From: the human T2T-CHM13v2.0 reference genome, Homo sapiens
Assembly (NCBI RefSeq): GCF_009914755.1
Contig: NC_060926.1
Length of the DNA: 64,000 nt
Direction: 5' to 3' (one strand)
The first letter of the stretch is position 1. Each line of letters opens with the position of its first letter. The position numbers and the translations under genes are program-made. Below are positions 1 through 64,000 of this stretch, in pieces. The notes beneath the pieces are model-generated. The model was given only the letters and a program-made list of their open reading frames with translations. It was not told the DNA's origin and did no database searches.

Positions 1-700
<700 letters not shown>

Positions 701-744
701 CCTTCCACAGGTGAATCATTCCTACTTCCATATTGGAGTTGGGG

Positions 745-990
745 GCTCACTCTGTTGCCCAGGCCGGAATGCAGTGGTGCAATCATGGCTCACTGCAGCC
801 TGGAACCCCTGGGCTCAAGGAATTTGATCATGCAGCCTCAACCTCCTGAGTAGCTAGTACTACAGGCACATGCCACAATGCCCAGCTAATTTCTTCTTCG
901 GGTTTTGCTACGTTGCCCAGACTGGTCTCAAACTCCTGGCCTCAGGCAATCCTCCAGCCTCAGACTCCTGAGTCACTGGGCTTACAGGCC
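745..990 (-). mobile_element. AluJ, degenerate
   Basis: Diverged antisense Alu motifs (ctcactctgttgcccagg...ctcaaactcctggcctc). Confidence 0.8.
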
Positions 991-1158
991 CCACTTTCTT
1001 CAACTGTTCTCGTTATTATGTGGTTCAGGGCCTCTCACCCCATGACACAGTTTGACTCATCACTGCCCTTCTTAAAGTAGGTAGTGTGGGAAAAATACGT
1101 GGAAAGGAATGTAGGATTTATAGTCAAAGTCTTATTCCTAAGTCTGGATATTCATCTT

Positions 1159-1547
1159 TGTATTAGTCCATTCTCACACTGCTAATAAAGACATACCTGA
1201 GACTGGGTGATTTATAAAGGAAAGACTCACAGCTGACTGTGACTGACTCACAGCTCATCATGGCTAGGGAGGCCTCAGGAAACTTACAATCATGGCAGAA
1301 GGGGAAGCAAACACGTCCTTCACATGGCAGTAGCAAGGATAAGTGCTGAGCAAAAGGAGGAAAAGCCCCTTATAAAACCACCAGATCTCATGAGAACTCA
1401 CTGATTATCATGAGAACAGCAGCATGGGGGTAACGGTTCCCATGATTCAATTACCTCCCACTGGGTCCCTCCCATGACACGTGGTGGGGATTATGGGAAC
1501 TACAATTCAAGATGAGATTTGGGTGGGGACACAGCCAAATCATATCA
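1159..1547 (-). mobile_element. THE1 (THE1D-like) MaLR solo LTR inserted in a MIR-like element
   Basis: tgtattagtccattctcacactgct...ggggacacagccaaatcatatca termini; perfect 5-bp TSD ATCTT at 1154-1158 and 1548-1552. Confidence 0.9.
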
Positions 1548-2554
1548 ATCTTCAAAATAAGGAATACTGCCCCACTTTGCAGAGTCAATTTGGGAATTAA
1601 GGTAATATACCTTAAGGTAAGTGCTTGAGAACTAAAAAGAGATGCATGTATACTTTTACCGGAAGCTGGAGAAGGTGGGGCTTCCACTTGAAATGGTGTT
1701 GGCACCTAATGGTGATCCTCTCACACCCAATTTTGGTTTCCGCTACTAAAGTAGGAAGTTTTACTTTCAGAATTGGATGACGGCCACTCACAATGTTTGG
1801 TAGTTTATGATTTCCTGGCATTTGTTGTTTGGGAAAAGAGATCTGGGTGTTCCACCTGAACCGCCCCAGAGGCAGTGCTGCTCCTCCAGCTGGTGAGAGC
1901 TCTGGGTGGCTGCAACCCACAGTCCCTGTCCACCTGTCTTCCCCCAGGGACAGGCACATCTGGCACCAGTGGGTGCCACCCTAGGATGGGTGCCTAGAGT
2001 GGTTTCCTAGGGTTCACTGTAAGAAGGATCCAGGCTGAGAGCGCCCAAAGAGAAGGCAGAAGGGGACCAGAGGCTATGGGACAGGCAGTGGAGATCAACC
2101 ACAGGGGCTCGGAGGGCCACACCCAGGTCCCCACAGCCTCTCCTTTCCTCCTGGCACAAGGGTTGCCCTCTCTGTCTCTCCATTCAAGACTTGCCCCACC
2201 TCCCAAATCACCTTCCTGGAGCCTTGAACTGAATAGCATCTTCACCTTCCTCTGTCAAGCACTGCATGCTTGGTGCATGCCAAGCTTGGCACTGGGAAGG
2301 AGCAGGACAGATCAATTGCCTCAAAACACATGGTCCTTGATGGCACAGGATACAAGGCAGCCAGCAAAAGGGATTGTTATAATCATGGCAACACCACCAA
2401 TACCTGTGTGTCCATGGACGAAGAACTCTGCAAAATGCAAACCATCATTGGGTAGGAAGTGTGATCACAAGGGAACTTCTTTCTTCTTTACAATTTATTG
2501 AACATTTATATACATTTTTACCTGTTACATAAACAGTATGACTTAGTTAATATT

Positions 2555-3252
<698 letters not shown>

Positions 3253-4124
3253 CATTTAATATTTTCATAATAAAACTTGAAAAGATCACAAGTATGTGAC
3301 TATGTTCATCCATAAAAATGTAAGTGCACTATTAATACTAAATGAAAAGGAATAAAAAAAAGGGCAGAACAGGAAGCTGTGCAGCCAACCTGACAGCCAG
3401 GAGAGCATGCTTTTTGATAAACATCAAAGAGCCATGGAAGCAGCAGGAATTTTCCAAGATTTTTATACTTCTTTCTACATAAAGTAGAATAGATACATCA
3501 TAGTGATTCAAAGTTGAAAATCAAGGATCTAGCAAATCCTTCTGAGGTAACATCCCCTTGCCTTCTGTGCTGCCTTCCAGGAGGCAAGCACATGGGAATT
3601 GCTGAGCCAGTCCAAAACAATCCTCCCCTTCTGTTTCCATGGCAATGAGGCCAGCCAGGGGCAGCAGCAGAAGATGCCAGGAGAGAACAGAGAATATTCT
3701 GGGTCAAAGTCTTTGTTGAAGCTAAGGTGGTGCATTTGGAGACCCCATTTCTCCATCCTGCAGAAGGTAAGGGGAAAGTACCCCCCTTCCCATTTCTGGC
3801 TGCACAGGGAATGCCCCAGGGGTAGGGCTCTTCCGGGTACCAGACACAGTCTAGAAAAGCAGGAAGCCTGGTTCTAAGTCTGATGTCAGTCTAACTGCCA
3901 AACCTACCTGCACTTTTATTTCCAGGGTTAAACTCAAAGGGCAGGGCTTACTTAGATAGCACTATTGTTCCAGGGAGGCCTGAAATCTCTGGTGGACATG
4001 AATATTCTACAGGAAGGGACCCATGGCTCCCACCTGCATCTTTCTGTTGTGGATTGGAAAATGTTTGTTCGATGTGTATGGAAGGAGGTGACAGATTGTA
4101 GGCCCTTGAGCGTTTCCTTTATTC

Positions 4125-4951
<827 letters not shown>

Positions 4952-5092
4952 TTGTTCCCCTGTTCTTCAGGGCAACACATCCCAAGGATGTGACTCCTGT
5001 GTGGCTGTGACCTGTGTGCAGTTGGTGCAGTGGGGTGGTAGTGAGGGCAGAGGCACTGAGCAAGGTGAAGAGGAGGGGAGGCCCAGCACCAC

Positions 5093-5938
5093 TGGGGGAA
5101 TCCAGAATGTGTCACCCCAGGATATGTCTCTTTGACATAACTACTTTTGAGCTAAAGGCAATTAAGAAGCAGCAAATGGGCCGGGTGTGGTGGCTTACAC
5201 CTGTAATCCCAGCACTTTGTGAGGCTGAGACAGGTGGATCACTTGAGGTCAGGAGTTCGAGACCAGCCTGGCCAACATGGTGAAACCCCATCTCTACTAA
5301 AAATACAAAAATTAGCTGGGTGTGGTGGCACACACCCGTAATCCCAGCTACTCAGGAGGCTGAGACAGAAGAATCACTTGAACCCAGGAGGAGGAGGTTA
5401 CAGTGAGCCAAGATCGCGCCATTGCAATCCAGCCTGGGCGACAGAGCGAGACTTTGTCTCAAAAAAATTAAATTAAATTAAATTAAATTTTTAAAAAAGA
5501 AGCAGGAAATGGAGAAAGAGCTCTTTCTGTCCTCCCCACTTTTCCACCTGAAGACAGGATACAAATTCTTCTTTACCGGAGACAGCTCTTACCAGATTAG
5601 AGAGGGCACCAGAGGAAGCTGCCAACAAATCTTGCCCCATTAGTGTACTTTCATATATTTACCTTCCCACAGTTTCCTGCCCTCGGAAGCCTAGAACTGC
5701 TTTGCTTTGTCTTGTCACATCTCCAAAGTATATTGTTCTTTTTGAAGATGGTTTATAGGGCAGAGTTCTAAGCCACTGCTTTGAGTTACCTTTCATCAAG
5801 GTTTCTCCCACGAGATGTGCAGTGCACATGTTAATACACTTGCTTGTTTTTTCTTTGTTAATCTGTCTTCTGTTAAAGGGCTGTCTCCCAACCATGAACT
5901 TGTGAGGGTTGAGGAGAAGTGCTGTTTTCTCCCTGACA
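5093..5938 (+). mobile_element. MER34-family ERV1 LTR, interrupted by an Alu
   Basis: 5' end ccagaatgtgtcaccccaggatatgtctctttgacataa...ttttgagctaaaggcaattaagaag resembles recalled MER34; ends ttttctccctgaca. Confidence 0.65.
5179..5498 (+). mobile_element. AluS
   Basis: Full dimer; TSD aagaagcagcaaatg / aagaagcaggaaatg. Confidence 0.93.
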
Positions 5939-6320
5939 GCTGAATGTGTGCCTGCCCTCTGACTAGGGGGAAATGGAAAGGGGATGTGGCTAATCCTATT
6001 CTCATAAGTTCTTCACATTCGCTGTCGCATGATAAGGGTGTCCCAGAGCAGAAGACACAATGGGGAGTCGCAGAGCCCAGCATGGAAAGGAAAGACAAAA
6101 CCACATCACTGTGTTGCTGATACACCAGACAGGACCAGAAAGGAGGCATTGAATGGTCAGTCTCCAAGCCATAGGATTTCCAGAAGAAGGTGGGAGAGGA
6201 GACGCTGGGCTGCAGAAATCACTGAGCCAACCAGACAGAGCATGGGGGGCGAGCACGTTCAGGGGCCCAGAACCTGGGCTCACCAAAGGGTCTGACTGAG
6301 AATCTTACTCTACTCACGCA

Positions 6321-6668
<348 letters not shown>

Positions 6669-6744
6669 TCTATGTTTCAACACTCACCTATTGCTCATGA
6701 CACTCCTCTGAAGTGAGTAGGATCCCCAGCTTCCATAGGAGGTA

Positions 6745-6960
6745 ATAACAGTGGAAAGAACACAGGCCTGGCATGGGACAGCCCCAGGTCTGAACCCCAA
6801 CTCTGACACAGTAGCTCAGTGACCCGGACAAGGCGCTCGTTCCCTCTAAGCCTCAGTTACCTGGTCTGGAAGATGGAGATGAGAGACCTCCTCACTGGGG
6901 TATTGTGAGCATCGACCTTACCAATGTGGGGAAAGTGCCAGCACTCAGTAAGTGGTGGCA
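6745..6960 (+). mobile_element. MIR
   Basis: MIR core-like ctctaagcctcagttacctggtctggaagatggagat. Confidence 0.55.
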
Positions 6961-7949
6961 ACAAGGATTATTCCTGTTCCTCAGAGAGGCGGAGTAACCA
7001 CAAGGCAGAACTGGGACTTGAGCACGGCCAGCAGACCCAAGTCACGGGAAAATTGCCAAGAATGGGCACCCTGGTACAAAGCAAGGAATGTGACGGCATA
7101 AGCAGGGGGCTGGCCCCCGAATCACCTTCACAGGGAGCCCGGGCCTATTTCAGGGTCCTCTGTGGGGACGGAAGCAGAAACAATACTCAGGCCAGTATAG
7201 GGGCCAGGACTTCATGGGGCTCAGGGGTTTTAGGCAATTCCAAAAGGTTGTCACCAGCTATTGAATAAAATTGGTCACCCTCGGTTCCAAAGCAGAAGGG
7301 CTAATGTGCCGTAACATATTGAATGGATTCAGTGTCTTTCTGCAAAGGAGATCAAAGCACTTCAAAATCATTTCCTGCACACTCTCCTGAGAAGCAGCCA
7401 GGGAGGAAAACCTGTTTCATCTACGAGATACGCTTGGTGTCAGTCACCATCTCTGAGATTGTAGAATTCTTTCTGTTTCCAAAAGGCTTTGGCATGCCGC
7501 CTCAGTGGCACCTTGGGAGGTAGACCGGTGGGACTGACCCATTTTACAGACAGGTAAGTGGGAGCCCAGGGAGCCTGGGAGCCTTTCCCAAGTGAGGACT
7601 TGCCCCTCGCAGATGGCCACAGCACACTGGCATATCCATGGCCCACTGTGAAACCCACACAGACCACAACAGGGCCAGGTCCTGGAAGACCAGGATGAGG
7701 TTGGCCTTTGAATCAACAGCTCACAACAGTGCCGCAAATGCCCCACTCTCTGAACTCCAGGAGCCGGTGCCTAAGTACAATGGAAGTGGCCTCCTGGGCC
7801 TCTGAAGCCTGAATGACAGGCAGATCCCCCAGCCACTCTAAGTCTCACACTGGGGAGGCATCCTCCCTGCATTGCTGAGTCTGCTATTTTCTCCTTCCCG
7901 TGGCACCCCCATACTCCTCCTGTGCCCTCAATCCCTCCCCCTCCATTCA

Positions 7950-8270
7950 CCCCGGGCTCTTGTTCAGTCCCCCACACCTCTATCTCCCTTCTGCTCTGGG
8001 CTTCTTGCATCTTTTAAGGACATTTCTCCTTGTCTACAAATGTGGCCATGTCCTCCCACCTGGGAAAAACCTTCCCCAGACCCTGTCATCCATCAGCTTA
8101 GTCACTGCCCACTGCCCCTCCCACCCCCTCCTCTCCTGACACGCTTCCCCTGGATTGATCTACGTGATCACTTCTAGTTTTTTCCTACACGCTACTGAGT
8201 CCTCCAAGCAGACTTTCACCCTAACCCTTTACTGCCGTTGCTCACCAATCACCATTCCCATTCTCCTAAA
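7950..8270 (+). mobile_element. L2 ORF2 remnant
   Basis: Pyrimidine-rich; tacaaatgtggccatgtcctcccacctgggaaaaaccttccccagaccc resembles the L2 ORF2 'HAQVSPILKKPSLDP' region. Confidence 0.45.
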
Positions 8271-8736
8271 TAATAACTGCTGCATACTGAGGAGTCTACA
8301 GCCGCAGGTGCTATGCCATCCACCTTAAAATGACCTTGTGAGATGGGTACTGTTAAGCCAGGTTACAGACAAGGCAATGGAGGCTCACAGTAAGCATCTG
8401 GGTTCAAGTTCCCAACAGTCCAAGTCTAAAGCCAGGGCTTCTCCTCCTGGCCTCAGCCTTCACTATGTGCCTGGCATAGGTAGACCTCAGCCCTCCCCTT
8501 CCTCCAGCACCCACCTTCTGCCTCCACCCATGCATGTCCCGAGCTTCTTCCTTCATCGCTCTCGCCTCACTCCTCCACTCTCCCCTGGCTTCAGCCAAGA
8601 CTCTCTGAGATGGTCCCCAAGCCCACCCCTCTGGCTCCAATCCCTGTCCCAGATTTGAGGTTTATGTTTCTAAATCCAGGAGGTCTCAGCTCCTTGGCTG
8701 CTCAACTTCCTGGGCTCTTCCAATACCATGTTGCTA

Positions 8737-9028
<292 letters not shown>

Positions 9029-9905
9029 CAATACAATGTTTCTAAACTCAGACCCTTCGTCTTCTCCTCAAACCAGTCTCCATCTTGCAGCTTTTCCAAG
9101 AAGCTTCTTCCTTGACTTCTGACAAGGATGCTGGAATTCTCAGGCATCTTGGGCTTTTCTACAAGCCTGGTCCTCCCACAAAAGCATCATTCTTCCTATT
9201 TCTCTCAAAACAGTGGCTTCCTTCCTCACCTCCTCTCCTCACAACTGATCTACTGTCGTAGAACTTGCAAGGCCCCGGGGTGACCTCCAGCTCTGAATCC
9301 TCACATCTCCTGTACAAGTCCTGGAACTGACCTTCTTGGAGGTGGGCCAAAGGAACCCATTCCTCAGTGCTGGCCTCCCAACATAACCCCAGCTCCCCAA
9401 CTTGGGCGCCACACCCACCAAATCCCTCTACGGAAACAGCCATCTGCCCTGGACTGGCCTCCAGCTAGTCTGTGAATTCGCTTCTCCTGAGCCACTGGCT
9501 TCACCATCCATGGCCGGCCAGGGATTCTGAAGTCTGATAGCTTCAGCTCAAAGGGAGAGCTGGAACTCACTCACTCACTCACCTCCTCCGCAAACATCTA
9601 TTGGGTTAATCGGAGGGTTTACCGTGGGATTCTGTAGGCGCCTGTAGAAACAGAATTCCAGGCCGGGCGCGGTGGCTCACGTCTGTAATCCCAGCATTTT
9701 GGGAGGCCGAGGTGGGCGGATCACGAGGTCAGGAGATCGAGACCATACTGGCTAACGCGGTGAAACCCCGTCTCTACTAAAAACACAAAAAATTAGCCGG
9801 GCGCGGTGGCGGGCACCTGTAAACCCACCTACTCGGGAGGCTGACGCAGGAGAACGGCTGGAACCCGGGAGGCGGAGCTTGCAGTGAGTGGAGATCAGGC
9901 CACTG

Positions 9906-11204
9906 TGAGAGGTGACAGCGTGCTGGCAGTCCTCGCAGCCCTGGCTCGCTCTCCGCGCCTCCTCTGCTTGGGCTCCCACTTTGGTGGCACTTGAGGGGCT
10001 CTTCAGCCCACCGCTGCACTGTGGGAGCCCCTTTCTGGGCTGGCCAAGGCCGGAGCTGGCTCCCTCAGCTTGCGGGGAGGTGTGGAGGGAGAGGCGCGGG
10101 CGGGAACCGGGGCTGCGCGCGGTGCTGCGGGCCAGAGCGAGTTCCGGGTAGGCGTGGGCTCGGTGGGCCCAGCATTCAGAGTGGCCGGCCGGCCCTGCCG
10201 GCGCCGGGCTGTGAGGGGCTTAGCACCTGGGCCAGCAGCTGCTGTGTTCAATTTGTCACCGGGCCTTAGCTGCCTTCCCGCGGGGCAGGGCTCGGGACCT
10301 GCAGCCCGCCATGCCTGAGCCTCCCCCCGCCCATCGACCACCCAGGGGCTGACGAGTGAGGGCGCACGGCCCGGGACTGGCAGGCAGCTCCACCTGCAGC
10401 CCTGGTGCGGGATCCACTGGGTGAAGCCAGCTGGGCTCCTGAGTCTGGCGGGGACTTGGAGAACCTTTATGTCTAGCTAAGGGATTGTAAATACACCAAT
10501 CGGCACTCTGTATCTACCTCAAGGTTTGTAAACACACCAATCAGCACCCTGTGTCTAGCTCAGGGTTTGTGAATGCACCAATCGACACTCTGTATCTAGC
10601 TACTCTGGTGGGGACTTGGAGAACTTTTGTGTCTAGCTCAGGGATTGTAAACGCACCAATCAGCACCCTGTCAAAACGGACCAATCAGCTCTCTGTAAAA
10701 CCGACCAGTCGGCTCTCTGTAAAATGGACCAATCAGCAGGATGTGGGTGGGGCCAGATAAGGGAATAAAAGCAGGCTGCGGGAGGTAGCAGTGGTAACGC
10801 GGTGGGGTTGATCTTCCATGGTGTGAAGACTTCGTTCTTTCGCTCTTTGCAATGACTCTTGGTGCTACTCACTCTGGGTTCACGCTGCCTTTATGAGTTG
10901 TGAGACTCACCGCGAAGGTCTGTAGCTTCACAGCTGAAGCCATCGAGACCACGAACCCACCAGGAGGAACGAACAACTCCAGAAGCACCGCCTTAAAAGC
11001 TGTAACACCCACCGCGAAGATCTGCAGGTTCACTCCTGAGCTGCCGAGACCACGAACCCACCGGAAGAAAGAAACTCCGAACACATCCGAACATGAGAAA
11101 TAACAAACTCCAGATACGCGTCTTTTAAGAACTGTAGCAATCACCGTGAGGGTCCGCGGCTTCATTCTTGAAGTGAGACCAAGAACCCACCAATTCCGGA
11201 CACA
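9906..11204 (+). mobile_element. LTR12 (ERV9, LTR12C-like) solo LTR
   Basis: TGAGAGGTGACAGCGTGCTGGCAGTCCTC start, CAATTCCGGACACA end, 4-bp TSD ACTG (9902-9905 / 11205-11208), tandem CCAAT repeats, U5 repeats. Confidence 0.95.
10490..10800 (+). promoter_or_regulatory. LTR12 U3 promoter: CCAAT (NF-Y) array, GATA site, AATAAA TATA-like box at 10764-10769
   Basis: Multiple accaatc repeats followed by gggtggggccagataagggaataaaag; established ERV9 promoter layout. Confidence 0.75.
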
Positions 11205-11243
11205 ACTGCCCTCCAGCCTGGGCGACAGAGCGAGACTCCGTCT

Positions 11244-11276
<33 letters not shown>

Positions 11277-11339
11277 AGAAACAATCCCACCCAGCTTTAG
11301 CAAGTCGGAGGAGGTGAGGCCCACTTTTCTACTTTCCTG

Positions 11340-11482
11340 ATTGGAAGGAGAAGGAAGTGCACAGGCAGAGCGGGAGGCGGGGGGGCCGCCGGGTGGGGGG
11401 CGCCGGGGCGGGGGCGCCTGCCAGGCCCAAGGGCAGTGAGGGAGCAGCTGGACTGAGTAGAGAATTGCGGCGGGGTGGGGGG
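11340..11482. promoter_or_regulatory. GC-box / G-quadruplex-prone patch with an ETS-like GGAAGT
   Basis: gggaggcgggggggccgccgggtggggggcgccggggcgggggcg: at least five G3+ runs and Sp1-type boxes. Confidence 0.5.
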
Positions 11483-11630
11483 AGTTTTTTTTGTTTGTTG
11501 TTTCTTTACGTGTGTGCGTGTTTCAGAAGTGAAGACCAGAATTAGAGTGGTTATCTAAAGACAGATTTGAATCTGGGGTTTAGAAGAAAACAGCGGTGTT
11601 ACAAATGAAAACAAAATGGGTCCTGTCTGA

Positions 11631-12248
<618 letters not shown>

Positions 12249-12992
12249 TGACTGTACTTTTTAAACTGCTATAATATTTTGAGGGGCAGGTTAGAGGAGT
12301 CATAAGCCTTAGTCCTAAAGAGCTTGTGTTACTTCAAGCATCAGTCACATAGGGGAGGGGACAGAGGATGGTCTCAAGTGTTCTGAAATCACTCTAATGT
12401 ACGTAGAGGGGCCAACCAGAAGAGGGAAGCTATAGTGTCTAAAGAGTTCCTGAGCCTCTGATAAGGGGAGAGCATGTGACAACAGTGAAAATCCATTTAA
12501 TGCCAAGGGGGTGGGGGGATTTAGAATTACTTGCCTGAGAAGCAACATCATCTCAGGTGGCAGCCAAGCCTTCATACTGGAAGCAGAGAAGAACCGCCTC
12601 CTCCCTAGTGATGCAGGGCTAGGGGCAGGATGGGCTGGCCTCTCTCCTAGGCACAGGCTGAGCCCTGCAGCCCCTCCCATGGGAGGAGCTGGCTATTTCC
12701 CTCCACCCTAGTGCTTTCAGGAACTCAGCCAGGCCCAGGCTCCCTCCCCTTCTCACCTTCCAGCTCTGCCGTAGGTCTGAGCTTCTGCCACAGTGGCCTC
12801 ATTTCCCTTCTCATGCCCAACAGGTGCCCCAGGGCTCTGACCCACAGGTCACTTTATACAGAATCGTGCATTGCAAATTGTTTTTTCTATGTCCAGGAGA
12901 TTCAAGAGTCATCTCAAATATGATTTGAACGGGAGTTTCTTTGAATTCATTATTGGTAACTGGCTAATCAATAAAATTCCCCCTGGACATGA

Positions 12993-13361
<369 letters not shown>

Positions 13362-14972
13362 TTACGGAGGTTTTCTTCATGACTTGTTTCCTTTTCTTCA
13401 TTTCATGCTCCAGTTTCATTATTTTAGTGAATTTGAGCTGAGAGTAGCTCCAAACCACATAATGAAGAATATTCTACTTCAATTACAGTTACCCATTGTT
13501 CTGTGGGGTCTGGGGTGCATGGATAAAGATATTAACCTGGCTTCATAATGATGGCAAGAGGGGAAAGGGACGTAGATTTCAACTGGTCTGGGTTCATGTG
13601 TGTACACACACACGCACACGAGCACATAAGCCTTATTAAGATGCACTGTGGAATAATACAAAGGTACAGGGAGAACAGGCGTATTTACAGGCTGTAAGTG
13701 GGAATGTAATGTAACATTTTCTATACCAAAACCCTTAAAAATATGAGTACCCAACAATTCTGTCATCAGATTTCCCTTAAGGAAATTAGACAAGGATACT
13801 AAGATGGATATTCAAAAATGTTTGTTCCAGATTGTTTATAATAGCAAAAAAATGCAAACAACTTGAAAGTCCGGAAATAATCTGAGTTCTTAATTGGAAG
13901 CAACAGAAATCATTGCTAAGGTAGACAGGAAAGGGTTTTATTAAAAGGACAGGATATGGCTTTAGGTGGTGTAGCCAGGAAGAGCGGGTGCCTGAAAGCC
14001 TGGGCAGGACTGGGGCAGTGGACTCACTTCTACAGTGTGCACCTCCAATCCTACAGGCGCCAAACACTGCGTATCACCACCAGCCCCACGGCCACCAGCT
14101 GCTCAGGGATGTGCCATCTTGCTGAAGCCTCTGCCTCTGCCAGACTGGGTTCCTCCAGGGCCTCTGCTTTTGCACCCCCAGCTCCTAGTTCCAAGCCTGG
14201 TGTGGGTGCATGTGATGGGCAGGGACTGGATCCCATGCCTGTAAGCTAGTGACAAGAGAGTCAGGAAAACTGACGTGGGGCTTTCAGCAACTACAGTGGG
14301 AGGCTTCCACTAGAAGGGAATTGGGATGCTGAGAAGCTAAAGAGACTGACAAATGTGCACTAGATTAAGAAATAGAAAAATAAATTACGATACCTGAATA
14401 CAAGTGAGATATTGTAAGGGAGCAGAATCTAAATCTACAAACTTGGTTTTTCTATCGATACATGATTTTTATTCCAAGTGCTCAGCTGGAGTGGGAGTAG
14501 TTATGGCAAATTAATCTCAGGGAGTTGTGATTCTTCTGTGGGGTGTATCTAAATTTTGGGGTCTTACACAGTGCAACAGCAAGGACCCTCTGCTGTAAAT
14601 TGGCTTATTGTGATGAGACAGTCTATCGTCCCACCCTGACAGCTGGGCTTGGGCTGGGGAAAGGCACAGGGCACCCTTGCTTTAGTATCCACATGAGCTG
14701 TGCTGCTGCACGCTCCTCCCTCCTGCTCTTGCTCTCCTCCACCCACACCTGGAAGCCTTTATCTAGTGCCAAGCATGAGGACTTGCTCAGACTCATATTC
14801 TGCCAAATCTATTGATTATGCCTGAGTTCTTTCTGCTCTCCCCAGGGGCGCAGCTAGACCATGCCCAGCCATATTCATCTCTTTTATGGGGCAGTGAATA
14901 GAGAATGCCCTGGTTGACTGACCTGGGAAAGAACCGAGAAATTGGAGCAGACTTTTCAAAATAATATTCCTT

Positions 14973-15288
<316 letters not shown>

Positions 15289-15648
15289 CTATACCTATTG
15301 CTAATTTTTTTCCAGAAAGGTAAAATCATGACTCATACTAATACAAAATGAACACATCTTAAAGACTTTATTTAACTCGTTAACTACTGAGAGAACCAGT
15401 AAGATATAAAAACTGTTTCCGCGGAGAATCCAAAAAAACAAACACGTATGTAGATGACCAGGAATGCGGAAATGAATTACTAAGAGATGGCCTCTTTCAC
15501 TGAATGAAATGAATTGCATCTTTAATGGGAAATGTATTTACATGTTTATAAGCTGGAATAATTTGCAATCACAGACAATGAAAGGTGCAGACCATATAGA
15601 ATCAGATAACCCGGTAAAGTCTAAGCCTTGCTTTCCACAGAAAAGATA

Positions 15649-16223
15649 TGTATTCATTTTCTAGGTCTGAGAATCACAACACAGAATGGGTTGGTTGGTT
15701 AGTATTTTTTGTAGAGACAGGGTCTCAGTATGTTGCCTAGGCAGGTCTCAAACTCCGGGGCTCAAGACATCCTACCTCAGCCTCCTAAAGTGCTGGGATT
15801 ATAGGCATGAGCCACCTCACCTGAACTGGGTGTTTAAAACAACAGAAATTTGTCTCAAAATTTTGGAGGCTAGAAGTGCAAAATCAAGGTGTTGGCAGGG
15901 CTTGGCTCGCTCTAGGCTCCAGGGAAGCCTCCTTCTTTGCCTCTTCTGGCTCCTGCTGGTTTCTGGCAATTCTTGGCTTCTCTGGCTTGTAGATGCATCA
16001 CTGCAATCTCTGCCTCCATAGACACGTGGCATTCTCCCCATGTCCAGATTTCCCACTTACTAGGACATCGGTCATATTGGATAAAGGCTCATTCTAATGA
16101 CCTCATCTTAACTTGATTAAATCTGCAAAGACCCTATTTCCAAATAAGGTCACATTCACAGTACTGAGGGTTAGGACTTCAATATATGTCACTTTGGGGA
16201 GTGACACAATTTAACCCATAAGA
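15649..16223 (-). mobile_element. MLT1 (MLT1C-like) MaLR LTR with a FLAM insert
   Basis: aaaatcaaggtgttggcaggg...ccctatttccaaataaggtcacattc...ggttaggacttcaa. Confidence 0.75.
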
Positions 16224-16233
16224 GTGTTAAAGA

Positions 16234-16922
<689 letters not shown>

Positions 16923-17231
16923 ATAGATACCCAGTAATCTTTTTGTCCGGTAAAACATTTTCTACAATTTTCCTGACTTCCCTTGCCCTCTTTTTGATCA
17001 TCATAATCTCCAAAACTTTTCTTGATGGCAATACACAAAACACCAGTCTCACTAGATATGTGCTAATTATTTACATGGGTGCAACAAGAATGTTAATCAC
17101 ATAAGCCTCTTTCTGTTTGCTTTGCAAATCCAGAGCCATATAGTATTAGCATCTAAGGCCAGAAAATTAACTTCTGTCTTTAGGTTTTCATTGGGAATCA
17201 AAGACTCAATTAATTAATTTGTTGATTTATT

Positions 17232-18597
<1,366 letters not shown>

Positions 18598-18834
18598 ATA
18601 AAAGCATATTATAGATAATGAGGACATTGAAACATTTCCAGAAACTTCCCCATAAAGAATACCAGTTTCTGAAATATTTATACATTTCCCATGCAACTCA
18701 GAATAGTAACACATCAAACTTATTTTTAGCACTTCCCTTTTTATAGGCAGAAAACCAGACAAATTTTGTGACTTTCCAGGGTGTCCTCTGGGAAATCTCA
18801 AAGATAGTTTTAGGTATAAAAGATATCTTTAGGC

Positions 18835-19918
<1,084 letters not shown>

Positions 19919-20276
19919 GATATCCTGAAAAATCCTTCCTCTTTTTTTTTTTTTTAAATTTAAATTTTGTGTCTAATTTCTGAAGGCAAAATATCAAGAG
20001 TTGTCAGAGGAGATTTGGGTACATGATTAAGATAGAATCATGAGTGACCAGGAAACGATACTTGGTTACCTCTTTAATCAAAATGCACAACAAAATATTT
20101 AAAAATAAATACAGAAGGCAACACAATTGTAAAAAAAAAAAAAAATTGTAAAGAATTTTAGTGCTTTTGTGAGAAAACTTTGTTCTTTTTTTCTTATGTT
20201 TACATAATCAAGGACACAAGAAAGCCAAAATAGAGTGGGTGAAATTATAGAATCCCTTATATGCAGGCAGATTTCA

Positions 20277-20598
<322 letters not shown>

Positions 20599-20829
20599 TT
20601 ACCTTTTTTTTTATTGTATGTGAAGGCATTAATTAATACATCAAGTAAGCAAAACCAAGAAAACAAATGAATTTTGTCAAATTTTAAACATATTTCATAT
20701 GCTGACATATATTCATATAACCTCTTTCAGACAAATAATCACTTATTTTCAGGCAAATAAAAATCACTTTCTGAATTTTGTCCTTTGTTATGGTCTTTTA
20801 TATTCTGGAACAAACTGACACTTTAAGAC

Positions 20830-21461
<632 letters not shown>

Positions 21462-21489
21462 CTTTAGGAAAAACTACTCTTCCTTTTTT

Positions 21490-21790
<301 letters not shown>

Positions 21791-22217
21791 TCTTTTTCCT
21801 TTAAAAACAAAAGCACATCCACAGTTGTATTTCTCTTTTGCTACTGTTCCTAGAATAGTCTCAACCGTGCATAATAATTATAACTTTTAACCAAAGTAAT
21901 GAACTTCTATTTCACGAGAAAAATTAAGGGCTAGATAATTAAGAAATGTCTGTTATACACAAGTATTTTTGCAGACAAACAAAATTCTGACAACATATAA
22001 CACTGTTCTACATACTCTATATAGAACATATAGCCAGACACATCCCTTTTACACCTTAGTGTGGCAAAAATGAACACCTTCATTACAACACCCCAAAGAT
22101 ATAGCCTCTCTCTAACATACAAAATATATTAAACCTCCTGGGGGACAGAGAGAGACCCTATATAAAAAATCCTGAAAAATCTTTCTTTTTTTATTTATTT
22201 TTATTTTGTCTCTAATT

Positions 22218-22376
22218 GTGTGTGCCATCACGCCCAGCTAATTTTTTTGTATTTTTAGTAGAGATAGGGTTTCACCATGTTGGCCAGGCTGGTCTCGAAC
22301 TCCTGACCTCAGGTGATCTGCCCACCTCAGTCTCCCAAAGTGCTGGGATTACAGACGTGAGCCACTGCGCCAGCCC
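22218..22376 (-). mobile_element. Alu left arm plus linker (truncated)
   Basis: Left monomer, A-rich linker and about 20 nt of the right arm. Confidence 0.85.
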
Positions 22377-22537
22377 AAAAAGGCATTTTAAGCAAAAATT
22401 CTGATACTTAAAAACTGAAAATATGAGCCTAGGAGTTCGAGGCTGCAATGAGCCAATACTGCACCTTTGTACTCCCACCTGGGTGACAGAGTGAGACCTT
22501 GTTGGTAAGAAAAAAAACAGAAAAATAGAAAAAGAGG

Positions 22538-23156
22538 GCTTTTGCTATGTTGATGAACTCAGAGTGCATGATTTATAAATACATAACCATCCATACATAC
22601 TTTTGCAGTGATAACCACTGGAAAAATGAGAATGTTAAGCCAATCTAGACAGAGTCCTTCTCATTCCACCTGCCTCTTTATGTTGGTAATACCAGGAGTC
22701 TTAAGAGAGCTGCTGTGGTCTGTGTCACATTCATCCCAGCCTCCTTTCTAATCCTGTAGCTGATGATGAAAATGTGATAAATCTTGTGGCTTACCTTTGA
22801 TGCTTTTTCATTAATTATCTTCTGGTAGTAAATTGTGGCAAGTCTTCCACTTCCATCCCATCAGCCATTCCCATCACCTTGTCTAAAAGGTCTTTATTGT
22901 AACTGCAGCCCAGGAAGAGGTGGTTGGCCCAGACCATGAAGAAGGGACAGCAGCTGGTCCAGGCGGCCACCGCTGTTGGGTGGGTTGCGGTAGTTGGGCA
23001 GGTGGCGCAGCATGAATTCCATGCGGGCCTTCCATTGCTTCTCGCTCTCTGAGTAGGAGCGGAACTGCTCCTCTAAGTCTGCCACCTGCCGCACCCCTGA
23101 GACCAGCTCCTCCACCGTGGTGGTCGCCTTGCCACCAACCATGGTGCCCGCTGCCC
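22538..23156 (-). pseudogene. CDKN2AIPNLP2: CDKN2AIPNL (XTBD-domain) processed pseudogene; CDS-equivalent 23142-22791 with a +1 frameshift
   Basis: Translation [49 protein letters not shown]...GRLDQLLSL matches CDKN2AIPNL; after the frameshift MVWANHLFLGCSYNKDLLDKVMGMADGMEVEDLPQFTTRR..HQR* continues; intronless. The P2 locus number is from recall and the 3'UTR boundary is approximate. Confidence 0.9.
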
Positions 23157-23292
23157 TAATTTTTGTATTTTTAGTAGAGATGGGGTTTCACCATGTTGCC
23201 CAGGCTGGTTTCGAACTCCTGACCTCAGGTGATCCACCCGCCTTGGCCTCCCAAAGTGCTAGGATTATAGGCGTGAACCACTGCGCCTGGCT
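23157..23292 (-). mobile_element. Alu left monomer abutting the 5' end of the retrocopy
   Basis: Intact Alu 5' end, B-box GTTCGAAAC; ends at the linker AAAAATACAAAAATTAG. Confidence 0.88.
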
Positions 23293-24194
23293 GAAAGCCA
23301 TTTTTAATATTTCATTTTTTGTGAAATTATGCTAAAAATTTTGGAGAGATATATCCCAAAATATTTACTGTGATTCTTTCTGGATAGTGAAATTGTGGAT
23401 GCTTTTTTTTTTTAATTCTTTTTTCCACAGCAAATGTGTTCTACTCCTATAATAAAAAGAAATCAATAAAATGTAATTTTGAAAAGACAACATTTAAAGG
23501 CCGCTAACCTGAATTTTATTTACTGTGAGCAAATTTTGATATACTAGCAAGCCGAGTTCTCCCAGGCATCTATCTGCCTGAAATAATACCTGGGGTTGTT
23601 CATAAACCCAGGACTTTATGAGAACAACAAAGACTGAAGAGAATGATTAAACTCATATCATGAAATGAAAATGAAATGTTTCCAGCAGCCAGGCCCCAGA
23701 TCTTCAGGAATGCTCAGCAAATATTACTTTCCTTTCTTCTCTCCCTTCCTTCCATTCAGCCTTTGACTAGGTCAAATGGCCTTTGAAGGTCAGTGTCCCA
23801 TGTCACATGTCCTTGTGGCTTCTCTTGACCACCGTCCCTCATGGACAGTCTACAAGCTGTTCTGGGTCTAGAGTCTGACCTACGTGCCCACCTGAGCCTC
23901 TCCAAGTGATCATCACCAAGTTGAGTGTTCGTTTTATTCCCCAGGACCCCATCCTCCAAGCTAAAGGGATGATGGGCACACCTGAGGTCCTTGTAGGATT
24001 CTGGCCCCAGGAGCAATTCCTTCCTCATGCAGAATCTGCCCTCTGGGCAGGGATTAGGACTTATGTGGATTTAAGCACATTGTGGACACTGTAAACCACG
24101 GGGAACACTTGCTGGGGAATCCAGCATCAACTCTCACATCTCACTGGCAAGCTGGTGAGAACCCTTCTCTTGTCATGGTGGAAACAGGTCCCAT

Positions 24195-24520
<326 letters not shown>

Positions 24521-25251
24521 TTAGGAACTCTGAAGCTAGAGTGTGTGGGTTCAAATCCTGTCCCCAGTGTTCACTTATCCCAGGCACATGGCTCATCCTC
24601 TCTGCCTGTGTCCTCCTGGTCAACGTTAAGTTAATATAGGAAGTGTGAAGAACGGAGCCCAGTACACAGAAATCTGCACTCAGTGTTGGCTGTTCGTGTT
24701 ATTTGTACCGAGCACTGTCTCCACAGGAGCAGCGGGGGCAGTACTGAAGAGAGGGCACTGATTGTTTCCTCTGAAACTCCTTACAGTCAGCAACCTCATC
24801 CCAAATGGTGCTAGACAAAGCCCCAGCGTTTCTTTTTAAGTGAAGCCAGAGTTGGCACCAATCTCAGCCTGGCAGGCAGCTTCTGAGCAAGGGGAGACCT
24901 GTCCTGCCCCAGGATGCCAGAGGGTGACCCAAGAACCGACTCCCTCCCCTTTGGCTGGAAGGTTGGACACAGCTGAGTAAAACTGACCTTGGACTTCATG
25001 TTCTTCAGAGTAGAGGCTGAGATGTGTATCAGACCAGAAGACAGCCAGGAGCTGCCCCCAAAGTAGCTTCTAGATGGTCCAGGGAGGGAGCCTACAGTAC
25101 TGTTTGTCCCATGTTTGGACAGTCAGTGAAGTGGAGAGCAGAGAGTGAAATGAAGGACAGGCACATCTGTTGAAGATGCGGGGCCCAGGGCCTGGCTACT
25201 AGCGAGTATTTGGGTGGTCGCGGGTTATGGGTGTGGCTCCAGGAGGAGAGA

Positions 25252-25497
25252 TTTTTGTTTTTTGTTTTTTCGAGATGCAGTCTCCCACTGTTGCCCAGGC
25301 TGGAGTGCAGTGGCACAATCTCGGCTCACTGCAACCTCTACCTCCCAGGTTCAAGTGATTTTCAGCTAATTTTTGTATTTTTAATTTAGACGGGGTTTCA
25401 CCATGTTGGCCAGACTAGTCTCGAACTCCTGACCTCCAGTGATCCACCCGCCTCAGCCTCCCAGAGTGCTGGGATTACAGGTGTGAGCCACCACACA
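25252..25497 (-). mobile_element. AluS with internal deletion
   Basis: Jumps from ttcaagtgatt to cagctaattttt; TSD aggaggagag. Confidence 0.88.
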
Positions 25498-26056
25498 GGA
25501 GGAGAGTTTGAAAGCCCAGCTGCCTGCTAACACTTGGAGGTTACTGTCCCAACTCCAGCTCAGACTGTGTTGACTCAGGGCGCCTCTCAGCCTAATATAC
25601 CGTGACACTTCCTCACACGGTCTATTTGACTTGAAACTTATATTTAGGAATTGCACTAAGGAAAATATTCTGCCACCAGAACTGTTCAAAACTTACTTGT
25701 TCTAAATGGTGCTTAAATTTCCCCAAATTTAAAAACAATACTAAACAATTTACCTGATATCAACATAACCAGGTTATGTTGGTAAAGGTGAGGAAAAAAA
25801 TTCTAAACAATCAACAACAGCCAAACTTTGCTCAATCATGCTAAAAAAAAAAAAAAAGTTAATTATCTGTCTATTTTCACCATAGAAAATGTTTGCAGAA
25901 CAAAAAATTATTGCAGCCCTTTTGCAACTGGGAGGCAACAAGCTTGAGAATAAAGGGAACAAACTAAAGATGGAGCCAAACACCAGAAAAACATCTATGG
26001 TATCCTGGAGCAGCTCAAGAGACATCAGTAACTGCCTAGTTCCTGGCTTCTTGTTA

Positions 26057-26375
<319 letters not shown>

Positions 26376-26804
26376 ATGTTAAAAAAAAGAAAAAAAAACC
26401 CATGTGTTTAAGCCACACACACACACATGAATGCATGCACATCCTGATGTTATATGATGAGGTAATAAACAATACCATCAAAACTGATGGGGAAATGTAT
26501 TATAAATGTGTGACAAGCAGTTAATAAAAATACACTCTGAGAACCTTGTGGGGCTCCTGGAAGTAAAATCCATGAAAGTGTGGGCCCCCGACCAACACTG
26601 GGCCCCAAGGGATTTTTAATTCTCAAGCTAGTCTCAGCTCAGCCTCCAGCTGTTTGTCCATTCCTGACTCAATGCTCCTGCCAGTTCCTGGCTCCCGTGG
26701 CTTCTTCAGGTAGGCAGCTCTCAGCTGTGATTCTGTCTTCACTGCATCTTCATATTTCAAGGCAGTGGTTTGCCCTATGACCTCAATCCTCTGATGATCT
26801 TTAC

Positions 26805-27099
<295 letters not shown>

Positions 27100-27841
27100 C
27101 TGGAAGGCACCTTTAAACCAGGTCTTGGTAGCTGGTTGGAGAAGGGTAGGGAAGGGAATTCCAGCCAGGAAGTTCAGCATGAGACAGGCACAGAGGTGCC
27201 AGGTCTCTGGTCCATATTCAGGGTACCACAGGCCACCTATTTGCCTGGAAGCAGAATTAGTGGAGTGTCTGGGGTGCGGGGAGATAGTCATTGGAAAATG
27301 CACGTGCTGAGGACACTCACTTGGTCTCTGGTAGACTCCCTCTGAAGGCGGCCACAGTGGGTGGAGATCACTTGTGGAGATCACCTTTCTCAGCATCATC
27401 CTGGATATCACAGTGGACATTTACTGAGCACTTACTGGCTGGCAGGCATTGTGCTAAATGCCACATCTGCTTTTTTATTTTATTTTATTTTATTAAACTG
27501 TTAAAGATGTTCCATTTATTTTTTCAGTTTCTGTAAAAAGAAGACTGCTCCATAGTTTTTACTCACACCTCCCTGTCTGGTCTTTGCTTGAGTTGTCACC
27601 TTAGCCAGCCCGTTCTGGCATGTCACCCACGCCCCCAAAACTTACTCTGAGCTTGTTGGGTGAGCTTTAGGAGACATTGTGAGCTAGAGCTGCTGCAGTG
27701 GTGGGCCTAGAAATGTCGCTAGCTGATGGTGTAGCCCCTCCAGAGGGACATGCTGGACACAACCTTCCGTATTCTGCGCAGGAGAGCATCCCTCCAACTC
27801 CCCACCATATGAATGAAATTTTTCATATGAATGAAAATTTT

Positions 27842-28135
27842 GGCTGGAGTGCAGTGGCATGATCTTGGCTCACTGCAACCTCCGCCTCCTGGGTTCAAGT
27901 GATTTTCCTTCCTCAGGCTCCTGAGTAGCTGGGACTACAGGCGCGTGCTACCACGCCCGGCTAGTTTTTGTATTTTTTAGTGGAGATGGGGTTTCACCAT
28001 GTTGGTCAGGCTGTTCTCAAACTCCTGACCTCAGGTGATCCACCCGCCTCGGCCTCCCAAAGTGCTGGGATTACAGGCATGAACCTGTAACAGAGCAAGA
28101 CTCCATCTCAAACAAAACAAAAAACAAAACAAAAC
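27842..28135. mobile_element. Tailless antisense AluS (27842-28085) fused to a sense Alu 3' end (28090-28135)
   Basis: Both elements are truncated at the junction. Confidence 0.8.
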
Positions 28136-32930
<4,795 letters not shown>

Positions 32931-33773
32931 AAGTAATGCAGGTAGACTGTTTTACTTGAAAGTCAGAAAAATAGAAAAAAAAAAAAACCCTGCAGACCCA
33001 TCATCCAGACAACCGACATTTACAATCTGCTAAATTTCTGTCCAGGATTTTTTCTTTGTGTAGCCTTTTACCAATAGCATTTTATTTACACCTATATTAT
33101 ATCTCATACCCTCGTTCATCTCTTATAATAGTTCTCTGTGTCCTCCACAAGATTTTATGTTCCCTGAGGTCAGGAAAACCTGAAAAGTTTTTGTATTTCA
33201 TATGGTTCTTGATATAACACCTGGAACTTACTAGGGTCTCAATAAGTGTTTATTTGACAGAGATGAATAAAGAAGAATCTTCACCATATCAAATCTATAT
33301 CTGCTAGAGAAAAAAAAAATCACAGAATGATTAAGAAAAAATATGCATTATGAGAAACTTATTTTAAAGAGTTTACATCAGAAAAAGATGATAGGAATGG
33401 GCTGAAGACCTTAACAAGAGCAAGGACAAAGAGTTACTAAATTTACATGAGGGCTGCATGGCTGGTACCTCCTGGTCATCACATTGCTCAGAGGGCTAAA
33501 TCTTTGGCCAGGCTAGTCCAGGAACTAGGCTGAGAGACCTGCACAGAGCATGTGGGCTATTCTCCCAGGGTGGGCCTACAGAGCCTAATGTGAGTACATT
33601 TCCTCAAGAGAGCAAGCCACAGATGGCACTTTATAGTGTGAATGCCACCTGTCCATGCTGACTGTTAGGCAAGGGGTCCTATCCTTCTGCAGAGTTAAAT
33701 AAGATCACAAGATTTGTTAGGTGAATAAAGAACTCCAGACACAAGATTAGTCCTCATCCTTAGGGCTGTTTCT

Positions 33774-34207
33774 TGTGAAAGTTGTCAGAATCAAAATGGA
33801 GTCACTAATCTAAAAAAAAAAACCTGACAAATAGAGCTGGGTTTGAAGAGAGGCCATGAAGAGAGGGCTCTCATGCTTATATGCCTGATAAAAACTATCA
33901 CAAAGACTGCAAAACCGCAACCTTGCGCAAAGGCTATGGCTACCTTACACACACAAAACTATTTCCTCCCACAAGGACATCTGCTCAGAAACTGCCTGTC
34001 TAATTCCATGCTGTTATTGATCTTTGTAGCCAAGGAAAATTATTTCAAAATAATCATGTAATCCTCATTTTTCCCTTTAAAAACCTTTGTCTTCCATTAC
34101 CTCCCAGAATATGCACATAGTTTACTATGGCGCATGTATTTCCATTGCAATGCTCTACTCCCAAATAAATATCTTTATTTTACAGAACTTCTCTTTGTTA
34201 TTTGGCA
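33774..34207 (+). mobile_element. MER65-family solo LTR
   Basis: TGTGAAAGTTGTCAGAATCAAAATGGAGTCAC start, AATAAA near the 3' end, CA end, 4-bp TSD TTCT. Confidence 0.78.
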
Positions 34208-34704
34208 TTCTCTTCATATTATGGTAAATCCTACTTTAATTTTCCTAGTTTACTGTAAGAACTATACCTATTATAAGTTTCAGCACTAGAGGTTTGGACA
34301 GTTCTATGCTTTTCTTTGTTCTGCCTCATGAGGGCTTTTGAGAAGACAAAAGTCAGAAACTCTAGAACTTCCATCTCCGTAAGGAGTAAGGCAAAACGCT
34401 GGCTCTCTGAACCACAACTACAAAGTTGCATACATAATTTTACAACCAGACTCTGCCACCAGACTCTCCTGGTCATTCTCAAAGACTTTGGATCAGTACA
34501 ACGTCCTCCCTCTACCCAGGTCATGGAATCACAGAGTTCTACTTTTATTGGCCATTTTCTTCCCTCCATACTCAAGAGGAAGGATTCTCAAACAAGCAAT
34601 GAAACTCCTTCTCTAGCTTACATCAGCTTGCAATTTAAAACTGTATTTCCAGATGAAGTTATGCCAGTATTTGACTGGAAAGGTTTTCAATAAACTTCTT
34701 AATT

Positions 34705-38504
<3,800 letters not shown>

Positions 38505-39435
38505 TTACTGGCTTACTTCTTTGGATTCACCTAATAAATAAAAATTAAATTTGGGGGCATGGGTGAGAGGATTCTTTCCTATGTTCTCAGCTCCTCCACC
38601 AGTAGGGGCTCAGTAAAGCCCTGTGTTGTGGAAAATGACAGGTAGGGAACCAAAAGGTGATTAAAGATCTGGCTCTTAGAGTAATTCTTTTGTTCCCTGA
38701 AGGTGATTGTTTGACTTATGTTTCTTGTCCTCATTATTATTCTTTCTAATACTCGAATTTTATTTGTTAAGGGAGAAAAAAGGCTTAAAACAAAGCCTCA
38801 TTATCCTCATCTGGATAATGATGGCATTGTGAGACTATGCAATTTCTTGCTTTGTTTGGCTTAAAGAACCTCTATATGTGCGTGAAATAAATGCCAATTT
38901 AACGTTTTAGATTTCTGCTACAAGGCTGGGGCAGCTGGAATCATCCAGCAGTTCCTCCTTTATGCTGGTTTGTGGCCATTCTCGTTCCAAGAGAAGACAA
39001 ACTTGCATTTCAAAATTAAACTCTGAAATTTAAAAATAAAAGCAGGAAAAAAAAAAAAACCAAAACTTTCCTAGGCCAGAAGGAATGATTTAAATTTTCG
39101 GAGAGCTCCTTGGCGTTTCAAGGGTAGTGATAAACCATTGGAATTTACTTTGATGTTTCAGCTCTAGCACAGCACCCCCTCAGCCTCCCCAGGCCTCCTC
39201 CTCCATCCCCTGTGTCTGACTGGGTAGTTACTGCTCTGGGGCCTGGAACCCTTCCAGTCTCATTCCCCTGTTTGTGTATCTGAATATCTCTATGTCTTTA
39301 GATCTTCTTCATGCTGCCTCTGTTGTCCTGTCTCCCTCTCCCAAAGTCTGTTTGTCTGTCTTGTTGCCCCCCCGGCCCCGTGCTTTTTAAATTTGGCTCC
39401 TGCTTTGTGGCACTGTCTTGAATACACAGGTTTGA

Positions 39436-40547
<1,112 letters not shown>

Positions 40548-43437
40548 TCACTTTTTTTTTTTAATGGCTAACTAGACTTCACAATGTGTTCCCCACACTA
40601 GGGTTGTCACTGAGAAGTATAAGGAGCAAAAAAAGGTGAAAAGAGAAGGATGAGGAGGAAACTTAATATTATACAAAGCTCCTGGGAATACTGGAGAGCC
40701 CCTTTCCCGGGGGCACTTCGAGGAGGAACAGGTTGCCGCTGCAGAGGAAGGAACATCTGGGTTCCATGACTTGGCAACAGGCTCTCCTTGAGGGTCACTC
40801 ACCGTCACAGGCTCTCTCTGCACTGGAGATCCGGCCTTCTGGAGGCTGGCAGGGAGGACGTGCTGAAGCAGGAAGGGCTCAGCTTTGCACCAGGCAGATG
40901 TCCTTTGGAATCCTGGCTCTGCTGCTTACAGCAGTGTGACTTCGCAGGCAAATCGTTTAACCTCTCTAAATCCAGATAGCCTCATTTGTAAGAAATGAGC
41001 AATGCTACCTCCTGTGTGGAGTAGCAAGGATTAAATGATGTGTTGTAAAACACCAAATAGACCCGGGCTCATAATAGGAGTTCAGACAGTGCGATTTTCC
41101 TCCCTCCTCCTTTCATGGTGGTCTTTAACTTGTATTTATTCTGAAGTTTGTTAAGGCTGTTGGGAACTCAGAACACATTTACTCATAAAAACCAGTAGCC
41201 CTGGGCTTTGTGAGGTCTGACCCCCAACCCCTGCCTAACTCACCATCCCCATTCTCTTCCCATCACCCTCATTCAGGGACTTGACTTTCAAGACATGGTG
41301 GGTTCTTCTGCTGTCTTCCAAATACCCGCTTGGGTTCCCCACCCATAAGCTTTTGCTCCTTCACCCCAGAATCTCAGACCTTTGCTTAGAACTGTCCATC
41401 AAATCAATATCCAGGTGAAATCCAAATTCTAGCTCCTCCATCTCCCAGTGTTATGCAGAACTGCTTTCTTTCTCGTCTGAATTCTTATTCTACTTTATCT
41501 GACCGAGTAGTAATATGAGCTTTATAATAAAAATCACAACATATTGCCTTTTGTGGCTGTTACTGTGGGGAGTGTCACATATTCTTATATCCCTCACACT
41601 GTTCAATAACCACTTTCTGTGGGATAAATAATAATAGCTGCATTTGTTGCATGCACACTATGCCAGGCAATGTGCTATGGCCTTTATCTACCTTTCTTCA
41701 TTTAATTTCCACGACAAGGTTAAAAGAATGTATATGACCCCAGTATTCTGGGTGGAGCTAAGGGTCAGATGGAGTAAGTCACTTTCTCAAGGTCAAGTCG
41801 GCAGAAACTGAAGGAGCAAGGATTCCAACCCAGCAATGCGGGACTCCCAGCTCTGTGCTCTTTCTACTTCCCAGGAAACGGAGCCTAAGTTAGCAACAAC
41901 AAACCGAAGTCGAGGACTGAGGACATATGCAACCCCCGGTTTGGGTGCAACCTTTATCAATATCCTAAACTGACAGATGACGTAGAGGCAGCCGTTTCGC
42001 TGACTAGGGAAGGTAGCCCAAGAAAGCTAAGATGCTAGAATCCAAATTTAAGGTCTACGAGACGCTGCAGAAAACATTTACAGTCACTAGAGGGCTCTCT
42101 CTCCCTTAAGCAAAAAGCGCAGCACCGCCCGCGCGCGGTAGTCTCGGAACCCCGCCGCCGGGAGGCCGCTGGCAGCTCCACGCCACCTCCCTGAAGCCCA
42201 GTCCATTTTGCCTACATCCCTGTCCGGGCAAGCCCTGGAGAATCCATAGGGCAGTGCCCCAAGCTGGAGCAGTTTTCACAGCCACATCCCGGGCTGCACT
42301 GGGTTAGGGATGCTTTGAGGTTCCTCTGGGGGCTCCCTGCTCTCTGCTTACCAAGCAGGCGGGAGTTGGGAAGGGGAGAAGGAGTGCAGACTCAGGGGTG
42401 GGGTAATCCAGAAATGCATCCCTCAAAGGCCAGCCTGGCCTGGTCCAGGCCCTAAGCTCTCTGGGGAAGGACGGCAGGGAACCCCGCCTTGGCGGGCTCT
42501 GCGGGTCCTGCGCCCGGGTAGATTTTGCTGAGATGGGGAGAGGGGACCCCCTCCACGCCCCCGGAGTAGTGAACACCATTTTGTTTGAAAGTATCCTGCA
42601 AAGAGAACCACCTCACGAGGCCATGGCTGCCAGGGGACTCCTCTCCCCACCGGATCGCCGGGGAGCCCGGGGAGGGAGGGATTCTGCAGCTGCAGCTTGG
42701 AGGTCCTTGATGCTGCATTTTAACGCGCATCGCAACGCCTTTGGAGTGACATTAAGTGCAAAGAGGCAAATGACTAATCCAAACTATTATTACAACTGCA
42801 GAAAATAACACAGATCAATGGCAAAGGCTTGAACCGGGATTAGCTAGGGAGGTGGGACAAACCGGGGATGATCCTTCCTCTCCTTTTTTAGATTTGTTTA
42901 TTTTGGTAAATTATGTATGTATTTAAACATGAAGAAACAGGTGAAGCGAATGTAAATTGGGTTATAAATAATTTCCAAAGGCTTCGCTGTCCCTTGACAG
43001 AAGCCAGAAATAAGACAGGCACTGGGCCTGAGCGCTCTGGACAGGGAAGCACCCGCGTGGCGCTGGGCAAAATCTTCTCAGTGGAGAGAACGCACTCCGG
43101 GTTCGAGACCTCCCCGGGTGCAGATGCGAACTGCGGTGGCCCCAAGTGGCCGTCCACTTTGTTCATGAGAACAGTTTTCCTATAACGCCCACCCGGCCCT
43201 TTGCATCCCGCAATCCCGCGGGCGTCGGAGCGGGTCTTGGCGCGAACCAGGCGGCCTCGGCGGGGTCCTGCGGCGGAGGGCAGCGCGGCCGCAGCCCGGG
43301 AGAGGCGGCCGCGGCATTGTTTCAGCCCCTGGGGTGGGATCCAGCTGGGGGAGGGGAGGCGGGGTGTCCTCCGGAACCGCCCCCGGCCCTCCCTGGGGAC
43401 CCGTGCCTCAGCGCGTCCAGGCTTTGTGGTGTCCTGA

Positions 43438-43451
43438 GTCGCCATGGAAAC
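43438..43451. promoter_or_regulatory. RFX X-box
   Basis: GTCGCCATGGAAAC closely fits the palindromic RFX X-box (GTTGCCATGGCAAC-type). Confidence 0.65.
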
Positions 43452-43544
43452 CCGAGGGAACGCGGAGCCGGGTGCTAGGGGGGTCGGTGAGTTCTCCGGC
43501 CGCGCCCTCCGTCCGCTCTCGGACCCCGGCCCTGCAGCAGGGCC

Positions 43545-43562
43545 TGCCGGGAGTTGTAGTCC
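43545..43562 (-). promoter_or_regulatory. ZNF143/THAP11 ACTACAnnTCCC motif
   Basis: Minus strand GGACTACAACTCCCGGCA. Confidence 0.7.
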
Positions 43563-43670
43563 CCAGGCGGCGGCGGCGCGCGGCGCCAAGGATGCGGGAC
43601 GCCGCCTGTCCCCGCCTCCCCTTAACCTGCTAGCTGAGGTGGGGAGCGGCGGGAGGAGCCGGCCGCGCGG

Positions 43671-43718
43671 TGATTGGCGGAGGCCGCTCCCAGCCCCCGA
43701 CACGCGCCCCTCCCCCGC
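43671..43718. promoter_or_regulatory. Inverted CCAAT box (43673-43677) and GC/KLF box
   Basis: tgattggcgg ... cgcgcccctcccccgc just upstream of the exon. Confidence 0.6.
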
Positions 43719-43724
43719 TCCCCA

Positions 43725-43873
43725 CTCTGGACTCCCGCGCTGGGCGCGCTGAGGCGGCCCCCGAGCGAGCGCGCGTGCAGCCGCCGCCGCCCCGAGCACC
43801 CGCAGCTCCGGCGCCGCGGCGAGACGGAGACGGACCGAGCCACGGGCCCCCGCGGCCGCAGCATCTCGGAGGA
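43725..43873 (+). other. DPYSL5: Non-coding first exon (5'UTR), probable DPYSL5/CRMP5 exon 1
   Basis: GC-rich exon ending ...gcagcatctcggagga|GTGGGT donor; recalled DPYSL5 mRNA continues GAACATGCTTGCC; neighbouring CDKN2AIPNL retrocopy fits recalled 2p23.3 gene order; TSS approximate. Confidence 0.7.
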
Positions 43874-46800
43874 GTGGGTGATGGCAGGGGGGTCGGTGGG
43901 CTTACCCCTCCCGGGCTAGGACATCCTCCTCTCCCCCTTCTGTTTCTGCGTGAGGCGCACAAAAGGGCGGGGAGCCGGGTGAGCCTGGGGCCCGGCCGCA
44001 GGGGACGCGGCGGGAGGTGTGGTTTGGGGTTGGGAGGTGGCCATCGGGGCTAAGCCGGGGCGCTCTTGGGGTCCTCTTTGTACGCCCGCGAAGCGCCGTG
44101 CCGGGCCTTGCTCATAGTAAGCGTTTAATGCGTGCTCGCGGGGTTGCAAAGCCCTGGGGTGAGGAGGCGGCTCGGCCGAGGGGTTTCGCGCCTAGCACGC
44201 AGTGGGCCGCTTTCCTAGCCGGGCGCGGTGCAGTGGACCGCTGGAGGGCTGGGCGGGGGCGCCTCTGGCCGGGGGCCAGTCCTGCCGGTCCCAGGATCTG
44301 CGCTGTCCCCGGTCCCACACACCACCCAGATACACACCCTCCGTCCTTCTCGCCTCCGAGCTGGGATCTGCCCAGCCTGGACCCGACCCGGCGGTCTGTT
44401 CCACCGCCCGGCTAACGGAGCGGACGCCTGCAGAGGACTCGCCCGCCGCCTCCGAGCCTCCCGCCTGAGCCACAAAGGCCTCCTGCGGCTGCCCAGCCCG
44501 GAGCGGGCGCCGAGCCGGGTCCCTCGGCTGGAGCCCAGCGCGGGAGCCCGCCTTGCAGCATCGATCTCAGCGGGCACCGACGTCGACGCCCCGGGCCTGG
44601 GGACGGGGCTGTAGTCTGAGCTGGAGAGAAGCCGGGAGAGGGCGAGGGGAGGCCTCGGTTGAGAAAAGATGGGGATGGGGAAGGCTGGGGAGCTGGGTTA
44701 GGACAGGTAGTGGGTCTCGGGGAGCAGGGAGTGGGAACTAGGGTTTGAGGAGGAAAGAGAAGGGGCGGGGGCGGGTCCGAAGAACGAGGGAAGGAGCTCG
44801 GTGCAGGTGGCGCCCGGCGAGGCTGGTTCTGCTGAAGAATGGGGAGGGGAGGAGGGATGCAGGCGGGTGGAGGCCGCCTGGGTTTGAGGAGGGAGGACGG
44901 GAGCGAGGAGAAGACCCGCGCTGTGCGGGGGAGGGGGGCCTCCTGGGAAGGGGAGCCTCCCGAGGAGGGAGGGGCAAGCAGCTGAGAGGCGGTCTCGGGC
45001 CCGAGGATCCTCAGCTCCAGGCGCGGGGCCCCGCGGCCCAGGTGGCCGGCTGGGCGTGGCCCTCGGACCGGGGTTAGGGACCCAGGATGGCAGATCCGGG
45101 ACCGGGCTGGGCTGGCTTGGTGAGGAGCTTTGTCTCCAGGCTTGAAACCAGCCGGTAGCGACTCGCTTAGGGTTTTGTGATCTTCCGCGGCGCCCACGGC
45201 ACGCCCTTTTCTCGAGGAGCTGAAAGGCTTTGCCCAGCAGCAGGTGCTGCCAGGGAGGCGGATCTCCCTTCGGGGAGACCCGGAGAACAATAGCCGACCC
45301 TGGTGTCCATCCGACGACAAACCAGGGCCACCCAGGACGCGAGGGTGCAGTTTTCTGGTGCTGGGAATACTCCCTGCGGAACCTCCGGGCACGTGCTGGC
45401 TTTGGGGTTTTATGGGGGCCTGGCCACGCCGGGAATCCCGTGTGGGAGGCGCTCCCCCGGCCTGGGGGCCTGCAGACAGCCACCCCCCCACTCCGGCTCG
45501 GGTGCCTTCTGGTGCAGCGCCGCCGCCCGCCCCGCGCTGTCCACCCGCTGCCGAGACGCGGCGTGGTTAGCGGCGCGGAGCTGCCGGGCGGCGACGCAGG
45601 TGCCAAAGACTGGAGGTCGCCTCGGTGCAGCGCGGGTTCCCCCGAGCAGCGGCTTTGTCTGCCGAGGCGGCCGTAGTCTAGGGGCTGCAGCTGTGCTTTC
45701 TCAGGGGGAGCCGTAAGGGCTGGTGCGGATTGTGGTCAAATTGCGGAGAAGCGGGTGGAAATGATCCCGCAAGGGTGAGGCTCTAGGTTTGGGAGCCGCT
45801 GCTAGGGGTCCAGTGCTTTTCTTTGCCAGTGACCACACCCAAGCCAGTGCGTCTCTTGCAGACTTCGCCCATATTGTCTGCTGACCTAAGACTGGGGTAG
45901 CTCTGTGATAGGCGCTGCTTGCCCGTGGGAAAGCAGATGAACCGAATGGAAGCTTAAAACAGGCTTTCAGCAGGGCTTTCCACGCACTCAGCCTCTCGCC
46001 CGCCGTCTAAACACCTTGCAAGTCACCGCTGCAGCGCCTTGACATGTGAAGTGACACCCAAAGCCAGAATTCTGTGTTGCACTGTTGCTTTGATAACTGG
46101 TTAGATGACAAGTTAAAGGTGAATCTTTAGCATAAAGTTATCATTTTAAATTGCCATTCATTAAAAAAAAAGGCAGGAATGTTTTTGTTCCCAGACTGGG
46201 CGATACTTGGCATTGTAGAACTCATTGATGCCACTTACATTTGCCACTAAGTTAACTGAGAACCTGTTGGTTCTCTTAACCCAGCCTTGAAATCTCAGGA
46301 TTTGCTTTCTTAACAAGATTAGTGTGTAAGGTGAAGGACTGTGCTGTGGCTGTTGGCTTTTGCCCAGGACAGATGATAGCTGTCAAAGTGAAGGCCTCTT
46401 GTCTGAGTGTCCTTTCTGGCCATAGGGAGTCAGCAGTAGGCTATGTCTTGCTGGTTTTAAAGGATGGTGTTTTGAGGAGGTGCCTCACAGAATTTACAAA
46501 ACTGATCTGGAAGGACTAGCTGGAACATTGCTCATTGGTTGTTTTTAACTATATTTTAACTGAATTATATATATGTATATATTAATATGTATATACACAC
46601 ATATATATATACACATACTATATTTTACTAAATTATATATGCATGTGTGTATTTATGCATACACACAAACATGGATTCAGAGTACATAAATACTAGGAAT
46701 CTCAATATTAGAAACCTAGAAATCTGACAGTGAAGGTTTTTTCTTGTAAGAGAGCTCCAATGGGAAACATGTTTTCATATTATTACCCAAAGGGAACAAT

Positions 46801-47280
46801 TTCAGGAAGGAGTGTTTTGTTGGCTTCTTTTTTGTAATAATTTTATGGATTTTTAAAAGGATGTAATCTTCTTAAAGCACTCTGTGAACATCCATTGCAG
46901 TCTGTTCCTCATGGCAGGGAATCCATAGACAAGGAATGCCGGTATGACCAGCCTGACGTGAAGGCCTGGCTGTTGTCAGCGTAACCTCTCTAGGTGCAAA
47001 CATTAGCAGGGTTGTTGCATTATTCTTAATGCTTCTATCTCTGGAAAGAGTTCCACAGCAAGGCAAGTTTACACAGTTGGCCAAAATCAGGTCTCAGGAC
47101 TTGGCGTAAACTTCATTTGTGGCACTTCCACGTCTCTTCTCCTGCCATAGCTATCTGAGAATTTCCCCTTAATAGCTTCTCTGACCCAGGATTCTGTATG
47201 ATCCTGCATTAGCTCCACGGGACTATAAGCCAAAGGACAGCATGACTATAGGCAGGTCTCTGGGGTAAAAGTAAATTGTG

Positions 47281-47576
<296 letters not shown>

Positions 47577-48337
47577 TGTGAATTGTGTGTTCAGATCATT
47601 TTCTTGGGGCATAGAAAAATATTGAGAGCCAGAGAAGTTGGACAAGAGTATCTGAGACCCAGTCTATCTTCCTGGTGTGAAAATTTACCAGTTTCTGATA
47701 GAATCTGATCTTGTGTATCTTTTTTGTTTTCTGAGGTATAAAAACATATTCCAGAAAAGTCTTCTAAGACTTAATTCACAGGAATCCTGTAGAACAAGAT
47801 ATCTTTGTCAACATGAAGTCCTGTAGGGAAAACTTGGTGTAATATGGGAGCAAATAAGAATAAATGTGTTTTATCATTTTTCCAATAAGCAGGTGTTTGA
47901 TTTCATTGCACTGCTGGTGCATAAATGAGAAATAATTTCAAAATCGCTTTGCCTTGCTTTTTTTTATGTGAAGATGAAAGGTTGAAATACCATAACATGA
48001 ATCTTTTGTGAGCTTTGGTATTTATGTATAAAAGTGGGCACAAATTATACACTTGAACAAAAGAAATTCAGGGAGGAACATGGTGTATGATTTGTTCTAC
48101 TTCAGTCTTTGAAACTTGTTTCATTTAAAATAAGCTGATTTAACCATTGATTGAACCCGAGCTTGCCAAGCACTCCCATCAATCACAGCCCTGTTCTGTA
48201 CTTGTTCCCTCGCCTCCCTCCTCCCTCGTCACAATCCAGGCTCAGCGGTAGCGTGTACAGGAGGGAGAGCCAGAAAGCCTGGGTTCAGATTTCACCTTGG
48301 CCACTTTCTGTTTATCTGTGCAATGAGGATGGTTGTA

Positions 48338-48417
48338 TTAGGTTGGTGCAGAAGTAATTGCTGTTTTTGCCATTACTTTTAATGACAAAAACTGCCGTGA
48401 CTTCTGCACCAACTTAA
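48338..48417. mobile_element. MADE1 (Hsmar1-derived MITE), 80 bp, inside a MIR
   Basis: ttaggttggtgcagaagtaattg...cttctgcaccaacttaa inverted termini; 5' TA. Confidence 0.92.
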
Positions 48418-49170
48418 CAGTATCTACATCTGGGGTTGTTCTGAGGCTTACATGTGTTAATGGTTAGCACTGAGAGCAGCATCTGGCATCTTGTAAGTGC
48501 TCAGTAAAAGTTATCATCACCATCAGCAGCAGCATCATATTCTCCCTCTAAAATGTGTGTCCACAAAAACAACACTTTGATTCCCCATTTAATCTTTCAT
48601 CCCAAGGGGCCATGGCAAGTTGCTGTAGGGATTAACAGTGGGAACACAAGGAATGATTAGGACTCCTTTCTAAAACTCCCACCCTTGCAAATAGTAGGAA
48701 TAGCTCTCTGTGGAGTCTGTTTCCTGGCAGCCTCTTTAAGCTCAGCTGTTTTTAGCAGCTGAGAACTTGGAGAATTAAGAGTGTTCCAGAAGTGCTGTGA
48801 CCTCAGCTTTGCTGCATCATTCCTTTGAGTGGGGTTAGGCTGGCGTGGCTGGTGAGGAGCTGTTGTCCCAAGGCTATGTAATTCTTGGTGTGGGGAAGAG
48901 TCATCATGTTTGGTTGATGGCAAATTATTGGGAATAAAGAAAACTCAGGTTTTCCAGCTAAGAAATACAGAATTTTGTGCAACTTGGAACCACAGTTATT
49001 TATTTCACAAACACTTTCAAAGCACTCTGTGCCAGGGGTGGTTCTGATTACTATGCATTAGGTTACTGTTATTATCCTCATTTTACAAATGAGGCAACAA
49101 AAGTAAAAAGGACACCCAGATGGGGACATGGCAGAGCCAGGCCTTGAACTCAAGGGGTTTGATTACCATC

Positions 49171-50125
49171 TGTATCAGTTCTCCAGGATAACTGGAGTTC
49201 TCCAGAAAAACAGAAAATCAGTTCTCCAGAAAAACAAAACCAATAGGATTGGTTTATGCAATTGGAGAGGCTGGCAAGTCCCATATCTGTAGGGAAGGCT
49301 GGCAGACCGGAAACTAGGCAGGAGCTCATGGTGCACTCTTTACTTAGAATTTCTTCTTTCTCAGGGAAAACTCAGTTTTTCTCTTAAGGCCTTTTAACTA
49401 ATCATATGAGGCCCACCCACATTATCAAGGAAAAATCTCCTTTCCTTAAAGTCAACCACCCAGCCTGGGAAACATAGGGAAACTCCATCTCTACAAAAGT
49501 TAAAAAAAATTAGCCAGGTGGGGTGGCACATGCCTGTGGTCCCAGCTACTTGAGAGGGTGATGTCAGAGGATTGCTTGGGCCTTGGAGGTCAAGGCTGCA
49601 GTGAGCTGTGATTACACCACTGCACTTCAGCCTGAGCAACAGAGCAAGACTCTCTCAAAAATTAAAAAAAAAATAAAGTCAACTGATTATAGATGTTAAC
49701 CACATCTACAAAATACCTTCACAGCAACATTTAGATGAATCTTTTATTGGATAATGGTACTATAGCCTAGCAAAGTTGACACAAAGAACTAACTAGGCCA
49801 GGCACAGTAGCTCACACCTGTAATCCCAGCATTTTGGGAGGTCGAGGCAGGAAGATCACTTGAGGTCAGGAGTTCGAGACCAGCCTGGTCAATATGGCGA
49901 AACCCTGTCTCTACTAAAAATACAAAAATTAGCCAGGCATGGTGGCATATACCTGTAGCCCCAGCTACTCAGGAGGCTGAAGCACAAGAATCACTTGAAC
50001 TGGGAAGGTGGAGGTTGCAGTGAGCCAAGATCACACCATTGCACTGTAGCCTGGGTGACAGAGTAAGACTGTTTCAAAAAAACAAAAAACCACAACAACA
50101 AAAAAAGAAAGAAACCCTAACCATA
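49171..50125 (-). mobile_element. MLT2 (ERVL) LTR with two Alu insertions (49460-49675, 49796-50110)
   Basis: aaaccaataggat...ggctggcaagtcc...aaagtcaactgattatagatgttaaccacatctacaaaataccttcacagcaacat...tagcctagcaaagttgacac. Confidence 0.75.
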
Positions 50126-50350
50126 AAAGGATCCATGCCTTTAAACAGTACCTCAAGCTGAGAACCTTATGAGTTGGGTGTGAGATTCACAGTTAACTAA
50201 ATAATTTAGCAATAGGCTATCCCATTACAAAATGCTGCACCTTACCTTGTTTAAAATAGAATTTGGACCTCTTTTCTCGTCCAGGTGGCTTCTAGCCCAG
50301 AATATTGCTCAGAGTAACCATTCAACAGATAATATTGAAAGAATGACTGA

Positions 50351-50743
<393 letters not shown>

Positions 50744-50767
50744 TAAATTAGAAATCATCTGGCCCAT

Positions 50768-51161
<394 letters not shown>

Positions 51162-51699
51162 CTAACATCTGTCCACTTTCATTGGTTTGGCAAAGGGGTT
51201 GAGGTCTGTTGCTGCCTGGACTCCCTGTGAATGTGTGTCTCCCACATGTTAGTAGTGCCCGGTACTCAATCACACCATCTTTGTGTCACTCCAGTGTCCA
51301 TTTCTAAGCTGCCCCTTTGTTGATTTCAAATCCGCCATGGGCTGACTCGAAATTCTCACGCCTTGGGTCTTTATTCTCCCTTCTTTTGTCTGGTCCTGTC
51401 CCTCCCTTTGTCCTTCTGCAGAGCAAGATCCACTATTGATACAGAAGCCGCCTCCTTTCTAATTTTTTACTTCGGATTTCTGACCTTGTAGATTGATATG
51501 TTTGTTCTGTTATAAAATTCAAAAACAACCCCCAATTTTTTCATTTAATATCTTTTTGCTCTTGTTTCCAGCATACGTGAAACACTTTCAACCTTAATGA
51601 AGTTACTTAAATTGTTTTAAGTTTGCCGTATTGTCAAGTGGCAATACACATACATGAAACAGTCACTTTTGGGGGGTACAGTGGCTGAGGGTGCATTTT

Positions 51700-52292
51700 A
51701 AAAAAAACTAGTAAAGTATAACAGATAAACTGAGAAGTGTACAAACCATAAGTGTATAGCTTGATGAGACATACCCATGTAATCTGCACCAAATTAAGAA
51801 ACAGAAAATTGGAGTCTCTGAGCCTACTATGGCTCAGAAGCCTGCCTGATTCAAAATCTTATTATTTAAAAAAGGGAAAAAAAGAAAGAAACAGAATTAT
51901 CAGTACTCAAGGAGAGTCTCTAGTTACTTAGTATTCTTCCTCCATATCCTGACTGCTTATACACAGATCAATCAGCTTTGCCTATTTTTGAATTTTTACA
52001 AATGGAATCATGTAGTGGATATTCTCTCACCAGGGGCTTCTTGTGCTCAAGGTTATATTTGCGAGATTTCTCTTACTGTTGTATCTAATTTGCTTATTTT
52101 TTTCATTGCTATATAGCATCCCATTGTATGTATGTACCAAATGTGTCAGTTATGTTGCTAATGGTATTTGGATAGTTTCCGGTTTGGGGCTTTCATGGAC
52201 AGTGCTGCTGTGAACATTCTAGTAGGTGTTTCTGTTGGGTATATATATACCTAGGAGTGAAATTACTGGGTCAGGGATACACACATGTTCTG
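51700..52292 (-). mobile_element. Old L1M 3' fragment
   Basis: aatggaatcatgtagt...cccattgtatg...tttggggct...gctgctgtgaacatt...acctaggagtgaaattactgggtca. Confidence 0.7.
51811..51885 (+). mobile_element. Retroposed 42-nt MER57 R-region fragment with A-rich tail and TSD
   Basis: ggagtctctgagcctactatggctcagaagcctgcctgattc plus A-rich tail; flanked by aagaaacagaaaatt / aagaaacagaatt; similar to the minus strand of 16600-16642. Confidence 0.65.
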
Positions 52293-52505
52293 TTTTAGTA
52301 AATTGTGCCAAATGCTAAGATTAATGGAGAAATTAAAAAAAAAATCCTCTGAAGTATACAATGCAGCTGTTTAAACCAAAATCCTAAAGACTGGCACAAT
52401 ATTATGGCTGGATCAGAGGTTGACTTCCAACTCTTATTCTTCAGCAAAAAGTAGAACTTTAAGCTATATCTCTGACTCCACAGTAATCTATCAGTTAAAA
52501 AAATT

Positions 52506-52570
52506 ATATATATTATATATACATATATAATATATGTAATAAATATTATATATGTATATATAATATATAT
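52506..52570. repeat. AT-rich perfect inverted repeat (28-bp arms, 9-nt spacer)
   Basis: 52506-52533 is the exact reverse complement of 52543-52570. Confidence 0.8.
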
Positions 52571-52743
52571 TATACTAGTTTTCAAGAATTGTCCACAAAT
52601 AACCAATTGATTGGCTGAAATGAACACTTTTAAACTAAGCGGTGTACGTCTACCTTAGTCTTGCTACTGCAGTTTTCTTAACTCATGTTTCTTGAGGAAA
52701 AGATGAAAATCATATTATAAATGCAACATTGGTCCAGATATCA

Positions 52744-54505
<1,762 letters not shown>

Positions 54506-56069
54506 TAAAATATATAAATCTAATACTCCAATATTTAATCAATTATAAACCACCCATAGACAATTTTGTTTGCCTAGCTAATGTAATTTTGGCTGATTCC
54601 ATTCAAGCCTTTGTCCATATGTTTACATAAATTTTTACAGAGTTGTTACCATGGCATGGAAATTATTTCATATTCTGTTCTTTCATCAAAACTTTTCCAT
54701 GTCTCTATCTAATTTACAAATTGAAGCTTTTAAATGGCAGTCTTCAGTTCCGTTGGAATGTACTAGATTCCATTTTTTTAATTCATTTTGTTTTCATATG
54801 TTATTAGATTCTATTTATGCATTTACTTATTGATGAACATTAAGGTTATGTTCAAGTTTTTAATTATTTTAGATAGTACAACCACAAAAATCCTCATTCG
54901 TATCTTTGTGAACATCACATATATCATTTTCATACCTAGCTGATAATATGTTTTTGAGAATAGAGATTGTGTTTTTTTTTTTTCCAAATGTTTTTGGCAT
55001 AGGGGGTACAATTCTATCTATAGTACCTGATAGTTTTCACATTAAGAGAAATGTATAAATACCTGTTAATTCCTTTATTTCAGGACCAACTTCACAAAGT
55101 TTCCTGATCAGCAAATACTTTCTAATCAGCCTTAATTGGCAAGTTGGTCATTGAAGAATTTGTGTGAAAGTAGGAATAAAATTGTGTGAGCTACTCAGTC
55201 ATTAACAGGAATAATTTGGAGGACAAAAGATTCCAAGTGAAGCTGATTTTTATCAATTAATTCTATAAAATTGTGCTGTCTCAGTGGCAGATAGCACCTG
55301 ATGTTGGCCATTATGACAGAAATTAAATGGTCTTGGTGTTGCAGAGAGATGATTCGGTTATGAGACGCACCCATTGCTAAGTTTGAGTATCTGGTAACAG
55401 AGTGCAAATAGCCAGAAATGGAAATGAATGTTAGTGCTGCCTGGCAAGGGAGAGAGAGGTTTACTGTCTGATAACTGTGCACTTAACTTGCCTTGGGCTG
55501 TTGTTTGAGATGGGCTTGAACCTCCTCTCAGACCTGCACCTATTTCCTGAGTGCCTGCAACGGGCAGTGCGATTTCCAGGAAGGAGCTAGTGCATGGGAG
55601 AGAAATGGGGTTGGAATCCTGACTGTTACTTCCTAGGCACGAGAGATCTTGGGTAAAGTCATTTTATCTCCTCAAGCCTCAGTTTCCTTGTGAACTAAAG
55701 GGATGCTAATATCGTCCTCACAGGCTTCTAGAGGACTAAAGTGAAAACGTGCACTGAGTCTGGTGGGAGTGTGGTAAGTGCTAAGTGGAGCTAATGGTAT
55801 TGTCCAGATGCTAAATTAGGTGCTTTGTGACATATAAATGTATATAAAAACAATCAAAGGGACATGATTGTCAAATGGACACAGGCTGGACAATATGACA
55901 ATTGGAGAATGTAAACTTCTCCCTCACATAAGGAGAAGTTTAGCACAACGCCTCTCCCCTCCTGTGTCTGTCAAATGAGAAGATGCAGACTGGATGCTGT
56001 CCTGACTGCTTTGATGTCCTGTGACAGACACCCTGTGTTGCTGCTGAGCTGTCACAATTCTTCATTGGT

Positions 56070-56600
56070 GAAAACTGGCAGATTTGCAGTTTGACACTAT
56101 CTATCAAAATTAAAACTGCACATTCCTTTTAACCCAGCAGTACCACTGCTAGCAATTTTTCCTAAAGATATACAAGCACATGTGCTTGATGAAAAATAGG
56201 AAGGGCTGTTATTGCAGCACTATTTGTACTAGGAAAAAATTAGACATGACCTATCATTGGAGAATGAATGGAATGCACTATGACACGTCCTTACAAAGGA
56301 ATACCATACAGCCATTACAAAGAATAAGGCAGGTATTTCTGTTCTGATGTAGAACAATCTCTAATATATATCATTGAATGGGAGGAAAACAATGCAGAAC
56401 AATATTTAATGCGTGCCACCCTTTCTGTAATACATTATGTAATGTGAAATATATACTTAAATATGCATAGACCATCCATGGAAGGAAACACAACAAAACC
56501 TATGATGTTGCTTGTCTCTGGAGGGGTCAGGGAGGAGCTGGGAAAACTCACAATTTACATGGCTTTAAATGTTTATCATGTCTATGTTTTACCTGTCTAA
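56070..56600 (+). mobile_element. L1ME-like 3' fragment
   Basis: ttttaacccagcagtaccactgctag...attgcagcactatttgta...ggaataccatacagccatt. Confidence 0.6.
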
Positions 56601-57337
56601 ACAGTAATAATAATTTGTCACCCGTGGCTGGCTCTGGCTCACCCTGTCAGAGACTCAACAAGACTTGAGGAGGGTGAAGTTCTTGGGCCCATGTGGATGG
56701 CTTATGTTCCCAAACGGACCCCCAGATGCAGGCCTCCGAAATAAGACACAAGCATACAGAGTTGGGCTTTCAGGCTTACTGAACAGACAGACTGTGTTTT
56801 TTTGACTGCCCATTCAAACAAGAAAGGCTCTGAGATCAGGAAGTAGGTATGACCCATTATTGCTGACTATCAAATAGCTTTTCCAATATTTCCCCTTTGA
56901 GTCTTTTTTATTCAGAGGAAAACTTGGTTGGAACTGTAGGACACAGAAGATGAGAAGCACTAACTGGGCATTGTGAACCTTCCCACAGGTTCACAATGTG
57001 TGTGATGTGTGTGTCTGCTCATCCCTTCATCCCTTCCTTCAGGCAGCAAGTGCTTGATGAATACCTGCACTGGGCCAGGTGTCATCATAGGATATTGGGT
57101 CTAAAAGAACTTTAGAGAACGTTTAGTCATTTCACAGAGGAGGAACCCACAGGGCACTTTAGCTTTCAGTGAGTGGTATCGGTGCAGAGAGAATGGTGAT
57201 TTTTGCCTTCTTTGGTCTCGGATGATGGGTTAGGAAGCCTCTGGATGCTCCTATAGAATTGGCTTCCTCATGTAGAGCATTCATTTCATTTTGCCTTGTG
57301 TTTCAATTACTTGTGGACATGTTTTCTCTCTAAGGAC

Positions 57338-57871
57338 GTGAAGACAGATTCATGCCATCCCCCGGCCATGATCTCTAACTCCTGGTGTTCACACTCTTAT
57401 GTAATCCTCTATCTTTGAATGTGGCAGGACCTGTGACCTGCTTCTAACTAATAGGATACAACAGGGGTGATGGGAATGTCCTTTCCCTTATTATGTTATA
57501 TAATACCTTATCTTGCTAGCAAACTCCTTTTGGAGACTCTTTTTGCTTGATGAAGTAAGTGGCTATTTTGGGAAAGCCCACTTGGCAAGAAATTGGTGGC
57601 TTCTAGGAGCTGAGGGTGTCCTCTAGCTGAGAGCCTGCAACCATGTGGAAATGAATTCTGCCAACAATGTGACTGAGTGTGGAAATAAGTTCTCCCCCAG
57701 GCAGGTCTCCAGATGAAAACATAGCTCATCCAGCATCTTGATTGCAGCCTTGTGAGGCTCTAAGCAGAGGACCCAGGGCTCCTGACCCACAGAGTGTGAG
57801 GAAATAAGCTTGTGTTGTTTTAAGCCACTAAATTTGTGATCATTTGTTACACAGCATAGAAAACTAATACA
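57338..57871 (+). mobile_element. MLT1 (E/F-like) MaLR LTR
   Basis: Ends tgttgttttaagccactaaatttgtgatcatttgttacacagcatagaaaactaataca. Confidence 0.78.
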
Positions 57872-59154
57872 GGGCTCTCTTGTGGCACTTGGCGCAAGGC
57901 CCCTCAGCAAGTTGGTTATCAATGAATATGTTGAGCTGAATTTATTTCTCTTTCTTTTCGTGAATGTATCTCACAATAATTGCCTGAAGTGCTCTCACTT
58001 GGGTGGTCATATAATTTATATTTCAAAGCAGAGCACTTTGGAGAGTGATTATTATTTGCTATTAATGATCTACTTGGGTCTATAGGGATAAACTGGGTCT
58101 ATGCCAGGCATACTGGGAGGTATGGTCCCCCAAGCTATGATAATCTCATCATTTATTGTCCACGTTTTCCTGGCTCATTTTGCCCCAGGAAGCCATTGCA
58201 TGTTTGTTGATTATTTTTCTTCTGGGTCTGCACTCTTCCTTCCCCCTCCCCATCCCTACCTGCTCCCTGGCTTCTGCCTGGATGTTGGCAGAGAGCCGCT
58301 GTGTGCCTGACTGTGACAAGGCTGGTGGAAGTCACCGGGATGCCAGGCACATCCAGCCTCTGTGTGGAGGTCCAGCAGAGTGGGGCAGCTGTATTGACTA
58401 AGTTGGTGGGAAGGGAGGCTGGGACGGAGCTGTGCAGAGGAATTTACTAGAAGCAGTTGCAGGAGTGATCAGCACCCCATTACATGGCCATTTTCAATGT
58501 GTACAGCCTATTCCAGAAGCTGTTTCTGCCTGCCCCTGGTGTTTTTGTTGGGTTTTGTTCAGGTGGAGGGGAGGGGACTTGTTGAGGTGCCCTCCCCTTG
58601 GAATCCCCTTTTTGGAATAGACCCTGTAGCATCTGACACATGCACTCTGAGGGCCTCTCTCCAACACAGCGGGAGGAGAGGCTCCCTTTCCCCCACCACC
58701 CACCTCCATAATTATCTTCCTCAGAATCCATATGGGGAGCCCAGTCCCTTCCCACATGTCACCAGAATGTCCCTTCACTTTTTCACTGAGCCAACCACTT
58801 GCATTGCCCCTGGCCCACCCCTTCCTCCAATGTTCAGCTGTGTGGAGCCATACTAGCCCTGGCACTCTTGGCCACAGCTCTGACATGGGCCCCAGGCCAT
58901 TGGCATCCTCCCCCTTTAAGCTGGCTCAGTTTCAGCTGCTGACCAGGAGTGTGGGACAGTCTTGACCTGCCCCCCAGGCATGTACCTATTTTCTTGACTT
59001 GTGGACCAGGCTGGAGTTTCCATTCCTTTCCTATCACTGCTTCTCAAATCTTGCCCAGAATGGTAAAGGAAAAGGAGCTCATACCCCTGGGAGCTTGTGG
59101 GCTGGGCCTGCAGCACCCTGGTACAAGTTGGAAATATCTTTGAAGCCTGCTTGA

Positions 59155-59465
59155 ACAGCTTTATTGAGTATTGAGATACAACTTTCATACCATAGAGTTC
59201 ACCCATACTAAGTGTGCAATGCAATGGTTTCTAGTGTGTTCACAGAGTTGTGTAGTCATCACCATAGTCTAAATTTACCACATTTTTGCCACCCCAAAAG
59301 AAACTCCATACGCATTAGCAGTCACTCTCTGTTTCTTCCACTACCATCTCTTCCCCAACCCTCCAGCCCCTGGCAACCACTAATCTACGTATTGTCTCTA
59401 GGGATTGGCTGATTCTAAACATTTCATATACATAGAATCGTACAATATGTGGCCTTTTGTGACTG
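59155..59465 (-). mobile_element. L1MB-like 3' end
   Basis: agctttattgag...caccccaaaagaaactcc...cctggcaaccactaatctac. Confidence 0.75.
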
Positions 59466-59580
59466 TTGAAGCCACATTTTTTAATCTTAAGAAAATTAAT
59501 GCACTGTCTGCACTCTAGTTCACAGTATTTCCTTTTCGTTTTAATAGATACAAGGAATTTCAGAAATTACATATAGTTAG

Positions 59581-59878
59581 ACCGGGTGCAGTGGCTCACA
59601 CTTGTAATCATAGCACTTTGAGAGGCCAAGGTGGGTGGATCATTAGAGCCCAGGAGTTTGAGACCAGCCTGGACAACATGACAAAACCCTATCTCTTTCA
59701 AAAAAATACAAAAATTAGCCAAGTGTAGTGGTGCGCGCCTGTAGTCCCAGCTACTTGGGAAGCTAAGGTGGAAGGATCACTTGAGGCCTGGAGGCGGAGG
59801 TTTCAGTGGGCCCAGATCGCTCCACTGCACTCCAGCCTGGGCAATGAATCCAGACCCTGTCTCATAAAAGAAAAGAAA
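59581..59878 (+). mobile_element. AluJ/S
   Basis: Full dimer; TSD-like agaaattacatatagtt / agaaattacacacagtt. Confidence 0.9.
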
Positions 59879-60906
59879 TTACACACAGTTTAAATGTTTA
59901 GCCCCACAAGAGTGCTCCAGGAAGAAAGAAGTGCCTTACTCATGCCACACCCCTGGGGCCCCAGTCTGAAAGGGGCTATGCCTCAACAATGCTGACAGCA
60001 TCCAGATGGCTTTCCATCCAGAGCAGGTGCAGATCCCAAAGTAGGATTATTTGAGTAGATGATGGGAAAGGTGGGGAAGATGATTAACATTCTCTAAGCA
60101 TCTGCCACTAGCCAGGCACCATCTAAGTACCACGGAAAGGAAAAGGTGGATGGAGGTGCTGGTCTTGAAGAAGTCTCAGTCACTTTCTGGGTGTAGATTG
60201 TGCAACTGTCAGTAAAGTGACAGAGAATGACTAACGTGAACCATCCTGGCCATTAGGATGCAGCAGAGATCTTCACTGATGAGTGTTGGACTGGATTTGG
60301 GAAGAAGACGCTAGGCAGAGGGATGAGTGTGAAGCTGCAGGAAGGGCCAGGCACTTGGAGAGGGACCTACTTGGCTGGCCTGTGAGAGCAGGGAGGCTTG
60401 GGCAGCAGGGGAGAGGGGGACAGACGCCCAAGGTGGCCGGGGTCAACTAAGCACATCCGTACTCCCCTGTTTCCACCTCTTCCTGACTCTTCGCCTTTGG
60501 GGTCTATGTGCTGAGGGGAGTCCAAGGCTGCTGGTCTAAAGAAGGGGGCCCAAGAGGGTCAGAAATGAGGAGACCTTGTCTTCATCTACATCCGTTCACA
60601 GACCCCCTCGTTGCCCTGAGCCTCCAGACCACCCTCAGCAATTTTTCTTTCCTAATTAAAATCAGTGACAATACAATGATGAGTTTTGAAAATACATTTA
60701 GTGTTTCTGTATATTTAAATAAGAAAACTGTGTGCATAAATGCAATGTGTTTTTTTCCTCCTTCTGATTTTGTATTAAAATAACATCTCTTGTTCCTTCT
60801 TTCTTTGGAAACCTTTGTTCACATCCTTCATGCTCCAAATAGCCAACAAATAGCACAGAAAGCATGGTCTTTCCTCCTAACTGTAGAGTCCTCTGTTCTT
60901 TGTTAA

Positions 60907-61231
<325 letters not shown>

Positions 61232-62084
61232 TGTGTCCATTTTTAAATGCATGGTGAGCTTGAAGTCATCAGAGCCCACTTTATTGTATAAACATTTTAT
61301 CATAATAGGTGTGGCCCATTAGAAAGACCTTATGGGTGAAGAGAGAGTCAAAAGGCTGGAAAAGATAGCTCATGGCTTTTTTGTGTGTGCTTTAAACTCC
61401 TCAGTTGTAAGCAATGAATTGGGACATTTACAGAGACCTATGCCAAGTATCAACACAGATGTCAACACAGATATCTGTAACACACAGCCCTTGCCCCCCA
61501 CCAGCAATTACAGACTAAAATCTAACAGATAGAGACCTGCAGTTCTTGAAGGCAAGGATTCTGTAACACTCATTTTGAACCCCACCATCAGGGACAGTGA
61601 GGGGCACCCGGTGGGTGTTTGTCTGCATGGTGAGTGAAGTGACATATGAGTTGGCCAGATGAAGGATAAATGCCCTGTGAACAGCATAGCCCCTAAATGA
61701 GAATTCAGAGTAAAGGCAGGAAAGAGAATGTCTAGGAGTTAAGCCTGGGTTTAGAGCTTGCCCTTCCACACTTACTAATAATCTGTGTGATATCAAGCAA
61801 ATTACCTAACGCTTCTGAACCCCACTGGCCTCATTCACTGCAGTGTTGCTGTGAGGATAAGAAATGAAATACATAAAACATCTAGTCCTGTGCATGACAC
61901 ATAATAGAGGCTCAGTAAATTTGACTGGGTGAGTATAGTTTTCCCCTGATTTTATTAACAATACATATTCACTGTGGAAAATGTAAATGATATCGTAAGG
62001 AAGAAAACAAGACACCTGAAATCCCACAACCCTAAAATAGCCACCATTAGCAGTTTGGTGACCACCTTTCATGCATCTCATTAT

Positions 62085-62088
<4 letters not shown>

Positions 62089-62115
<27 letters not shown>
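62089..62115. repeat. (CA)n microsatellite
   Basis: About 13 AC units. Confidence 0.9.
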
Positions 62116-62164
62116 ATGTTCATTGTAATTGTTATTTTTTCTTTCTTTGTTAAAAAATGAGGCT

Positions 62165-62651
<487 letters not shown>

Positions 62652-62659
62652 CTAAAAAT

Positions 62660-63970
<1,311 letters not shown>

Positions 63971-64000
63971 TGTGTCTTTGTGTGTGTGTGTGGCCTCTGA

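What the first reader, a model, noticed from the sequence alone, without database searches (positions are those of the whole stretch)
51796..51898. 42-nt hairpin RNA from a MER57 LTR transcription start, apparently retroposed by L1: possible LTR-derived micro-retroposon family
Seen: an old antisense L1 is interrupted at a TT|AAGA-type site by GGAGTCTCTGAGCCTACTATGGCTCAGAAGCCTGCCTGATTC (51811-51852) plus a degenerate A-rich tail (51853-51885). It is flanked by a near-perfect TSD (aagaaacagaaaatt / aagaaacagaatt). The insert has a perfect 8-bp stem, TCTGAGCC-tactat-GGCTCAGA, and resembles the sequence just downstream of the CATAAA box in the window's own MER57 LTR (minus strand of 16600-16642). 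Established: A-tail, TSD and an L1 endonuclease site are hallmarks of target-primed reverse transcription. Inference: the 5' end lies at the LTR start site and the 3' end stops before the LTR poly(A) signal. The template may therefore have been a short promoter-proximal, TAR-like hairpin transcript that was adenylated and mobilised by L1, a SINE-like route that repeat annotation would dismiss as an LTR fragment.
Basis: partly seen in the sequence, partly recalled or inferred. Interest (0 to 1): 0.8.

Follow-up and report, generated by a model that had tools for sequence, protein, structure and literature searches.

The report
LTR hairpin RNA retrocopies made by L1
A roughly 40-base hairpin RNA from the very start of an old endogenous-retrovirus LTR transcript was copied back into the human genome dozens of times by the LINE-1 machinery, and the window holds one such copy.

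Summary
The sequence features are as described. A 42-nt LTR-like hairpin (51811-51852) is followed by an A-rich stretch, flanked by a 13/15-nt target-site duplication at a TT|AAGA site.

It is not a one-off. Searches of the window's own genome gave 36 inspected isolated copies, plus 3 probable ones. All inspected copies start at the same LTR position, 30 nt downstream of a CATAAA box. Thirty-one of the first 35 end 38-44 nt later, just 3' of the hairpin and about 20 nt before the LTR's ATTAAA signal. They carry A-tails and A-rich-start TSDs. Fourteen of 33 carry an extra 5' G, which the literature attributes to copying of the cap.

In two samples chosen only by an exact 18-mer, 19 of 109 element-derived sites are such copies. 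Capture-recapture suggests about 65 in total. Two copies run from the same start to the canonical poly(A) site, which supports a Pol II start.

Best reading: a capped, promoter-proximal hairpin RNA, 3'-tailed and retroposed by L1. These are dead-on-arrival retropseudogenes, not a SINE.

Open points: the MER57 name, the L1 identity of the flanks, empty sites in other primates, and whether the window copy ends at +42 or further on. My literature searches found no description.

The parts
51796..51810 (+). 5' target-site duplication (aagaaacagaaaatt); the target reads tt|aaga at its 5' edge
   Evidence: sequence; automatic TSD call AAGAAACAGAA, preceded by aatt
51811..51846 (+). Retrocopy body, LTR positions +1 to +36: the hairpin (8-bp perfect stem 51817-51824/51831-51838, 6-nt loop, extended imperfect stem)
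   Evidence: MFE -16.9 to -17.5 kcal/mol, z about -2.8; 87-93% identical to 39 other genomic sites; aligns to LTR copy L142 from position 0/+1
51847..51852 (+). LTR positions +37 to +42 (TGATTC), the short 3' overhang after the hairpin where most family members end
51853..51885 (+). A-rich tail. Its first 15 nt or so (AAAATCTTATTATTT) may instead be decayed LTR sequence +43 to about +58, which would make this copy a longer, R-only-like form
   Evidence: (similarity to LTR +43 onward not significant: 42/300 and 31-46/500 shuffles reach the observed score)
51886..51898 (+). 3' target-site duplication (aagaaacagaatt)
16535..16660 (-). Distantly related LTR in the same window: CATAAA box (16660-16655), hairpin from 16642, GTTAAA (16579-16574), LTR end at 16535. 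It has about 12 nt fewer between box and GGAGTC than the family's LTRs
   Evidence: sequence; 16/18 local match to the insert; hairpin -19.2 kcal/mol, z -3.1, with a different 3' arm

Best explanation
The insert is an L1-made retrocopy of a very short RNA polymerase II transcript from an ERV1-type LTR.

Proposed pathway:
1. Transcription began at the LTR's own start site (GGAGTC, 30 nt after the CATAAA box), and the RNA was capped.
2. The first 36 nt folded into a stable hairpin.
3. The RNA ended only 2-8 nt past the hairpin base, about 20 nt before the LTR's ATTAAA signal and about 40 nt before the canonical cleavage site.
4. This short RNA acquired a 3' A tail, often after one or more extra U.
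5. L1 ORF2p used it for target-primed reverse transcription at TT|AAAA-like sites.

The copies carry no promoter and are dead on arrival. The 'family' is therefore a set of independent retropseudogenes from many LTR loci, made while that ERV family was transcriptionally active.

Shown: the shared 5' end, the clustered 3' ends, the tails, the TSDs, the excess of extra 5' G, and several source variants.

Inferred: how the 3' end arose (premature termination or pausing, followed by 3'-5' trimming back to the hairpin), which enzyme added the tail, and that L1 did the copying.
For: **Location in full LTRs.** In 27 of 30 loci from the first genome search the 42-mer lies inside a full LTR. It sits exactly 30 nt after CATAAA and is followed by ...ATTAAA... 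and the LTR end.

**Isolated copies.**
- Tail-anchored patterns found 21 isolated copies. Reversed-pattern controls gave 0, and 3 for the looser. The flanks of the copies were read.
- Two samples chosen only by an exact 18-mer of the 3' arm gave 11 of 44 and 8 of 65 element-derived sites as isolated copies. I classified these by eye from the printed flanks.

**5' end.** All 35 copies then in hand align to a genomic LTR copy starting between -6 and +8. The 7 copies were found through the 3' arm and tail only, and all start at GGAG.

**3' end.**
- The distribution is +36 (1), +38 (1), +39 (4), +40 (8), +41 (3-4), +42 (8-10), +43 (1-2), +44 (2), +48 (1), +24 (1), and 1 tailless (plus five copies read by eye).
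- No further class of 3' ends appeared. The search with the tail 35-65 nt after the 5' arm returned only copies ending near +40 (three already known, re-found through their long tails, and one new one). The search at 66-96 nt returned nothing.

**TSDs.**
- 13 of the first 22 copies have a flank 9-mer repeated with at most 1 mismatch, against 69 of 462 permuted pairs (p = 2.4e-6).
- 20 of 35 have automatically called TSDs of 7-23 nt. Sixteen of those 20 start with A, and 7 of 20 are preceded by TT.

**Extra 5' G.** 14 of 33 copies have three or more G where the LTR has GG, against 3 of 76 LTRs (Fisher p = 1.9e-6). Against a 0.21 base frequency, p = 0.004. Passages in PMC3287187 attribute such untemplated G to reverse transcription of the m7G cap.

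**Same start, canonical end.** Two copies run from +1/+3 to the canonical site: L085 to +79 and L159 to about +70. U3-R-A(n) copies (L086/87/91, L088, L110) mark that canonical site 12 nt after ATTAAA.

**Hairpin.** MFE is -17.5 for the window copy and about -22 for LTR copies, z = -2.7 to -3.6.

**Age.** 5'-arm divergence is 15.2% for copies (n = 19) and 13.8% for LTRs (n = 83), p = 0.28.
Against: - No RNA data were available, so the short RNA, its cap and its tail are inferred from DNA copies only.
- A tail on a 40-nt RNA with no AAUAAA-type signal needs a non-canonical route that I cannot identify.
- 15 of 35 copies have no automatically clear TSD. With A-matches down-weighted, only 8 of 22 exceed the 95th percentile of controls.
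- T at +42 occurs in 8 of 10 copies that reach it, against 18 of 74 LTRs (p = 3e-4). Other extra T at the body-tail junction are also unexplained. They could point to uridylation or to termination in a T run.
- The window copy itself may extend past +42.
- The sister LTR subfamily has a hairpin only about 2.6 kcal/mol weaker but yields about 25 times fewer copies by the same criterion (1 of 276 against 10 of 109). Hairpin stability alone therefore does not explain the yield.
- L1 involvement rests on hallmarks, not on an assay.
- Empty sites in other primates were not examined.
Confidence: 0.8

Rival explanations
1. Template-switch chimeras. The short LTR RNA had no A tail of its own. L1 reverse transcriptase began on the poly(A) of an L1, Alu or mRNA template and jumped to the free 3' end of the small RNA, as proposed for U6/L1 chimeras.
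For: It removes the need for adenylation of a 40-nt RNA. Chimeric L1 insertions with small RNAs are an accepted class (10.1101/2025.02.02.635956, abstract and passages). Three copies have a full-length Alu starting shortly after the tail (C6:17.67M, C22:26.23M, C2:24.01M).
Against: None of the 36 inspected copies has L1 or Alu 3'-end sequence between the hairpin and the A run. In the three Alu cases an A-rich stretch separates hairpin and Alu, and the Alu is full length. That fits a later Alu insertion into the tail.
Confidence: 0.1
2. An RNA polymerase III product. The CATAAA box at -30 acts like the TATA box of a U6-type promoter, transcription starts at G, and it stops in the T-rich ATT(T) just after the hairpin.
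For: There is a TATA-like box at -30 and a G start. The 3' ends are T-rich: T precedes the tail in 23 of 35 copies as I read them. T is enriched at +42. L219 ends in TTTT. From recall, Pol III small RNAs are frequent L1 passengers.
Against: Most LTR copies read ATTC at +39 to +42 and have no run of four T (53 C against 18 T). The extra 5' G fits an m7G cap. Copies with the same start end at the canonical ATTAAA-dependent site, which is a Pol II feature. No PSE was tested.
Confidence: 0.05
3. Randomly 5'-truncated retrocopies of longer LTR-terminated transcripts, or plain deletion remnants of solo LTRs, so that the shared boundaries are coincidence.
For: L1 retrocopies are often 5'-truncated (general knowledge). 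Retrocopies of longer LTR-containing RNAs do exist here, namely the U3-R-A(n) copies L086/87/91, L088 and L110.
Against: 35 of 35 copies start within -6 to +8 of one position. The A tail sits about 40 nt upstream of the canonical cleavage site, whereas the U3-containing copies all end at that canonical site. TSDs and tails rule out deletion remnants for most copies.
Confidence: 0.03

Closest known systems
HERV-W processed pseudogenes (L1-mobilised retroviral transcripts)
   Same: ERV RNA copied by L1. The copies start at R and have a poly(A) tail, a TT/AAAA motif and 5-15-nt TSDs (PMC5537654, abstract and passages). The two R-only copies and the U3-R-A(n) copies found here are of this type.
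   Different: HERV-W copies are kilobase-long R-U5...U3-R transcripts ending at the canonical site. The copies here are 36-44 nt, end before the poly(A) signal, and come from another LTR family. That review calls HERV-W the sole HERV group mobilised by L1.
Retropseudogenes of small structured RNAs, including the pre-miRNA retrocopies of mir-373 and mir-498
   Same: A whole small hairpin RNA with the A tract joined directly to its 3' end, plus TSDs and no promoter (PMC7692494: abstract and sections 9 and 13). U6, Y and 7SK pseudogenes are similar by recall.
   Different: Those cases comprise 2 + 4 events across primates from Drosha-type precursors whose 5' end is a cleavage site. Here there are at least 36 copies in one genome, the 5' end is a transcription start with a cap signature, and the source is an LTR promoter.
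HIV-1 TAR and its short attenuated transcripts (recalled, not checked in a paper here)
   Same: A hairpin at +1 of R. Short promoter-proximal RNAs have 3' ends at or just past the hairpin base.
   Different: There is no sequence similarity and no evidence of a Tat-like activator. The hairpin is 36 nt against about 59. The short RNA here is inferred only from DNA copies.
SINE-R / SVA (LTR-derived sequence mobilised by L1)
   Same: LTR-derived sequence spread by L1, with untemplated 5' G in about a third of genomic copies (PMC3287187 passages).
   Different: SVA is a composite, transcribed and still-propagating element. The copies here are single-hit and have no promoter.

Membership tests
L1-mediated (target-primed) retrocopy | Target-site duplication of about 7-20 bp flanking the insert | tested here: met
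   Window copy: 13/15 nt. Family: 13/22 against 69/462 permuted controls, p = 2.4e-6; 20/35 called automatically, 7-23 nt; 15/35 unclear.
L1-mediated (target-primed) retrocopy | 3' poly(A) or A-rich tail directly after the copied RNA | tested here: met
   34 of the first 35 copies and L219 have an A run after the body; 1 (C2:240.84M) is tailless. The window copy's tail is degenerate.
L1-mediated (target-primed) retrocopy | Insertion at a TT|AAAA-like endonuclease site | tested here: met
   Window: tt|aaga. Among 20 clear TSDs, 16 start with A, positions 2-4 are mostly A or G, and TT precedes in 7.
L1-mediated (target-primed) retrocopy | Empty orthologous site in an outgroup | not testable with these tools
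   Only the window's own genome is held. A paralog-based substitute failed.
SINE (self-propagating non-autonomous retroposon) | Copies carry their own (internal) promoter, so that copies can seed further copies | tested here: not met
   Copies begin at +1 and lack U3 and the CATAAA box. They carry several LTR-subfamily variants (CA/TG at +25/26, CT insertion, CAATT/TGATT/CGATT), which points to many source LTRs.
HERV-W-type processed pseudogene | Transcript runs from R to the canonical poly(A) site of R | tested here: not met
   The short copies end at +36 to +44, before ATTAAA at +62 to +67. Only L085 and L159, and possibly the window copy, approach the canonical end.
MER57 LTR (ERV1) as the source family | Match to the Dfam/Repbase MER57 model, with the insert mapping to its R region | not testable with these tools
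   No repeat library is at hand. What is shown is an LTR architecture: CATAAA, +1 hairpin, ATTAAA, an end in ...aaca, and a TGG-starting primer-binding-like site in some loci.
TAR-like promoter-proximal hairpin | Stable hairpin beginning at the transcription start, kept across subfamilies | tested here: met
   MFE -22.5, -21.8 and -19.2 kcal/mol (z -3.6, -2.8, -3.1) for three LTR types with different arm sequences. One sister copy is weak (-10.2, z -0.6). The mean over 83 LTR copies is -17.3.
TAR-like promoter-proximal hairpin | Short transcripts ending at the hairpin base are actually produced | not testable with these tools
   Inferred only from the retrocopies' 3' ends. No RNA data.
Known RNA family (Rfam) | Match to a curated covariance model | tested here: not met
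   No relevant match in 51500-52200 at E up to 10. Two chance-level hits lie elsewhere.

The most novel reading that the evidence does not exclude
The +1 hairpin of this ERV's LTR acted as a TAR-like attenuator, so most initiations released a capped hairpin RNA of about 40 nt. After U/A tailing this RNA is a stem-loop placed directly against an A tail. That is the arrangement proposed as the L1 recognition element at the 3' ends of L1 and Alu (PMC5135761, abstract only). Being such a good minimal L1 template would explain why it outnumbers the normally polyadenylated R-only RNA about 19 to 1 among retrocopies. If so, micro-retrocopies are a genomic fossil record of ancient promoter-proximal termination. 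The same census could then map start sites and attenuation sites of other extinct LTR promoters.
Probability: 0.3. Interest if true: 0.8.

Novelty: new variant of a known kind. Interest (0 to 1): 0.65.

Why it matters
The review I read states that HERV-W is the only HERV group mobilised by L1 (PMC5537654). Here a second ERV lineage left dozens of L1-made copies, and they come from an RNA species not usually thought of as an L1 substrate: a promoter-proximal capped transcript of about 40 nt.

- The copies fix the LTR's transcription start to the base, without RNA data.
- They record 3'-end heterogeneity and possible U/A tailing of an ancient short RNA.
- They offer a natural test of whether a stem-loop next to an A tail is enough for L1 trans-mobilisation.
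- In practice, repeat annotation would list these as tiny LTR fragments plus (A)n, so the class is easy to miss.

Tried and rejected
- **Rfam** on 51500-52200: nothing relevant.
- **Within-window BLAST** of the insert: only the self-match and chance words of 12 nt or less. The match to the window's LTR was 9-12 nt.
- **Paralog test of flank continuity**: the left flank matched only itself. The right flank gave three paralogs that align only from 51950 onward. Continuity of the host repeat across the site was therefore not shown.
- **L1 identity of the flank**: A stop-free 40-aa ORF (52030-52149, minus strand) hit nothing in Pfam or PDB.
- **Window tail as LTR sequence**: inconclusive.
- **Hairpin strength as the cause**: the sister subfamily gives far fewer copies, but its hairpins are only modestly weaker. 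This is not a clean test.
- **Other 3' ends**: searches for copies ending elsewhere in R found none.
- **Literature**: two sequence strings of the hairpin occur in 0 papers. Word searches on MER57 and start sites, on solo LTR / R region / LINE-1, on short capped RNA and retrocopies, on TAR-like ERV stem-loops, and on L1-mediated ERV1 processed pseudogenes returned nothing describing such copies. Subscription journals and bioRxiv supplements were not searchable.

Full report
**The observation.**

- GGAGTC...GATTC at 51811-51852.
- A perfect 8-bp stem (51817-51824 with 51831-51838) around a 6-nt loop.
- An A-rich stretch to 51885.
- Flanking repeats of 15 and 13 nt (51796-51810 and 51886-51898) that differ by a 2-nt indel.
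- A target reading tt|aaga.

The 42-mer folds at -17.5 kcal/mol, z = -2.7; 5 of 200 shuffles fold as well.

Three sub-claims are weaker:
- The flanks could not be shown to be L1. Three paralogs align only to 51950-52130, and a 40-aa ORF there hits nothing in Pfam or PDB. The L1 label is my recall.
- The likeness to the window's own LTR (minus strand from 16642) covers only 16 of 18 columns; 17 of 1000 shuffles do as well.
- The 'tail' starts with a T-rich block that may be LTR sequence (see the section on the window copy).

**What the 42-mer is.**

The window's assembly can be searched. The 103-nt region gave 40 scored matches, and I read 30 of them with flanks.

In 27 of the 30 the 42-mer lies inside a complete LTR. 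There it begins exactly 30 nt after a CATAAA box. About 20 nt later comes ATTAAA, and then the LTR end. In some loci a TGG-starting primer-binding-like site follows. So the insert's first base is where a TATA-type promoter should start transcription.

The other three loci are the window copy and two further isolated copies with the same first base and an A tail (L006, L018).

**A family.**

Patterns that ask for part of the hairpin followed by an A run gave:

| Distinct places | Reversed-pattern control |
|---|---|
| 7 | 0 |
| 10 | 0 |
| 5 | 0 |
| 4 | 0 |
| 14 | 3 |

Their union is 21 copies besides the window's. I read the flanks of all of them.

To avoid bias from asking for a tail, I listed every exact occurrence of two 18-mers of the 3' arm and fetched all flanks not yet seen:

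| | First 18-mer | Second 18-mer |
|---|---|---|
| Sites | 46 | 66 |
| Unrelated GC-rich chance matches | 2 | 1 |
| Full or partly deleted LTRs | 32 | 56 |
| U3-R-A(n) retrocopy | 1 | 0 |
| Copy from the start to about +70 | 0 | 1 |
| Short isolated copies | 11 | 8 |

I made this classification by eye from the printed flanks. So 19 of 109 element-derived sites are short isolated copies.

With one more copy from a sister subfamily (L219), 36 copies have been inspected.

For a total, the tail-anchored set holds 21 copies and the 18-mer set 19, with 6 shared. That gives about 65 by Lincoln-Petersen. The figure is rough, because the two sets are not fully independent.

**Boundaries.**

All 35 copies then in hand align to a real genomic LTR copy (L142) starting between -6 and +8, mostly at +1. 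The 7 copies were found without reference to the 5' arm, and all start at GGAG.

The 3' ends (plus five copies I read):

| End position | Copies |
|---|---|
| +24 | 1 |
| +36 | 1 |
| +38 | 1 |
| +39 | 4 |
| +40 | 8 |
| +41 | 3-4 |
| +42 | 8-10 |
| +43 | 1-2 |
| +44 | 2 |
| +48 | 1 |
| tailless | 1 |

When the A run was sought 35-65 nt after the 5' arm, the only copies returned ended near +40: three already known, re-found through their long tails, and one new one. At 66-96 nt nothing was found. So the ends form one cluster just 3' of the hairpin, about 20 nt before ATTAAA.

**Hallmarks of L1.**

- A 9-mer at the 5' junction recurs downstream with at most 1 mismatch in 13 of the first 22 copies, against 69 of 462 permuted flank pairs (p = 2.4e-6).
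- With A-matches down-weighted, 8 of 22 exceed the controls' 95th percentile and 7 exceed the 99th.
- An automatic call finds clear TSDs in 20 of 35 copies, 7-23 nt long. Sixteen start with A and 7 are preceded by TT. Fifteen of 35 are unclear, often because the target was itself an A run.

**Evidence for a capped Pol II start.**

Where LTRs read GG, 14 of 33 scorable copies have three or more G, against 3 of 76 LTRs (Fisher p = 1.9e-6). Against a 0.21 chance that the flank supplies a G, p = 0.004. Passages in PMC3287187 attribute untemplated 5' G in L1 and SVA insertions to copying of the m7G cap, and give about 33% for genomic SVAs.

There is independent support from longer copies. L085 starts at the same place, ends 12 nt after ATTAAA and has a 15-nt TSD. 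L159 starts at +1 and ends at about +70. Copies that include U3 (L086/87/91, which are duplicates on C9; L088; L110) all end at that canonical site.

The LTR therefore had an ordinary R of about 79 nt. The short copies stop half-way through it.

**Sources and age.**

The short copies carry several LTR-subfamily states: CA or TG at +25/26, presence or absence of a CT insertion, and CAATT, TGATT or CGATT after the hairpin. They lack U3. So many LTR loci served as sources and the copies could not propagate themselves.

The window copy shares a 19-mer found at only three places in the genome: itself, the isolated copy at C3:110.91M, and the full LTR at C9:115.36M.

Against one genomic reference copy, the 5' arm differs by 15.2% in copies (n = 19) and 13.8% in LTRs (n = 83), p = 0.28. 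This includes subfamily differences, so it shows only that copies and LTRs are of similar, old age. One copy sits inside an Alu, and three have an Alu just after the tail.

**Mechanism.**

Shown: a discrete RNA running from +1 to about +40, very probably capped, was copied with an A tail at L1-type targets.

Inferred: the RNA arose by promoter-proximal termination or pausing and was trimmed back to the stable hairpin. This resembles what I recall for HIV-1 TAR short transcripts. It was then tailed by a non-canonical polymerase.

An unexplained detail is the excess of T at the body-tail junction. T at +42 occurs in 8 of 10 copies that reach it, against 18 of 74 LTRs (p = 3e-4). I also read CCC-TTT, CG-T, TG-T and TGATT-TT junctions. 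This may mean 3' uridylation before adenylation, or termination in a T run.

Rivals:
- Template switching by the L1 enzyme cannot be excluded, but none of 36 copies has L1 or Alu 3' sequence before the tail.
- A Pol III origin is unlikely. Most LTRs read ATTC with no run of four T, the G signature fits a cap, and copies with the same start use the ATTAAA site.

**Subfamily contrast.**

A sister subfamily has 276 exact sites of its own 18-mer. Only 1 of them has six A within 12 nt, and 19 of 19 sampled sites are full LTRs. By the same criterion the two main variants give 10 of 109 by my count (Fisher p = 2e-5).

The sister hairpins are only modestly weaker: mean -14.7 kcal/mol (n = 19) against -17.3 (n = 83). 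Promoter strength or timing may matter as much as the hairpin.

**The window copy.**

It fits the family at its 5' end, TSD and target site. Its tail is odd: 12 of 33 bases are not A, and they include the block TCTTATTATTT. The string AAATC-TT-ATT lines up in register with LTR +44 to +58. The match is not significant, however: 42 of 300 shuffles reach it in a local alignment, and 31-46 of 500 in an anchored one.

I put about two-thirds on an end at +42 with a decayed tail. The remaining third is on a longer, R-only-like copy.

According to the hub's table, the copy lies in intron 1 of DPYSL5, in the sense orientation. I see no sign of function.

**Comparison with what is known.**

- HERV-W processed pseudogenes are the accepted case of L1 copying ERV RNA. 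The review I read calls HERV-W the sole such group (PMC5537654, abstract and passages).
- Pre-miRNA retrocopies with the A tract joined directly to the hairpin are described for mir-373 and mir-498, as 2 + 4 events (PMC7692494: abstract and sections 9 and 13).
- Stem-loops in R of gamma-like ERVs, and an R of about 70 bp, are noted in PMC3601003 (passages).
- A stem-loop next to the A tail has been proposed as the L1 recognition element (PMC5135761, abstract only).

I found no description of short LTR-start hairpin retrocopies. Two sequence strings occur in 0 papers, and six word searches found nothing. Subscription journals and closed supplements were not covered.

**Verdict.**

It is a new variant of a known kind: L1-made retropseudogenes of small RNAs. 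Here the source is a promoter-proximal capped LTR transcript. Interest is 0.65.

Noticed in passing
body-tail junctions of the isolated copies (e.g. L032, L045, L066, L092, L104, L118, L219): Extra T just before the A tail. T at +42 occurs in 8 of 10 copies against 18 of 74 LTRs. Junctions such as CCC-TTT, TG-T and TGATT-TT also occur. This may reflect 3' uridylation before adenylation, or termination in a T run.
   Followed up: partly
L099 (G000:C1:169206758, minus strand): This copy has an A16 run on its 5' side as well as an A24 tail, between the two TSD copies (GCCATGCC). The cause of the 5' A run is unclear.
   Followed up: no
L102 (G000:C2:240838742): A copy that ends at about +42 with virtually no A tail, yet has a TSD of about 10 nt (GGACCT[G/C]A[G/A]G). 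It resembles the 'tailless retropseudogenes' named in a paper title seen only in a search listing (PMC5322556).
   Followed up: no
L093, L100, L192: Three of 36 copies have a full-length Alu starting within about 20-40 nt after the hairpin. These are most likely later Alu insertions into the A-rich tail.
   Followed up: no
L086, L087, L091 (three places on G000:C9): The same U3-R-A(n) retrocopy, with identical flanks, occurs three times on contig 9. It was evidently carried along by a segmental duplication.
   Followed up: no
L002, L022/L023, L026, L029, L030 (just after the LTR end): Proviral copies continue with a TGG-starting primer-binding-like site. From memory it looks closest to a tRNA-Leu 3' end; this was not tested.
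   Followed up: no
LTR positions about +39 to +50 in many loci: The stretch after the hairpin often reads as a short palindrome of the TTCnnGAA type. I recall this as heat-shock-element-like. No test was made.
   Followed up: no
window 16226-16556 and 16535-16900: The window's own related LTR (minus strand) abuts an antisense Alu directly at its 3' end. It has about 12 nt fewer between CATAAA and GGAGTC than the family's other LTRs.
   Followed up: partly
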